A stretch of DNA of 64,000 bases from an uncultured Gemmatimonadales bacterium (lineage in GTDB: Bacteria; Gemmatimonadota; Gemmatimonadetes; Gemmatimonadales; GWC2-71-9): the NCBI GenBank assembly GCA_963828735.1, contig CAWHFW010000003.1:160001-224000 (forward strand). The letters run 5' to 3'. Positions within the stretch are counted from its first letter, which is position 1; every line of letters starts with the position of its first letter. Under the pieces are notes generated by a model. The model made no database searches and was not told where the DNA came from. It worked only from the letters and a program-made list of their open reading frames with translations. Shown here piece after piece: positions 1 to 64,000 of the stretch. The position numbers were made by a program, and so were the translations under genes.

Positions 1-1
1 T

Positions 2-448
2 GCGGCGGCCAAGCAGTTCGGGCAGGCGCTCGACCTGGTCGAGAAGTCGAGCCTCTCGGACGAGGTGAAGCAGGACACCCGGCTCGCCGACCACTACAAC
101 AAAGGGCGCGTGGCGCTCGCCAAGGGCGATATCGCGACGGCCAAGACCGAGTCCAGGGTGTACGCGGACGGCGCCGCCGCACGGCAGAACAGCTTCCGCG
201 TGAAGCAGGCGCACGAGCTCGAGGGCCAGATCGCGCTCGCGGAGAAGGGATACGACGAGGCGATCAAGCACTTCGGTCAGGCCAACCAGCAGGACCCGCA
301 GGTGACTTACCTGACCGCGCTGGCCTACAAGGGAAAGGGTGATTCGGCCAAGGCGAAGGAGCTCGCGGGATGGGCGGCGAACGCGAACGTGCTGCCGCTC
401 GCGTCCTACGCGTTCATCCGCGACAAGGCGAAGAAGCTGGCGGCCTAG
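2..448 (+). CDS. Tetratricopeptide-repeat protein, C-terminal part (5' end outside window)
   Basis: Frame is open from base 2 (AAAKQFGQALDLVEK...) to TAG at 446-448; helical TPR-like pattern (EGQIALAEKGYDEAIKHF, YLTALAYKGKGD). Confidence 0.65.
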   Translation, partial: AAAKQFGQALDLVEKSSLSDEVKQDTRLADHYNKGRVALAKGDIATAKTESRVYADGAAARQNSFRVKQAHELEGQIALAEKGYDEAIKHFGQANQQDPQVTYLTALAYKGKGDSAKAKELAGWAANANVLPLASYAFIRDKAKKLAA

Positions 449-479
449 ACGGCGACGGCGTTCTTCGCGGAGGCAAACA

Positions 480-511
480 GGAGAAGGGATGCCCGCGGGC
501 ATGCCTTCTCC
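480..511 (+). terminator. Stem-loop after the TPR gene
   Basis: GGAGAAGG-G-ATGCCC-GC-GGGCAT-G-CCTTCTCC inverted repeat; weak U-tract. Confidence 0.45.
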
Positions 512-541
512 GCTTCGGCTGGTGCGGACGCATCTCGACCC

Positions 542-600
542 TTGACGCCGTTCCACCTTGTTACTACGATATATCGGCAGCTATATCGCCCGACATATCG
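542..600 (+). promoter_or_regulatory. sigma70-type promoter overlapped by three 12-bp-spaced CGATATATCG-like operator boxes
   Basis: TTGACG(542-547)-17 nt-TACGAT(565-570); boxes CGATATATCG 567-576, AGCTATATCG 579-588, CGACATATCG 591-600. Confidence 0.65.
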
Positions 601-620
601 TACACCGAGTGGAGGCGTCT

Positions 621-1193
621 ATGTGTAGTCAGCGCAGCGGTTTCGACTTCGGCGCCGGGTTCCCCTTCTGGGGACGTGGCTGGGGTGAGTGGGGCCCCCG
701 ACGAGGCCGAGGCCGCAGGCCGATGTTCGAGGCAGGCGAGATCAAGTTCGTCATCCTCCGGCTCCTCAAGGAGAAGCCGCGCCACGGATACGAGATCATC
801 AAAGCGCTCGAGGAGCGTATGGGCGGCTGCTACACGCCCTCGCCGGGCACCGTCTACCCGACACTGCAGATGCTCGAGGATCAGGGCTACGTCCGTGGCG
901 CCGCCGATGCCGCTGGCAAGAAGGTCTACGAGATCACGCCGGAGGGCGAGCGGTATCTCGAAGAGCATCGCGATCTGCTGGACGAGATCGTGGATCGGGT
1001 GCGCGAGACCGTCCGCGACTTCACCGGCGGCGCCATCGGTGAGCTGCAGGGGGAGTTTGCGCGACTCGCCAGGGGCACCTTCCGGCATGCCTGGCGTCGC
1101 GGGCCCGAGGATCCCGCCGTCAAGCGTGTCGCCGAGATCCTGAAGCGCGCCGCCGACGAGGTCGAACAGGCGTGGCAGACTTCAACACTATAG
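621..1193 (+). CDS. PadR-family transcriptional regulator (YqjI-like)
   Basis: ILRLLKEKPRHGYEIIK...YTPSPGTVYPTLQMLEDQGYV...KKVYEITPEG; GGAGG RBS before ATG 621. Confidence 0.93.
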   Translation: MCSQRSGFDFGAGFPFWGRGWGEWGPRRGRGRRPMFEAGEIKFVILRLLKEKPRHGYEIIKALEERMGGCYTPSPGTVYPTLQMLEDQGYVRGAADAAGKKVYEITPEGERYLEEHRDLLDEIVDRVRETVRDFTGGAIGELQGEFARLARGTFRHAWRRGPEDPAVKRVAEILKRAADEVEQAWQTSTL

Positions 1194-1203
1194 GGTAACT
1201 CCG

Positions 1204-1443
1204 ATGTGGTACCACATGTGGTGGTGGTTCATCCCGCTGATGTTCTTCCTGGCCGCGCGTGGCGGGCGCCGGCGCTACTACCGGGAGCGCGGGCGGGGCG
1301 GCGAGCAGGTGGCGGACCTACGACGCACCGTCCAGAGCCAGGGCGACTATATCGAGCAGCTCGAGACTCGGCTGGGCCGGGTGGAAGAGGGGTTGGACTT
1401 CGCCGAGCGGCTCCTGGCGGAGCGGTCGAGCCCGGCGCGCTGA
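1204..1443 (+). CDS. Small membrane protein with N-terminal hydrophobic helix and C-terminal coiled coil (PspB-like layout)
   Basis: Trp-rich N-terminus followed by IEQLETRLGRVEEGLDFAERLL; starts 10 nt after the padR stop. Confidence 0.65.
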   Translation: MWYHMWWWFIPLMFFLAARGGRRRYYRERGRGGEQVADLRRTVQSQGDYIEQLETRLGRVEEGLDFAERLLAERSSPAR

Positions 1444-1467
1444 TCGGCGGTGCTGTGCGCCGGCCGA

Positions 1468-1749
1468 TCAGCTCGGATGGACCGCCGGCTCGAAGAACAG
1501 CTCATCCACGTAGCACCAGCTCCAGTCCTCGCCGGGCTCGAAGCTTCGCATGATGGCGTGCCGCGAGGCGTGGAAGTGTTTGGTGGCGTGCTTGCCGGGT
1601 GAGTTGTCACAGCACCCGACATGGCCGCACTCCTGACACAACCGTAGATGGACCCACCGGCCACCGGTGGCAAGGCACTCTTCGCAGCCGGCCGGCGTGT
1701 TTGGCTGAACATTGCGCACCTCGGCGAGATGCGGGCAGCGCACTGGCAT
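1468..1749 (-). CDS. UBP-type zinc finger protein
   Basis: CPHL...CEEC...WVHLRLCQECGHVGCCDNSPGKHATKHF...EPGEDWSWCYVD; GAGGAG RBS upstream of ATG 1749. Confidence 0.92.
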   Translation of the reverse strand: MPVRCPHLAEVRNVQPNTPAGCEECLATGGRWVHLRLCQECGHVGCCDNSPGKHATKHFHASRHAIMRSFEPGEDWSWCYVDELFFEPAVHPS

Positions 1750-1900
1750 AGATCGCTCCTCCTCGGAGTTGGCCCGACCCTCCTGGAACATAGCCAGGGC
1801 GCGACACGATGCATCCTGTCCGACCTGGTCCCGCGCTGTAGATTGTGCCCGACCTTCGGGACGGTCCCGTGGCCGTACGCTATGCTCGCGGAGGTGGCCG

Positions 1901-3553
1901 TTGAAAATCCCCATCCTTGTCTCTCATCTCGCGCTCGGCCTCGGCATCGCGGTCGCCTCGACCAGGCCGCTCGCGGGGCAGGACCACGAGCACCAGCACG
2001 CCGTCGGCCAGCTCGGCCGGGTGGTGTTCCCCGTCTCGTGCACGGCCAAGGCGCGCCAGGGATTCGAGCACGCCATGGCGGTGCTGCACTCGTTCTGGTG
2101 GGAGGAAGGCGAGCGGGCGTTCGGAGCCGTGCTCGCGGCCGACAGCTCCTGCGCGATGGCGTACTGGGGCCTCGCGCTCAACGCCTGGGGCAATCCGTTC
2201 GCGGGCGGCCCGTCAGGCCCCGCGCTGGCCAAGGGCGTGGCTGCGGCGGAGCGGGGCGCGTCGCTGCCGGCCCCCACGCCGAGAGAGCGCGGATTCATCG
2301 CCGCCACGACCGCGCTCTACCGCGACACGGACACGACACCCAATGCGGCCCGGCTCCAGGCGTACGCCGACACCATGAAGCGCCTGTATCGGGACTTCCC
2401 GGGCGACGTGGAGGTCGCGATCTACCACGCACTGGCCGAGCTCGCCACGGCACCGCGCACCGACACCACCTTCGCCCAGCAGCGCCGGGCGATCGCCATT
2501 CTGGATCCGCTCTTCGCGCGCTATCCCGATCATCCGGGCCTCGCCCACTACGTGATCCATGCGACGGACAGCCCTCGGCTCGCGTCGCTCGGGCTGGACG
2601 CGGCGCGACGGTACGCGCAGATCGCGCCGGCGGCGCCACACGCGCAGCACATGCCGTCGCACATCTTCGTGCGCCTCGGCCTGTGGGATGAGACCATTGC
2701 CGCCAATTGGCGATCGTACCGGGCGGGCTCGACCTACGCGAAGAGCATCGGCCTCCCGGGCGGCACGCCGGAGGAGCTGCACGCGCTCGACTACGCGGTC
2801 TATGCCTACCTCCAGCGCGGCGAGGATTCGGCCGCACGCGCCGCGGTCGCGAAGGTGGCCCACACCCTGACGACGAGCGCCCGCGGGATCATCGCTTCGT
2901 ACAACCGGACGGCCATGGCGGCCCGGATCCCGCTCGAGCGGGGCGACTGGGCCGCGGCCGCAAAGTTTCCACGGCCTCCCGACTCGCTCGCCCCGATCGC
3001 GAGCGCCCTCGCCCGCTTCACTCGCGCCATCGGGAGTGCCCGAACGGGCCAGGTGGCGTCCGCCCGTGATGAGGTCGCCGCGCTCGACTCGATCGCGAGA
3101 ATGCTGGACGCGAAGGGCGAGCCGTACTGGGCGCGGGTCGTCCACATCAAGCACGACGCGGCGGAGGCGTGGACCCGGCTCGCGGCGGGCGACTCCTCCG
3201 GCGCGCTGGCGCTCGCCACGGCGGCCGCCGACAGCGAGGAGGTGACGGACAAGCATCCCGTGACTCCGGCCGAGTTGCTCCCGGCGCGAGAGCTCGAGGG
3301 CGACATGCTGCTGGTGCTTGGACATCCGGCGGAGGCGCGGGTCGTCTACCTCGCCACGCTCAGGCGCGAGACGGGCCGCGCGCGCAGCACCTACGGCGCC
3401 GCACGGGCCGCGGAGCTCGCCGGCGACGATAGCGCGGCCGCCGCTGGATACCGCGAGCTGCTCGAGCTCATGGCCAGGGCGGATGCGGGACGATCGGAGG
3501 TCGCGGCGGCCAAGGCGTATCTGAAGACGAGGAAGGTGACGGGAACTCGTTGA
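1901..3553 (+). CDS. Secreted TPR-like protein
   Basis: TTG start with GGAGGT RBS, signal peptide, LGRVVFPVSC, LHSFWWE, HPGLAHYVIHA, PHAQHMPSHIF motifs. Confidence 0.8.
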   Translation: MKIPILVSHLALGLGIAVASTRPLAGQDHEHQHAVGQLGRVVFPVSCTAKARQGFEHAMAVLHSFWWEEGERAFGAVLAADSSCAMAYWGLALNAWGNPFAGGPSGPALAKGVAAAERGASLPAPTPRERGFIAATTALYRDTDTTPNAARLQAYADTMKRLYRDFPGDVEVAIYHALAELATAPRTDTTFAQQRRAIAILDPLFARYPDHPGLAHYVIHATDSPRLASLGLDAARRYAQIAPAAPHAQHMPSHIFVRLGLWDETIAANWRSYRAGSTYAKSIGLPGGTPEELHALDYAVYAYLQRGEDSAARAAVAKVAHTLTTSARGIIASYNRTAMAARIPLERGDWAAAAKFPRPPDSLAPIASALARFTRAIGSARTGQVASARDEVAALDSIARMLDAKGEPYWARVVHIKHDAAEAWTRLAAGDSSGALALATAAADSEEVTDKHPVTPAELLPARELEGDMLLVLGHPAEARVVYLATLRRETGRARSTYGAARAAELAGDDSAAAAGYRELLELMARADAGRSEVAAAKAYLKTRKVTGTR

Positions 3554-3577
3554 GCTGCACCCGCTAGCCAGATATGG

Positions 3578-4207
3578 GTGGTCCTGCCCATCTTGCAGGC
3601 ACCCTCCCATGCGTCTACGCACACGCCCCTCGGCCCGAGCGTCGTGACCACGGCCTACCTGGAGTGCCCGGAATGCGGCAAGCGGGCGCTGAGCGTCGCG
3701 ACCCGCTGTCCGCACTGCGGCTTCAACTTTCCTCCTCGGCCCCTGCACCGGCCGGCGGAGGTGCCGCCGGTCGGCCGCTCCTGGACGGCGATCACGGTGG
3801 GCGGGGCCGTGGCGGCGATTGCGCTCATCGCGCTGCTGGCGCGTCGCACACCCAACCAGTCGACCCAAGTTCGAGGCGCTTCGCCGGCCCACGATTCCGT
3901 GAGCGCGGTGGAGCCGATGCCGACGCCGACGCCGACCCCACCACCGACGCACGACACCCTCCCCCCGCCTCCGAAGCCGGCTGTCCCCTCCACCGCCCCG
4001 AGCACGTCCGGGATTCGCCGTTATGCCCATACGTGGGTCAACGTCCGAAGCGAGCGCAATCGCTCGGCTCCGCCCGTCGCGGTGCTCAATCCCGGCGACT
4101 CGGTCCTCGTCGATTCGCTGGTTCGTGGATGGTACCGTGTACTCGTCGACGGCCGGACCGTCGGGTACGCATCCCGTTCCCTGCTCGAGGCCACGCCGCC
4201 CGAATGA
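3578..4207 (+). CDS. Zinc-ribbon / TM / Pro-rich linker / bacterial SH3-domain protein (start uncertain)
   Basis: CPECG...CPHCG, hydrophobic helix, PTPTPTPPP, WVNVRSER...VLNPGDSV...GWYRV...GY. Confidence 0.75.
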   Translation: MVLPILQAPSHASTHTPLGPSVVTTAYLECPECGKRALSVATRCPHCGFNFPPRPLHRPAEVPPVGRSWTAITVGGAVAAIALIALLARRTPNQSTQVRGASPAHDSVSAVEPMPTPTPTPPPTHDTLPPPPKPAVPSTAPSTSGIRRYAHTWVNVRSERNRSAPPVAVLNPGDSVLVDSLVRGWYRVLVDGRTVGYASRSLLEATPPE

Positions 4208-5109
4208 CGTCGATGTCTCGCCGCGACCTGCTCCGAACGGTTGCCACCGGGATGGTGACGCTGATGCTCCCACCGCCGCTCCTGGCATGCCGTCGAGGCG
4301 ACCCTGACGAAGTCCGCCTCGACGCCTGGACCGTGACGCTTCGCAACCAACGACTGGCAGTGCGGGACGTGCCCATCGGCCGTGCAGCGGTGCGGGTCGG
4401 GGAGGAGGCCGCGGGCACCCCGTATCGGGCCGGGGCTCTCGAGGCCTATCTGCGCGCCGGCGGAAGTCCCGCGAGCGAGCCGCTCACGGTGTCACTCACC
4501 CAGTTCGATTGTGTGACCCTGGTGGAGTCCTGCCTGGGGGTGGCCCGAGTGGCGGCGAACGGCGCGGCGCCGAGCTGGGAAGGCTTCGGCCGCCAGATCG
4601 AGCGCATGCGGTACCGCGGTGGCGAGCGCCGGGGCTACACGTCTCGATTGCACTACTTCAGCGAGTGGATCAGCGATGGTGCCCGGCGGGGACTAGTTCG
4701 GGATCTGGGCGCCGAGCTGGGAGGGGCCGAGGATAGGCGGCCACTCCGGTTCATGAGCGAGCATCGGGCCAGCTACCCTGCCCTGCGCGATGACGCGGCG
4801 TTCGCCGAGATCGCGTCGATCGAGCGTGGGCTCGACGCACGACCGAGGCTCGTGGTGCCCACGAAGCGGATTCCGCAGGTGGTGGACCGGCTGGAGAGTG
4901 GGGACGTGCTGGCGTTCGCCACGGACATCGCAGGCCTCGACGTCACCCATGCGGCCTTCGCGTACCGTGGCGACGATCGCGTGCTCCGGGTGCTTCATGC
5001 ACCGCTGTCGGGCGGCGTCGTCGAGGTCACCCACCGGACCCTTCCCGAGTACGTGGCCGCGATCCGGCGGGCAACGGGGATTCTCGTGGCAAGGCCCGCC
5101 TGGGGATAA
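4204..5109 (+). CDS. DUF1460-family (NlpC/P60-like) peptidoglycan amidase with Tat signal
   Basis: SRRDLL twin-Arg motif; GTPY, FDCVTLVE, RLHYFSEW, GLDVTH, LHA; ATGA overlap with the SH3 gene. Confidence 0.85.
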   Translation: MTSMSRRDLLRTVATGMVTLMLPPPLLACRRGDPDEVRLDAWTVTLRNQRLAVRDVPIGRAAVRVGEEAAGTPYRAGALEAYLRAGGSPASEPLTVSLTQFDCVTLVESCLGVARVAANGAAPSWEGFGRQIERMRYRGGERRGYTSRLHYFSEWISDGARRGLVRDLGAELGGAEDRRPLRFMSEHRASYPALRDDAAFAEIASIERGLDARPRLVVPTKRIPQVVDRLESGDVLAFATDIAGLDVTHAAFAYRGDDRVLRVLHAPLSGGVVEVTHRTLPEYVAAIRRATGILVARPAWG

Positions 5110-5140
5110 GCCGGCCCGCGTCCGGTTCAGCCTGCCCGCA

Positions 5141-5818
5141 TCACCATCTGCCGATCCCATGCGTGCCACACCACTGGACAATCCCGTCCACCAGCTCGTC
5201 CAGCACCTCCGCATTGCTGCGCCCCGAGCGCTTGAGCACCTCGAACGAGTGGTTCCCACCCTCGACCACGTGGAGTGTGGCCAGTGGCCCGAGCTGCCCG
5301 CAGACACTCGTGATGAGATCGAGCGCTGCCAGGTCGTCGCGCGTTCCCTGAAGAAAGAGCATCGGCAGCTCGACGAGCGCGAGATGTTCGGCGCGGCCCA
5401 CACCAGGCTGCTTCGGCGGATGCAGAGGGAAGCCGAGGAAGACCAGTCCGGCCACTCGGGGCAACGGCGCGCGGGCCTGCGCACCCGAGGTCATGCGCCC
5501 GCCCATCGACTTCCCTCCGGCAATGAGCGGGAGTTCCGGCGCGACCTCGGCCGCGGTCGCCACGGCGGCGCGGACCGTGGCCTCGAGCACGGCCGGCGCG
5601 TCGGGGCGCCGCCCGCCGGCCTCGGTGTATGGGAACTGGAAGCGCAGGGTGGCGACGCCGCGGGCAGCGAGCAGGCCGGCGATCGCCTCCATGAACCGGT
5701 GCCGCATGCCGGCCCCGGCGCCGTGGGCCAGCACATAGAGCACCCGGGCGTCCCCGGGACGGGTGAGGATCCCGGAGACGCGCCCGATGCGATCGCTGAC
5801 GGCGATGTCGAGGTTCAT
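5141..5818 (-). CDS. Alpha/beta hydrolase (KANL3/Tex30-like)
   Basis: LAHGAGAGM, GGKSMGGR, LGFPLHPP, QGTRD, GGNHSF. Confidence 0.85.
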   Translation of the reverse strand: MNLDIAVSDRIGRVSGILTRPGDARVLYVLAHGAGAGMRHRFMEAIAGLLAARGVATLRFQFPYTEAGGRRPDAPAVLEATVRAAVATAAEVAPELPLIAGGKSMGGRMTSGAQARAPLPRVAGLVFLGFPLHPPKQPGVGRAEHLALVELPMLFLQGTRDDLAALDLITSVCGQLGPLATLHVVEGGNHSFEVLKRSGRSNAEVLDELVDGIVQWCGTHGIGRW

Positions 5819-5837
5819 GGACGGCCGAGCCGTGTCG

Positions 5838-8450
5838 TCAGGCCAACTCCTCCTGCAATCGTCCGAGTGCATAGCCCAGATCCGGCACCAGCTCCACCAC
5901 CTCCGCCAACGGGTCCGTCTTCAGCTTCTTCATCCGTTCCGGAACCGTGACCATCGTGTGCCGGCGGATATCCAGCTTCCGGTTGACCTCGCGCCATGCG
6001 AGCGGCGTGGACACCGGTGCGCCCAGCAGCGGCCGCACGCAGAACGGCGAGACGAGCAGCTTGCCGGACCCGTTCTGCAGATAATCGATGTAGACCCGGC
6101 CATCCCGCCGCGAAACCTGCCGGGTGATCGTGGCGATCTCGGGCAGCCGCCCGACCAGGCAGCGCGCCAGCAGCTCGCCCAGCGAGCGTGACTGTTCGTG
6201 CGTGCATTGGCGTCCGAGCGGAACCAGCAGGTGCAGGCCGGACGAACCGCTCGTCTTCACGTACAACGGGAGCTCGATGCGATCGCACAGGGCGCGCGCC
6301 TCGAGCGCCACGTCGACCACCTGGGTGAACGGCGCTCCCTTGGGATCGAGATCGAGCACGCACCAATCCGGGCGCTCGAGCGTGGGCGCTCGGCTGGCCC
6401 AGAGGTGAAGCGGGATCGAGCCCAGGTTGATGACGTACAGCAGTGAGGCCAGGTCGTCGCAGACGAAGTAGTCGATCTCGCGCTGCGTGTCCTCGCTCCA
6501 CATGCGCTCGGTGCGGATCCAATCCGGCGCGAAGCCCGGCGCGTCCTTCTGGAAGAAGGACTTGCCGCCGATCCCGTCCGGAAACCGCGTCATCACCAGT
6601 GGCCGATGTCTGAGATACGGCAGGAGCCACGGCGCGATCGCGCGGTAGTAGGCGACGAGGTCTCCCTTGGTGAACCCGTCGTCGGGCCAGAAGACCTTCT
6701 TGAGGTTCGTGAGCTCGAACGGGAGCTCGTCGCCATCGCGTGCCGGGCCTTTCTTCGCATGCTTACCCGGCACCTGGACCTTGCCGTCCGCCCCGGCCAC
6801 CGCGTCCATCCGGCGGCCATCGCCTGTGCTCCTCGCGTCGTCCGGCCCGGCGCCATTGCGATCGTCCGACCGCCCGACCTTCCGAGCGCGCCTGATACAC
6901 TCTTCCGGCCCCTTGTCGTCGCGGAACCTCAAGAACACCGGCTGCCGCAGCAACCCTTCCTCCGTCCATTCGGTGTACTCGACCTCGCATACGAGACGGG
7001 GCTCCACCCACGTCGTCCCCTTTTCCTTCGGCACCGGCCCGACGCACGGCGGATCGGCGCGGCGATCGTGCTCGAGCGAGCGGGTGACCTCGCCGAGCTG
7101 CTTCTCGGTGAAGCCGGTGCCGACCCGCCCGGAATAGGTCAGGGTGCCATCCACGTATTCGGCCAGGTGGAGCGCGCCGAACCCGCCCCGGGAGCCCTTC
7201 GGGGCCGTCGAGCCGACCACCACGAAATCACCGGTGAGGCGGGAGCGGATCTTGAGCCACACGGACGACCGCCCCGCCTTGTAGGGCGCGGTCGCCTTCT
7301 TCGCCACGACGCCCTCGAGTCCCAGCCGCTCAGCTTCACGGTAGAGCGCCTCGCCGTCATCCTCGACATGTTCCAGATAGCGGAGGGCGCCGAGGGACGG
7401 CAGGACGCGCTGGAGCAGGCGTTTGCGCTCGGTGAGCGGCAGCGGACGGAGATCGAAGTCCTCGAACCCGAGCAGATCGAACGCGTAGTAGATGACGGGG
7501 TTCCGGACAGCGGCGTGCCGGATGTCGATCGGCCGCCGCAGACGGGCACGGCCTTGCAGGCGTTGAAAGCTGGGAATGCCGTGGTCGTCCAGCGCAACGA
7601 CCTCGCCATCGAGCACCAGGCGATCGAACGGGAGCGCCGCGACCGCGCGCGCCACCTCGGGAAACGCCTCGGCACACTCGTTCCCATTCCGGGTGAAGAG
7701 TCGTGGCTCGCCGCTCCGCCGTGCGGCGAGGACACGGTAACCGTCGAGCTTGGGCTCGAACAGCCAACCCGCCCGGGAGAACGCCCGGTCCGCGGTCTCC
7801 GCGAGCATCGGACTCGCCGATTTCGCCTCGACCGGACGGCGCGGTGCGCCGAGCTTCGAGAGCTCGGCGCGGATGGCCTCGCCGCAGTCGCGTCCCGCCT
7901 CCAGATCCTCGACCGTGAGCCCCGACAGCACCGACTCGGCCGGAGTCACCCGGTCGGTCGAAGCCCAGCCGTCGCGCTCCTTGATGAGGAGCCACTCCTT
8001 CTGACCCTTCTTGATCTTCACCAGGGTCCAAAGGCCGTGCAGCTTGTAGCCCTTGAGCTCGAACAGCAGCTTCCCCTTTTCGAGCCCCTCCAGCGGATCG
8101 CCGATCGGCACCCATTCGCCACGGTCCCAGACGATCACGGCACCGGCACCGTAGTTGCCTTCGGGAATGAGTCCCTCGAAATCGCCGTACTCGATCGGGT
8201 GATCCTCGACGTGCACCGCCAGCCGCTTATCGGCCGTGTCATAGGACGGCCCCTTCGGCACGGCCCACGAGCGAAGCACGCCTTCCATCTCCAGGCGGAG
8301 ATCCCAATGCAGCCGGGTGGCGGCGTGCATGTGCACCACGAAGAGCTGGCCGGATGCCGGGGCCACGGCGCCCGCGGGCTCGGGCGTGCGCTCGAGCGAA
8401 CGCTTGGCGCGGTAGGCGGCGAGATGGTCGGGCGAGGACGGTCGGGGCAT
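5838..8450 (-). CDS. ligD: DNA ligase D (phosphoesterase + ATP-dependent ligase + polymerase domains)
   Basis: YRAKR..TPEP, HAATRLHWDLRLE, SWAVPKGPS; FEPKLDGYR, EGVVAKK; TKGDLVAYY, FFQK, LDLDP, KTSGSSGLH, YIDYLQN. Confidence 0.97.
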   Translation of the reverse strand: MPRPSSPDHLAAYRAKRSLERTPEPAGAVAPASGQLFVVHMHAATRLHWDLRLEMEGVLRSWAVPKGPSYDTADKRLAVHVEDHPIEYGDFEGLIPEGNYGAGAVIVWDRGEWVPIGDPLEGLEKGKLLFELKGYKLHGLWTLVKIKKGQKEWLLIKERDGWASTDRVTPAESVLSGLTVEDLEAGRDCGEAIRAELSKLGAPRRPVEAKSASPMLAETADRAFSRAGWLFEPKLDGYRVLAARRSGEPRLFTRNGNECAEAFPEVARAVAALPFDRLVLDGEVVALDDHGIPSFQRLQGRARLRRPIDIRHAAVRNPVIYYAFDLLGFEDFDLRPLPLTERKRLLQRVLPSLGALRYLEHVEDDGEALYREAERLGLEGVVAKKATAPYKAGRSSVWLKIRSRLTGDFVVVGSTAPKGSRGGFGALHLAEYVDGTLTYSGRVGTGFTEKQLGEVTRSLEHDRRADPPCVGPVPKEKGTTWVEPRLVCEVEYTEWTEEGLLRQPVFLRFRDDKGPEECIRRARKVGRSDDRNGAGPDDARSTGDGRRMDAVAGADGKVQVPGKHAKKGPARDGDELPFELTNLKKVFWPDDGFTKGDLVAYYRAIAPWLLPYLRHRPLVMTRFPDGIGGKSFFQKDAPGFAPDWIRTERMWSEDTQREIDYFVCDDLASLLYVINLGSIPLHLWASRAPTLERPDWCVLDLDPKGAPFTQVVDVALEARALCDRIELPLYVKTSGSSGLHLLVPLGRQCTHEQSRSLGELLARCLVGRLPEIATITRQVSRRDGRVYIDYLQNGSGKLLVSPFCVRPLLGAPVSTPLAWREVNRKLDIRRHTMVTVPERMKKLKTDPLAEVVELVPDLGYALGRLQEELA

Positions 8451-8749
8451 GGGAATGGAATCTACGGATTCCGGCGAAGGACACACGTCCGGGGCCGGCC
8501 TGCCGGCTAGGCGAGGGAGGTGCTGCGACGTGCCACTGGCTCGGGCGAACCGACGTCCAGAGGAGTGAGCGGGGAGGCTCGGACGAGGCCTCGGCGCGCC
8601 GAAACAGCCACTAGGTGTCCGTCTAAGTTACTTGGCCGTTACAAGTTAAGTAGCGCTGCAAAATCCTGCATTGTGTACCATGCACCCTCTCCTTGCGGCG
8701 GCCCGATTCTGCCGGTATATCAACTGCCCACACCAAACCGACTGCCTCT

Positions 8750-9616
8750 ATGACTGCCAGATCCATCGGGTCCGCGACGATCTCCTTCGGCCTGGTCTCC
8801 GTCCCGGTCAACCTGTTTTCCTCGAGTGAGTCCGCCGCGAGCATCAGCTTCAACATGCTGCACACCACCTGCGGCTCGCGGCTCAAGCAGCAGTACATCT
8901 GCTCGAAGGAAGGCACGGTGGTCGAGAAGGACGAGGTCGGGAAGGGCTACGAGTTCTCCAAGGGCCAGTACGTCCGCTTCTCGGCCGACGAGATCAAGGC
9001 CCTGGACGAGAAGGCGACCAACGCGATCGACATCGCCGAGTTCGTGCCGCTCTCGGCCATAGACCGGATCTACCTCGAAAAGGTCTACTTTCTCGGCCCC
9101 GACAAGGGCGGCGACCGGGCGTACGGGTTGCTGGCCAAGGCGCTCGAAGTGACCGGTCGCGCGGCCCTGGGTCAGTACTCCGCCCGCGGCAAGCAGTATC
9201 TCGTGCTGGTGCGGCCGATGGGCGACCTCCTCGTAATGGAGCAGCTCCACTATCACGCCGAGCTCAGGAGCGCGGACGAGGTGCCGCGGCCGGAAACGCC
9301 GGTGAAAGACGGCGAGCTCGCGCTGGCGCGGCTTCTCATCGAGCAGTCCGCGGTCGACGAGTTCCGTCCCGAGAACTATCGCGACACCGTGCGCGAGCGG
9401 ATACTCGAAGCCATCCAGCAGAAGGTGGACGGCCAGGAGATCACGGCTGAGCCCGAGGCGCCGCAGACCAAGATCATCGACCTGATGGACGCGCTGAAGG
9501 CCAGCCTCGCCAAGCGCGGCGCGACCGCCGAGAAGCAGTCCGATCGAGCGGTCGCGACCAAGGCCGCCAAGGAGATGGAAGCCAAGCCGCGGCGGAAAGC
9601 GAGCGGAGCGCGATAG
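8750..9616 (+). CDS. ku: Ku protein (non-homologous end joining)
   Basis: SATISFGLVSVPVNL, KGYEFSKGQYV, IDIAEFVP, IIDLMDALKASL, basic C-terminal tail; divergent from ligD. Confidence 0.97.
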   Translation: MTARSIGSATISFGLVSVPVNLFSSSESAASISFNMLHTTCGSRLKQQYICSKEGTVVEKDEVGKGYEFSKGQYVRFSADEIKALDEKATNAIDIAEFVPLSAIDRIYLEKVYFLGPDKGGDRAYGLLAKALEVTGRAALGQYSARGKQYLVLVRPMGDLLVMEQLHYHAELRSADEVPRPETPVKDGELALARLLIEQSAVDEFRPENYRDTVRERILEAIQQKVDGQEITAEPEAPQTKIIDLMDALKASLAKRGATAEKQSDRAVATKAAKEMEAKPRRKASGAR

Positions 9617-9649
9617 GCTGCCCGCCGTCTCCGTCCACGCCGATCCCCG

Positions 9650-10354
9650 ATGCGCATCCTCACCGGCACCAGCGGCTGGTCCTACAAGGAGTGGAAGGGG
9701 ATCTTCTACCCGGCCGACCTTCCCGCCGACGGCATGCTGCGATATTACGCCACGCGCCTGCCGAGCGTGGAGATCAACAATTCCTTCTACCGCATCCCCA
9801 AGGAGACGGTGCTGCTCGAGTGGGCGGCCCAGGTCCCCGCCGGCTTCCGGTTCGTGCTCAAGGCCTCACGCAGGATCACCCACATCAACCGGCTCGCCAA
9901 CGAGGACGGATCACTGGAATACTTTCTCCGCACCGTCAACGTGCTGGGCGAGCGCCTCGGACCGACGTTGTTCCAGTGCCCGCCCTCGCTCCGGAAGGAC
10001 ATGGACCGGCTGCGTGCCTTCCTCGCGTCGGTGCCGCGGACGTGGCGCGCGGCGATGGAGTTCCGCCACGCATCGTGGTTCACCGATGAGGTCTACGACG
10101 CGCTCCGGGAGCACGATATCGCGCTCGTCGGCGTGGAGGAGCACGAGAGTGAAGGCCCCGGCGCGCCGCTCGTGCCGACGGCCACCTGGGGCTATCTGCG
10201 GCTCCGCCGCACGGACTACACCGACGACATGCTGAAGGGGTGGGTGGAGCGCATCCGCGGCCAGCCGTGGCAGGAGGCGTACGTGTTCCTCAAGCACGAC
10301 GAGGACAAGCCGACGGGGCCGGACGCGGCGGTGAAGCTGGCGGCGATGGTATAG
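9650..10354 (+). CDS. DUF72-domain protein
   Basis: GTSGWSYKEWKGIFYP, VEINNSFYRIP, LFQCPPS, EFRHASWF, YLRLR. Confidence 0.93.
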   Translation: MRILTGTSGWSYKEWKGIFYPADLPADGMLRYYATRLPSVEINNSFYRIPKETVLLEWAAQVPAGFRFVLKASRRITHINRLANEDGSLEYFLRTVNVLGERLGPTLFQCPPSLRKDMDRLRAFLASVPRTWRAAMEFRHASWFTDEVYDALREHDIALVGVEEHESEGPGAPLVPTATWGYLRLRRTDYTDDMLKGWVERIRGQPWQEAYVFLKHDEDKPTGPDAAVKLAAMV

Positions 10355-10444
10355 GGGACTTCGGCTTCCGGCTGCAACCGGTCGCGCTGCGGGGCGTCAC
10401 ACGGTTATCTTCGAAGCGCTCCCTGCATCCAGCCGAGTAGGTCC

Positions 10445-13285
10445 ATGGTCTCTCGAGACGCGGTCGTCTCACGAATCCGCCGAGTCCCGGTTGTGGCCGG
10501 TGCCATCGCGATGGTGCTGGGCGTAGGCCTGCTGCAGGCCTACGTGTTCGCGGCAGTGCCCCTGGTCCCGACCGCGCTGTTCCTTCCGCTTGCCCAGCCG
10601 CTCGACGCAGTCCTGTTCGTGCTCACCGGCGCGGCCCTGCTCTCTCTCCAGATCCGCTCCGAGCGCCTGAGACAGACCTCCGCGCTGCTCGCCACCGTGC
10701 TCGCGGTACTGTTCCTCGTCGAGTACCTCTTCCGGGTCGACCTGCGGATCGATACGGTGTTGTTCGCCGACCAGGTGGCGCAGTTCGTCCCGGTCTTCCC
10801 GGGTCGGCCCGCGCCGCTCGGCTGTGTCGGTTTCCTGTTCCTCGGCCTGCTGCTGCTGTTCCCGCCGCCGGCCGCGGCCCGCCCCCGGCGCTGGTACAGC
10901 GCGCTGCTCATGACCGCGGTGATCGTCCCCATGCTCGCCATCGCGGGTCACCTCGGCGGGGTCCCGGAGCTGTACGGACTCGTGCCCGGCAGCGGCGTCG
11001 CGCTGTACGTGGCGCTCGGGCTCCTGCTTCTCGCGGCCGGCGTCACGGCCGCGACCCACGAGCCCGTCGTCGTCAACCTTTCCCTCAGCGACGAGCCCGG
11101 CACGGTGCTCCTGCGCCGGCTGCTGCCGGTCGCGCTCGTGCTCCCGGTCCTCTTCACCGTCGGCAGCGTGCAGGCGCTCCGGCTCGGGTTCTACCAGGTT
11201 CACGCGGGGCTCGTGGCGTACGTCACGGTCTTCATCGGGCTCTCGGTGTGGGCCGCGTTCCGCGCCACGGACCTTGCCCGCCGGGTCGAGGCCGATCGGC
11301 GCGCCGCGGAGCGCACCCGGGCGGACCTTGTGCTCCGCAACCGGCTGCTCGAGGCACAGGCCGCGGCGCAGGCGGCGCTTCGCGCGAGCGAAGAACACAC
11401 GCGCGAGCTGCTCGACATCCTGAGCCACACGCCGGTGACCGCGCGCGGCTTGGACCGCCGGATCCGGTTCTGGAGCGCGGGCGCGGAGCGCCTGTACGGG
11501 TGGACGTCGGAGGAAGCGGCGCAGGCGGGCACGCGCGACCTGCTCGAGACGCAGCTCCCGGTCCCGCTCCACGAAGCCGAGTCCACCCTGCTGGAGCACG
11601 GCGAGTGGCTCGGCGAGGTCAACCGCCGGACGCGCGACGGGGCCATGCTCCGTATCGCGACGCATTGGATCCTGCACCGCGATCCCGCCGGTTTGCCGGA
11701 CGCCATCATCGAAGTGGACGACGATGTGACGGAGCAACGGAACGCGGAGGCGCTGGTTCGCGGCAGCGAGGCGCGCTACCGCGCGCTGGTGGCCGCCACC
11801 TCGCAGATCGTCTGGTCGATGTCCGCCGACGGCCGGGAGGCCGGCGATCTCACCCAGTGGGAGGCGTTCACCGGACAGACGCCCTACGAGGCCTCCCACG
11901 GCGGCTGGATCCGCGCCCTGTCTCCCGAGGATCAGCCCGAGGCCGCGCGGATATGGAACGCGGCGGTCCGCGAGAAGCGGGTGCTGGCGACCATACACCG
12001 CGTCCGCCGGCGCGACGGGCAGTACCGGAACATGGAGGTGCGCGCGGTCCCGATCCTCGATCAGCATGGACGGGTGCGCGAATGGGTCGGCGCCCACACC
12101 GACGTGACGGACCGCGTGAAGGCGGAGGAGCAGCTTGCGCAGGCGCAGAAGCTCCAGGCCGTGGGCACGCTCGCAGGCGGGGTGGCCCACGAGGTGAACA
12201 ACCAGCTCATGGCGGTGCTCGGGTTCGGCGAGTTCGTCGTGAAGGAGCTCGGGCAGGATCACGCGCAGACGAAGGACGTGGAGGAGATGATCCGCGCTGC
12301 GATGCGGGCCGCGCAGGTGGCGCAGCAGCTCCTGACCTTCAGCCGGCGCCAGGTCAACCAGGTGCAGCCGCTGCGTGTGTCCAGCTCGGTCGCCGCGCTC
12401 GCCCCCGTCCTGGAGCGCATCCTGGGGGCGGACAAGGAGCTCACCCTCCTGCCCGACCGATCGAAGAGCAGCATTCTGGCGGACCCGACGCAGGTCGATC
12501 AGGTCCTAATCAACCTCGCGGCCAACGCCCGCGACGCGATGAGCACCGGAGGCCGGCTCACCATCTCGACCGACGAGGTGACGCTCGACGAGAGCTACGC
12601 CCGGGAGCATGGCCTCAAGCACGTCGCACCCGGAACCTATGTCCGCATCATCGTGTCGGACACCGGCTGCGGCATGGACCGACCGACGCTGGCCAAGATC
12701 TTCGAGCCGTTCTTCACCACCAAGCCCGTGGGCTCGGGAACCGGCCTCGGGCTCTCCACGGTCTACGGCATCGTGAAGCAGCACGATGGCTTCATCTGGG
12801 CGTACAGCGAGCCGGGTCACGGCACGAGCATCAAGATCTACTTTCCCGCGGCGAAGGCGGAGCAGTCCGCCGATGCCCCCCGCGTGGTGGAGGCACCATC
12901 CGAGCGGCCCAGGCTCGAGCCCGGGCTCGTCCTGGTCGTCGAGGACGAGGCCGCGGTGCGGCAGCTCGTCCGGCGATCGCTGGAAGCCGTCGGCCTCACG
13001 GTTCTCGAGGCCGAGAACGGTCAGCAGGCGCTCGACGTCGTCTCGCGTCGCCGCGACCTTCCCAAGCTGGTGCTGACCGACGTGGTGATGCCCGGCCTCA
13101 ATGGTCGCGAGCTGAGCGAGCGTCTCGCGCGCACGCAGCCGGGTCTCCCGATCCTCTTCATGTCGGGTTACACCGACGACGACGTGTTCGCGCGGAGCCT
13201 CCTGCCCGAGGAAGCCCCCTTCATCCAGAAGCCGTTCGGGCCGGAGGAGCTCGTGGCGAAAGTCCGGACGATGCTGTCGCAGTAA
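10445..13285 (+). CDS. Membrane-bound hybrid sensor histidine kinase (multi-TM, 2 PAS, HisKA, HATPase, REC)
   Basis: LAGGVAHEVNNQL H-box, NLAANARDAM, DTGCGM, FFTTKPVGSGTGLGL, VVEDE...LTDVVMP...QKPF. Confidence 0.93.
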   Translation: MVSRDAVVSRIRRVPVVAGAIAMVLGVGLLQAYVFAAVPLVPTALFLPLAQPLDAVLFVLTGAALLSLQIRSERLRQTSALLATVLAVLFLVEYLFRVDLRIDTVLFADQVAQFVPVFPGRPAPLGCVGFLFLGLLLLFPPPAAARPRRWYSALLMTAVIVPMLAIAGHLGGVPELYGLVPGSGVALYVALGLLLLAAGVTAATHEPVVVNLSLSDEPGTVLLRRLLPVALVLPVLFTVGSVQALRLGFYQVHAGLVAYVTVFIGLSVWAAFRATDLARRVEADRRAAERTRADLVLRNRLLEAQAAAQAALRASEEHTRELLDILSHTPVTARGLDRRIRFWSAGAERLYGWTSEEAAQAGTRDLLETQLPVPLHEAESTLLEHGEWLGEVNRRTRDGAMLRIATHWILHRDPAGLPDAIIEVDDDVTEQRNAEALVRGSEARYRALVAATSQIVWSMSADGREAGDLTQWEAFTGQTPYEASHGGWIRALSPEDQPEAARIWNAAVREKRVLATIHRVRRRDGQYRNMEVRAVPILDQHGRVREWVGAHTDVTDRVKAEEQLAQAQKLQAVGTLAGGVAHEVNNQLMAVLGFGEFVVKELGQDHAQTKDVEEMIRAAMRAAQVAQQLLTFSRRQVNQVQPLRVSSSVAALAPVLERILGADKELTLLPDRSKSSILADPTQVDQVLINLAANARDAMSTGGRLTISTDEVTLDESYAREHGLKHVAPGTYVRIIVSDTGCGMDRPTLAKIFEPFFTTKPVGSGTGLGLSTVYGIVKQHDGFIWAYSEPGHGTSIKIYFPAAKAEQSADAPRVVEAPSERPRLEPGLVLVVEDEAAVRQLVRRSLEAVGLTVLEAENGQQALDVVSRRRDLPKLVLTDVVMPGLNGRELSERLARTQPGLPILFMSGYTDDDVFARSLLPEEAPFIQKPFGPEELVAKVRTMLSQ

Positions 13286-13368
13286 GCCGCTCCGAGTCGC
13301 TCCACACCGTTGCGATCCTCCCCCGCTTCCGATATCTCTCCCGCCGACCTTTCCGCACCGGATTTCGC

Positions 13369-14817
13369 GTGACCGAGCCCGCCGCACGACTCGATGCTCC
13401 CCCTTCGCCCGCGCCCGGCGGTGCGGAGTCGGTCAGCTTCTGGACCATCGTCAGGGAGTCGGTCCGCGGGGAGGTGCACCACGACTTCACCGAGGGGCCG
13501 ATCGGCCGCGCCATCCTGCTGCTCGCGGTGCCGATGGTGCTGGAGGTGGTGCTCGAGAGCATCTTCGCGGTCGCCGACATCTTCTGGGTGTCGCACCTGG
13601 GGCCCGACGCGGTGGCGTCGGTCGGGCTCACCGAGTCGTTGCTGACGATCGTGTACGCGCTGGCGATGGGCCTCGGGATCGGGGCCACGGCCGTGGTCGC
13701 GCGGCGGATCGGGGAGAAGGATCGGGACGGCGCGGCGCGAGCCGCGGCGCAGGCACTGGTGCTCGCGCTGGTCGTGTCGATCGCGTTGGGGACGGCCGGC
13801 GCGCTGCTCGCCCCTCGCCTGCTCGCGCTCATGGGCGCATCGCCATCGGTCATCGCGACCGGGCGCGGCTACGCGACGATCATGCTCGGCGGCGAAGCCG
13901 CGATCATCGTGCTCTTCGTGGTGAACGCGATCTTTCGCGGCGCGGGCGACGCGGCCATCGCGATGCGGGTCCTCTGGCTCGCGAACATCATCAACATCGT
14001 GCTGGGCCCGCTGCTCATCTTCGGCGTCGGCCCCTTTCCCCGTCTTGGTGTTACCGGGGCAGCCATCGCGACGACGTTCGGGCGCTCGGTCGGGGCGACC
14101 TACGCGGTGGTGCGGCTCTTCCGTCACGCGAGCCGCGTACCGGTCGCGCGCCGGCACATGCGGGTGGACCTCGGCGTGATGCGTCACATCCTCCAGCTCT
14201 CGGGCTCCGCCACGCTGCAGAACCTGATCGGCATGGCGAGCTGGATCGGCCTGGTCCGGATTCTGTCGGGATACGGCAGCGACGCGCTGGCCGGTTACAC
14301 GATCGCGGTGCGGCTCATCATCTTCGCGCTCCTGCCATCCTGGGGCCTCAGCAACGCGGCGGCGACGATGGTGGGACAGAGCCTGGGCGCCCGGAAGCCT
14401 GATCGGGCGGAGGCCTCCGTGTGGCGGGCCGGGCGGTACAACGCCTACTTTCTCACCAGCGTCGGCCTGCTGTTCTTCGTGGCCGCCCCACTCGTGATCC
14501 GGGCGTTCACGTCGGATCCGACCGTGGCGGGCTACGCGGTGGCCTGCCTCCGGATCGTCGCGCTCGGCTACCCCCTCTATGCCTACGGCATGGTACTCAC
14601 CCAGTCGTTCAACGGCGCGGGGGACACGTGGACGCCCACGTGGCTCAACCTGGCGTGCTTCTGGGTGTTCGAGCTCCCGTTCGCCTGGGCGCTCGCGCGT
14701 TCGGCCGGCCTCGGGCCGCCGGGCGTCTTCTGGGCCATCACCGCCGCGTTCTCGATGCTGGCGCTCGCGAGCGTGGCGGTGTTCAGACGAGGCCGATGGA
14801 AGACGAGGGTGGTGTAG
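13369..14817 (+). CDS. MATE-family efflux transporter
   Basis: TEGPIGRAILLLAVP, AIFRGAGDA, NIVLGPLLIFG..LGVTGAAIAT, about 12 TM helices; GTG start inferred. Confidence 0.92.
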   Translation: MTEPAARLDAPPSPAPGGAESVSFWTIVRESVRGEVHHDFTEGPIGRAILLLAVPMVLEVVLESIFAVADIFWVSHLGPDAVASVGLTESLLTIVYALAMGLGIGATAVVARRIGEKDRDGAARAAAQALVLALVVSIALGTAGALLAPRLLALMGASPSVIATGRGYATIMLGGEAAIIVLFVVNAIFRGAGDAAIAMRVLWLANIINIVLGPLLIFGVGPFPRLGVTGAAIATTFGRSVGATYAVVRLFRHASRVPVARRHMRVDLGVMRHILQLSGSATLQNLIGMASWIGLVRILSGYGSDALAGYTIAVRLIIFALLPSWGLSNAAATMVGQSLGARKPDRAEASVWRAGRYNAYFLTSVGLLFFVAAPLVIRAFTSDPTVAGYAVACLRIVALGYPLYAYGMVLTQSFNGAGDTWTPTWLNLACFWVFELPFAWALARSAGLGPPGVFWAITAAFSMLALASVAVFRRGRWKTRVV

Positions 14818-14865
14818 GGAGCCGGGGACCGGCACTCGGGCCGAGCTCGAGCGGCCGGCCGACCC

Positions 14866-16518
14866 CTACACGGGCCGCTGGATGTGGGCGTGGACGAAGC
14901 TCACCGACTGGGACCCCTCGCCGACCGCCGACGCCACGCGCTTCACCGAGCCGCTCCGCACGTCGCCCGCCGCGAACACGCCCGGCAGGCTGGTCTCCAG
15001 CAGAAACGGCTCGCGGCCCGCCAGCCGCCACCGTTCGGCGTGGCGGGTTGTCGGCGGCAGCGACGGCCCCGTGAGGACGAAGCCGCTGCGGTCGAGCTCC
15101 ACGCAGCCTCGGAGCCAAGCGGTGTTGGCGTCGGCGCCAATGAAGAGGAACAGCGAACTGGTCCGGATCGCCATCTCCTTCCCCGCCCCGTCGCGCGCGC
15201 GCACCTCGCTCAGGTGCCCGTCACCATCGAGCGCGGTGATCCTGGTGCCGAGATGAATGGTGACGTTCTCCGTGGCCTGGATGCGGTCGATGAGATAGCG
15301 CGACATGCTCGCGCCCAGGTCACTCGAGCGTACCAGCAGGTGCACCCGGCGGCAGGTGCGCGCAAGAAACACGACCGCCTGGCCGGCGGAATTGCCTCCA
15401 CCCACCACGATCGTATCCTCGCCGCGACACAGCCGCGCTTCCATCTCGGTGGCCGCGTAGTACATCCCGGCCCCGTCGAAATCGTCAAAACGGGCCACTT
15501 CCAGCTTCCGGTAGGCGACGCCGCTCGCGACCAGCACGCACCGGGTGTGAAGGCGCGTCCCGTCGACCAGGGTGACGATCCGGTCCCCGCCGTCGAGCCC
15601 GAGCGATCGGACGACGCACGGTACCGTGATACGCGCCCCGAAGCGCTGGGCCTGCACCATCGCATTCCGAGTCAGGTCCTTCCCCGAGATGCCGGTCGGG
15701 AAGCCGAGGTAGTTCTCGATCCTGGCACTGGTGCCCGCCTGACCGCCCGCCGCGAGCGCGTCCGCGGTGAGGACGTCGAGGCCCTCGGAGGCGGCATAGA
15801 CCGAGGCGGCGAGGCCGGCCGGCCCTGCGCCGACGACCACGAGATCGTAGACCCGGCCGGCCTCCATGGTGGCGGTCAAGCCCGCGCAGCTCGCGAACTC
15901 GGCGATCGTCGGGTTCTTCTTGACCTTGCCCGTCCGGCCGATCACCACCGGCGTCTCGGCCGGGGAGACGTTGAACTTGCGGAGCAAACCGTCGGCCTCG
16001 GTGTCGGACTCGAGATCGATGAAGCGATACGGGACGAGGTTGCGGGTGGCGAAGTCGCGCAGCGCGTGCGCGGCCGGCGAGAAGCGCGAGCCGATGATCT
16101 TCACGCCCTCGTAGCCCGAGCTCAAGAGCAGATCGCGGCGGGTCATGAACGCCTTGATGATCTCCTCGCCCAGGTCGGGCAGCTCGTCCACCGCGCGGAG
16201 GAGTTCGGGGCCGTCGAGCTCCAGCACTCGTCCCGCACTCTTCATGCTGGCGGTCACGAGTGCTGCACGTCCGGAGAGGAGACTCACCTCGCCGGTGAAC
16301 TGGCCGGGGGTCACGGTGGTGATGAAGCGGGCGTCGTCGCCTACACCGTCCACCACCTCGACCTCGCCCGCGAGCACGACGAAGAAGCCGACTACCGTGT
16401 CGCCGGCACTGTAGAGGATTTCGCCGGCGTCGACGGCGCGCTCGCGCCCCCGGGCGCGAAGGGCGGCGAGGTCATGATCGGAAAGAGTCGGGAAAGCGAT
16501 CTCGAGGTCGGTTGGCAT
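14866..16518 (-). CDS. Cyclic-nucleotide-binding domain + thioredoxin-reductase-like FAD oxidoreductase
   Basis: GQFTGEVSLLSG (cNMP domain), VVGAGPAGLAAS, GGQAGTSARIENYLGFPTGISG, VVGGGNSAGQA, ETSLPGVFAAGDVR. Confidence 0.92.
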   Translation of the reverse strand: MPTDLEIAFPTLSDHDLAALRARGRERAVDAGEILYSAGDTVVGFFVVLAGEVEVVDGVGDDARFITTVTPGQFTGEVSLLSGRAALVTASMKSAGRVLELDGPELLRAVDELPDLGEEIIKAFMTRRDLLLSSGYEGVKIIGSRFSPAAHALRDFATRNLVPYRFIDLESDTEADGLLRKFNVSPAETPVVIGRTGKVKKNPTIAEFASCAGLTATMEAGRVYDLVVVGAGPAGLAASVYAASEGLDVLTADALAAGGQAGTSARIENYLGFPTGISGKDLTRNAMVQAQRFGARITVPCVVRSLGLDGGDRIVTLVDGTRLHTRCVLVASGVAYRKLEVARFDDFDGAGMYYAATEMEARLCRGEDTIVVGGGNSAGQAVVFLARTCRRVHLLVRSSDLGASMSRYLIDRIQATENVTIHLGTRITALDGDGHLSEVRARDGAGKEMAIRTSSLFLFIGADANTAWLRGCVELDRSGFVLTGPSLPPTTRHAERWRLAGREPFLLETSLPGVFAAGDVRSGSVKRVASAVGEGSQSVSFVHAHIQRPV

Positions 16519-16780
16519 ACTGCGTTCCGGGGTTCGCGGTGATCGCGCGGTCGGGCCTGGCTATGCTGGAATCTATCGGGATCTCGGGGAGGTTCGGGCA
16601 CTGCTGGCGGGGGGTACGCAGAGAAGCCTGGCCTTCATCGCGAGTCAGGCGCGCCGGACCGACGACGAGCAACGCGAGGCTCGTGCTCCACCCGATCGGG
16701 GGCACGGTGCGTCGTTCCAGTATGGGGAATTGTTCCTGCGGGAGCTGCCGGCCTTGCTCGACGACTAGCGTGCGCCGGGG

Positions 16781-17041
16781 CTACTCCGTCCGCACGGCGG
16801 TTCGTCGGTCGAGCCCCTGCGAGCGGAGCCAAGTGACGAACGCGGTCTCCAGCTCCTCGGCGGTCTGACCCGCTACCTGCGGCATCACGGGCCAGCGCTT
16901 CGCGGGCCCCATCAAATACCACATGGCCGGCACGGCGGCCAGGCCGCGCCGCTCGTTGGCCGGCTCGTGGTCGTAGGAAACGAAGTGGAAGGTGCGCCCG
17001 CCGTAGCGGACGTGGCACTGCTCGACCTTATAACTGCTCAC
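16781..17041 (-). CDS. Hypothetical protein (86 aa)
   Basis: Protein-like composition (GRTFHFVSYD, AMWYLMG) in an intergenic gap. Confidence 0.6.
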   Translation of the reverse strand: MSSYKVEQCHVRYGGRTFHFVSYDHEPANERRGLAAVPAMWYLMGPAKRWPVMPQVAGQTAEELETAFVTWLRSQGLDRRTAVRTE

Positions 17042-17210
17042 GGGAACACTCGGTTCAGGGCCTGGGCGTTGTAGGACACGGTGGCAAGCGAGCGCGTGAG
17101 CGAACCACCGGCGCGGCTATCGCCGCGGCCGGAAATCTACACCGGTTCGGTCCGAAACGGCCGCCGATCCGGACTCGGGACGCTACTGCCCGACGGGGCT
17201 CCGGGGGGCG

Positions 17211-17238
17211 GGCGGAGTGCCGGCGAAGGCACTCCGCC
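17211..17238 (-). terminator. Stem-loop downstream of the dehydrogenase gene
   Basis: GGCGGAGTGCC-6 nt-GGCACTCCGCC, 11-bp stem. Confidence 0.5.
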
Positions 17239-17249
17239 GCAAGCCCGCC

Positions 17250-18473
17250 CTAGCTTTGCACCCCTACCGGCCGGGAGGAGCGTCGGCGCGACCGGTGTGC
17301 CGCCGTCTCGCCGTCGGCCCGCCTGCGTTGTCCGGCAGTCCGTGCCGGATGCAGCACCACCTTCGTCCACCCTTCGTCGCGGGCATCGAAGTGCTTGTAC
17401 GCCTCTGGCGCGTCGTCCAGCGCCAGCTCATGCGAGACGATGAACGATGGCGTGGCGCTCCCGGTCCGGATCAGCTCGCGGAGCCGCCGATTGTACCGCT
17501 TGACGTCGCACTGCCCCGTTCCGATCGTGAGCCCCTTCTCGAAGAAGGTGGCCACGTCGAAGGCCACCTCTCCTTCCTTCATCAGCTTGTCGGGGCTCTT
17601 CGGATCCTGCGTGAAGACGCCCACGACGCCGAGCCCGCCCGTGGCGCGCACCGACTTGACCAGATTGTTCAGCGTCACGTTGGGATGCTCGTGTCCCTGC
17701 GGGTCGTGCGCCTGCCACCCCACGCACTCGCACCCCCGGTCGACGCCGCGGCCGCCAGTAAGCTCCATCAACTGCTCCACCGGGTCACCCTTGGAGTCAT
17801 CGATGGGGACCACGCCGACGCTCTCGGCCAACCGAAGCCGGTCGGGGTGGCGGTCCACGATGAAGATGTTGCCCGCCCCGCGGATCACCGAGGAGTAGGC
17901 GGCCATCAGCCCGACCGGCCCACAGCCGTAGATCACCACCGAATCGCCCGGCTGGACGCCGGCCAGCTCGGTGGCGTGATAGCCGGTCGGCCAGATGTCG
18001 GCCAGCATGACGTAGTCGGTCTGCTTCTCCTCGCCATCCTCGGGAAGTCGCAGGCAGTTCACGTCACCGTACGGCACCTTCAGGTATTCGGCCTGACCGC
18101 CCGGGTACGGGCCCATTTTGGAATAGCCATAGGCCGCGCCGGCGTTCGGCGGGTTCATCGAGAGGCAGAACCCGGTGTAGCCTCGCTCGCAGTTGCGGCA
18201 GAAGCCGCAGCTGATGTTGAAGGGAAGGCAGACCCAGTCGCCCTTCTTGATGCGCCGGACGGCGCTCCCAACCTCGACCACCTGGCCGAGGTTCTCGTGG
18301 CCGATCACCTGCCCCGGCTCGAGATCGGTGCGACCCTCGTACATGTGGAGGTCTGATCCGCAGATATTGGTGCTGGTGATGCGCACCAGAACGTCGGTGG
18401 GCCATTCGATCTTGGCGTCGGGGACGTCTTCCACGCGAACGTCGCGGGGTCCCCTGTAGACCAGTGCTTTCAT
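17250..18473 (-). CDS. Zn-dependent dehydrogenase (glutathione-independent formaldehyde dehydrogenase type)
   Basis: ICGSDLHMY, GHE, CGFCRNC..C, GGQAEY, LADIWPTGYH, GCGPVGL. Confidence 0.92.
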   Translation of the reverse strand: MKALVYRGPRDVRVEDVPDAKIEWPTDVLVRITSTNICGSDLHMYEGRTDLEPGQVIGHENLGQVVEVGSAVRRIKKGDWVCLPFNISCGFCRNCERGYTGFCLSMNPPNAGAAYGYSKMGPYPGGQAEYLKVPYGDVNCLRLPEDGEEKQTDYVMLADIWPTGYHATELAGVQPGDSVVIYGCGPVGLMAAYSSVIRGAGNIFIVDRHPDRLRLAESVGVVPIDDSKGDPVEQLMELTGGRGVDRGCECVGWQAHDPQGHEHPNVTLNNLVKSVRATGGLGVVGVFTQDPKSPDKLMKEGEVAFDVATFFEKGLTIGTGQCDVKRYNRRLRELIRTGSATPSFIVSHELALDDAPEAYKHFDARDEGWTKVVLHPARTAGQRRRADGETAAHRSRRRSSRPVGVQS

Positions 18474-18517
18474 TGCATCAGTTCCTTGCGGAGTTGCTGG
18501 ATCGATGTGACTGCCCG

Positions 18518-19033
18518 CTATCGTTCGGTCTCTCCCGCAGCCAGCGCGGCCTCGTTGATGCCGCCGTCGGCCAGTTCGGTGAGCGTGTCGTCCGCTGCTT
18601 CCTCCTCCTGCAGGGTCTGTTCGAGAAGTCGAACAATGTCATTGTGTCCCAGGAGTTCCGCGTAGCTCCGCAGGCAGCCGTAGGCCGCCATCTCGTAGTG
18701 CTCGACCCGCTGCGCCGCCGAGATGAGCGCCGCGTCCAGCACGCTCTCGTCGCCGTCGCCCTTCTCTTCTAGGATCTCCTTGCCTTCCTCCAGAAGCCCT
18801 TCCATTCCCTTGCATTTCTTACCCCGGGCCGGCAGGTCCAGCGACTGGAAGATTTGCTCCAGCCGGGCCACGTGCCCCTTGCTTTCTTCCAAGTGATTGG
18901 TGAAGGCCTGGGCCAAGTCGGGCGAACTGGCGGCCTTGGCCATCTTGGGAAGCGCGGTGACGATCTGCTTCTCGGCATTGTAGATGTCTTTTAACTCTTC
19001 GATGAATAGGCTGTTCAGGCTATCGAGCGGCAT
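18518..19033 (-). CDS. YciF/DUF892 ferritin-like protein
   Basis: ELKDIYNAEKQ, HLEESKGH, KKCKGMEGL, AAQRVEHYE..YG, TLQEE. Confidence 0.93.
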   Translation of the reverse strand: MPLDSLNSLFIEELKDIYNAEKQIVTALPKMAKAASSPDLAQAFTNHLEESKGHVARLEQIFQSLDLPARGKKCKGMEGLLEEGKEILEEKGDGDESVLDAALISAAQRVEHYEMAAYGCLRSYAELLGHNDIVRLLEQTLQEEEAADDTLTELADGGINEAALAAGETER

Positions 19034-19226
19034 GGCACACTCCGACGATCACGAGAAAGAAGGACCTGTTTCCGATCACACCGGGAGTATCGGCAGGTGG
19101 GTGAGGCGCTGCTGTGATCTTGATCCCATGTCGAGGGCAGGAAAGGGAGCAGTATCGCCCCCCTTTCGTCGCCAAGTTATCAGGCCGTAGGCATTCCAGG
19201 CATATCAACCTGCCAATTTCAGCAGC

Positions 19227-20588
19227 CTATTCGTAGGGTCGATCCTTCTGCGTGAGCACCCAATGCGACACCTCGGGGTACTTCTGAGCGGTCGGCTTGG
19301 GGAACTTCCGCACCATATCGCGCGCGGCCTCCTCGAAGGTGCCCTCCAGCGGGGTCGCCGGGGGCCGATTCTCTCCGAGCGGCATCGCCAGGTTGATCGA
19401 GAAGTCGGGGGCGATCGGCAGGTCCGCGCGCGGCGCCGACAGGTCCAGGACCGCCGACACGCTGCCGATGCCGCGCTGACGCCTGGTTTCGACCGCGGGC
19501 GAGTAGGGGATGCCCGGCGTGAACTTCTCGGCCAGCAGCTGGAGGACCGAGGTGTGATCGAGCAGGACGTGGGAGACGTGCCTGGGGCTCACCAGCGGCG
19601 ACACCACGTGCCCTGGCACCCGAACACCAAGGGACTCGAATGCCTTCGTGAACGTGGCGCTCGCAGGCGGCACGTAGGGAACGGCCGGGGGCGGGACGTG
19701 GTCCCAGAATCCGCCGTGCTCGTCGTACATGACGAGAAGCAGGGTGCGGGCCCAGCGGGACGGGTTGCGGGTGAGCGCATCATACACGTTGCGGAGGAAC
19801 AGCTCGCCCGGTCCCACCGGGGCGGGCGCATGGTCGTCGTTGGGGATGCCGCCGACGATCCGGGCCGCGTCGCCGTAGAGCGGCTCGACGATGATGACCT
19901 GGGGAAAGTCGCCCGGCTGCTCGGCGGCGACGTCGGGCGCGAGGCGATCGATGCCCCGGAAATTGGGCCCGAACGCCGCGGTCGAGCCGAGCAGCAGGAA
20001 GAAGGAGAGGCCCGAGGTGTAGACCCGCCAGCGCACGCCGTTCCGCTCGAGCCAGTCGATCACCAGAGGATCGTGCGGCGGGAGGAACCCGTTGCCGTCG
20101 ATGTAGCTCGTTCCGCTCCAGGCCATGAGCCGGTTGGGCTGCGTCCCGGCGGGCAGCGAGGCGAACCAGCGGTCGCACACGGCGAAGTTGTCCGCCAGAA
20201 AGCGCGACATCGGCACGTCCTCGGACCCGAAGAAGCCCAGGGGGTCGGGCTTGGTCGTGCGGTTGATGGGATAGGCGCCGAACCAGCTCCGGGCGAAGCC
20301 GTTCATGGCGTACGTGCCGGTGACCGCGCTCCGGTTGAGCTGGGTGGCGATGGCGCCGCGGTCGTGGGGCAGGTCGTTCGCGAGCTGATGATCGCGCATC
20401 TGGAACGGATAGTACGGCTCGCCCTGGTAGACGTTGACCCATGCGTCCCGCCTGAGCGGCGACGTGATCCCGTCCACATCCGAGCCGTTGGCATACCGAC
20501 CGTAGCTCAAGTGGCCGAGCATGTGGTCGAACGAGCGGTTCTCCAGCATGACGAGCACGATCGTGTCGATCAGGTCGAGGGCGCTCAT
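19227..20588 (-). CDS. Phospholipase C / phosphoesterase family protein
   Basis: VLVMLENRSFDHMLG, VCDRWF, TQPNR, DDHAP, YDEHGGFWDHVPPP, GVRVP..VSP, DHTSVL. Confidence 0.9.
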   Translation of the reverse strand: MSALDLIDTIVLVMLENRSFDHMLGHLSYGRYANGSDVDGITSPLRRDAWVNVYQGEPYYPFQMRDHQLANDLPHDRGAIATQLNRSAVTGTYAMNGFARSWFGAYPINRTTKPDPLGFFGSEDVPMSRFLADNFAVCDRWFASLPAGTQPNRLMAWSGTSYIDGNGFLPPHDPLVIDWLERNGVRWRVYTSGLSFFLLLGSTAAFGPNFRGIDRLAPDVAAEQPGDFPQVIIVEPLYGDAARIVGGIPNDDHAPAPVGPGELFLRNVYDALTRNPSRWARTLLLVMYDEHGGFWDHVPPPAVPYVPPASATFTKAFESLGVRVPGHVVSPLVSPRHVSHVLLDHTSVLQLLAEKFTPGIPYSPAVETRRQRGIGSVSAVLDLSAPRADLPIAPDFSINLAMPLGENRPPATPLEGTFEEAARDMVRKFPKPTAQKYPEVSHWVLTQKDRPYE

Positions 20589-21196
20589 GACGGCCCTCCC
20601 GCCCCGCACGCGAGGCTGATCCGGAGGTAGAGGTGCGCAGGCGGCGCCTGCGCCGGGTCGCCGGGCGTCTCGCCGGGGAGCATTCCAGCGCGGAGCTCCC
20701 AGGCGCCGCTCACGGGAAGGCCCTGCCAGGTGATGTTGCCGTCAGGTTCCGGGCCCACCACGTCCGCCTTCCCCGCGTGCCTCACCACCAGCGCCCGCCC
20801 CGAATCGGCAAACACCTCGTCGAGCCGGAGCGCGTCGGGCCAGACGTCCGGGCTCAGCGTATCGGCGGCGACGAGCGAATCCTTGCCGAGCAGACTGGTG
20901 TCGAACGCCAGCGCCGGCGTAGCGCTGGGCGAAAGCGTCACCACATCCATCGGGCTGTACGCGCGCTTGCCGCCTTTCTCGGCGACGAGAACGTAGGAGG
21001 TCGTGTCCGCCGTGGCGGTGCCGTGGCGGACAGCGAGGAGATGCGGAGTGCCGCTGGTCTTGAAGGTCATGCGCACGGTGTCGCCGGCGCAGACGCGGCG
21101 GGGGGTGACGGCGAACTCGGAAATCTTGGGGCCGCAGGCGGCGAGCAGCAGGATGGCGGCGGGGCCGGCGCGGCGGGGATCGGCTATGCGGGGCAA
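20585..21196 (-). CDS. Putative lipoprotein
   Basis: TTG start after GAGG, lipobox LLLAAC; stop overlaps the phosphoesterase ATG. Confidence 0.6.
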   Translation of the reverse strand: MPRIADPRRAGPAAILLLAACGPKISEFAVTPRRVCAGDTVRMTFKTSGTPHLLAVRHGTATADTTSYVLVAEKGGKRAYSPMDVVTLSPSATPALAFDTSLLGKDSLVAADTLSPDVWPDALRLDEVFADSGRALVVRHAGKADVVGPEPDGNITWQGLPVSGAWELRAGMLPGETPGDPAQAPPAHLYLRISLACGAGGPS

Positions 21197-21306
21197 GGTG
21201 GCCTCTGAGATCGGTCGGAGAACTGAACAAGGACTGCTCTCCAACATGGCCGGGAATGCCCCGCGCGGTCGAGGGCGCCGGCGGATCTTGTCCGTCCCCG
21301 GTCGTT

Positions 21307-23973
21307 TTACAGCCCGAGCCAGTAGCTCAGCTTCACCGCCAGCAGGTTGTCCGCCGGTGTCGTCCGCAGGCTCGCCCAATCCCGCCCGAGGTCGAAGTTC
21401 CCCACCCCGTCCGCCTCGTTGCTCCGGCTCTGCTGCCACACGAGAAAGAGCGTGGCGCCGGGACGGTACTCCCAGCGGAGCACGAGGTTGGCCCGGAGCG
21501 AGCGGAAGTTGAAGCTCTGGTCGGCCACCGTGAAGGGAGCGGCGGCGCCCGCTCCGTCTGGATCCACCGTGAACCCCCCGCTTCCGTCGGCGGCGATCGT
21601 CCCCTGATCGCGGCCGTACACGGCGAAGTCGTACGTCTTCGGCGCGCGGAGCTCCTTGTAGTCCGTGAACTCGTTCGCCGAGAGGAGCGGCTGGGCGTAG
21701 AACTGGAGGCTCAGGGTCGGCGTGAACGTCCAGCTGACCCGCGTCTCGAACCCCACCTCCGTCTGCTCGAGCTGGGCGAAGACGTAGCGGCTCCCGTAGG
21801 TCGCCGTCGCCAGCGGGTCCGCCTGGGTCTGCACGTACTGCGCGATCTGGTGATCGAACCTCACCGTGGGCGTGAGCGCGATCTGCAGGTTGGAGCCGGG
21901 ATTGAGCGTGAGCGACGGGGTGAGCGTCAGCCGGTGGGTCCCCGCCGTGGTCCAGAAGTAGTTGGTGCCGAGTCCGAACCGGTGGCGCCGCCGCGAGTCC
22001 GAGTCGATCTGGAGCGTCAGCTCACGTGCGGACGGCGCGAGCGTGAGCGGGCCGCCGCGCGTGAGATGGTCGTCGCTCGTGGTCGGGTAGAAGTCCGAGA
22101 TGAGCCTGGCCTCCCAGAAGTTCTTGAACCGGACCTCCTGGTTGAGCCCGATGTCGAAGGTGATGCGGTTCCAGTCGTAGTCCCACTCCTGGGTGGTGAA
22201 CACGTCCATCCGCCAATTCCGGAACAGACTGCCCGGCCGGTACTCGGCGTAGCCGATGTCGGTCGCCACGGCCCGCCGGTTGGTGAAGACCTCGGCGCCC
22301 ACGTCGTTGACCTCGTAGCCGGGGCTCTTGTCCTGCACGGTGACGCTGCCGAGCCAGCTGCCCGCGAGCTTGCTCAGGGAGACGACCCCGTTGTACCCCG
22401 CGAGCGAGGTGCGGGTCGTGTCCAGCGAGAAGTGCTCGGCGTCGGGCCGCTGGTAGTAGCGGGCCGGCGTGCGCTGGGTGGCGGTGATCGCGGCCGGGTC
22501 GCCCTGGACCACGCTCCCGGTCAAGAAGGCGTCGAGCGCCCAGCGCTGGCCGGCCCAGTAATGGTTGAGATCCACCCCACCGAGGTACGCCGACGAGCGG
22601 AGCATCGCGGCGAGGTCGGGGTCGTCGAGCCGGCGATCCACCGCGGTGACCAGGCCGCCGACCGCCGCGTTGCCGTCGGCCGACTCGTGACGGACCCGCC
22701 CCACGAAGTAATTGGAGAGCGGCTCGAGCGGCACCGTGTACTCCGCGCCGAGAGTGTCGACGTATCGGCCGCTCTCCTCGCGGGTCACGGCGTCGAGGAG
22801 CGCGACCGACCAGCCGGCGGCCGTCTTGCCGGTCAGCTTCACGGCGGCCGGGATGCGGCTCACGGGAGGCGCCTGGCTGTAGGCCAGGCTGTCGCCATCG
22901 AGACTTCGCTGGGGCGTCCGGCCGATGCGCCGCGAATTGAAGACCTGGGGAAAGCCGGCCACGTTCCAGGCGTTGACCTGGGCGAACGAGAACAGGCTAG
23001 CGCCCTCGAGGAAGAACGGCCGCTTCTCGTCGAAGAAGGTCTCGAACGCCGACAGATTCACGATCGCGGGGTCCACCTCCACCTGGCCGAAATCGGGATT
23101 GATGGTGGCGTCGAGCGACAGGTTCCCGCCCACGCCGAGCCTGAGATCGGCGCCACCGGTGGTGAAGTAGTCGCTGCCGTCGTGGAAGGGGTCACCGCTG
23201 CCGGGATGGGTGTACTCCCCCCGTCCCGTCACGTACGGTAAGGCCTCGAGGTGACGGGTGGCCGGCAGGTCCGCGAGCCCGGTGAGCCGGCCGAAGCGAC
23301 TCACGCTCACGTGCTCGGTCTTGGGCACGTAGGCGAAGACGTCCTCCTCGCCCCGGCGCTGGATAAAGCGGATGAACTGCACCCCCCACGTATCGTTGGC
23401 CCGGTTGAAGCGCACCTGCGACAGGGGAATGCGGAGCTCGGCCGACCAGCCCGAGCCATCGAGGTGGACCGCCCCTTCCCAGACCGGGTCGGGCGAATAG
23501 TCCACCTCGCCGTCCGACTGGAGGATCCCGTCCCGGCGGACGCCGCGCGGGTTCACCTCGAAGACGAACGCGGTGCGCCGATCGTACCGGGCGTCCAGCT
23601 CGACGGTGAACCGGTCACTCTCGCTGGTGGCGTCGCGGCGGGTGAGCAGGGCGCGGACCTGTGAGGGGTCGTGATCGGAGAGACGGGCGCCGATGTAGAG
23701 GGCGTCGCCGCCGAGGAGGACGCGGATCTCGGTCTGCTCGGTAGGAAGCGCGCCCTCGTCCGGGTCGCGCTGAGTCAGGCCGGTCGTGGGCACCGCCTCG
23801 GCCCAAGCAGGCTCGTCGAGGATACCATCGAGGTGAATGTCACCGTCGAGCCGCGCGGCGACGATCGAGGGCGCCGGCAGCGCGGAGGCCGTGTCCGGCG
23901 CCTGAGCGGCCAACCGGATCGACGGGCACAGCGCGACGAGCGCGCATGCCGTCAGGCCGGAGATGCGGCTCAC
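21307..23973 (-). CDS. DUF5916 / CBM9-like outer-membrane protein
   Basis: Signal peptide, LDGILDEPAW, GWSAELRIPLSQVRF, DATINPDFGQVEVD, EKRPFFLEG, SRRIG, NLVLRWEYRPG, KLSYW; start inferred. Confidence 0.85.
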   Translation of the reverse strand: MSRISGLTACALVALCPSIRLAAQAPDTASALPAPSIVAARLDGDIHLDGILDEPAWAEAVPTTGLTQRDPDEGALPTEQTEIRVLLGGDALYIGARLSDHDPSQVRALLTRRDATSESDRFTVELDARYDRRTAFVFEVNPRGVRRDGILQSDGEVDYSPDPVWEGAVHLDGSGWSAELRIPLSQVRFNRANDTWGVQFIRFIQRRGEEDVFAYVPKTEHVSVSRFGRLTGLADLPATRHLEALPYVTGRGEYTHPGSGDPFHDGSDYFTTGGADLRLGVGGNLSLDATINPDFGQVEVDPAIVNLSAFETFFDEKRPFFLEGASLFSFAQVNAWNVAGFPQVFNSRRIGRTPQRSLDGDSLAYSQAPPVSRIPAAVKLTGKTAAGWSVALLDAVTREESGRYVDTLGAEYTVPLEPLSNYFVGRVRHESADGNAAVGGLVTAVDRRLDDPDLAAMLRSSAYLGGVDLNHYWAGQRWALDAFLTGSVVQGDPAAITATQRTPARYYQRPDAEHFSLDTTRTSLAGYNGVVSLSKLAGSWLGSVTVQDKSPGYEVNDVGAEVFTNRRAVATDIGYAEYRPGSLFRNWRMDVFTTQEWDYDWNRITFDIGLNQEVRFKNFWEARLISDFYPTTSDDHLTRGGPLTLAPSARELTLQIDSDSRRRHRFGLGTNYFWTTAGTHRLTLTPSLTLNPGSNLQIALTPTVRFDHQIAQYVQTQADPLATATYGSRYVFAQLEQTEVGFETRVSWTFTPTLSLQFYAQPLLSANEFTDYKELRAPKTYDFAVYGRDQGTIAADGSGGFTVDPDGAGAAAPFTVADQSFNFRSLRANLVLRWEYRPGATLFLVWQQSRSNEADGVGNFDLGRDWASLRTTPADNLLAVKLSYWLGL

Positions 23974-24306
23974 CGTGAAGGCCCTCTCGGACACGCGTCG
24001 GAGATGCCGGGATCCTCTTGGGGGGTCGGTAATCCCTACGGGCCCTGCCCGGTCGGGTTCCATCGGCGACGGGCCCCGAAGGGCCGACGCACACGCGTGA
24101 TACGATCGGCGTGCCAGGAGACCCAGGGCAGGCACACTACACGTTCGGCAAGGTACCCCTCGCCGTTCCTCTCGCCTACGTTCACTTGAGGATCGCCGCG
24201 CCCCGGGGCGGACCGACTGTGAGCCCCGGCGCCGCCAGGCGATCCGACAGGTCCGGAATGTAGCCAGACGTACCCCGTCCCCAACGCCACCACAGGACGG
24301 CCCGAT

Positions 24307-25899
24307 GTGCCCCGGCGTGAAGATACGCGAATCGTGAAGGCGACCATCGCCACGAGGCTGGCCACCCTGGCCGTCCTGGCCTCATCGGCGTGCTCCCGAG
24401 CCCCGGACCGCGGCGACCCGGAGGTCGCGAGCGCGAACGCTGCGCCACACGACGAGACCGCCAAGGCCGACCGGGAGAGGCAGCCGGTCGTCTCCACCGA
24501 CACGTCGCCCTTCATCCGGCCGCTCGCCAAGACCTGGACCGGTGACCTCGATGGTATGATCGACCGCCGGGCCATCCGCGTCCTCATTACGCCCACACGC
24601 ACCCAGTACTGGATCGACAAGGGGCAACAGACCGGGGTCGAGTACGAGCTCCTCCAGGCGTTCGAGGGTTGGATCAACAAGAAGTACCGGGCCAAGCGGC
24701 ACGTGAACATTCACGTGGTCTTCATCCCCACGTCGCGCGCGGACCTGATTCCGGGCCTGCAGAAGGGGTGGGGAGACGTGGCCGCCGGGGTTCTGACCGT
24801 GACCCCCGAGCGGCTGGCGCAGGTGGACTACGGCGGCCCGCTGTATCGCAACCTCAAGGAGGTGCCGGTCACGGGCCCGCGGTCGCCAGCGATCGCCACG
24901 CTCGACGATCTTGCCGGCAAGAAGGTCGTCGTGCGCAGCTCGTCGAGCTACTGGACCCACCTGGAAGAACTCAACCGGCGCTTCGCGGCCGAGGGCAAGC
25001 CGCCGATCGTGCTGCAGGCGGCCCCGGAAGATCTGGCCGACGACGACCTGATGGAGCTGGCCAACGCCGGGCTGATCGGCGTCACCGTGGTCGATCGCTA
25101 CGCCGCGCGCCTCTGGAGCAAGATCTTTCCCCGGATCGTCGTGCACGACAGCGTCTTCGTGCACGATGGCGGCGACGTCGGCTGGATGATCCGGAAGGAC
25201 AGCCCGCTCCTCAAGACCGACATCGACGAGTTCGCCCGATCCCACGGACAGGGCACACTCCTCGGCAACACGCTGCTGAAGAAGTACACTGGATCGACCC
25301 GCTTCCTCCGGGACGCGATGTCGTCCAGCTCGACCGAGCGCTACAACCGGACCGTCGGCCTGTTCCGGAAGTACGGCGACGAGTACTCGCTCGACCCCCA
25401 ACTGATGCTGGCCCAGGGCTACCAGGAGTCGGGGCTGGACCAGACCCGGCGCAGCCGGGTCGGCGCGATCGGCGTGATGCAGATCATGCCGGCCACCGGC
25501 AAACAGCTCAAGGTGGGCGACATCAGCCAGCTCGAGCCGAACATCCACGGCGGCGTGAAGTACATCCGCTCGCTGATCGATCACAATTTCGCCGACCAGC
25601 CGATGGACGACCTCAACCGCACGCTGTTCGCCTTCGCCGCCTATAACGCGGGACCGACGCGAGTCCGGCGGCTGCGCGAGAAGGCGGCGCAGAGCGGGTT
25701 GGATCCGAACGTCTGGCGCAACAACGTGGAGCTGATTGCCGCGCGGGACATCGGCGCGGAGACGGTCACGTACGTCGCCAACATCTACAGGTACTACGTG
25801 GCGTACCGCCTCGCGATGGGCGAGCAGTCCGCGCGGAAGGACGCGCTGGAGCAGCTTCGCGGGCCGACGCCGGCACCAACGAAGAAGGACGCCAAGTGA
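24307..25899 (+). CDS. MltF-like lytic transglycosylase (periplasmic-binding + SLT domains)
   Basis: WTGDLDGMIDRRAIRVL, YQESGL, GAIGVMQIMP, AAYNAGP, ETVTYV.NI. Confidence 0.9.
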   Translation: MPRREDTRIVKATIATRLATLAVLASSACSRAPDRGDPEVASANAAPHDETAKADRERQPVVSTDTSPFIRPLAKTWTGDLDGMIDRRAIRVLITPTRTQYWIDKGQQTGVEYELLQAFEGWINKKYRAKRHVNIHVVFIPTSRADLIPGLQKGWGDVAAGVLTVTPERLAQVDYGGPLYRNLKEVPVTGPRSPAIATLDDLAGKKVVVRSSSSYWTHLEELNRRFAAEGKPPIVLQAAPEDLADDDLMELANAGLIGVTVVDRYAARLWSKIFPRIVVHDSVFVHDGGDVGWMIRKDSPLLKTDIDEFARSHGQGTLLGNTLLKKYTGSTRFLRDAMSSSSTERYNRTVGLFRKYGDEYSLDPQLMLAQGYQESGLDQTRRSRVGAIGVMQIMPATGKQLKVGDISQLEPNIHGGVKYIRSLIDHNFADQPMDDLNRTLFAFAAYNAGPTRVRRLREKAAQSGLDPNVWRNNVELIAARDIGAETVTYVANIYRYYVAYRLAMGEQSARKDALEQLRGPTPAPTKKDAK

Positions 25900-26025
25900 G
25901 GGCTACGCTGTTGCCCGGCGAGGGCGACGCCAGTGGCACCGTGTCCGCCTGGTGGCGGCCGGTCAAGCCCTAGCCAAATTCCCGACCCCTGCCCATCTTC
26001 CCGCGTCCCCACCCAAAGACGCTCC

Positions 26026-28719
26026 ATGCCCGAACTACTCGGCCGGCTCCAATCCGCCCTGGCGGACCGCTATCGTCTTGACCGCGAGGTCGGCGCCGGC
26101 GGCATGGCGACCGTCTACCTGGCGGAGGACGTCCGCCACGATCGCCGTGTCGCGCTCAAGGTGCTGCGCCCCGAGCTCGCCGCCGTGATCGGCGCCGAGC
26201 GTTTCCTGGCCGAGATCAAGCTCACCGCCAACCTCCAGCACCCGCACATTCTGCCGCTGTTCGACTCGGGCGAGGCCGACGGCTACCTCTTCTACGTCAT
26301 GCCGTTCATCGACGGCGAGTCGCTGCGCGACCGGCTCAACCGCGAGAAGCAGCTCCCCGTCCCCGACGCGGTGCGGATCGCCACCGAGGTGGCCTCGGCG
26401 CTCGACTACGCGCACCGGCACGGCGTGGTCCACCGGGACATCAAGCCCGAGAACATCCTGCTGCACGACGGCCGGGCCCTCGTGGCGGACTTCGGCATCG
26501 CGCTCGCGGCCAGCAAGGCGAGCGGCGCGCGCATGACCGAGACCGGCATGAGCCTCGGCACGCCGCACTACATGAGCCCCGAGCAGGCCATGGGCGAACG
26601 GGACATCACGGCCCGTTCGGACGTGTACGCGCTCGGTGCCGTGCTGTACGAGATGCTCACGGCCGAGCCGCCGTTCACCGGCGCCACGGCACAGGCCGTG
26701 GTAGCTCGAGTGGTGACCGAGAGTCCGCGGCCGCTCATTCCTCAGCGCCACACGATACCGCCGAATGTCGAGGCGGCGACGCTCACCGCGCTCGAGAAGC
26801 TCCCGGCTGACCGCTTCGCGACGGCCGCCGAGTTCGCCGAGGCGCTCGCCGGCCGGGGCTTCACGGCGGGCGCGACGGCGCCATCGGCGGCGGCGACGGC
26901 CAAACTACCTGCCGCCGGCCCCCCGGCCCGGCGCTCGAACGCGCCCATGGTGGGGGCGCTCGCCCTGGCGGCCGTGGCGACCGCCGCCGCCCTCTGGGGC
27001 TGGCTCCGCCCTGGCCCCGCGCCGGTGGTCAACCGCTACAGCCTTCTGCTCCGGCCCGCCGAAGGGCTTCGTCCCTCGGCGATCGCGGGCAACATCGCCA
27101 TCTCACCCGACGGCAACCGGATCGCCTACATCGGCCCTGCCGAGGGCGGCACCCGGCTCTGGCTGCGCGAGCACGACAAGCTCCGCCCCCTCCCGATCGC
27201 TGGCACCGACGGAGGCGTCAGTCCCTTCTTCTCGCCTGACGGCAGCCAGCTCGCCTTCATCGTCGGCGGACGATCCTTGCGGATAGCTCCGCTCGGCGGC
27301 GGCCCGCCGGTGACACTTTCCGACAGCCTCAACTCGTCCGGCGGCGACTGGGGAACCGACGGCTACGTCTACGTGGAGCTGCAGGAAGGGCTCGGGCGCA
27401 TTCGCGCTACGGGGGGACCGATCGAGGTGCTCTTCCGGCTCTCGGAGGAGCGGCACGAGGTCGGAGCGGAGTATCCCAACGTGATGCCCGACGGGAAGGG
27501 ACTCGTATTCCGGCGTCGCCTCTCCGGGCAACCGGCAAACGAGTTCGAGATCATGGAGATGGCGGTGCCGGCAGGCGTTCCGCGCCCGCTGGTTCGCGGC
27601 GTCTACGCCCGCTACGCATCATCGGGCCACCTGCTGGTCGTCACGAGCGACGGGAAGTTGCTCGCCATCCCGTTCGATCCGCGGAAGCGTGCCTTGAGGG
27701 GGGCGCCTGTCGCGGTAATGGACGGCCTGCTTCGCAGCGGACCGTTCGAGATGAACTTCGCGGTGTCCGCCACGGGGACGCTGGTGTATACGTCCGGCGG
27801 AAGCGCCGCCGCGAACAACGCCTGGTGGGTCAACCGCGATGGCACCGGAGCCACGCCCGTGGACTCGGCCTGGAATCCGCAGGGGAGCATCGGCGCGCTT
27901 GCCCTCTCGCCGAACGCCAAGTCGCTCGCGCTGACCGTGCTCCGTGGGGCGTCGCAGGACATCTGGGTCAAGCAGCTGCCCACGGGCCCGTTCTCCCGGA
28001 TCACCTTCGGCGACACGGTCCACTTCCGCCCGGCGTGGACGGCGGACGGGCGCTCGATCGTTTACATGAACGATCTAGGCTCCGGGGCCGGGCAGCCCAC
28101 GATGACGCGAGCCGACGGCACCGGGGCGCCCCGCGTGTTGTTGAACTCGTCCTTCCAATTCGCCCAGGCGTTCGAGACCGGCGACGGGCACTGGCTCGTG
28201 CTCCGCCGCTCGTTCGCAGAGGCTGGGAACGGAGACATCTACGCGGTCAAGACGGGCGACACGACACTCGTCCCGCTGCTCACGACGCCCGCGCGGGAGA
28301 TGAGCCCCGCCGTATCGCCCGACGGTCACTGGCTGGCATACGTCTCGGACGAGTCCGGGGCGAACGAGGTCTACGTGCGGCCGTTCCCGGACGTGGCATC
28401 GGCTCGATGGCAGGTATCGGTGAGCGGCGGGTCGCTTCCGGTGTGGGCCCGGAGCGGGCGCGAGCTGTTCTATGTGAACGGGCGCGGGGAGATGACGAGC
28501 CTTGAGCTCAAGCCGGGGCCGAGCTTCGCGGTCGGGGATCCGCGGGTGCTCTTCCCGACCGGTCCGTACGTGATGGCAGGGAACGCGGGGGTCTACGACG
28601 TGTCGCCTGATGGACGGCGGTTTCTAGTGGTGCGGCTGGCTGCCGGCGCGGGAGAGGTCGAGCTGGTGGTAGTACAGAACTGGTTCGAGGAGCTGAAGGC
28701 GCGGGTAGGAAAGAACTAA
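26026..28719 (+). CDS. Ser/Thr protein kinase with TM and TolB-like (PD40) beta-propeller
   Basis: GAGGMATVY, VALK, HRDIKPEN, DFG, GTPHYMSPEQ; SPDG repeats; VVQNWFEELK end. Confidence 0.95.
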   Translation: MPELLGRLQSALADRYRLDREVGAGGMATVYLAEDVRHDRRVALKVLRPELAAVIGAERFLAEIKLTANLQHPHILPLFDSGEADGYLFYVMPFIDGESLRDRLNREKQLPVPDAVRIATEVASALDYAHRHGVVHRDIKPENILLHDGRALVADFGIALAASKASGARMTETGMSLGTPHYMSPEQAMGERDITARSDVYALGAVLYEMLTAEPPFTGATAQAVVARVVTESPRPLIPQRHTIPPNVEAATLTALEKLPADRFATAAEFAEALAGRGFTAGATAPSAAATAKLPAAGPPARRSNAPMVGALALAAVATAAALWGWLRPGPAPVVNRYSLLLRPAEGLRPSAIAGNIAISPDGNRIAYIGPAEGGTRLWLREHDKLRPLPIAGTDGGVSPFFSPDGSQLAFIVGGRSLRIAPLGGGPPVTLSDSLNSSGGDWGTDGYVYVELQEGLGRIRATGGPIEVLFRLSEERHEVGAEYPNVMPDGKGLVFRRRLSGQPANEFEIMEMAVPAGVPRPLVRGVYARYASSGHLLVVTSDGKLLAIPFDPRKRALRGAPVAVMDGLLRSGPFEMNFAVSATGTLVYTSGGSAAANNAWWVNRDGTGATPVDSAWNPQGSIGALALSPNAKSLALTVLRGASQDIWVKQLPTGPFSRITFGDTVHFRPAWTADGRSIVYMNDLGSGAGQPTMTRADGTGAPRVLLNSSFQFAQAFETGDGHWLVLRRSFAEAGNGDIYAVKTGDTTLVPLLTTPAREMSPAVSPDGHWLAYVSDESGANEVYVRPFPDVASARWQVSVSGGSLPVWARSGRELFYVNGRGEMTSLELKPGPSFAVGDPRVLFPTGPYVMAGNAGVYDVSPDGRRFLVVRLAAGAGEVELVVVQNWFEELKARVGKN

Positions 28720-28834
28720 TCCACTCACCATGATCAGGTCGGCACGACTGGTCGCCGCGGTCTGGCTCGCAGGACCGAGGAAGTCTGGAGCATCGCGTTG
28801 CCGTGAGGCCGGAGCCTTGAGTGACGTTGGACAT

Positions 28835-28927
28835 GTCGGACGGCCTGACGGTTAGTCGGTGCCCGGGCAGACGTCTCCGTTCCATTGAAGGCGCCGACCG
28901 TCAGACTGTCAGGCCGTCCGACTGTCC
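28835..28927. repeat. 18-bp inverted repeat built from octamer tandem units, between convergent genes
   Basis: GTCGGACGGCCTGACGGT (28835-28852) vs ACTGTCAGGCCGTCCGAC (28905-28922), 17/18 complementary; CCGACCGT CAGACTGT CAGGCCGT CCGACTGT. Confidence 0.65.
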
Positions 28928-28930
28928 GGT

Positions 28931-29347
28931 CTACCTCGCCCCCAGCGCCCTCGCTGCCCGCGCATAGTCGCGCGGCTTCACCCACAAGAGCATGCCGTAG
29001 CGCCCCTGCCCTGCCGCGACGGCGTCGGCCGCCGTGACATTGATCTTCGCGTCCGCCAGCTTCTGCAGGTGGCGATGCACGGCACCCACCTGGTCGGCGC
29101 CCTGGATCAGAAATCCCTTCTTCACCTTGCTCAACCGCCACCCGTTCCGCCGCGCGACCCGGCGCAACGGCCCGATGTCCTCGACCACCAGATCGAGCTG
29201 CGACCTCCCCGCTCCGACGGGGAAGCCCGAGTAGGCGAGCAGGTTGATGCCCGCGCCGGTGATCTCGGCGAGAATGCGCGCGCCCTGGCCGGCGCGGTTG
29301 GGAACGATGGGATAGCAATAGTTGACCTTCTTCACCCGGTCCGGCAT
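28931..29347 (-). CDS. Hypothetical protein with two ACT-like repeats
   Basis: VPNRAGQGARILAEITGAGINL / GADQVGAVHRHLQKLADAKINV; AGGAGG RBS. Confidence 0.65.
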   Translation of the reverse strand: MPDRVKKVNYCYPIVPNRAGQGARILAEITGAGINLLAYSGFPVGAGRSQLDLVVEDIGPLRRVARRNGWRLSKVKKGFLIQGADQVGAVHRHLQKLADAKINVTAADAVAAGQGRYGMLLWVKPRDYARAARALGAR

Positions 29348-29461
29348 GAGCGCCTCCTGGTCGAGGTGGGATACCGCCGCTCTGGCTGCAGGCAACCTAG
29401 CGCGTCCGCCGGTGATTCGTCGGACGGTCAGCCAGAACGTTTATCTCCGCCCTCTCTCACG

Positions 29462-29770
29462 CTACACCCTCCCCCGCGTTTCCCCCAGCACGATCGCCTG
29501 GCCGACCAGGTGCGCCACCCGGAGCGCGATCCACACGCGCGCGCCGACCCGCGCGAGGATCAGGTTGCTCGGCACCTCGAACAACACGTAGCCGAGGAAG
29601 AAGGCCCCGGCGCCGAACCCGTACACCGCCGGGCTCAGACCGAGGTCGTGGTTCATCTGGAGCGCGGCGAAGCCGACGTTGACGCGGTCGAGGAAGCAGA
29701 CGATGTAGAGCAGGAACAGGAACGGCAGCAGGCGCCGGCTCACCTTCGCCGGCGCGGTCGGCGTGCTCAC
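29462..29770 (-). pseudogene. Truncated ACS-type MFS transporter (N-terminal about 80 aa only)
   Basis: RRLLPFLFLLYIVCFLDRVNVGFAAL...FFLGYVLFEVPSNLILARVGARVWIA, then similarity ends and a stop follows at 102 aa. Confidence 0.8.
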
Positions 29771-29771
29771 C

Positions 29772-32510
29772 CTACTTTCCGGCGGACAGCTGGTCCGCCT
29801 GCCGCCGCGCCGCGGCGAGCACGCTGTCGGCGCGCTGGTTCGCCTCGCGCACGACGTTCGCAGCCTGGTTGTCCGCCTGCTTGCGGACCTGGTCAGCGGC
29901 GGGCTTGGCCGCGGCCTGGAGGAGCGGATTGGTGCCCGCCTTGGCCATGAGCGAGTCAGCCTGCTTGTATCCCTCCAGCTTCACCTTGCTCGCCAGCGTA
30001 TCGGCCTGCTGCCGGATGGCCGCGGCTTGCTGGTCCGCCTGCGCCAGCAGCTGCGTCGCCTCGGCGGACAGCTTCTTCGTGGCCGCCTGCTCCACGCCCT
30101 GCGTCACCGACGAGGTGAGACTCCCGACATCGGCCTTGACGCTGGGATTGGTCACCGTGCCGCCGAGCTGGATGCCGAGCGGAATCTCGGACGCTGCGCT
30201 CAGGTCGACGCCCGCCTTGCCGGCCTGCGACATCACACCGGCGAGGGCCTGGTTCGCGCCGCTGCCGAGCAGTGAGCGCGGCACCTGCAGCTTGAGGGCG
30301 TACTGCAGCGACTGATCGAGGCCGTTGGAGCCGGAGACGTTCATCGTCGTCGGCCCGAGCTTGACGTCGAACGGGTCCACGCTCAAGCGGCCGTCCCGGA
30401 TCTTGAAGGCCGCCTTGATGGCGTTCAGGGTCGGGTCGTCGAGGAAGTTGAGCTTGGTCACGTCCACGACCTTGTCCAGCGGCGGGAAGTTCTGCAGCGC
30501 CACCTGCGAGGTCTGGAGCTTGCCGGCGCCGGTGAGCCCGGGGAACAGCGGCATCATGTCCTTGCCAAGCGCCCCGTTGAGCCGGAAGTCGGTCGTCACC
30601 TTCCCGATGGCGTACTTGGCCACCGGAGCCAGCATCTGAACCGTGTTGAAGGCCTTGAATGCGGACGGGATGTCCACCTTGGTCATCTTGAAGCCCAGGT
30701 CGAACGTCGGCTTGGCCAGGTTGGTAGTCTCGTAATAGCCGGTGACGCCGATCTGGCCGCCCAGCGTGTTCATTTCGAAATCCTCGAGCGTGACGCGCTG
30801 ATCCTTGAGGCGAAGCCGGCCGCGCGCATTGTTCATCACCAGGTTGCCGTACGTCAGCTGTGCGACGGTCACGCCCAGGCTGAAATCGATCTTGGGCGGC
30901 ACGGGAATCACCTGAAGATCGCTCTCGCCCGACTTCCACTCGTCCAGGTTGAACTTGTTGCTCCGCACCGTCGCGGTGCCGCGCAGCGTGTCGTCCCGGA
31001 AGGCATAGGACAGCAGGTTCTCGAGCGTGCCCGAGGCCTGAAGATCGCTGCTGCCGATGGTCCCGGCGAACGACTTGAGCTGCGCGTGCTGCGGCGCCAG
31101 CGTGAGCGAGGCCTGTTGGATCGAAAGTGGGTGCGGCAGCGTCTTTCCCTTCAAGGTGAGGCCGCCGACGTCCACGCTGCCGCTCGCATTCACCTTGTCG
31201 TACTGCTTCTTGTCCACGAACGACATTCGGGTCCGTACGGCCGCGTCCGCAGCGACGGTGCCGGTGAGCTGGTCGATCCCCTCGAGCTTCACCGTCCGGC
31301 GGACGTCGGCCAGATCCACCTTGCCCTTCACCCGAAGGTCCACGTCGGGATCCGACACCGGCGTCCGCATCGTCATCCTCGCGTCCACCGGGTTGCTGCC
31401 GAGGAGCAGGTGGAACCGGTCGAGCTTGACGAGCGTGCTGTCGACGCTGCCGCCGGGGTTGGTGAGCGCCAGGTCCATGAAGATGGACCGTGCCGGGAGC
31501 GGGAGATCGGGATACTTGAAGGCGGCGTCGTTCACCTTGGCGTTGAGCGCAAACGACGGGAAGGCGCTATCGCCGTATTCGCCCTTGACCTTGCCGTTGA
31601 CCGCGAAGGAGCCCGAGGTCTGCACCTTGTCGAAGTCGTGCGCATAGACCGCCGGCACGAGCGAGAGAATGCTGCGGAAGTTCGTGCTCGGGGCGCTGAA
31701 GGCGAGGTCGAGCCCGATATTCTTCCCGACGGTGCTCGCGGAGCCGGTCACGCTGAGCTTGAGGTCGTTGAGCTGGAGCTCGCTGGTCTTGAGCGTGTAG
31801 ATCTTCTTCGCGAGGTCCGCCTGGGCATCGGTATTGAGTGCGAGCCTCACGCGGTTGAGATACGGAACGCCGGCGAAGGTGACGCTCACCGTATCCGCGT
31901 CGGCCTTCGATCGGACCGCGACCAGCGTCTGGCTGAAGTCGCCCGACAGCGAGTGGTCGTAGCCGAGGACCGACGCGTTCAACTTCCCGTGGCGATCGTC
32001 GAGCGTCACGGCGCCATCCATGATCTCGAACCGCTTGAGGCTGATCGCCATCGGCTTCGAGGCGGCGGCTGGCGTCGCGGTCTCGGTGGTCTTCTTCGTG
32101 ATGTCCCAGTTGGCGGCGCCGTCCTCGAGCCTGATGAGCCGGAGCCGCGGGTGGTCGAGCTGGACCGTGCGGATGACGATCGGCTTGCTGCTCCCCAAAG
32201 CGGTTCCGAGCGCGCTGGCCAGGTTGACACTCACCCGGAGGTGGCGGACCGCGGCGAGGGTGTCGGCCTCGAACGGGCGGACGCCGACGGCGGTGAGGTC
32301 GTCTAGCGTCACGGTGAGGTTGGGGAAGTCGCGGAAGAAGCTGAGCCCGACGTTCCGCCAGTCCACGCGGGCGTTGACGCTCCCGTTCACCGCGGTCTTC
32401 ACGCGCGCGGCGATCGTGCCGCGGAAGAGGAACGGCAGGACCAGGAGCAGCACGACCACCAGCGCGACGACCGCGCCGACGACGGCCAGGATGCGGGTAG
32501 ATCGTTTCAT
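29772..32510 (-). CDS. AsmA-family protein
   Basis: N-terminal TM anchor, LSFFRDFPNLTV, DGAANWDI, beta-rich body, GGTVTNPSV, helical C-terminus. Confidence 0.85.
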   Translation of the reverse strand: MKRSTRILAVVGAVVALVVVLLLVLPFLFRGTIAARVKTAVNGSVNARVDWRNVGLSFFRDFPNLTVTLDDLTAVGVRPFEADTLAAVRHLRVSVNLASALGTALGSSKPIVIRTVQLDHPRLRLIRLEDGAANWDITKKTTETATPAAASKPMAISLKRFEIMDGAVTLDDRHGKLNASVLGYDHSLSGDFSQTLVAVRSKADADTVSVTFAGVPYLNRVRLALNTDAQADLAKKIYTLKTSELQLNDLKLSVTGSASTVGKNIGLDLAFSAPSTNFRSILSLVPAVYAHDFDKVQTSGSFAVNGKVKGEYGDSAFPSFALNAKVNDAAFKYPDLPLPARSIFMDLALTNPGGSVDSTLVKLDRFHLLLGSNPVDARMTMRTPVSDPDVDLRVKGKVDLADVRRTVKLEGIDQLTGTVAADAAVRTRMSFVDKKQYDKVNASGSVDVGGLTLKGKTLPHPLSIQQASLTLAPQHAQLKSFAGTIGSSDLQASGTLENLLSYAFRDDTLRGTATVRSNKFNLDEWKSGESDLQVIPVPPKIDFSLGVTVAQLTYGNLVMNNARGRLRLKDQRVTLEDFEMNTLGGQIGVTGYYETTNLAKPTFDLGFKMTKVDIPSAFKAFNTVQMLAPVAKYAIGKVTTDFRLNGALGKDMMPLFPGLTGAGKLQTSQVALQNFPPLDKVVDVTKLNFLDDPTLNAIKAAFKIRDGRLSVDPFDVKLGPTTMNVSGSNGLDQSLQYALKLQVPRSLLGSGANQALAGVMSQAGKAGVDLSAASEIPLGIQLGGTVTNPSVKADVGSLTSSVTQGVEQAATKKLSAEATQLLAQADQQAAAIRQQADTLASKVKLEGYKQADSLMAKAGTNPLLQAAAKPAADQVRKQADNQAANVVREANQRADSVLAAARRQADQLSAGK

Positions 32511-32812
32511 CTATGTCACCTCAGCCGGCTGGCGAAAATCCCAACGTTGCCGCTACGGCGTTCCGGGTCTTCCTGATGGATCGCCCCGAGTACACGGCGA
32601 TACGGTAGAAGGTAGTCTCGGCCGGCCCGGAGATGGCAGCATCCGCGGGTCGAGAGCCGGGGCGGGCCGGTCGCAGGCCACGGGCCGTCCCGCGCCGCGA
32701 ACGAACAGTCACCCACCTCCGGGCGCCCGACCAGCGCTTGTCGGCCTCCGCGTCTCTTCCTATATATGTCAGGCTTCCTCGATCCAGGCCTTCCCCCACT
32801 CGGTCACGGCAC

Positions 32813-34936
32813 GTGTTGCTCGCGGTCTCCTTCCTGCTTTCGCCGGCGGCCATCGCCCCTACGACGACGGTCCTGATCCTGGTTGCGGCTCTAATCATCG
32901 CGGTGCTCCTCCTCCGGGCGAGGCGTCAGCGCCTCCGTACCGAGCCGCGGCCGCTGCAACCGCCCGAACCCGCGCCGCGAATGCCCCCAACCGCGGCGCA
33001 TGACTGGTCCCGCGACGAGGAACGCTTCCGCACCCCGCTCGACCAGGTCGAGAACTACGCCATCGTCCTACTCGACCGCGCGGGCAAGCCCACCAGCTGG
33101 AATCCCGGGATCCGCCGCGTGCTGGGCTACGAGAGAGCCGAATTCCTCGAGAGCACCGCTGCCGACCTCTACCCCCCCGACGACCGGCAGCGCGGCGCAC
33201 CGGCCGCTGATCTCGCAGAGGCGGAACGGCAGGGCCGGTACACCACGGACCGCTGGCTCCTGCGGAGGGATGGCAGCCGCTTCTGGGGGTCGCTTTCCAC
33301 CACATCGGTGCAGGACGCCGAGGGCCGCCTGCTCGGCTTCGCCCGGCGGGTGCGCGACCTCTCGCAGCACAAGGAGGTCGAGGACCAGCTCCGCCTGAAG
33401 CAGGACGCGCTCGAGCTGGCGTTGGACGCGGCAGGACTTGGCGCCTGGGAGCATGATCTCTCGACCGGCACGCTCGCCATGGACGCCAGGGCCAGGATGC
33501 TGTTCGGCCTTACCGCCGAGGAGCGGGTGACGATGCGGCGATGCTTCGAGGCCCTGCACCCGGACGATCGTGAGCGCGCACTAGAGCACTGGGAGCGCGA
33601 CGTCCGGGACCGCGCGCAATACTCGGACGAATATCGCGTCATCTGGCCGGACGGCAGCGTGCACTGGATGATGGTCGTCGGCCGACCGGGGTCCGATCCC
33701 GGGAATGGCTCGGCCCGCCGGTTCAGCGGTGTCGTGATCGACCTGACGGAGCGGCGGCGCACGGAGGAGCACCTGCAGGAGAGTCTCAGGCTGGAGGCGG
33801 TCGGACGGCTCGCGGGCGGAATCGCGCACGACCTCAACAACATGCTCGCCGCGATCCTGGGCTTCGGCGACCTGCTCGGCCGGAGCCTGGAGCCAGGCGA
33901 TCCGCGCGCCGGGGACGTCGAGCAGATCATGCAGGCGGCGACGCGGTCCGCCGGCCTCACGCACCAATTGCTCGCCTTCGCGCGGCGCGAGATGATCCAT
34001 CCTCGCGCGCTCGACATCAACGCCGTCATCCACCACGTGCAGGCCTTGCTGCCTCCGATCCTGGGCGAGAACGTCGAGCTCAGGCTGCGTCTCGCGCCCG
34101 AGCTGGGTGCCGTATACGCCGACCCACGCCAGATCGAGCAGACCGTCATGAACCTCGTGCTCAACGCGCGCGACGCGATGCCCCAGGGCGGACAGGTCAC
34201 GATCGAGACCAGCACCGTCCAGCTCGGCCCGGGCACCGGGGCCTGGGCCAGCGAGGAGGGGCGGTTCACGATGCTGTCGATCACCGACACGGGACACGGC
34301 ATGGACGCGGCCACCCTGCACCGCATCTGGGAGCCGTTCTTCACCACGAAGCCACCGGGCAAGGGCACCGGGCTCGGCCTGGCCTCGGTGTACGGGGCCG
34401 CCAAGCAGAGCGGGGGCTTCGTGTGGGCCGACTCGGAGCCGGGCCGCGGCACCACGGTGCAGGTGTACTGGCCCGAGATCGGCGCCCCGGTCGAGCCGTC
34501 GGCGGAGCCCGAGCGCGCTCCCGCGCTCGTGGGCGGCAGCGAAACGGTGCTGATCGTGGAGGACGAGGAGCTGGTGCGCGCCCTCGCGGTCCGCGCCCTC
34601 CGAGGCTTCGGCTACGCCTGTCACCAGGCGGGCGACGCGGCCGAGGCGCTCCGGCTGCTCGTCGACCTCGAGATCCCCGTGGACTTGGTGGTCACCGACG
34701 TGGTGCTGCCGGGCATGAGCGGCGGCGAGCTGGGCAAGCGGCTGGCCCAGCGGCGCCCGCGCATTCCCGTGCTGTATACGTCGGCGTTCACGGATGCGGA
34801 GGTCATCCGGCGCGGGATGCTGGGCGAGGGACGGCCCTTCCTGCAGAAGCCGTTCACGCCCAACGAGCTCGCACGCATGGTGCGGGAAACGCTGGACGCG
34901 GCGGGAAGGCTGAAGGAGCGGGAGCTGGTGGAGTGA
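32813..34936 (+). CDS. PAS hybrid sensor histidine kinase (start uncertain)
   Basis: YAIVLLD..SWNPG, RRDGSRFW, LAGGIAHDLNNML, NLVLNARDAM, FFTTKPPGKGTGLGL, IVEDE...TDVVLP...QKPF. Confidence 0.92.
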   Translation: MLLAVSFLLSPAAIAPTTTVLILVAALIIAVLLLRARRQRLRTEPRPLQPPEPAPRMPPTAAHDWSRDEERFRTPLDQVENYAIVLLDRAGKPTSWNPGIRRVLGYERAEFLESTAADLYPPDDRQRGAPAADLAEAERQGRYTTDRWLLRRDGSRFWGSLSTTSVQDAEGRLLGFARRVRDLSQHKEVEDQLRLKQDALELALDAAGLGAWEHDLSTGTLAMDARARMLFGLTAEERVTMRRCFEALHPDDRERALEHWERDVRDRAQYSDEYRVIWPDGSVHWMMVVGRPGSDPGNGSARRFSGVVIDLTERRRTEEHLQESLRLEAVGRLAGGIAHDLNNMLAAILGFGDLLGRSLEPGDPRAGDVEQIMQAATRSAGLTHQLLAFARREMIHPRALDINAVIHHVQALLPPILGENVELRLRLAPELGAVYADPRQIEQTVMNLVLNARDAMPQGGQVTIETSTVQLGPGTGAWASEEGRFTMLSITDTGHGMDAATLHRIWEPFFTTKPPGKGTGLGLASVYGAAKQSGGFVWADSEPGRGTTVQVYWPEIGAPVEPSAEPERAPALVGGSETVLIVEDEELVRALAVRALRGFGYACHQAGDAAEALRLLVDLEIPVDLVVTDVVLPGMSGGELGKRLAQRRPRIPVLYTSAFTDAEVIRRGMLGEGRPFLQKPFTPNELARMVRETLDAAGRLKERELVE

Positions 34937-35049
34937 GCGGCGGCGAACGCCCGTACGGACGAACGCCTGCTCGACGGAACGGCCGGCTTACCCTTGGGTG
35001 AGCCGGCCGTTCTTGGATGGGTTCGTCGCGGCTTCCGCCGCGGGCGACC

Positions 35050-35436
35050 CTACCAGGGCAGGATGTCGAGCTCCTCCAGCGACGCCGCGACCAAGACCAG
35101 GGTGGGCACGTTGAGCTCACGCCGGAACCGATTCGCCGCGGCGCGCACGTCTTCGGACACCGGCACCCCGGTGCGGCGGCGGTAGTCGCGGTAGCAGTCG
35201 CCCAGGTCGTTGAAGACACGGCGGAGCGACCGCGCCTCCCGCACCTGGTCCGGGCTCCGGGTCGCGTGAGCGGCCAGCGGATCGGTTGTCCGGGAGCGGT
35301 GGCGTGCCGACTTCGGGCGACTGGCCTTGGCCCGCTGGTCAGCGGCCGCGGCTGCGTCGCTCACGCGAGCGAGCACGCGGTCGGTAAGGGCCCGGGACTT
35401 GGAATCGGTATCGGACGAGCGGGAACGTTCGGACAT
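35050..35436 (-). CDS. Hypothetical protein
   Basis: Low-complexity N-terminus and globular C-terminus (SLRRVFNDLGDCYRDYRR...LEELDILPW). Confidence 0.55.
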   Translation of the reverse strand: MSERSRSSDTDSKSRALTDRVLARVSDAAAAADQRAKASRPKSARHRSRTTDPLAAHATRSPDQVREARSLRRVFNDLGDCYRDYRRRTGVPVSEDVRAAANRFRRELNVPTLVLVAASLEELDILPW

Positions 35437-35569
35437 GGGGACCCCTGCCGAGGTGCCGCGAGAGACGCCTCCGTGCCGGAGCGGCTGGAGACTCATTGAA
35501 ACTTACCCGGTCGACCGGTGATTAGCGAGCGCGACAGAATCCTGCCCAGCACGGGAACGACGTGAGGCC

Positions 35570-35821
35570 TCAGCTCCCAGCAGCCGACACGCGTTTCGTC
35601 GCGTACGCATCCCGTGCCTGCCGGAGGACGTCGTCCAGCTCGTTCCGCAGGTCCTCGATCTCCCCCTCGATCTCGCTGAGCGACGAGCAGACCGGCGTGA
35701 CCGACAGCATCCCGTTGGCCTGCCGTACGACCCGCTGCAGGAAGATGTGGACCGTCGGCACCGGGGAGCGCGAGCTCCGGTGGACGTTGAGCATGATGCG
35801 GCGGTTGTCGGAGGAGGCCAT
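35570..35821 (-). CDS. Small hypothetical protein immediately after the radical SAM gene
   Basis: ATG directly follows the radical SAM TGA; C-terminal coiled coil (EIEGEIEDLRNELDDVL). Confidence 0.65.
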   Translation of the reverse strand: MASSDNRRIMLNVHRSSRSPVPTVHIFLQRVVRQANGMLSVTPVCSSLSEIEGEIEDLRNELDDVLRQARDAYATKRVSAAGS

Positions 35822-37492
35822 TCAGTACGATCCCAGGGTCGGGGTGACGGCGCTCTCGAGCGCCGGGTCGGCGGGACGAACCGCGCGCCGGCCGGGCGCC
35901 GGCCGGGCGATGGTGACCGTCTCTTCCATCGCGCTCTTGAGATAGGCGTTGGGATCGTGCATCATGGCGCCCGCCGGCAAGTGCGGGTACAGGTCGCCGA
36001 GATCTCGTTCGATCCGACGCGCGTAGAACTGCGGCAGCTCCGCGCTCTCCCCCTCCATGAACGGTCGCACGGTCGGGTCCTCGTCCAGCAGGCGCCGGAT
36101 GCCCGTGTGGTACTCGATTCGTCCCCAGCCCTCCGACGACATCGCGCGCACCACGTTCATCGCCCGGGGAATCATTCCATCCGTGGCGCCGAACCGGCGG
36201 CGGATCGCGCGCCAGGAGAACGAATAGCTGCTCAGATCCACCAGGTGGTCGTAGAACGCCGGCCAGTCATAGTTCTTGGGCCGTACGTTCATCGCGTGGT
36301 TGTTGTTGAGGAACGTGAATGGGAACGGCACCACTCGGCCGTCGCGCTGGTACTCGAGGTTGAGCGGCGCCGCCCGGCCGAACGCGGACAGGAGCGAGTA
36401 GGCGGGAAACGCGCCCGGCGCCAGGTCGAGAAACCGCTTGGTGAGCTCGAACGGCTCCGGTCCCTCGTCGGTATCGAGGCCCAGGACGAAGTTGGTCTGG
36501 ATGTAGGGGATGTAGCGCAGGATCAGGTTCACGTGCTCCGCCACCTGCTGCACCTTTTCCATCCCGGTCCGCCGGGTCTTCGACTTGTTGCCCATGTCGT
36601 ACCATGACTCGATGCCGGGCAGGATGGCGTGGAAGCCGTTCTTGCGGAGCCGCGCGAGGTGCGGCTCGGCGAGCAGCGACAGGCTGCTCTCGGCGATGTG
36701 CCGCAGGCGGACGCCCGGATCGGCGCGCTCGATGGCCTCCATGTAGTCGTCGAACCGTACGCCAAAGTTCGGGTCGTGCCAGCCGACGATCGGCCGCTTC
36801 ATCTTCGTCAGCAGGAACGCGAGGTCCGTGCTCACCTGGTCGAAGCCGAGGGGCTGGTAGTCCACCGTCGAGTCGATGCAGAAGCTGCAGGTGTAGGGGC
36901 AGCCGAGGCTGCCGATCATCGGCACGAACTTGACGGTGGGCGCCTTGGCGAGCGCCGCCTCCACGAACTTCCAGCGGGCCTCGAGCGGCGGGAGCTCCGC
37001 GGGCTGGCGGTTGGCAGCCAGGAGCCGGCCCTCGGGCCAGTGGGGCGCGCACTCGTCGAGCACCTCCTGCACCACGGCGCGATCGGTGAACCCGAGCACG
37101 TAATCGAAGTACTTCCGGGCATCCTCGGGATAGCAGCGCGCGTGGGGGCCGCCGAGCACCGTGACCGTGCCGCGGCTGCGATAAAGGTTGCCGATCGCGT
37201 AGGCCAGCTGCGCGGCTTGCGTGAACGCGCCGATGAAGAGGACGTCGAGATCGCTCGGCAGCTCGGCCAGCAAATCATCACCGCCCGTATAGCACACGTA
37301 GGTCACCTGGTGCCCGGCTTCCTCGCACCACACGCCCAGGACCTGGGGCATGATGCTGGCCAGGTTGGCGTTCATCAGGCGGCCATAGAGACTGTTGCGC
37401 GGGCTCTTGGTGACGAGGTCGAGGATGCCGACGCGGCGGCGGCGCGGCGTCCGACCCAGGGCTGGGGAGCTACGGGTGGTCGACGCGATCAT
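35822..37492 (-). CDS. B12-binding-domain radical SAM protein
   Basis: VLGGPHA B12-domain motif, GCPYTCSFC (CxxxCxxC), GIES, NFVLGLDTD. Confidence 0.88.
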   Translation of the reverse strand: MIASTTRSSPALGRTPRRRRVGILDLVTKSPRNSLYGRLMNANLASIMPQVLGVWCEEAGHQVTYVCYTGGDDLLAELPSDLDVLFIGAFTQAAQLAYAIGNLYRSRGTVTVLGGPHARCYPEDARKYFDYVLGFTDRAVVQEVLDECAPHWPEGRLLAANRQPAELPPLEARWKFVEAALAKAPTVKFVPMIGSLGCPYTCSFCIDSTVDYQPLGFDQVSTDLAFLLTKMKRPIVGWHDPNFGVRFDDYMEAIERADPGVRLRHIAESSLSLLAEPHLARLRKNGFHAILPGIESWYDMGNKSKTRRTGMEKVQQVAEHVNLILRYIPYIQTNFVLGLDTDEGPEPFELTKRFLDLAPGAFPAYSLLSAFGRAAPLNLEYQRDGRVVPFPFTFLNNNHAMNVRPKNYDWPAFYDHLVDLSSYSFSWRAIRRRFGATDGMIPRAMNVVRAMSSEGWGRIEYHTGIRRLLDEDPTVRPFMEGESAELPQFYARRIERDLGDLYPHLPAGAMMHDPNAYLKSAMEETVTIARPAPGRRAVRPADPALESAVTPTLGSY

Positions 37493-37615
37493 CGAGGCAC
37501 CGTCCTGGCGGAGGTGGGCACTCGAATCGCTGGGTCCCGGAAACGGGGCAGAGTAATTGGAGTGGTAGGTGACTCGGCCTATGGCCGGGCAAGCGCTTAG
37601 AGTGTATACTGCAGT

Positions 37616-37668
37616 GCTACATATCGCAAGGCTATATCGGCAGCGCTACATATCGCACGGCTATATCG
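37616..37668. promoter_or_regulatory. Operator-like 24-bp direct repeat (29-bp period) with four ATATCG boxes
   Basis: GCTACATATCGCA(A/C)GGCTATATCG twice, between the divergent radical SAM and HTH genes. Confidence 0.65.
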
Positions 37669-37700
37669 CGTAGCTGCCGCGGCCCCACCCGAAAGGCCCC

Positions 37701-37940
37701 ATGGTCCGGCTCAGGATCGATAAAATCATGGCGCGGCGTGGCATCTCGGCGTACGCGCTGAGCCGCGGTGCCGAGATCAGCTACCCGAGCGCCTACCGGC
37801 TGTCGAGGCCGGGTGGACGGTTCGGGCGGTTGCACTCTGACACGCTGGACCGGCTGTGCACCTTCTTCGAGGTGCAGCCGGGAGCATTGATGGAATGGGT
37901 GCCTAGAAAAGGCTCGAACGGCAGCGCACGCGAGCGGTAA
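37701..37940 (+). CDS. Cro/C1-type (XRE) HTH regulator
   Basis: MARRGISAYALSRGAEISYPSAYRL...TLDRLCTFFEVQPGALMEW. Confidence 0.88.
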   Translation: MVRLRIDKIMARRGISAYALSRGAEISYPSAYRLSRPGGRFGRLHSDTLDRLCTFFEVQPGALMEWVPRKGSNGSARER

Positions 37941-37949
37941 TCACACCGG

Positions 37950-38903
37950 TCAGCGCGCGGCCGTGTCCGGCGCCTGCCCTGCGGCCGTGTCCGGCGTCTG
38001 TCCTGCGGCCTGAGCCAATTTGGTTACCGCGTCCAGCACCTGCGCCGGCTGCTCCTCCTGGATGAACTGCCCCGACCCCGCCACGCTGTCGATCCCGTAG
38101 TTCCTGAGCTTCGAGCCGAGCAGCGCCCGCTGATCCGCGGGCACCTCCGAGGGATGGGTGACCGTCCCCACCAGCAGCCGCACCGGCATCGTGCATTGGT
38201 GCAGCTGCTCCGCGAGCGATGTCGGCTCCTTGGACTTCGACATCCGTTGGAAGGCGTCGATCGATCCCTTGATGTCCGCGGTTTGCCCCGCGGTGTAGGC
38301 GCGGATGACGGCGTCGGTGATCCACGTGGTGTCGCCCGAGTTGCGGACGATCTCGCGCCGCACGTCGTGTCGGAGCGCCGACTCATCCAGCGCGAACTTC
38401 ACCAGACCGCCCCCGAACTTGAACGCCTTCTTCATGCCGGGCGTGGCCGCGCTCTCCGACGGGCCGCCGTCGAGGGAGAGCAGCCCGCGCACGAGATCGG
38501 GGCGCGCGACCGCGACGCGGAACGCGATCGCGGCGCCGCTGCTCTGGGCCACGACCAGGGCGCCGGTGACACCGAGGCTGTCGAGGACCTGGCTCACGCG
38601 CCCGGACTGTGCGGCGAACGAGTAGTCCGCGTCCTTCGGGTGCGAGGACCAGCCATAGCCGAGCGGCTCGACCACGATGGTGCGGTAGCCGCGCTCGGCG
38701 AGCGGTGCGATCAGCATCCGGTAGCCGTAGGCCGAGCCGAAGATGCCCGGAATGAGCACGAGCGGCGCGCCGCTGCCGACCGTGGTGGTGCGAAGGATCT
38801 CATTGGGCCCGACCTGGATGTCGCGGACCACGGCGGCGAGCGGCGGCAGGGTGTCGGACGCCGGGGTGGACACGGCGACGAGAGCGAAGGCAAGGGACAG
38901 CAA
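37950..38903 (-). CDS. Secreted alpha/beta-hydrolase-fold protein
   Basis: Signal peptide, PLVLIPG, LGYGWS, AQSSG, GQFIQEEQP; C-terminal AAGQxPDT duplication. Confidence 0.82.
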   Translation of the reverse strand: MLSLAFALVAVSTPASDTLPPLAAVVRDIQVGPNEILRTTTVGSGAPLVLIPGIFGSAYGYRMLIAPLAERGYRTIVVEPLGYGWSSHPKDADYSFAAQSGRVSQVLDSLGVTGALVVAQSSGAAIAFRVAVARPDLVRGLLSLDGGPSESAATPGMKKAFKFGGGLVKFALDESALRHDVRREIVRNSGDTTWITDAVIRAYTAGQTADIKGSIDAFQRMSKSKEPTSLAEQLHQCTMPVRLLVGTVTHPSEVPADQRALLGSKLRNYGIDSVAGSGQFIQEEQPAQVLDAVTKLAQAAGQTPDTAAGQAPDTAAR

Positions 38904-39114
38904 TGGGGCTCCCGGGGAGCGGGGGATGCCGGTGATGATGTCGGTCGGGATCGGGCTCGCGAGGACACAGCGAGGATTACGTGGAGCGGCCCGGTGGGAC
39001 GCGCAGTGCGGATCGCGAACCGGAGGGTAGTCAGAAGCTAATGGTCGGTACGTGGCTTCGCGAGCCGGGGCTGAAATGCGGGCACGTGCCGATTTGGCCC
39101 GCTCTTCGTGCGGC

Positions 39115-40506
39115 TTACCGTGCCGAGGTCGCGGTGAAGCTCATGACGCCGCCCTTCAACACCCACCGCACCCGCTGGTAGTTCGCCACGTCCGCCAGCG
39201 GATCCGCGCCGAGCGCGACCAGGTCGGCCGCCTTACCGATTTCGATCGTACCGAGCTCCGCCTCCCGTCCCATCGCGCGCGCCGCGTTCCGCGTCGCCGC
39301 CACCAAGACCTCCATCGGCGTGAGCCCGGCGTCCGCGAGCAGCGCGAGCTCGCGGTAGAAGGAGGGCCCGTGGAGCGTGCCGGGGTTTCCCGCGTCAGTG
39401 CCGGCCGCGAGGGTGATGCCGGCGTCCTGCACCCGTTTCGCGTTCGCCTGCGCCCTCGCGCGCTCTTCGTCGGACTGGCGGATCACCGTCGTGTCCGTCC
39501 ACCAGGCTTTCCCGTGCGACGGGTGCACCGGTCCCGATGCGACCAGCGCGCGCGACGCGGAGTCCGCGCAGGCGAGCGGGTAGAGCCGCCCGTCCACGGT
39601 CCCCTGCCCCGCCGCCAGGTAGCCCTCGATGACGGTGATGGTCGTGATGTAGACCACCTTGTGTGACCGGGCCAGCTCGAGGAACTCGTCGTCCACCGGC
39701 TTGTCGCTGACGCTGTGGACCAGCACGTCTGCGCCGGCGCGGATCGCGTCCTTCGCCTCCCAGAGCCCAGTCGCATGCACGATGACGCGCAGCTTCAGGC
39801 GATGCGCCTCCTCGACCGTCGCGCGAACCAGCGCCTGGACGCGCGCGGTGTCCGGCGGCTCGGGCGGCATGATGTACCAGATCTTGATCGCGTCGGTCCC
39901 GAAGGCGGCGTGCGAACGCACGGCCTCGCGCACCACCGAGTCGCTCGCCATGTAGACGAACTGCCGCTCGGCGGGGAGGTTGAGCCAGAAGTCGATGGTG
40001 GAGAGCAGTGGGCCGGCCGCCGCGATGCGCGGGGCGTGCGGATCGTTCGCGAACCGGTCGCGGAGGGCCCAGGTCCATGGATATCCGCCGACGTCGAAGA
40101 CCGACGTGATGCCGGTGCAGAGGTAGCTGCGGAAGAACCGCTCCGGATGCGCCTCAAGGTTGGCCTCGACCTGCGCGTAGGGATACGTGTCGCGAAGGTC
40201 GGCGGCGTCAGGGCGGCCGTCGAACCAGCCGGTCTGGCTGAAGTGGACGTGGGCGTCGATCAGTCCGGGGATGAGCCAGGCGCCCCGGGCATCGGTCCGC
40301 GCGGCGCCGGACGGAACCGGGCAGGCCTTGCGAGTCCCGGCGCATGTGATGCGGCCGCCGCGGATCAGGACGACGGCGTCGGTGACGGGCGGCGCGCCGG
40401 TCCCGTCGAGCAACGTCGCGCCGGTGATGGCGCGGGTGGTCTGGGCGGAGAGGGCGGGCGCCGCCGAGAGGAGTGCGAGGATCGAGACGACCGTGCGGAT
40501 GGGCAT
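39115..40506 (-). CDS. Amidohydrolase-family protein
   Basis: Signal peptide, PGLIDAHVH, IVHA, LVHS, AGTDAG, GTIEIGKAADLV. Confidence 0.92.
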   Translation of the reverse strand: MPIRTVVSILALLSAAPALSAQTTRAITGATLLDGTGAPPVTDAVVLIRGGRITCAGTRKACPVPSGAARTDARGAWLIPGLIDAHVHFSQTGWFDGRPDAADLRDTYPYAQVEANLEAHPERFFRSYLCTGITSVFDVGGYPWTWALRDRFANDPHAPRIAAAGPLLSTIDFWLNLPAERQFVYMASDSVVREAVRSHAAFGTDAIKIWYIMPPEPPDTARVQALVRATVEEAHRLKLRVIVHATGLWEAKDAIRAGADVLVHSVSDKPVDDEFLELARSHKVVYITTITVIEGYLAAGQGTVDGRLYPLACADSASRALVASGPVHPSHGKAWWTDTTVIRQSDEERARAQANAKRVQDAGITLAAGTDAGNPGTLHGPSFYRELALLADAGLTPMEVLVAATRNAARAMGREAELGTIEIGKAADLVALGADPLADVANYQRVRWVLKGGVMSFTATSAR

Positions 40507-40598
40507 GGGCACACCGGTGAAGGGAATCGCTGTGTTGGTATCCGATCCACTCGCTGGAAGGTGACAGGGGAGTGGATGGTGGTACTCCTCTCGCTCCG

Positions 40599-41282
40599 TC
40601 ACTGCTGCCGAAGCGGGACCGGAGCACCCAGCGTGGCCGTGATCCGCGCGCCTGCCCGCAGACACGCTCCGTTCGCGGCGCCGCGCCGGAGCCGCACCTC
40701 CGACGTCGGTACGGAGAGCGCTTCGTCCTTCTGGACCAGCGAGTCGAGTCGCACCTGAGGCGGCCCGGACGATCCGTCCCGCCGCAGGTGCAATACGGCC
40801 GTCGTGCCCGCGGGCAACATGGTGGCGCCGCCGGCCTTGACCGGCGAGGCCAGCCGCGCCGTGAACCGCTTCTGACCGGTGGACGGCGCACAGCTGCGCG
40901 ACGGCACCGTCAGATCGAGCACCGTGCCCTTGGGCAGCCGCTGCGACTCGACGGCCGCGGTGTCAGCCGCCGCGGTGTCCTTGGCCGTGGTGATGGGAGG
41001 CGTCGGCGGCGGCGCCGTCGTCGGTCGCGCAGTCGCGGACGTCCGCGCATGACTGTTGGTCGAGGCGGATTCGGCGATCACCGCCGCCGCGGAGTCCCGG
41101 TGCGTGCTCTCACGCGGTGCGGGCGCCGCGCTCACCGCTTGCGCCGCTGGCGGCTCGCGCCGGAACACGCCGAGCTGGTTGAGCCCCGCTACCAGTCCGC
41201 TCAGCGCGGCGACCAACCCGGTCGCGGTCGTCAGAACGCCGGGAAGGGATTTCCACCGGGATTGTTTCTGCTCGTCGGGCAC
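40599..41282 (-). CDS. Hypothetical membrane-anchored protein
   Basis: GTG after AGGAGGG; WKSLPGVLTTATGLVAAL TM, Pro/Thr linker, beta-rich C-terminal domain. Confidence 0.6.
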   Translation of the reverse strand: MPDEQKQSRWKSLPGVLTTATGLVAALSGLVAGLNQLGVFRREPPAAQAVSAAPAPRESTHRDSAAAVIAESASTNSHARTSATARPTTAPPPTPPITTAKDTAAADTAAVESQRLPKGTVLDLTVPSRSCAPSTGQKRFTARLASPVKAGGATMLPAGTTAVLHLRRDGSSGPPQVRLDSLVQKDEALSVPTSEVRLRRGAANGACLRAGARITATLGAPVPLRQQ

Positions 41283-41630
41283 CAGCCCTCCTTTCGTTCC
41301 TCGCCACTCCGAAGTGGGCCGCGGACGGGCATGGTGCTGTGAGCGAGGGCACAAATGCGAGCCGACGCGGTTCGGGCGTGCCCAGCGACGGCGAGGTCGA
41401 GGACCAGGAGGTCTCCGCTACGAGTCCCTGAACTTACGGGCGGCCGCGGCAGCGCGCACTGAGGCAACATCCGGATCGTCATCGCGAACAAGCCGAGCGG
41501 CCGGTCTGCTGCAGTATGCAACTCATTGCATTGGTTGGGCCTCGGGCTCGTCACGTGAGATCCCTCACAGCCGGCTCTGCGAACCAATCCTATGTTTTCC
41601 TTACACCCCCTTTATACGGAGGCGAGCAAC

Positions 41631-42086
41631 ATGCCGAGTCTTCGCACGTTTGCCGTCCTCGTGACGACCCTCCTGTCCGCCGCATGCTCGGAGGACCTGA
41701 CCCTGCCGGGCGGCAATGCTGGGAACACTCCCGCGCCTGCGTCCCTGACCGCGGTGGCAGGCGACGACCAGCGCGCTCCCGTCGGCGCGGTGCTCGATCA
41801 GCCGCTCACGGTCCAGGCGCTGGACGCGAGCGCGCAGCCCGTCGCCGGCGTCAGGGTGGAGTTCGCGTTCGTCGGCACCGCGGACGGCGCCACGCTCGAT
41901 CCGGCGGCCGATACCACTGGTGCCGATGGACGCGCGGCCACGACGGTTCGGCTGGGCCCGCTTCCCGGCGAGCAGACTATCGTCGCCGCGGTGGCCGACC
42001 CGCAGCTGCCGTCGCTCAGCGCACGGTTCACCGCCACCGCGACGCGCACGCACGGGCATGGCGGCGGCGAAGGTGGAGGCGATTGA
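41631..42086 (+). CDS. Lipoprotein with a bacterial Ig-like domain
   Basis: LSAAC lipobox; AGDDQ..VG..L..PLTV..LD..QPVAGV.V.F, TTGADGRA. Confidence 0.8.
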   Translation: MPSLRTFAVLVTTLLSAACSEDLTLPGGNAGNTPAPASLTAVAGDDQRAPVGAVLDQPLTVQALDASAQPVAGVRVEFAFVGTADGATLDPAADTTGADGRAATTVRLGPLPGEQTIVAAVADPQLPSLSARFTATATRTHGHGGGEGGGD

Positions 42087-42336
42087 GCCTTTCGAGTGGT
42101 CGTTGCGATCGGCGAGGGTGACGTACTCGCCGATGCAATGATCGGCGTCCTTCTCGCATTGCAAGCCGTTGCAGCACGGCGCCGCTGTGGTGTCAGCGTC
42201 CTCGACACCGCCAACAATTTGAGAATTGTGTGGACCCGCCTCGGGCACCCATAGTGAGTCGGCCCAAGGGTGGATGCGGGGATCGGCGATGGTTGGGCTC
42301 TCACCGACGTGCCTCATTCGGCAAAACGGAGGGTTC

Positions 42337-43047
42337 ATGCACATCCTCGCCCATCGCCGTTCCCACGCGCTCACCCTGGTCGCGTGCGGCATCCTCGCCG
42401 GCTGCAACGGCGAGAGCTCGAGCGTCGAGCCAAGCTCACCACCAGCTGCCCAGCTCGCCACCGCCGCCACCGGCTCCGGGGCCCCGAGCGGCGCGCACTA
42501 CAGCCTCAACATCATCGGCGTCGCCAAGGCCAAGAACCCCGACATGAGCGGCGCCGGCGGCAACGTGATCTTCGTGTCACTCGGCTCGAAGGACGGCGCC
42601 GCGGTGACCAGCAAGATCATGCTGGAGCAGAGCGCCCAGGCGGGCGAGTTCGCCGTGCTCGACAAGAACGGCACCGATGGTGAGGCATCCTTCTCGCTCC
42701 CCGCGCCCGGCAGCTACACGATCTGGGCCCGCGCCCTCGGCACGCCGGGTGGCCAGGCCAAGATCACCACGTGCGCCACCGACGTGACCGGCACCATCGC
42801 TGACGGCGATATCTGCTCCACGCAGCACGAGGTCTTCGTCCGCGGCACCGGGAAGAGCAGCTTCCGGAACGTGACGACGGCGCTCACGACCCTCACGCTC
42901 GATGCCGTAGTCGACGCCGCCGCGGTCACCGCCTGCGGTGGGACGACGGTGGGACTCTTCGATCCATGTCTGCAGGGATACTTCTGGCAGTACGACAACA
43001 ACGGGCTCAAGCTGTTGCAGGTGCGGTTCTATCAGAATCCTGCGTGA
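42337..43047 (+). CDS. Putative lipoprotein of unknown function
   Basis: GGAGG RBS, ILAGC lipobox, GAPSGAHYSLNIIGV...YFWQYDNNGLKLLQVRFY. Confidence 0.75.
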   Translation: MHILAHRRSHALTLVACGILAGCNGESSSVEPSSPPAAQLATAATGSGAPSGAHYSLNIIGVAKAKNPDMSGAGGNVIFVSLGSKDGAAVTSKIMLEQSAQAGEFAVLDKNGTDGEASFSLPAPGSYTIWARALGTPGGQAKITTCATDVTGTIADGDICSTQHEVFVRGTGKSSFRNVTTALTTLTLDAVVDAAAVTACGGTTVGLFDPCLQGYFWQYDNNGLKLLQVRFYQNPA

Positions 43048-43057
43048 GTACAGGGCG

Positions 43058-43095
43058 AGGCCGGTACCGGGGTAACCTCTCGCCGGTACCGGCCT
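43058..43095. terminator. Hairpin between convergent genes
   Basis: AGGCCGGTACCGG-12 nt-CCGGTACCGGCCT. Confidence 0.55.
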
Positions 43096-43161
43096 TCGTC
43101 GCTCGGCGACAGTCGCGGCCGAGAGGTTGGTAGTTTCGGGAATCGGCTTTGACCGTCGCGG

Positions 43162-44040
43162 TCAGACCGACTCCAGCGCGGCGGGCAGCATCGGCTCCGT
43201 GACCTCGAGCAGCTTCTCCATCTTCTCTCGCGTCCCCGTGCCCGGCGCCGGCACGTAGGCCACCAAGCGAAGCGACGACATCCGCTCGTCCAGCACCTCC
43301 AGAACGCTGTAGTCGAACACGAGCCGCCCGGCCTCCGGATGCTCGTAGTGCTTGACTCCCTCCTGAAACACCTCGATGTCGTTCTCGTTCCACCACCCAT
43401 CGAACTGGTCGCTCCGAGAGCGCAGCAAGGTCACCAGCTCGTTGAACCACGGATCGTCCACTCGGCTCGCGTACGTCGCCCGTAGCTTGGCGACGCACTG
43501 CCGTCCGTGCTTCTCCCAATCCACCAGGATCGACCGCATCCGGTCGCCCAGGAAAAGCTGGTACAGCGCGTTGCGCTCGATTCCCTGGAGGCTCGCGAGA
43601 TCGCCGTGGATGACCGACGCGGCGCGATTCCATGCCACGATGTCCCACCGCTCCCCGAACACCCAGGCGGGGCCGTAGTCCATCTGGTCGATGAGGCGCT
43701 GAAGCCGGAGACTCACCGATACCGACCGTGGGAGGTCCGAGCCGCTCGCCGGCACCGCGTAGCCGCCCAGCGTGAGCAGGTGGCGGGTCTCGTTGGGCTC
43801 GAGCCGGAGCGCGGCGCCGATGCGCGTCAGGACCTGCGCCGAGGGCCGGACCTCGCGGGCCTGCTCCAGCCAGGTGTACCACTCGGCGCTGACCCCGGCA
43901 GCGGCGGCGACCTCCTCCCGCCTGAGGCCGGGCGTGCGCCGGCGATGACCCCTCGGCAGCCCCAGCTCCTCCGGCTGGCGGCGCATGCGCCGGGTCTTGA
44001 GGAAATCGGCGATCTCCCGTCTGCGTTCATCGCTCAGCAT
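43162..44040 (-). CDS. MmyB-like transcriptional regulator (XRE HTH + ligand-binding domain)
   Basis: RRRTPGLRREEVA..AGVS.EWYTWLEQAR, WDIVAWN, HPEAGRL. Confidence 0.93.
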   Translation of the reverse strand: MLSDERRREIADFLKTRRMRRQPEELGLPRGHRRRTPGLRREEVAAAAGVSAEWYTWLEQAREVRPSAQVLTRIGAALRLEPNETRHLLTLGGYAVPASGSDLPRSVSVSLRLQRLIDQMDYGPAWVFGERWDIVAWNRAASVIHGDLASLQGIERNALYQLFLGDRMRSILVDWEKHGRQCVAKLRATYASRVDDPWFNELVTLLRSRSDQFDGWWNENDIEVFQEGVKHYEHPEAGRLVFDYSVLEVLDERMSSLRLVAYVPAPGTGTREKMEKLLEVTEPMLPAALESV

Positions 44041-44145
44041 GGTTCCACCTCGTCCGTTTTCCAGGCTTTCAACGTCCCCTTGGAAGCGCAGGCCGCAATC
44101 ACGGTAGCGGTCAGGTGACCGGCTAGGCAGGGAGCGCCAATACCA

Positions 44146-44165
44146 GGATAAGTACTTCCTTATCC
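44146..44165. promoter_or_regulatory. Palindromic operator between the regulator and the aldo/keto reductase
   Basis: GGATAAG-N6-CTTATCC. Confidence 0.55.
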
Positions 44166-44268
44166 CCGGATATGCTGATGCTAGTGTGGATCCCGCGGGA
44201 ACGCAAAGTACCGGACCCGCGGACACCGATGACACACGAACCTCGTATGACGCACCTATGAGGAGTGC

Positions 44269-45264
<996 letters not shown>

Positions 45265-45426
45265 GCCATGAGCCGCCCGACCCGGCAAGTACACAGGATT
45301 ACCCATTCCCGGGCGCGGACGGGCGCTGGTCAGTTCAGCCGATGCGGCCCGTCCGCCCCCGTCCTATTGTCCCGGCCGGGGGCCGGGTGGGACCCGAGGC
45401 ATGATACGTTCGCAATGGAGCTTTCG

Positions 45427-45891
45427 ATGGACGACAAGAGCGCGGTGAGGCGGGCGGTGGACCAGCTGCTCCAGGGAGATGTCGGCCCGATGCTCGACGT
45501 CCTTGCGGAGGACGTGGAGTTCGAGGTGGCGACCGGTGGCGATGCGCCCGACGGCGGGAGGGAGTGGGGCAAGCAGCCGGTCGTGGAGTATTTCAGTGCG
45601 CTTGGCGGGCTGGTGGCCTTCTGGCAGATGGACTACACCGCGACGGGCGAGCAGGTGATCGCGTGGGGCAAGGAGACCTTCACGGTGGAGCACTGCGAGC
45701 TCCAAGGAGGGTGCGAGTTCGCGCTGGTGTTCGACCTCTCCGACGGCATGATCGCCCGGTTCCTGGTCGTCGAGGACCTGCGGTCGTTCATCCGCGCGGG
45801 CGGGTCCCTGGGCGAGGAGCGGCCGGTCAGCGTGGCACGGAAGACTCCACGGGGTGTCGATTTCGCCGCCGCTCCTTCGACGTACAGGTAG
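45427..45891 (+). CDS. SnoaL/NTF2-like protein
   Basis: GDVGPMLDVLAEDVEF, FALVFDLSDGMIARF. Confidence 0.75.
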   Translation: MDDKSAVRRAVDQLLQGDVGPMLDVLAEDVEFEVATGGDAPDGGREWGKQPVVEYFSALGGLVAFWQMDYTATGEQVIAWGKETFTVEHCELQGGCEFALVFDLSDGMIARFLVVEDLRSFIRAGGSLGEERPVSVARKTPRGVDFAAAPSTYR

Positions 45892-45931
45892 AAGCGATGC
45901 TTCCAACCTGTCACCCGAAGGAGATGTCGTC

Positions 45932-46057
45932 ATGCCGAACAGCCACTCCACCGCTTCGCGGACGACCGGCGGCCCGCTCTGGGCGCTTCAGGTCCTGCTC
46001 GCGGCGCTGTTTCTGTTCGCCGGCGGGTTCAAGCTCGTGACGCCGATCGCGGCGTAA
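45932..46057 (+). pseudogene. DoxX-family N-terminal remnant (41 aa)
   Basis: AAGGAG RBS; LWALQVLLAALFLFAGGFKL, typical of the first DoxX TM helix, then a stop. Confidence 0.6.
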
Positions 46058-46117
46058 CGCCGAACGCATTCAGAGTGGCCCGGTCGCTTCGCCGTGGATT
46101 CCCTCTTAGCTTCAAGC

Positions 46118-48424
46118 ATGCTTCATCGAGGTGACCGAGCCGTCCTCGAGTCGATCTCTGTAAGCGATCGCTACACAGTCGACCGAGAGCTGGGCCGGGG
46201 CGGGATGGCGGTGGTGTATCTGGCGCGCGACCGCAAGCACGACCGCCCCGTAGCGATCAAGATCCTGCGCCCTGAGATCGTCGCCGGCGAGGACGCCCAG
46301 CGCTTCCTGCTCGAGATCCAGATCCTCGCGCGGCTTCAGCACCCGCACATCCTTCCCCTGCTCGACTCCGGCGCCACCGACGAGTCGTCACCCCGTCCGT
46401 ACTACGTCATGCCGTACGTGGACGGCGAGACCCTGCGCCAGCGGCTCACTCGCGAGGGCCCCCTCCCCGTCTCGGAGGCATTGCGCCTGATGCGGGAGGC
46501 CGGCGAGGCGCTTCACTACGCGCACGGGGAGGGTCTGATTCATCGCGATGTGAAGCCCGAGAACGTCCTGCTCTCGCAAGGCCACGCCCTGGTCGCGGAC
46601 TTCGGCATCGCGCGTGCAGCGGGGATCGCGGCGGCCGGAGACCGCCTCACCCGGCCCGGCCTGAGCATGGGGACCCCTGCTTACATGAGTCCCGAGCAGG
46701 CCGGAGGCGACCGCGAGGTCGACGCCCGGGCGGACCAATACAGCCTCGCCTGCGTTCTCTACGAGCTGCTGGCGGGTCAGCCGCCCTTCACCGGGCCCGA
46801 CATGCTCGCGGTGTTGTCGCGCCAGGTGCTCGACCCGGTGCCGCCGCTCACGACGCTTCGCCCGGGAGCGCCCGCGTCGGTGCGACGGGCCGTCGAGCGG
46901 GCGCTGTCCAAGATCCCGGCGGACCGGTTCGGGAACGTACTGGAGTTCCTGGCGGCGCTCGAGGCCCCGGACGCGCCCGCGCCCTCGGCCCCACCGAAGC
47001 AGGCCATCGTGGTGCTGCCGTTCGCCAATTTGAGCCCGGATCCCGACAACGCGTACTTCGCCGACGGCCTGATGGAGGAGGTCATCGCCGACCTCTCCCG
47101 GGTCCGGGCGCTCACCGTGATCTCCAGGACTTCGTCGGTCAAGCTCAAGGACACCGACTGGGACCTCCGGCGCATCGGCCGGGAGCTCAACGTTCGCTAC
47201 GCGCTCGAGGGCAGCGTGCGCCGAGCGGGTTCCACGCTCCGCATCACGGCCCAGCTGATCGATACCGAGACCGATGCCCACCTCTGGTCCGAGAAGTATT
47301 CGGGCACGGTCGACGACGTGTTCGACCTGCAGGAGCGGCTCTCGCGCCAGATCGTGGAGGCGTTGCGGATCACGCTGTCCCCGCCGGAGGACCGCCAGAT
47401 CGCGGAGCGGCCGATCGCGGATATCCGGGCGTTCGAGTACTACCAGCGCGCGCGACAGGAGTACTACCGGCATAGCGCCGAGGGAATGGTGGCCGCGCGG
47501 GCGCTCGCGGAGCATGGGCTCGCTGTCGTGGGGCCCCACGAGGCGCTGTACGGGATGCTGGGAACGGTGTACGCCTGGTCGCCGACCTTCCTCGGCAGCG
47601 ACGAGGACACGACCCTGCGCGAGGCCGAGGATTGTGCTCGCCGCGCCTTCGACCTGAACCCCGACTCGGCGCAGGGCGTCTCGATCATGGGTCAGGTTGC
47701 CTACCGCCGCGGCCAGGCGGGAGAAGCCGTCCGGCTGCTGACCCGAGCCTGCGCCCTGGAGCCCAACAACCCCGACACGATGCATCAGCTGGCCGGGGCA
47801 TATCTGCTGGGCGGGCGGATCGGCCCGATGCGTGACGTGCTGACCCGGCTGGTCGAGCTGGACCCGCTCACGGCCAGCAATCACTGCCTGCTGGGGCTGA
47901 GCTACTCGCTGGCCGGCGACGCACCGGCGGCGCTGCCCTCCCACTGGCGGGCGGTCGACCTGGATCCGCGGAGCACCATCTGTCGGGTCTGTTCCGGGGT
48001 CGCGCTGGTGGCTTCCGGGCGCGAGGCCGAGGCGGCGCGTGAGTTCGAGTGGCTGGAACGCCAGCCTGCGGACGATCACCTGGCGACGGTGGCGGTGCGC
48101 TTCTGGCGCGGCCTGACCGGCGACCGGGCGGCCGTGCTGTCGCCCTTGAGTGTGGCGGAGCGCGCGATCGCGGAGTCCGACGAATACTGGACGTACCTCA
48201 TGGCCGCGGCCTACGCCCAGGTCGGCGAAGCGGATCAGGCTCTCGCGTGGCTCGACCATGCGGTGACGGTCCGCGGCTGGGTCGACCACGTGTACTTCAC
48301 TCGACACGATCGTTTTCTCGTGAGCGTACGGTCGACCCGTCGCTTTCAGGAGCTGATGGCCTCCGCGCGCGAGCGGTACGAGCGGTTCACCGATAACGGA
48401 GCTCCCACGCTGCGGGCGGTCTAG
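46118..48424 (+). CDS. Ser/Thr protein kinase with TolB-N-like domain and TPRs (start uncertain)
   Basis: GRGGMAVVY, HRDVKPEN, DFG, GTPAYMSPEQ; IVVLPFANLS..YFADG..LEGSVRR..RITAQL; TPR C-terminus. Confidence 0.93.
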   Translation: MLHRGDRAVLESISVSDRYTVDRELGRGGMAVVYLARDRKHDRPVAIKILRPEIVAGEDAQRFLLEIQILARLQHPHILPLLDSGATDESSPRPYYVMPYVDGETLRQRLTREGPLPVSEALRLMREAGEALHYAHGEGLIHRDVKPENVLLSQGHALVADFGIARAAGIAAAGDRLTRPGLSMGTPAYMSPEQAGGDREVDARADQYSLACVLYELLAGQPPFTGPDMLAVLSRQVLDPVPPLTTLRPGAPASVRRAVERALSKIPADRFGNVLEFLAALEAPDAPAPSAPPKQAIVVLPFANLSPDPDNAYFADGLMEEVIADLSRVRALTVISRTSSVKLKDTDWDLRRIGRELNVRYALEGSVRRAGSTLRITAQLIDTETDAHLWSEKYSGTVDDVFDLQERLSRQIVEALRITLSPPEDRQIAERPIADIRAFEYYQRARQEYYRHSAEGMVAARALAEHGLAVVGPHEALYGMLGTVYAWSPTFLGSDEDTTLREAEDCARRAFDLNPDSAQGVSIMGQVAYRRGQAGEAVRLLTRACALEPNNPDTMHQLAGAYLLGGRIGPMRDVLTRLVELDPLTASNHCLLGLSYSLAGDAPAALPSHWRAVDLDPRSTICRVCSGVALVASGREAEAAREFEWLERQPADDHLATVAVRFWRGLTGDRAAVLSPLSVAERAIAESDEYWTYLMAAAYAQVGEADQALAWLDHAVTVRGWVDHVYFTRHDRFLVSVRSTRRFQELMASARERYERFTDNGAPTLRAV

Positions 48425-48469
48425 TGAGCATTCGGACTCCGGCGCGCCTGAATGTTCAAGACCGCCACC

Positions 48470-49990
48470 CTACAGATGCAGGGAACGGATGCGGCGAGAC
48501 TCGAGATAGCGCTCCAGCCTCGCTGGCGTGGGCTCCGGATCGGCCAAGCCAACATAACCGTCCGGTCGCACCACATAGACGGCATCGCGTTCGAGCCCCG
48601 CGCGGGCAGCGGCGGATTCCCAGGGAAAGCGGTGCAGGGCCACCCCCCGGCGGCTGCATGTTTCCTGTATTCCTGCCGTCGCCGCGCCATAGACGTGCAC
48701 CTGCCAATCCAGCGACGCCAGCGGGCTGAAGTTGTCGGCAGGGATCCACGGTAGCCGATCGCCACCCGCCACGCGTCCCGCGCGCCCCTCACTCAAGCTG
48801 CTGCCCCGATATGTGATCGCGATCTGCGAGACCGTGCGGAACATGAGCCGCCGAAAGGCGGTCGACGCGAACACCGCCGGGAGCAGACGCGGCACCACGT
48901 CGACCCGCACGCGGCGAGCGATCGGGCCCGCGCTGGTGACCACCGTGAAGGCCCGATCCGTCGTCGCGACCAGCCGTCGGGCGAAGGCGATCCGCTCGGG
49001 CTCATACGTGTCCAGCAGCGCGGTGTCGGCACGCCCCTGTAACACCGCCGCCAGCTTCCAGGCCAGGTTCACCGCATCGCCGATGCCGGTGTTCATACCC
49101 TGCCCGCCCACGGGACTGTGAATGTGAGCGGCGTCGCCCAGCAGGAACGCGCGGCCCAGCCCGAAGTGGTCCGCCACCCGATGATGCACGCGGTAGGTCG
49201 AGAACCAGTTCACCCGGTCGACCGCAATGCCCAGGCGGTCGATCACGCCTTTGCCGACATCGTCCCACGACAGCGTCTCGTCCTGTCCCTCCGTCTCCCG
49301 CCGCACGGTCCCGATGAGGCGGCCACGTCCCCCCCTCGACATCGGAAACACGGCGAGGAAATCGGCGTCGTCGAGTGCGATGTGCAGCTCGCCGTTCATC
49401 GCCGGCCCGCTCGCCTCGACATCGGCGACATAGTAGAGATGGGAGTACGTGCCGCCGGGGAACCCGACGCCCAGCACCTCGCGGACCTTAGAACGGGCAC
49501 CGTCGCACCCGGCGAGATAGGCCGCCTCGCATGTCTCCTCGGTCCCATCCGGCCGACGCAGGCGCGCCAGCACGCGGCCGCCGCTGTCCTCGAAGCCGAG
49601 CAGCTCAGTCCGGCGCTCGACCTGGACGCCGGCGTCGGCGAGGCGCTCGATCAGGAGGCGCTCATGCTGGTCCTGGGGAAAGATCAGAACGTACGGGAAC
49701 GGGCTCAGCCCCTGCCCCATCGGACCGAAGACGACGTGTGCAGCCTTCCGGCCACCCGCCCAGAGGTTCGCACCCGCGAACTCGAGGGCGCGTTCCACGA
49801 CCGCCTCCGCCAGGCCGACCTGCCGGTAGAACTCGAGCGTCCGCGCGTGCACGACCAGGGCCCGCGACGTGGTGCCGGGCTCGGCGGTCTTGTCGACGAG
49901 GCGAAGCCGCACGCCCAGGCGATTCAACCAGAGGGCAAGCACCAGGCCGGTTGGGCCCGCGCCGTTGATGAGAACTTGGGTGTCGGACAT
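48470..49990 (-). CDS. FAD-dependent monooxygenase (UbiH/PheA family)
   Basis: GAGPTGL, GCDGARS, LLGDAAHIHSPVGGQGMNTGIGDA, VRPDGYV. Confidence 0.93.
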   Translation of the reverse strand: MSDTQVLINGAGPTGLVLALWLNRLGVRLRLVDKTAEPGTTSRALVVHARTLEFYRQVGLAEAVVERALEFAGANLWAGGRKAAHVVFGPMGQGLSPFPYVLIFPQDQHERLLIERLADAGVQVERRTELLGFEDSGGRVLARLRRPDGTEETCEAAYLAGCDGARSKVREVLGVGFPGGTYSHLYYVADVEASGPAMNGELHIALDDADFLAVFPMSRGGRGRLIGTVRRETEGQDETLSWDDVGKGVIDRLGIAVDRVNWFSTYRVHHRVADHFGLGRAFLLGDAAHIHSPVGGQGMNTGIGDAVNLAWKLAAVLQGRADTALLDTYEPERIAFARRLVATTDRAFTVVTSAGPIARRVRVDVVPRLLPAVFASTAFRRLMFRTVSQIAITYRGSSLSEGRAGRVAGGDRLPWIPADNFSPLASLDWQVHVYGAATAGIQETCSRRGVALHRFPWESAAARAGLERDAVYVVRPDGYVGLADPEPTPARLERYLESRRIRSLHL

Positions 49991-50052
49991 CGGCTGGCTC
50001 GAATCCCTTCGCGGCGATGTGAGCAAAGATAGAGATGGCCAAGCGGGGATGG

Positions 50053-50088
50053 GGTAGAGGCGGGAGAGGCGGGAGAGGCGGCAGGGCG
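50053..50088. repeat. Short 9-nt tandem repeat (GGGAGAGGC, 3-4 degenerate copies)
   Basis: GGTAGAGGC GGGAGAGGC GGGAGAGGC GGCAGGGC in a divergent intergenic region. Confidence 0.5.
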
Positions 50089-50133
50089 CATTCGCGCTCG
50101 ATTACCTTAGTGCCACTCCTGCGAAGGTCGCCG

Positions 50134-51273
50134 ATGCTCGCTCAGCCAAGTGGTCCCTTTCGCGGCATCGCCGTGGCGCTGATGCTCACCGTGCCGGCAC
50201 CGGCGGCAAGGCCGATGCTTCACTGGTTTGACTTTGGCCATCGCATCGTCGCGCGCATCGCCGAGCAGCGTCTGACGCCCCACACGGCAAAGGCGGTCCG
50301 CGACATTCTCGGCGGTCAAAGCCTGGCAGATGCATCGGTGTGGGCGGACAACATCAAGCAGTATCGTCATGACGCGGATGCCCTGCACTACGTCAATATT
50401 CCGCTGTCCGCCACAGCCTACGACCCTGGACGCGACTGCCCGCACGGGAAGTGCGTCATCGCCGCGATCGCCAGCGACACGCAGATCCTCGCCAACCCCT
50501 CCGCGTCACCCCTCGATCGCGCGGAGGCACTCAAGTTCCTCGTGCATTTCATGGGCGACCTCCACCAGCCGCTCCACGTGGCCGACAACAGCGACCGCGG
50601 AGGCAACCGGCGAACGGTCTATCTGCTGGGCGACTCCATGAATCTGCACAAGGCATGGGATGGGGAGATCCTCGAGCGCTACAACCTGAGTGAGCCGGGA
50701 TACCTGAAAGAGCTGCAGCAGGAGATGGACACCCTGGACCTGGCCGCGCTCGAGCGCGGAACGGTGGTAGACTGGGCGATGGAGGGTCACCGGATCGCCG
50801 TCCAGCGTGCCTATCGCCTCCCTCGCGACGGGCGCCTCGGCGAGGCGTACGTCCAGGCCAGCCGGCCCGTCATCGATCACGCGCTCATCGCCGCCGGAGT
50901 TCGGCTGGCCAAGCTGCTCAACGCGACGCTGGCCAACTACGAGCCCATTCGTGCGCCCGCGTCCCTCGGCCCGGGCGTATATACCGACCGGGAGGCGGCC
51001 GCCCACGTCGGCGAAACCGCCGCTGTGGTCGGTACCGTCGCCACCGTATTCCGATCACCCGGCGGGAACGTGTACGTGAACCTGGGTGCCGACTATCCGC
51101 GCCAGACGTTCACCGCCGTCGCGCTTGCCCCGGTCGGGGGCTGGACGGCAGGGCTGGACAACCTGAGGGGCAAGGTGGTGAGAGTGCGAGGTGAGATCGT
51201 GAATTACCGAGGGCGGGTGGAAATCGTCCTGAAGGACGCGGGTCAGATCACGGTGGAGTCGGCCAGGCGCTGA
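50134..51273 (+). CDS. S1/P1 nuclease with C-terminal OB-fold-like domain
   Basis: W..FGHRIVA, WAD, LHYVN, VHFMGDLHQPLH, GGN, NLHKAWD; extra about 100-aa beta domain. Confidence 0.9.
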   Translation: MLAQPSGPFRGIAVALMLTVPAPAARPMLHWFDFGHRIVARIAEQRLTPHTAKAVRDILGGQSLADASVWADNIKQYRHDADALHYVNIPLSATAYDPGRDCPHGKCVIAAIASDTQILANPSASPLDRAEALKFLVHFMGDLHQPLHVADNSDRGGNRRTVYLLGDSMNLHKAWDGEILERYNLSEPGYLKELQQEMDTLDLAALERGTVVDWAMEGHRIAVQRAYRLPRDGRLGEAYVQASRPVIDHALIAAGVRLAKLLNATLANYEPIRAPASLGPGVYTDREAAAHVGETAAVVGTVATVFRSPGGNVYVNLGADYPRQTFTAVALAPVGGWTAGLDNLRGKVVRVRGEIVNYRGRVEIVLKDAGQITVESARR

Positions 51274-51348
51274 TGAATCTCGGTGTACTTGGCGGGCCCC
51301 CTTAGGCCCTCGGGGCTCCGCGCCGCGACCGTCATCCCGTAGCCGGCG

Positions 51349-52056
51349 TCAGCTGATCTGCCTACCGACCTGCGCCGTCAGTGCGATCCGGAAGTTGAAC
51401 CACTGCTCCACGAGCTGGCGCACCGGCCGTCCGTGGCGCGTGGCCGGGTGGAACCGCATCTCGCCGAGCGCGGTGCGCACCGACTCGCTGAACTCGGGAT
51501 CGTCGCTCGCCAGCACCTGAACTGACGCCACGTCCACCTGGCCCGTCGTGTCCACCACGAAGGTCGCCTGAACGCGGCCCTCCTTCCCCAGCGCGCTCAG
51601 CCTGGGCGGGTAGATCGGCGCGGCGCTCCCCTCGTAGCGCTCCACCATCCGTTCCACCTCGAGCATGGTGAAGACGCTGTCGGCCGGCCGGGCTGGCGCG
51701 CCGAACGGCGCCAAGCCCAGCGCGCTGCTCCGCTCGCCCGGGCGCTGCCGGCCGTAGGGGCGCCCACCGGTGCGGGTGCCACTGCCCGTTCCGTCCAGCT
51801 CCGCCCCATCCGTGAAGAGCCCGCCGGCGCGGCCCAACCTGAACGACTCGGACTGGCCGGCGGGTGGAGACTCGCGGCGATCCGGCGGCAGGAACAGCAG
51901 CGGACTGGTGGAGCGCTCGTCCCCGGGGAGGCCCCGGGCACCCGCGATCACGCCCACGGCGAGCCAGATCAGGCCCACGTGGAGCATGAGACTCGCGAAG
52001 CCGCACTCCGCGGCCTGGAAGACCCTGTGGTCGGATTCGATGAGGTGAAGGCGCAT
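51349..52056 (-). CDS. TonB C-terminal domain protein
   Basis: SLMLH TM motif; PIYP..GKEGRVQATFVVDTTG..FHPA..GRPVRQLVEQWF. Confidence 0.85.
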   Translation of the reverse strand: MRLHLIESDHRVFQAAECGFASLMLHVGLIWLAVGVIAGARGLPGDERSTSPLLFLPPDRRESPPAGQSESFRLGRAGGLFTDGAELDGTGSGTRTGGRPYGRQRPGERSSALGLAPFGAPARPADSVFTMLEVERMVERYEGSAAPIYPPRLSALGKEGRVQATFVVDTTGQVDVASVQVLASDDPEFSESVRTALGEMRFHPATRHGRPVRQLVEQWFNFRIALTAQVGRQIS

Positions 52057-52255
52057 GTCCGCCCCTGAGTGGGAGGCCGCAACGCTGCACCCAGATATGA
52101 CGACGAGCCTGCGCGTGGAGACACGTTCGACGCGGGCCCGGCGACTGCCCAGGGACGTCCCCGCGCACTGTGTCGAGCATCACCCCACCACGCCGGCTCC
52201 GGCGCGATCCTTCTGCGGAGGCCCACGCAGGCCAGACGATTTACCCGGAGGACTC

Positions 52256-52672
52256 ATGGCAACCAAGACGATCGAGGCGGAGCTCCTCGAGCTGGAGCAG
52301 CGCTACTGGCAGGCGATCCAGGACCGGGACGTGAAAGCCGCGATGGCGCTCACCGACTTCCCCTGCATCGTGGCCGGCGCGAAGGGCGTTGGGTCCATCG
52401 ACCCCAAGACGTACGAGGGAATCATGAAGTCCGCCACGTATACGCTGCGCCGGTTCGAGATCAGGGACGGTGCGCAGGTGCGTCTGTTCAACGACGACGT
52501 GGCGGTGGTGGCGTACCAGGTGCATGAGGACCTCACGGTGGACGGGAAGCCGGTGACGCTCCACGCGGCCGACACGAGCGTGTGGGTCCGCCGCGACGGC
52601 GAGTGGCGCTGCGCGGCGCACACGGAGTCGATCGCCGGGGATTCGTTCGGGCGGGACCGGGAGGGGGAGTGA
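52256..52672 (+). CDS. DUF4440/NTF2-like protein
   Basis: GGAGG RBS; LEQRYWQAI, DVAVVAY, SVWVRRDGEWRCAAHTES. Confidence 0.85.
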   Translation: MATKTIEAELLELEQRYWQAIQDRDVKAAMALTDFPCIVAGAKGVGSIDPKTYEGIMKSATYTLRRFEIRDGAQVRLFNDDVAVVAYQVHEDLTVDGKPVTLHAADTSVWVRRDGEWRCAAHTESIAGDSFGRDREGE

Positions 52673-52730
52673 CACCAGCTCGGAAGAGTCGGGAAAGCCG
52701 TCCGCCGGCGTCGGAACCATCCCCTCCGCA

Positions 52731-52773
52731 ACTACCATGAGCTTCTCGCTTGGCGCGAGAAGCTCATGGTAGT
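52731..52773. repeat. 19-bp perfect hairpin (REP/terminator-like), copy 1
   Basis: ACTACCATGAGCTTCTCGC-TTGGC-GCGAGAAGCTCATGGTAGT. Confidence 0.7.
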
Positions 52774-52793
52774 GCCGCACGCTTCACACCCCC

Positions 52794-53777
52794 TCAGTGC
52801 GACCACGACGGCGAACCCTCGATCGTTGACGTATGCGTGATCCGGGTCGCCGTGCCGCCGGTCGCGCTCATGGTCCAGATCTGGACCTGTCCCGACCGCA
52901 GGCTCTCGAACGCGATCGTGGTTCCGTCGGGCGAATACGTCGGCAGGCCGTCGAAGCTCGAGGAGAAGGTGAGCCGCTTGCCCACGTAGGTGGCCCGGTT
53001 CTGCACGTAAATCTCCACGTTGCCGCCGGACAACGACCGGCTGTAGGCGAAGAACTTGCCGTCGGGCGAATAGGTGGGCTTGCCCACCGACACGCCCGCG
53101 TTCACCAGATCGTAGGTGTCGCCGCCCGGATACGCCTCCCGGATCTTGAGCCCCGTGTTGTCCACGAAGATGAGGGACTTGCCGTTGGGGTGATACGACG
53201 CGCTGCTGCCCTTCACGAGCTGGTCTTCGGCGATGACGTAGTTGAACGCGCCGGTGGCGGGCGTGAGGATCGCGAGGTACGACGTGCTCTGCACCACGAC
53301 CGTCACCACCAGCTGGGTCCCGTCAGGCGACCAGGACGGGTCCGTGATCGGGAAGCTGTGGGGTGAGGCGAGCGCCCAGTGCTTGCCGGTGCCGTCGGCG
53401 TTCATCAGGAAGATGTCCTCGTGCGCGACGTTCGAGGCGTCGAGCCGGCGCCGCACCAGCGCGATCTTCTGGTGGTTCCAGGAGAAGGCCGGGGCGGACT
53501 CATCGCCCGAGAAGCTGGTGAGCCGGGTGACGTGACCGCCGGCGGCGTCCATCCGGTAGATGTCGGGGTGGCCGCCGATCCGATAGGACATGAAGACAAT
53601 CGGCGTCGCACTGAGCGCGGCGGTCACCGGCTCGACGGTCTCGGCAGCGGTCTCCGTGACGGCTGGCTCATTGGAGATCGGGTCGGGGGCGACCGGATCG
53701 TCAGCACAGGCGGCGAGCACGAGGGCCAGACCAATGACGGCGGCCAGCGCGGGGTAACGGGCGGTCGTGGAGCGCAT
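52794..53777 (-). CDS. TolB-like PD40 beta-propeller lipoprotein
   Basis: LAAC lipobox; PSWSPDG, PTYSPDG, PSWS repeats. Confidence 0.88.
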   Translation of the reverse strand: MRSTTARYPALAAVIGLALVLAACADDPVAPDPISNEPAVTETAAETVEPVTAALSATPIVFMSYRIGGHPDIYRMDAAGGHVTRLTSFSGDESAPAFSWNHQKIALVRRRLDASNVAHEDIFLMNADGTGKHWALASPHSFPITDPSWSPDGTQLVVTVVVQSTSYLAILTPATGAFNYVIAEDQLVKGSSASYHPNGKSLIFVDNTGLKIREAYPGGDTYDLVNAGVSVGKPTYSPDGKFFAYSRSLSGGNVEIYVQNRATYVGKRLTFSSSFDGLPTYSPDGTTIAFESLRSGQVQIWTMSATGGTATRITHTSTIEGSPSWSH

Positions 53778-53953
53778 CTGGTTCTCCTTCCGGGACGCGG
53801 GTCCCGCCAGCACGGTGGTGGATGTCGGGCGCGACAGGCCGGATCGCATGGGGCGGCCGTCGCTCGGGTGCTGCCGGTGCGACGGTGGTCCGGCCTGGTC
53901 CGTCCTCGGATCCTGTGTGGTGCGCTCAGGAGTGCCGCGTTGGACGTGGGGCA

Positions 53954-53995
53954 AGGATATGCGGGCGGGTCACTGGCGAATCACTGCGGAATCAC
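53954..53995 (-). promoter_or_regulatory. Three 11-bp-spaced heptamer direct repeats next to a -10-like box
   Basis: Minus strand: GTGATTC-N4-GTGATTC-N4-GTGACCC-N7-TATCCT. Confidence 0.5.
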
Positions 53996-54115
53996 GGAAG
54001 GGCAAGTGGAGGAGCGGGAAGGGGTTGGTACACCTACCCTAGAGCGGCCGGAACAATTCCTCGAGGCGAAGGGTGAGCGGCTGTACCGCGGCCGGGCGCG
54101 GCGGCCAAAAACGCC

Positions 54116-54146
54116 ATGAGCTCCTCGCGCGTGGCGAGGAGCTCAT
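54116..54146. repeat. 13-bp hairpin (REP/terminator-like), copy 2
   Basis: ATGAGCTCCTCGC-GCGTG-GCGAGGAGCTCAT. Confidence 0.65.
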
Positions 54147-54182
54147 TCAGGCACCTTGAAGACCGAGGACTACTCTGGACTA

Positions 54183-54728
54183 CTAGTGAACGGTGATACC
54201 CAGGCCGAGCTGCCCAACGTTCGCGTCCGAGTTGGAGGAGCTCATCGCGAAGCCGTTCCAGAACGGCGTCAAGCTCACGTTGTTGCCGACCCGGATGTCA
54301 TAGCCCAGCCCGATCAGGGCGCCGACCCCGGTCTCGGTGGCGCTCTGGAAACCGGTAGCCGAGGCGTGAATCGTCCCGACGCCCAGCCCGCCCAGCAGGA
54401 AGAACCCGCCGGTCGCGGAGGGATAGAATCGGGCCAGCGCCGTGAGCGTGCCGACGGTGAGCTGCGCGCCGTTCTCGCTCTTGGTCCAGCCGTTCGTGCC
54501 GACGCCGAGCAACAGCTTCTTGCTCAGGGTTCCACCAATCGCCAGGCCTCCGCTGAGGCTGCCCTCGCGGCTGCCGCAATCCTGACAGCCCAGGCTGCCG
54601 TAGCCCAGCCCGCCGTTGAACCAGAAGCCCTCGCGGGTCTGAGCGTGCTGCTGTGCCGACGCGGCCCGAGGCAGGAGCGCGGTCAGACCGAGAGCGAGGG
54701 AGAACATGACACGCTGCAGTGATCGCAC
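54183..54728 (-). CDS. Outer-membrane beta-barrel protein
   Basis: Signal peptide, alternating beta-strand pattern (GFWFNGGLGYG, ARFYPS, GLGYDIRV, QLGLGITVH). Confidence 0.8.
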   Translation of the reverse strand: MRSLQRVMFSLALGLTALLPRAASAQQHAQTREGFWFNGGLGYGSLGCQDCGSREGSLSGGLAIGGTLSKKLLLGVGTNGWTKSENGAQLTVGTLTALARFYPSATGGFFLLGGLGVGTIHASATGFQSATETGVGALIGLGYDIRVGNNVSLTPFWNGFAMSSSNSDANVGQLGLGITVH

Positions 54729-54840
54729 TGGAGCCTCCATTGTGTTCAAGGCGGGCCGCCGTCCGGCGGGATTGCCGGGCGTAGATCCTGGGAAAAACGA
54801 GAGCGGGTTGTTGGCGGCCTCGGATCGGTAGGGGCGCAGA

Positions 54841-54857
54841 TGCAGGAAGCAAGCCAA
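54841..54857 (-). promoter_or_regulatory. Possible sigma54 promoter of the beta-barrel gene
   Basis: TTGGCTTGCTTCCTGCA has GG-N10-GC spacing. Confidence 0.3.
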
Positions 54858-55058
54858 TTTGGCACCGGAGATTCTGGACGAGCTGGCGCAGTGCATAGCC
54901 TGTGGCCGCTTGGACTTGGCGGCCGTCGCATACCCCGTGTCCGCAATGGCACCTCGGCCGAGAGCGGATCGGGGTCGCAATAGGCCCGTCGGGCTTCACC
55001 TTGCGACCCGCGCCGAAGCCTGTGGCCACCCGGCGAACGGCTGCTACCTTGTGTGGCC

Positions 55059-55781
55059 ATGGCGTTCTCGCTCTACGTCGCCCTCGGCGACTCGATGAGC
55101 ACCGACCACTATCCGACCTGCGACGTCCGCAACCTCGACGCGCCGCCCGGACGGCTGGACCCGCTCGGCGCCGCCGCGCTGCTCCACACGAACGATGACG
55201 AGCGCTGGCCCGAGTTCCGCGCGCGCGACCTCGACCGGCTGTTCCGCGGCGTGGAGTTCCGGAACCTGGCGGAGGACGGCGCGATGATCGACGACGTCGC
55301 GACCGAGGAGCTCTCGCGGCTCGGCCACGACTCGGACGATCCCGACATCCTGCTCACCCTCGCCGCCGGCGGGAACGATCTGCTCGACGCGCTCAGGTCG
55401 GGGAAGTCGCTGGAGCGCTCGGTGCGGCAGATCGAGGGGCGCTACGCCGATCTCGTCGCCACCGTGCGGGAGGAGCTGCCCGCCGCCACGCTGGTGCTCA
55501 CCACGGTGTACGACCCTACGGATGGCACCGGCCGGCTTCCCGGACTCGAGTCGATGGGGCAGCTGCCGCTCGAGTACCTCGACCGATTCAACGAGGGCGT
55601 GCGCCAGCTCGCGCGGGAGATCAAGCACACCGTGGTCGCCGATGTGCACCGCCATTTCCTTGGCCACGGCGTGAACGCCCCCGAGGCAGAGCGCTGGTAC
55701 TGGCGGCGAAACCTGATCGAGCCGAATGCGCGGGGCGCGAGCGAGATCCGGAGGGTGTGGGTGGAGGCGGCGGGGATGTGA
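55059..55781 (+). CDS. SGNH/GDSL-family protein
   Basis: YVALGDS, NLAEDGA, AGGND; block V reads IEPN. Confidence 0.85.
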   Translation: MAFSLYVALGDSMSTDHYPTCDVRNLDAPPGRLDPLGAAALLHTNDDERWPEFRARDLDRLFRGVEFRNLAEDGAMIDDVATEELSRLGHDSDDPDILLTLAAGGNDLLDALRSGKSLERSVRQIEGRYADLVATVREELPAATLVLTTVYDPTDGTGRLPGLESMGQLPLEYLDRFNEGVRQLAREIKHTVVADVHRHFLGHGVNAPEAERWYWRRNLIEPNARGASEIRRVWVEAAGM

Positions 55782-55951
55782 GCGGTGAGTGGTGAGTGGT
55801 GAGTGGTGAGCGGTGAGTGGTGAGCGGTGAGCGGTGAGCGGTGAGCGGTGAGCGGTGAGTGGTGAGCGGTGAGTGGTGAGCGGTGAGCGGTGAGCGGTGA
55901 GCGGTGAGCGGTGAGCGGTGAGCGGTGAGCGGTGAGCGGTGAGCGGTGAGC
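55778..55951. repeat. Heptanucleotide tandem array (GGTGAG[C/T]) x24 plus a partial unit
   Basis: 24 exact 7-nt units at 55784-55951; a partial unit supplies the SGNH stop codon. Confidence 0.97.
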
Positions 55952-56045
55952 CGGTCCGCGAACCCGGAAGGCCCTGTTCCGCAACGGTCACCGCCTGGGC
56001 CAGCCGCCCGGAAGCGGGTGACCCGACGCGGATGACCCGAGAATG

Positions 56046-56088
56046 AAAAACAGCGGCCGGATCGCCTCGAGGCGATCCGGCCGCTGTT
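56046..56088 (-). terminator. Intrinsic terminator of the cold-shock gene (40-bp perfect palindrome)
   Basis: AACAGCGGCCGGATCGCCTC/GAGGCGATCCGGCCGCTGTT at 56049-56088, with a T run on the minus strand. Confidence 0.8.
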
Positions 56089-56108
56089 CCGTTCAGTCGG
56101 GCGTGCGA

Positions 56109-56318
56109 CTACTGCAGCTTGACGACGTTCTCCGCGGCGGGGCCCTTCTGGCCCTGCACGACGTCGAACTCGACCCGCTCGCCCTCGGCCAGGCTCTTGA
56201 AGCCCTGGGCCTGGATGGCCGAATGGTGGACGAAGCAGTCCTTCTCACCGCCCTCGGGCGTGATAAAGCCGAAGCCCTTGGCGTCATTGAACCATTTGAC
56301 CGTTCCGGTAGTGCGCAT
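56109..56318 (-). CDS. Cold-shock protein (CspA family)
   Basis: [44 protein letters not shown]. Confidence 0.98.
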
Positions 56319-56508
56319 TGTCCTGCTCCTTGTACTGTGGTAATCGGAGGTGGGGACAAGCCGCACGGCCGACTACGGTGTGCGTGGATTCTCCCTCCAC
56401 GCGGGGCTCGGCTGCCGCAGCGCAGCACTGCGCCAGGAACGACAACCAAAACAAAAGGGGCCGGCGCCAACGCCAGCCCCTGACTGATTACGCTAGTTCA
56501 CACGACAC

Positions 56509-56537
56509 AAGGTACTTGCGGGAGGCCCGGGCGGCAA
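56509..56537 (-). promoter_or_regulatory. sigma70-type promoter of the cold-shock gene
   Basis: TTGCCG-17 nt-TACCTT on the minus strand, implying a 5' UTR of about 180 nt. Confidence 0.5.
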
Positions 56538-56590
56538 GGTCTGACTTGTCAGGGTAAGGACCTGAGCTGGGCTGCATCTGGGTGACGTCA

Positions 56591-57034
56591 TCATTCGGTA
56601 GATGCTTGCGCGGGCGAGCAGGCTTGCTTCCAGGGTTCACCCCCGGCCCGCGGGATCACCCGCCGCTCGATGAGCGCGCTCACCGTCATAAGGAGATGGT
56701 CCGGGGTGAACACCTCGGCCAGCGTCGGCACATCGGCAGGCAAGCCGTCCGGGATCGAGGAGCCGATATGAAGGACCGCCAGGCGCGGATTGACCTCACG
56801 GACACGTCGGACCAGATCGCCGGTATCGATGCCGGTCCCGTAGGTGTTCAGCACCAGCAGCGAGATCTCGGGCAACTTGATACACAGCTCCTGGGCCGCC
56901 CGCCCGTCGTGAGCCTGGAACACACAGTAGCCGCTCATGCGCAAGAGTCCGGTGACCGACAGCAACAAGGCGTTATAATCGCAAATAACGATGCGCCGCC
57001 CCTCGCTAGAGGGGACGGGGCGCTGGGCCAACAT
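56591..57034 (-). CDS. Atypical single-domain receiver (pseudo-REC)
   Basis: REC-like pattern (IVICD, GYCVFQAHDG, ISLLVLN, LAVLHI, FTPDHLL) without the canonical Asp and Lys. Confidence 0.65.
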   Translation of the reverse strand: MLAQRPVPSSEGRRIVICDYNALLLSVTGLLRMSGYCVFQAHDGRAAQELCIKLPEISLLVLNTYGTGIDTGDLVRRVREVNPRLAVLHIGSSIPDGLPADVPTLAEVFTPDHLLMTVSALIERRVIPRAGGEPWKQACSPAQASTE

Positions 57035-57170
57035 TTGGATCCTTAGGTCCGGCGGAGACAGCCGGCCATGACGGGAGGTACAGCGGTGAGGCGACCTGAT
57101 GGTACCCCACCAGTAGCAGAATAGATAGGCACGCTCTCCGCGCGCCCACGCGAACCGGCGAGCGCGAGAC

Positions 57171-57779
57171 CTAGGCCGCCATCGGGAGCTGCCCGAGGAT
57201 CCCTTGCACAGCCGCCAGGTACTCCCCGACGTCGAAGTGGTCGGGGTCGATCATCCCCTGCACCGCGCATCCGTTGATGAAGCTCACTGCGATCGCCGCG
57301 AGGCCTTCGGGCGTCACCCCCGGGAATCGCGCTCCCTCGGCGAGCAGGACCTCTTCGGTCAGCGTGCGAAAGGCGGCCCGGTAGCGCTCGAGTGCCGCGC
57401 TGATCTTTCCCCGGATCGCACGGTGGCGGGCACCGAGCGCCCAGTATTCGAGGAACAAGCAGACCTGCCGGGGGTCGCGCGACAGGCGATCCACCTCCTG
57501 GCGCAACAGTGCGCGCAGGCGGTCCAGCGGTCCCCCGATGGAAGCGACGTCGTCGGCGACGGGAAGCGAGAGCGTGGTCTCGAGCACCCGGTCCAGCAGC
57601 GCGCTGACCAGCTGATCCTTCCGCTTGAAGTGGAAGAGGACGAGGCCGTGGCTGAGGCGGGCCCGGGCGGCAACGGCTCTCACGGTGACGCCGTCGATGC
57701 CCTGCCGCAACCCCACCTCGTGGGCCGCTTTCAGAATCTGTTGTCGGCGCAGCGCCTCCGACGCCTTCTGTCCCGGCAT
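57171..57779 (-). CDS. TetR-family regulator (BetI-type C-terminal domain)
   Basis: RRQQILKAA..GIDGVTVRAVAARARLSHGLVLFHFKRKDQL. Confidence 0.93.
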   Translation of the reverse strand: MPGQKASEALRRQQILKAAHEVGLRQGIDGVTVRAVAARARLSHGLVLFHFKRKDQLVSALLDRVLETTLSLPVADDVASIGGPLDRLRALLRQEVDRLSRDPRQVCLFLEYWALGARHRAIRGKISAALERYRAAFRTLTEEVLLAEGARFPGVTPEGLAAIAVSFINGCAVQGMIDPDHFDVGEYLAAVQGILGQLPMAA

Positions 57780-57799
57780 GCTCGCTCCCTTCCGTCGCC

Positions 57800-57849
57800 A
57801 TTGACCTTCTGTCCAATACAGAGTAGTATTCATTAACCGCTTGGTCAAT
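57800..57849. promoter_or_regulatory. Two imperfect 18-bp palindromic TetR-type operators
   Basis: ATTGACCTTCTGTCCAAT (57800-57817) and ATTAACCGCTTGGTCAAT (57832-57849). Confidence 0.6.
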
Positions 57850-57912
57850 AGCGCATGGCTGTCGAAGGCGCGCGGTGCAGGCTTCTCGCACAGAACGCCC
57901 CCGGGAGGGGAT

Positions 57913-58398
57913 ATGTACGCTCTACGACTTCTCATGCTCGCCGTCTCGGCGCTCGCGCTGACCTCCTGCAATCCGTTCCATCACGACCCGGCGGTCGAAG
58001 TGACCACCAAGGACGAGACTCGGAATTCCAGCTGGCACGCCAGTCTGGCGACGCCGTCCGATCTCGCCGGGGCGGTGCAGATCAACGGCACGGCCTCCAT
58101 GGCACCGGGGACCAAGACCGGCAACACCACCGTGTTGCTCGTCCTCGCCAACGCCACACCCGGCGGTTTGCATCCCTGGCAGCTGCACCGCGGGCAGTGT
58201 GGGTCGGATGAGGGCGTGTTCGGCGCCGCGGCAGCATACCCGGTAGCGAAGGTGGGGAGCGACGGCCGCGCAACATCGTCGGCGACCGTGCCTCTCGAGA
58301 CACCAACCACGGGCAGCTATTTCGTCACGGTCGGCGCGTCGGTCGCTAACGACGCGATGACCGTCGCGTGCGGCAATCTCGCCCCGCCGACGACGTAG
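57913..58398 (+). CDS. Lipoprotein with a Cu/Zn-SOD-like (CHRD-like) beta fold
   Basis: LTSC lipobox; HPWQLHRGQCG, VGSDGRA, VACGNL. Confidence 0.65.
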   Translation: MYALRLLMLAVSALALTSCNPFHHDPAVEVTTKDETRNSSWHASLATPSDLAGAVQINGTASMAPGTKTGNTTVLLVLANATPGGLHPWQLHRGQCGSDEGVFGAAAAYPVAKVGSDGRATSSATVPLETPTTGSYFVTVGASVANDAMTVACGNLAPPTT

Positions 58399-58430
58399 CT
58401 CCTGATTTGGTAGCACCGCGACGGGGAAGG

Positions 58431-58457
58431 AGCCGCGGCAATCGCTGCGGCTTTTTC
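58431..58457 (+). terminator. Intrinsic terminator
   Basis: AGCCGCGGC-AATC-GCTGCGGCT followed by TTTT. Confidence 0.7.
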
Positions 58458-58517
58458 ATTTCGACGCGCTCTCTCAGATGACAGCACCTTGCCCGTAACA
58501 CACGCACCGGAGGCCCC

Positions 58518-59393
58518 ATGACCGCGACCGCCACCGCCCCCCTCCTCCCCACCCGCAAACCCCGCGAAGACGAGATCGACGTCCACGGCGTGACCCACGC
58601 CGGCAAGGTCCGCAAGGACAACCAGGACCACTTCGTCCTCTGCGCCCTCCGGAAGCAGCTCGTGCTCCGCCTCTCCAGCATCCCCGACGCCACCGCGATC
58701 ATGGGGGAGAGCGAACGGCTCGCCTCCCTCGCCATGGTGGCCGACGGCGTGGGTGGCGCGGCCCAGGGCGAGACGGCGAGCCGCATGGCGCTCCAGGCCG
58801 TCACCGAGTACGTCTCACGGGCCACCCGCTGCTACTTCGGCGCGGCCGAGGACGACGACCAGGCGCTGCTCAATGCCCTCCAGGAAGGCGCCGGCCACTG
58901 TCACGCGGAGCTGCTCCGCCTCGGCGAGGAAGACGCCAACTTCCGCGGCATGGCCACCACGCTCACCCTGTACCTCGGCGTCTGGCCCCGCGGCTACCTG
59001 CTCCAGGTGGGCGACAGCCGCTGCTACATGCTGCGTGACGGCGAGCTGACCCAGATCACCCGGGATCAGACCATGGCCCAGGCCATGGTGGACGTCGGCG
59101 CCATGCAGGCCGAGGAGGTGGCCGATTCCGATCTGGCTCACAGGCTCACGAGCTCGATCGGCGGGCACGAGACCCACCCCAAGGTCACACGCGTCGACAT
59201 GACCTGGGGCAATGTGCTCCTGCTCTGCAGCGACGGGCTCACCCGGCACGTGAGCGACGAGCGGATCCGGGACGTGCTCCGCTCGATGACATCGGCCAAG
59301 CAGGCCTGCGAGACGCTGGTGCAGGAGGCGCTCGACGACGGCGGCAGCGACAACATCACGGTGGTGGTGGGCCGCACGCTACCGCGAGGATAG
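58518..59393 (+). CDS. PP2C/PPM-family Ser/Thr phosphatase
   Basis: GKVRKDNQD, VADGVGG, GDSR, LLCSDGL, GGSDNITVV. Confidence 0.94.
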   Translation: MTATATAPLLPTRKPREDEIDVHGVTHAGKVRKDNQDHFVLCALRKQLVLRLSSIPDATAIMGESERLASLAMVADGVGGAAQGETASRMALQAVTEYVSRATRCYFGAAEDDDQALLNALQEGAGHCHAELLRLGEEDANFRGMATTLTLYLGVWPRGYLLQVGDSRCYMLRDGELTQITRDQTMAQAMVDVGAMQAEEVADSDLAHRLTSSIGGHETHPKVTRVDMTWGNVLLLCSDGLTRHVSDERIRDVLRSMTSAKQACETLVQEALDDGGSDNITVVVGRTLPRG

Positions 59394-59738
59394 AGGACCG
59401 AACCCCCTCCGCTCGGGGCCGAACAGGCCCCTGCACTGCGGCAGAATCGCGGCGGTTTGCTGCGGCAGGCCCACGCCACGGGTGTCAAAGAAGCAGATAG
59501 CCCCACAGCGGTCATGAGGTCGGTTTCCGTTCCCGCGACCCTCCCCGCTCGTCGCACCCCGTCCGGCCGCGGCGACGAATTTGTAGCATGCCAAGGTTTT
59601 AGGTTCTCCCCTCCGCAGGCTGCATAACCTTGCGCGTCAGCTCCCCGCAGCGGCTGCAAATCCTGTAGGCCGTCCAGGTCCGGCATTTGCTCCGACTGCA
59701 CCCCGCTGCCGGCCGCCCGTTGCGGCAGCGACAACAGA

Positions 59739-59836
59739 CGTCACCCGATAAGAGCACACCCGGAGTGATCCGGGGCCGCAAAACCAGAGGTCTCGCCCGG
59801 TCCATCGGCGAGATAGCTCGGTGCCGAAGGTGTACG
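59739..59836 (+). ncRNA. GEMM-I (c-di-GMP-I class) riboswitch aptamer, A at the specificity position
   Basis: P1 CGTCACC/GGTGTACG; CGAT-AAG-A-GC-ACA; hairpin CCCGGA-GTGA-TCCGGG; GCC-GC-AAAA; ACC..GAG-GTCTCGCC/GGCGAGAT-AGCTC-GGT; GCCGAA. Confidence 0.75.
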
Positions 59837-59856
59837 ATCACGCGCAACGACTCAAC

Positions 59857-59904
59857 GCGCGGTGCTCGGCCTCGGCCCTCGGGGGAGCACCGCGCTTCTG
59901 CATT
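59857..59904 (+). terminator. Terminator-like hairpin in the riboswitch leader (candidate expression platform)
   Basis: GCGCGGTGCTC-17 nt-GAGCACCGCGC followed by TTCTGCATT. Confidence 0.45.
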
Positions 59905-59979
59905 GGGGGCGCGACGTCCGGCGGCGGGCTGCCGGGCGACTCCTTCCGGCGGCGAACCAAGCTGACAGGGAGGAACGCC

Positions 59980-60696
59980 ATGAGTCGGAAGATCACGTTG
60001 CGCATGCTGGCGTTGGCCACGGGGATATTTGCCCTCGCGTGCTCCGACGCCGGCACCCCGGCCGAGCCCACGGGCGGCCAGACGGTCCAGTTCAGCGTCG
60101 CGAGCGACAGCGCCCACGCACGGCACGACCAGCTCAAGCAGCAGCTCGAGGAGCGCAAGGCCTACTTCAAGGCGACGAAGGAGGCCAACCGCGAGAACCT
60201 CAGGGCGGCCAGGGCCGAGTGGAAAGCCTGGATGGAGGACTGGAAGGAGCAGTTCAAGATCGAGAAGGAAGCCTGGAAGCGGGCGCATCCAGGCCAGAAG
60301 GGCGGCCCCGTCATCGAGCTCCTGCGCTGCGAGCCGCGCGACTTCGCGAGCGACGCCGCCATCATCGGGCCCAACGGCGGGTCGCTACACGTCGGCGAGC
60401 ACGAGCTGGTGATCCCGAAGGGCGCGCTGCAGGAGGAAGTCCTGATCTCGGCCGAGGCGCCGACCTCCTCCCTGGTGGACGTGCAGTTCGAGCCGCACGG
60501 GCTCGAGTTCCAGCAGCCGGCTCAGCTCAAGCTCTCGTACAAGGGCTGCGTCCGGCCGACCATCAGCGACTTCCTGGTCGCCTACCTGGGCCAGGGGACT
60601 CAGCTGCTCGAGCTGCTGCCGTCGCGCGACATGCGGCTGGATGACGAGGTCGACGCGGACATCGATCACTTCTCGAGGTACGCGATCGCCTGGTAG
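59980..60696 (+). CDS. Lipoprotein with a coiled coil and a ZU5-like C-terminal domain
   Basis: GGAGG RBS, ALAC lipobox; IGPNGGSL..HELVIPKGAL..FEPHGL.F..PAQL..DHFSRYAIAW. Confidence 0.75.
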   Translation: MSRKITLRMLALATGIFALACSDAGTPAEPTGGQTVQFSVASDSAHARHDQLKQQLEERKAYFKATKEANRENLRAARAEWKAWMEDWKEQFKIEKEAWKRAHPGQKGGPVIELLRCEPRDFASDAAIIGPNGGSLHVGEHELVIPKGALQEEVLISAEAPTSSLVDVQFEPHGLEFQQPAQLKLSYKGCVRPTISDFLVAYLGQGTQLLELLPSRDMRLDDEVDADIDHFSRYAIAW

Positions 60697-60850
60697 CTGG
60701 CGACGCCGGCCGCGGCGAGCACCCCGGCGCCGCGGCTGCAGTCGTCATGCAGTGAGCGAAGGAGCCATGCCCCGAACGCATGGCTCCTTTGCGCAGTCAC
60801 CCGGGGCGCCGGCAGCATCGGCGCTCGTCCTGCTCCACGAGTGAGGTCGC

Positions 60851-62515
60851 ATGGACCGCGACGCAACGTCTCAGACCGCAGCACCGGCTAACGCCGCCGC
60901 CCGGCTCGACGAGGGTCGGCAGGAGGAGCGCGCCGGCAACGTGGCGGCTGCAGAGGCGGCGTACCAGTCGTCCTGCGCGCAGTCCGAGGCAGCGGGCGAC
61001 CGGGTCACGCAGTCGATGGCCCTGCGGCACCTGGCGCTGCTCCAGCATCAGCGCGGCGCGGCGAGCCGGGCGACGGAGCTCGCGCGGCGCGCGTACGACG
61101 TGGCGCTCGCGGCCGGCCAGCGCGAGCTCGCCGCGCACGCGCTCAACGTCCTCGGCGGCTTCACCTTCGAAGGCGGCGACCTGGCCGCCGCCCGCCGCAC
61201 CTTCGACAGCGCCCTCGCGCTCGCGAGCGGCAGCATTGCGCTCCGCGCGCGTATCGAGCAGAACCTCGGCATCCTCGCGACCGTGGAGGGCAACCACGAC
61301 GCGGCCATGGGCCACTACGGGCGGAGCCTCGACGCGTACGTGGCCCTGGGGGACGAGGGCGGCGTCGCGCTCGCGTATCACAACCTGGGCATGATCAGCG
61401 CCGACCGGGAGCGCTGGGAGGAGGCCGACAGCTACTTCCGGCACGCCTTCCAGGGTGCCGAGCGCGCGGGCGACATCCACCTCCAGGGCCTCTGTCTCCT
61501 GAACCACACCGAGGTCCACCTCGCCCGGCAGTCGTACGACCTGGCCCGGGCCGGGATCGAGCGCGCGCTGGGCATCTTCGACCAGCTCGAGGCGCGCATC
61601 GACAAGGCCGACGCCTACCGGATGCTCGGCGCCGTGCACCGGGTCACCGGCCAGCTCGAGTCGGCGGAGCGCAACCTGCTCCGCGCCCGCGGACTCGCGG
61701 ACGAGATGCAGTCGGTGCTCGGCGGCGCCGAGACCAACCGCGAGCTCGCGCTCCTCTATCAGCAGCTCGGCCGCAACCGGGACGCGCTCCACGCGCTCAA
61801 CCTGTCGTACCAGCTCTTCCGCCGGCTCAACGCGCGGACCGAGCTGGTGGACGTCGGGCGCAAGATCGGCGACCTCGAGGGAACCTACCTTCGAGTCGTC
61901 CACGAGTGGGGCCAGTCGCTCGAGTCGGCGGACAGCTACACCCACGGCCATTGCGGCCGGGTGGCGGAGTACGGACTGGCGGTCGCCCGCGCGCTCGGCT
62001 TCGACCCCGGTCAGCTCACGGCGATCCGCCTCGGCGCCTACCTGCACGACCTGGGCAAGGTCCGGATCCCGGAGGAAATCCTCAACAAGCTGGGCAAGCT
62101 CACCGTCGAGGAGTTCGAGACGATCAAGATGCACCCCGTGTGGGGCCTCGAGATGCTGACCGAGGTGGACTTCCCCTGGGACCTCAAGCCGATCATCCGC
62201 TGGCATCACGAGAAGCACGACGGCTCGGGCTACCCCGACGGGCTCAAGGGCGACGAGATCCCGGTGGCCGCGCAGGTGATCTGCATCGTGGACGTGTACG
62301 ATGCGCTCACGACGACGCGGAGCTACAAGCCGGCGTATACGCCGTCGGAGGCGTTGGAGCGGATGGCCGAGGTGACGCACTGGTGGCGGCCGGACGTGTA
62401 CGAAGCGTTCCTCGAGGCCGTGGGGCGGCCGGAGGTGCGGCGGCACGTGGAGGCGCCGCGGCACGTCGCGGCGCGGGCGATCTCGGACGAGGAACTGGGG
62501 GAGGCGGCGGCGTAG
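60851..62515 (+). CDS. TPR + HD-GYP cyclic-dinucleotide phosphodiesterase
   Basis: Several TPRs (NLG repeats); DSYTHGHC.RV, LHDLGK, HHEKHDGSGYPDGL, DVYDALTTTRSYK. Confidence 0.93.
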   Translation: MDRDATSQTAAPANAAARLDEGRQEERAGNVAAAEAAYQSSCAQSEAAGDRVTQSMALRHLALLQHQRGAASRATELARRAYDVALAAGQRELAAHALNVLGGFTFEGGDLAAARRTFDSALALASGSIALRARIEQNLGILATVEGNHDAAMGHYGRSLDAYVALGDEGGVALAYHNLGMISADRERWEEADSYFRHAFQGAERAGDIHLQGLCLLNHTEVHLARQSYDLARAGIERALGIFDQLEARIDKADAYRMLGAVHRVTGQLESAERNLLRARGLADEMQSVLGGAETNRELALLYQQLGRNRDALHALNLSYQLFRRLNARTELVDVGRKIGDLEGTYLRVVHEWGQSLESADSYTHGHCGRVAEYGLAVARALGFDPGQLTAIRLGAYLHDLGKVRIPEEILNKLGKLTVEEFETIKMHPVWGLEMLTEVDFPWDLKPIIRWHHEKHDGSGYPDGLKGDEIPVAAQVICIVDVYDALTTTRSYKPAYTPSEALERMAEVTHWWRPDVYEAFLEAVGRPEVRRHVEAPRHVAARAISDEELGEAAA

Positions 62516-62577
62516 GGCCTTCCCGGCCGTGTAGGCCTGACGCCGGGCCCCCTTCGTTCTGCGACGATCGCCCACCA

Positions 62578-62831
62578 TTACGCGCAACGCTAGCCATCGC
62601 CGTCCCGACCAGCTTCCCATCCTCCACGATCCTGTCCCCGTCCACCTCGACCGTTGCCCGGGTGGTCGGGATCCCGACCCCGACCGCCCCCGACACCTTA
62701 TTCGAGCCGCCGAGGAGCTGGTTCTCGCCCAGGCTCATGGTCACGAACCCGGCCGCTGCGCCAGGACGGTAGTCGGCATTGTCCTCCATCACCTTCAGCT
62801 CGGGATTGAGCCCGAGGGTGAGCGTCCCATC
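62578..62831 (-). pseudogene. C-terminal remnant of an aminopeptidase (M29-like) gene
   Basis: TLTLGLNPEL...SLGENQLLGGSN...ATVEVDGDRIVEDGKL; no 5' part found upstream. Confidence 0.5.
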
Positions 62832-62943
62832 CGGTGCAGGCCGCGCCGTAGGCCTTTGAGGTTGGGTCGAGGGGCTGATGCCGAAGTAGCCCCCTGGTGC
62901 GATGTCGGTTTCGCGGTACCATAGTGTTCCGACCTATGAGGGT

Positions 62944-63826
62944 ATGCGCCTGCCCTTCGAGCCCGACCATCAGTACGTCCGCCATCCCTTCGCGACCGCG
63001 ATAACGACCGCGGGCCGGGTGCTGTTCACCCGGCCCGGCGGGCCGGTTAAGCACTGCACGAACCCAGACCCCGGGGCTGCATCGGAGTTGTGGGACGCCC
63101 TGGCGAGGCCGATCCGCGGACGCGACCTGGTTTCCCGGTCCCGCCTGGAGCCGAGAAGTGCCGCGGCTCTCATGGAGTTTCTGCTCGAGCACCAGATTGT
63201 CATGCCTTGGACCCTGACGGAATCCGAGCCCACCGACTCACGGCCGGATCTCGAGGACACGGTGCGGCCCTGCCATCATCTCGTCTTGGGTATCACGGGC
63301 GCGGTGCAAGCCGTGTTCGCTCCGCACATCGTTCAGCGTCTCGCATCCCACTTCACCGATCGACTCGACGTAGTGCTCACCGAGTCCGCCCAGAAGTTCG
63401 TACAGCCGAGGTCGCTGTCGGTTCTGGGCGTTTCCGTCTGGTCCGATCCGTTTGACCCTCTGGAGGCCGGCAGGGTCATCCACATCGAGCTGGCGACACA
63501 GGCGCAGCTGGTCTTGGTGTATCCAGCCACGGCGGATGCGATCTTCCGCCGGCGCACGGCTCTGCTCCGATCTCCTCTCCTTGATCGTGAGTGCCACGGT
63601 AGCGCCGGTCGTCATCGTGCCCAGCATGAATCCCGCCATGTGGCGGCACCCGCCCACCCAACGCAACCTCCGGACATTGCGGGACGACGGTGCCTTCGTG
63701 GTGGAGCCCGGTCCGGCAAGGTCGGCGGCGAGTCGAGCGGACAGCGAGGCGGGCGGACCCGGACTAGGACCGGACGCCGCGAACCTGATCGGCATTCTGG
63801 AAGCCATCCTGCATCTCAACAGATGA
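62944..63826 (+). CDS. HFCD flavoprotein (LanD/EpiD-like Cys decarboxylase) with RRE-like N-terminal domain; apparent frameshift at about 63550-63560
   Basis: LVLGITGA, VLTESAQKFV, VIHIELA, PATADAI in one frame; CSDLL..PVVIVPSMNPAMW..NL..L..DG..VVEP in the next frame; no CoaB domain. Confidence 0.8.
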
Positions 63827-63998
63827 ACCCCTCCGGTGACTGGGGGAGATGGAACTGCTGGGGATCCTCGACCACCTCGATCTCCTCCGACTCTGATACG
63901 GTTACACCGTACTCGCCTAACACTGTCCTCGGGTCTGCCTTGAACCGTTCTCTGAAGGCCGGATCGGCCCACGCCCGCTCTACGATCTGCCGGTAGAT
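63816..63998 (-). CDS. NHLP-leader-like peptide ending in Cys (5' end outside window; not in the ORF track)
   Basis: Manual translation from 63998: IYRQIVERAWADPAFRERFKADPRTVLGEYGVTVSESEEIEVVEDPQQFHLPQSPEGFIC*. Confidence 0.78.
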   Translation of the reverse strand: MYRQIVERAWADPAFRERFKADPRTVLGEYGVTVSESEEIEVVEDPQQFHLPQSPEGFIC

Positions 63999-64000
63999 AT

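Follow-up and report, generated by a model that had tools for sequence, protein, structure and literature searches.

A LanD-like flavoprotein with a putative N-terminal RRE, paired with a YcaO cyclodehydratase and a Cys-ending NHLP-type peptide, may form a C-terminal thiazole in Gemmatimonadales

The NHLP-Burk TOMM clusters (TIGR03795/TIGR03903) are a bioinformatic family described by Haft, Basu, and Mitchell in 2010 (main text of PMC2887384), and no product of this family was found in the literature searched. In TOMM biosynthesis, a cyclodehydratase joins a side-chain nucleophile to the backbone amide and removes water, and the resulting ring is then aromatised by a dehydrogenase (PMC2887384). 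According to the same text, classical NHLP precursors have an ELSD...GG leader end and a Cys/Ser/Thr-rich core, and a peptidase-ABC exporter is encoded nearby. LanD enzymes oxidise the free thiol of a C-terminal Cys and release CO2, leaving an enethiol; EpiD needs this free thiol and fails on S-alkylated substrates (main text of PMC8549060). The YcaOs of daptide clusters cyclise the C-terminal residue only after its decarboxylation (main text of PMC12338566).

The window analysed here is a whole stretch of 64,000 nucleotides from an uncultured Gemmatimonadales bacterium (genome G000, contig C3), and its end lies inside a small gene cluster. A flavoprotein gene (62944..63826, forward strand) and an NHLP-type peptide gene (63816..64000, reverse strand) are convergent there, and the 11-nt overlap at 63816-63826 noticed earlier is reproduced. 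The sequence-only reading proposed this pair as a candidate RiPP system and considered AviCys formation in case a dehydratase lies beyond position 64000. The RiPP assignment is supported. Beyond the window, a YcaO cyclodehydratase gene adjoins the peptide gene directly, with a conserved kinase gene divergent from it. No dehydratase is present next to the peptide, where the YcaO gene is found instead. The gene order is YcaO and peptide on the reverse strand, the convergent flavoprotein on the forward strand, and the kinase on the forward strand on the other side of YcaO. These four genes are best explained as one RiPP module. No sigma-70-like promoter or Rfam match was found at the locus, and neither a peptidase nor an exporter is conserved in this type of cluster. 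The labelled datasets holding the locus sequence are soil and rhizosphere metagenomes, and no RNA dataset is among the listed holders. Upstream of the flavoprotein, window positions 60851-62515 encode a protein with TPR and HD-GYP-type domains, which is not seen by the other loci. The far contig end (about C3:248000-269104) contains actinobacterial-looking genes, among them MMPL-like ones and SAM methyltransferases, and repeats the MFS gene of C3:232502-233428; it is possibly a chimeric join (genome contamination 5.17%).

The layout is closest to that of the NHLP-Burk family, and the cluster is of TOMM type as judged from the sequence of its C-D enzyme. Shared with NHLP-Burk clusters, as described in PMC2887384, are the fused C-D cyclodehydratase, the NHLP-type precursor without a double-glycine motif, the large Ser/Thr kinase alongside, and a precursor C-terminus of Cys or Cys-Cys. 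The peptides match a Burkholderia NHLP-Burk member in a profile comparison (P 96%). Their best E-value against TIGR03795 is 6.5e-5, and the cluster's match to TIGR03903 scores 134 bits, where the cut-off is 706. NHLP-Burk precursors are 114-120 aa long and in tandem, whereas those of the present type are 69-81 aa and mostly single, with a tandem only in L019. The kinase/cyclase fusion of NHLP-Burk also differs from the zinc-ribbon kinase-TPR protein found here, and no HFCD is annotated in L131, the single NHLP-Burk-type locus inspected.

The flavoprotein is about 294 aa long when intact, and its PF02441 match is divided between two frames. An in-frame ATG upstream at 62902 is a possible alternative start. 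The frame is broken near 63550-63561, and intact homologs align across this site with 75% and then 83% identity (tblastn). Of the four short-read runs compared, three, each belonging to a different study, gave contigs with two extra bases here, and the contigs of the fourth break at this spot. The two extra bases in the contigs of three studies indicate that the frameshift is an assembly error and that the gene is intact in nature. Among 926 candidates, 15 homologs of 241-322 aa were recognised.

The N-terminal region (62944..63213, forward strand) was modelled with AlphaFold (pLDDT 87) as strands followed by three helices; the model covers the first 104 residues, of which about 90 form the RRE-like part. 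Its best VIA match is the RRE of PbtF (8t19, Z 10.6, rmsd 1.9, 79 aligned). Further Z scores are 10.2 for BmdC and 9.2 each for ThcOx, TigE, and MccB, and lower ones are 8.1 for MibB, 8.0 for TbiB1, and 7.6 for PqqD. RiPP or NRPS-tailoring proteins account for seven of the eight best VIA rows, but 2xdv, a winged helix unrelated to RiPPs, also reaches 9.3. Foldseek returns the same names with an E-value of 2.8e-3 at best and none below 0.001. The model points to a PqqD-like RRE fold of three strands and three helices.

The HFCD catalytic domain (63277..63826, forward strand) contains a conserved His (IHIEL) and the motifs PATA and PSMN, and has no ACG-type clamp Cys. A model of the intact homolog P0002 (pLDDT 90) matches SpaF (8.5e-15) and TvaF (1.5e-13) in Foldseek, and also CoaBC, MrsD, CypD, and EpiD. 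The active-site His is kept in 103 of 108 family members, and P-x-M-N is nearly invariant. From its motif position, this His is taken to be equivalent to His67 of EpiD. That residue of EpiD is tied to thiol activation (PMC8549060). Both the HFCD motifs and the RRE fusion, proposed earlier from the letters alone, are upheld by these matches, and the flavoprotein is predicted from motifs and models to be a LanD-like cysteine decarboxylase with an N-terminal RRE fold. It resembles EpiD, MrsD, CypD, TvaF, and SpaF in fold, catalytic His, PxMN, and a substrate ending hydrophobic-hydrophobic-Cys. The LanD chains with solved structures consist of one domain, 162-176 residues in length, whereas the present family has the additional N-terminal RRE; EpiD does not need a leader (PMC8549060). 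Another difference from AviCys RiPPs is that the YcaO-linked clusters have no dehydratase.

The peptide gene (whole gene C3:223816-224025, reverse strand) starts 25 nt past the window, and completion gives the NHLP-type precursor proposed earlier a length of 69 aa. It ends ...LPQSPEGFIC, and the terminal Cys is its single Cys. The YcaO stop and the peptide gene are 54 nt apart, and this gap contains a GGAGG-type ribosome site. The precursor matches PF02979 (NHase-alpha) over the cut-off and TIGR03793 with 42.6 bits, below the cut-off of 50.9. A search with the single sequence found only itself, while a four-row alignment found 20 proteins: the 4 queries, 9 new short Cys-ending peptides, and 7 others. 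The frame-broken P0193 and six longer NHLP/nitrile hydratase proteins not ending in Cys were left out of alignment A6. The related peptides thus number 16 (7 from YcaO-linked loci and 9 from the protein search), which are kin and not independent. TIGR03793 is matched at E<=0.01 by 15 of them. By these sequence matches, the peptides appear homologous to nitrile hydratase alpha, with the metal-binding Cys motif missing. Two further NHLP-profile matches in the genome are real nitrile hydratase and not precursors.

All 16 related peptides end in Cys, while among the long coding-like ORFs in the genome 15 of 1450 do, so the terminal Cys is not due to chance. Thirteen of the 16 have it as their single Cys, and no other cyclisable residue is shared by the whole set. 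The sequence F-I-C fits the EpiD preference, as had been remarked, and the EpiD substrate rule (quoted in PMC8549060) is fitted by 14 of the 16. The idea that the terminal Cys is forced by the 11-nt gene overlap, present in five of the six loci, was rejected because non-overlapping peptides (L130, the second peptide of L019, L024, and L026) keep it. The peptides stop about 8-17 residues past the NHLP body, the tail length varies, and most have one Cys. The precursor has no double-glycine leader end, unlike classical NHLP precursors, and no peptidase-ABC exporter was found among the flanking ORFs examined.

Directly upstream of the peptide, a fused C-D cyclodehydratase of 723 aa (YcaO) is encoded at C3:224080-226251 (L001:6080-8251) on the reverse strand. 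It exceeds the cut-offs of PF02624, TIGR03604 (248 bits against 219), and TIGR03882 (69.5 against 36.9), and matches LynD (E 2e-141), TruD (1e-139), and MusD (2e-133). The motifs EAIERY, ELVERD, and RALTE are kept, together with a seven-residue NP tail. DSNGxAAG, which SagB-linked YcaOs keep, is changed to DPSG or DSSG in four of the five HFCD-linked YcaOs; this may reflect altered or lost activity.

The divergent gene (about C3:226420-229522, forward strand; split near 229250 in the assembly) encodes a zinc-ribbon Ser/Thr kinase followed by a membrane helix and a TolB-N/TPR part. HRD and DFG motifs and the hydrophobic helix are kept. Orthologs are encoded by all four other genome loci, and the best match of each is the cluster kinase among 95 kinase-like ORFs of the genome, narrowly for the cut copy of L130. 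A chance adjacency among 95 kinases was rejected because the same ortholog is present by five of five genome loci, including the present one. SagB-type clusters carry other kinases, which have no zinc ribbon (7/7). A Peptidase C25-like gene is found between kinase and YcaO at L128:5660-7138 (G1289).

The layout of YcaO, peptide, and convergent RRE-HFCD is seen in six loci: the present one, L019, L008, L128, L129, and L130. Besides G000, the carriers are G388 (two peptides; its YcaO gene is split in the assembly), G1289, G1482, G1371, and the metagenome contig L008. All seven peptides end in Cys, and the suggested co-occurrence of flavoprotein and Cys-ending peptide is thereby seen in homologs. 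The carriers are infrequent: 2/401 phylum, 2/103 genus, and 4/401 family genomes. A sample of Acidobacteriota (phylum of G481) gave 1/401. Eight family members were found among the 80 matches listed in a genome-collection scan, which are mostly CoaBC, and four of eight loci in a metagenome scan are members. No plasmid record covers 80% of the flavoprotein. The RRE-HFCD family itself is broad, with 317 clusters at E<=1e-30, some CoaBC counted in. When 37 of the best 150 matches, many of them chosen by length, were compared with Pfam, 20 were methyltransferase fusions, 1 a LanC fusion, 3 CoaBC, and 13 had the flavoprotein domain only. Across phyla, a coding-like Cys-ending ORF is found within 500 nt in 10 of 27 RRE-HFCD loci versus 3 of 77 CoaBC/CoaC loci (Fisher p 4e-5 without the present locus; the loci are partly kin). 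The other 17 RRE-HFCD loci have no such ORF within 500 nt, but the present locus is counted there by a script artefact, and several are short contigs.

YcaO clusters of the same family without the flavoprotein serve as a control. A search of 241 same-family genomes gave 15 carriers with 16 YcaO places; three were known flavoprotein clusters, and 13 were fetched. Three (L150, L156, and L160) have no NHLP and were dropped. The other 10 have an NHLP but no HFCD, and none of their peptides ends in Cys; internal Cys/Thr is present instead. A SagB azoline dehydrogenase is directly downstream in nine of the 10 (eight of the nine were checked, and all exceed the TIGR03605 cut-off), and in L155 neither SagB nor HFCD was found or annotated beside YcaO. 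No SagB was found in the fetched flanks of the six HFCD loci (only 1.5 kb for L008) or anywhere in G000; one of five carrier genomes (G1371) has SagB on another contig. Two oxidative partners alternate in one slot, SagB with internal residues and RRE-HFCD with a terminal Cys. As 0/10 control peptides end in Cys and 9/10 control loci have SagB, the RRE-HFCD appears from the sequences to replace SagB in the cluster slot. The contrast rests on one or two origins, since four of the five HFCD-linked YcaOs form one branch. In the Burkholderia-type locus L131, the peptide ends in CC beside YcaO, and neither SagB nor HFCD was found or annotated; a terminal Cys can therefore occur without the RRE-HFCD flavoprotein. 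The commoner cluster type of this family consists of kinase, YcaO, NHLP, and SagB (L151-L154, L157-L159, L161, and L162), and in three of its peptides the tail lacks Cys and ends PQ(I/F)TIP(L/F).

From these sequence patterns, the flavoprotein very probably acts on the terminal Cys of the precursor, and we infer that this Cys is the only residue which the two enzymes can share. The NHLP body would be bound by the RREs of both enzymes. The flavoprotein would oxidise the C-terminal Cys thiol, and CO2 would be lost to leave a (Z)-enethiol (-46 Da). In the ATP-dependent step of YcaO, the amide that links Ile to the decarboxylated residue would then be activated, and the enethiol sulfur would close the ring with loss of water (-18 Da). 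The predicted product is an aromatic decarboxylated C-terminal thiazole, net -64.016 Da. As the C=C is already present, the ring would be aromatic and no azoline dehydrogenase would be needed; this route could account for the missing SagB, the flavoprotein filling the place held by SagB in the sister clusters. A terminal decarboxylated thiazole made by decarboxylation first and cyclodehydration afterwards is considered slightly better than an even bet. The need of EpiD for a free thiol favours this order. The net mass change is the same as that of AviCys, so mass alone would not separate the two products. The weakest step is the last: the whole protein or its trimmed tail could tentatively be seen as a signal connected with the membrane kinase encoded next to it, a role guessed from co-conservation.

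It is extremely improbable that the flavoprotein is a CoA-pathway PPC decarboxylase and an accidental neighbour of the peptide. Several homologs carry this database name, and the best NCBIfam matches are CoaBC/CoaC, though far under the cut-off (112 bits versus 219.7); no NCBIfam model is over the cut-off for the seven family members tested, and the ESM Atlas match is no more specific than a 'flavoprotein domain' cluster. In PPC decarboxylases, a clamp Cys serves the reductive half-reaction, and the title of PDB entry 1mvn (C175S with aminoethenethiol) agrees with this role. The clamp Cys (ACG motif) is found in 71 of 74 CoaBC/CoaC controls, against none of the 108 RRE-HFCD family members. The flavoprotein has an RRE and no CoaB domain, and separate CoaBC and UbiX are encoded in the genome. 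The CoaBC of G000 (L004, G000:C1:16762-20265) has LAEG in place of the ACG found in most CoaBCs. A tree of 47 HFCD domains separates the RRE-bearing proteins from CoaBC with support of 100/99, and places five YcaO-linked HFCDs in one supported branch with nine proteins of unknown context. The patchy spread (4/401 family genomes), each time beside a Cys-ending peptide, also argues against a CoA-pathway enzyme. Very unlikely as well is the AviCys-like ring of the sequence-only reading. In this cluster, Ser(-6) would have to be dehydrated by the kinase together with a hypothetical lyase, or be directly displaced, for the enethiol to close onto it. Ser/Thr is located at -6 in 8 of the 16 peptides, which exceeds the expectation for a random position; LanD-like enzymes are reported to cyclise unmodified Ser/Thr, inefficiently (main text of bioRxiv 2020.02.13.947028); and other RRE-HFCD loci adjoin LanB or LanC genes (L020, L021, L116, and L026), the L026 peptides having Ser at -6. 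The known spacing is, however, two or four residues between Ser/Thr and Cys, i.e., -3 or -5 (bioRxiv 2020.02.13.947028), positions occupied in 0 and 2 of the 16, and the ring would span 7 residues against 4-6 in known rings (main text of PMC10989515). In five of the 16, including those of the full clusters L128, L129, and L130, the final 10 residues contain neither Ser nor Thr. LanB (PF04738), LanC (PF05147), and HopA1 (PF17914) are matched in none of the five carrier genomes (84-97.5% complete), while LanB and LanC were matched in all three other genomes used as positive controls; the search covered these three families. YcaO would be left with no role, and the kinase is membrane-anchored with intact catalytic motifs, unlike the pseudokinase cyclase RosX. 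With none of these three families matched in the five genomes and Ser/Thr at -6 in only half of the peptides, the proposed ring from Ser(-6) loses its footing. Judged by the features found, the cluster belongs neither to the AviCys RiPPs nor to the classical double-glycine NHLP type, and its flavoprotein is no PPC decarboxylase.

The remaining alternatives concern the use of the terminal Cys. The two steps might be reversed, so that YcaO first makes a thiazoline carboxylate (-18 Da), which the flavoprotein then oxidatively decarboxylates to the thiazole. Bottromycin, where a cytochrome decarboxylates an azoline (main text of PMC7136475), is a precedent, and the mutual exclusion of SagB and HFCD is fitted equally well. 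Yet S-alkylated peptides are not converted by EpiD (PMC8549060), the His connected with thiol activation is retained in the family, and direct YcaO action on a terminal residue is seen only after decarboxylation (PMC12338566); the reversed order is quite unlikely. Somewhat unlikely, too, is that the enethiol is made but used by YcaO in a different way, in a macrocyclic thioimidate or thioamide via a distant amide or in a link to another protein, or that YcaO has degenerated into a scaffold and an enethiol or aldehyde is the end product. Such outcomes are consistent with the DSNG change in four of five HFCD-linked YcaOs, with the hydrolysis of enethiols to aldehydes (bioRxiv 2020.02.13.947028), and with the lack of a conserved exporter or peptidase; they fit less well with the Glu/Arg motifs and seven-residue NP tail being kept, with YcaO being present in all six loci, and with the varying length between NHLP body and Cys, which suits local chemistry over a fixed ring.

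Outside YcaO clusters, RRE-HFCDs adjoin LanB, LanC, or radical SAM genes or carry a methyltransferase, and many have a neighbouring Cys-ending peptide whose leader is unrelated. Loci with LanB or LanC (L026:2422-5247, L024:3466-4467, L116:8855-12779, L020, and L021) are candidates for true AviCys lanthipeptides; the double-glycine peptides of L024 and L026 end S-R-x-x-x-x-C, and P0029 is an RRE-HFCD-LanC fusion. Three methyltransferase fusions from the phylum of G479 (Myxococcota; L118:7348-9526, L119:7909-10021, and L123:593-2708) are directly behind the ribosomal-operon tufA and two small lipoprotein-like Cys-rich ORFs ending C-x-C, which suggests decarboxylation and S-methylation of a lipoprotein tail. 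Five other fusion loci (L064, L120-L122, and L124; L120 at a contig end) have no tufA/C-x-C neighbour. The acidobacterial L025:6655-11059 contains a radical SAM gene, two peptides ending NNCVAGC, an M50 peptidase-like gene, and RRE-HFCD, and may be of the syc (AviCamCys) kind, whose logic it resembles. At L117:8201-14551, a Corallococcus-type RRE-HFCD (P0050 cluster) is accompanied by radical SAM, ABC transporter-like, and sulfotransferase-like genes, and no Cys-ending peptide was found nearby.

The full reading has about even chances of being correct: an RRE-LanD flavoprotein and a cyanobactin-type YcaO would make a decarboxylated C-terminal thiazole with no dehydrogenase, as an undescribed RiPP class and probably a signal for the co-conserved membrane kinase, and RRE-HFCD would be a mobile module whose enethiol is trapped in other ways elsewhere, by LanB/LanC, radical SAM enzymes, or a fused methyltransferase. 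Several described systems share parts of this logic. C-terminal decarboxylation and YcaO cyclisation onto the preceding amide, predicted here, are known from the imidazoline branch of daptides (DapBCDM and DapY), where an RRE is also present on the decarboxylase complex (PMC12338566). The daptide system uses Thr, an NAD-dependent two-component decarboxylase, an amine nucleophile, and five proteins (PMC12338566), whereas the present system uses Cys, a flavoprotein, a sulfur nucleophile, and two enzymes, with a predicted aromatic product. The predicted end group is the same as in bottromycin, a decarboxylated C-terminal thiazole (PMC7136475), but there a stand-alone YcaO acts before follower removal and the decarboxylation of the azoline is done by the cytochrome. 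Capture of a LanD enethiol by a non-dehydratase partner, again predicted here, resembles syc/AviCamCys (SycA/C/D), where a radical SAM enzyme, instead of YcaO, links the enethiol to Asn as a thioether (PMC10989515). The present LanD-YcaO combination can also be set beside another one. Thioamitide clusters hold YcaO and LanD together, with YcaO/TfuA making thioamides and LanD making AviCys. No RRE-fused LanD and no LanD-YcaO route to a terminal thiazole was found in the open-access literature searched (among others PMC4603692, PMC7470986, PMC11162475, PMC10849128, PMC12291118, PMC10989515, and bioRxiv 2020.02.13.947028), and the pairing of LanD with YcaO in an azole-RiPP system may be new.

The known fates of LanD enethiols are reaction with dehydroamino acids or capture by radical SAM enzymes, and capture by YcaO would be a third. 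If true, it would constitute a two-enzyme route to a C-terminal thiazole, which is the end group of several drug-like peptides. The mutually exclusive pattern of SagB and HFCD makes this chemical prediction sharp. Used together, a leader-directed decarboxylase and a cyclase could serve to cap the C-termini of peptides. The locus also offers a way into the still uncharacterised clusters of NHLP and kinase of the NHLP-Burk type, and uncovers a widespread, misannotated family of RRE-HFCD proteins.
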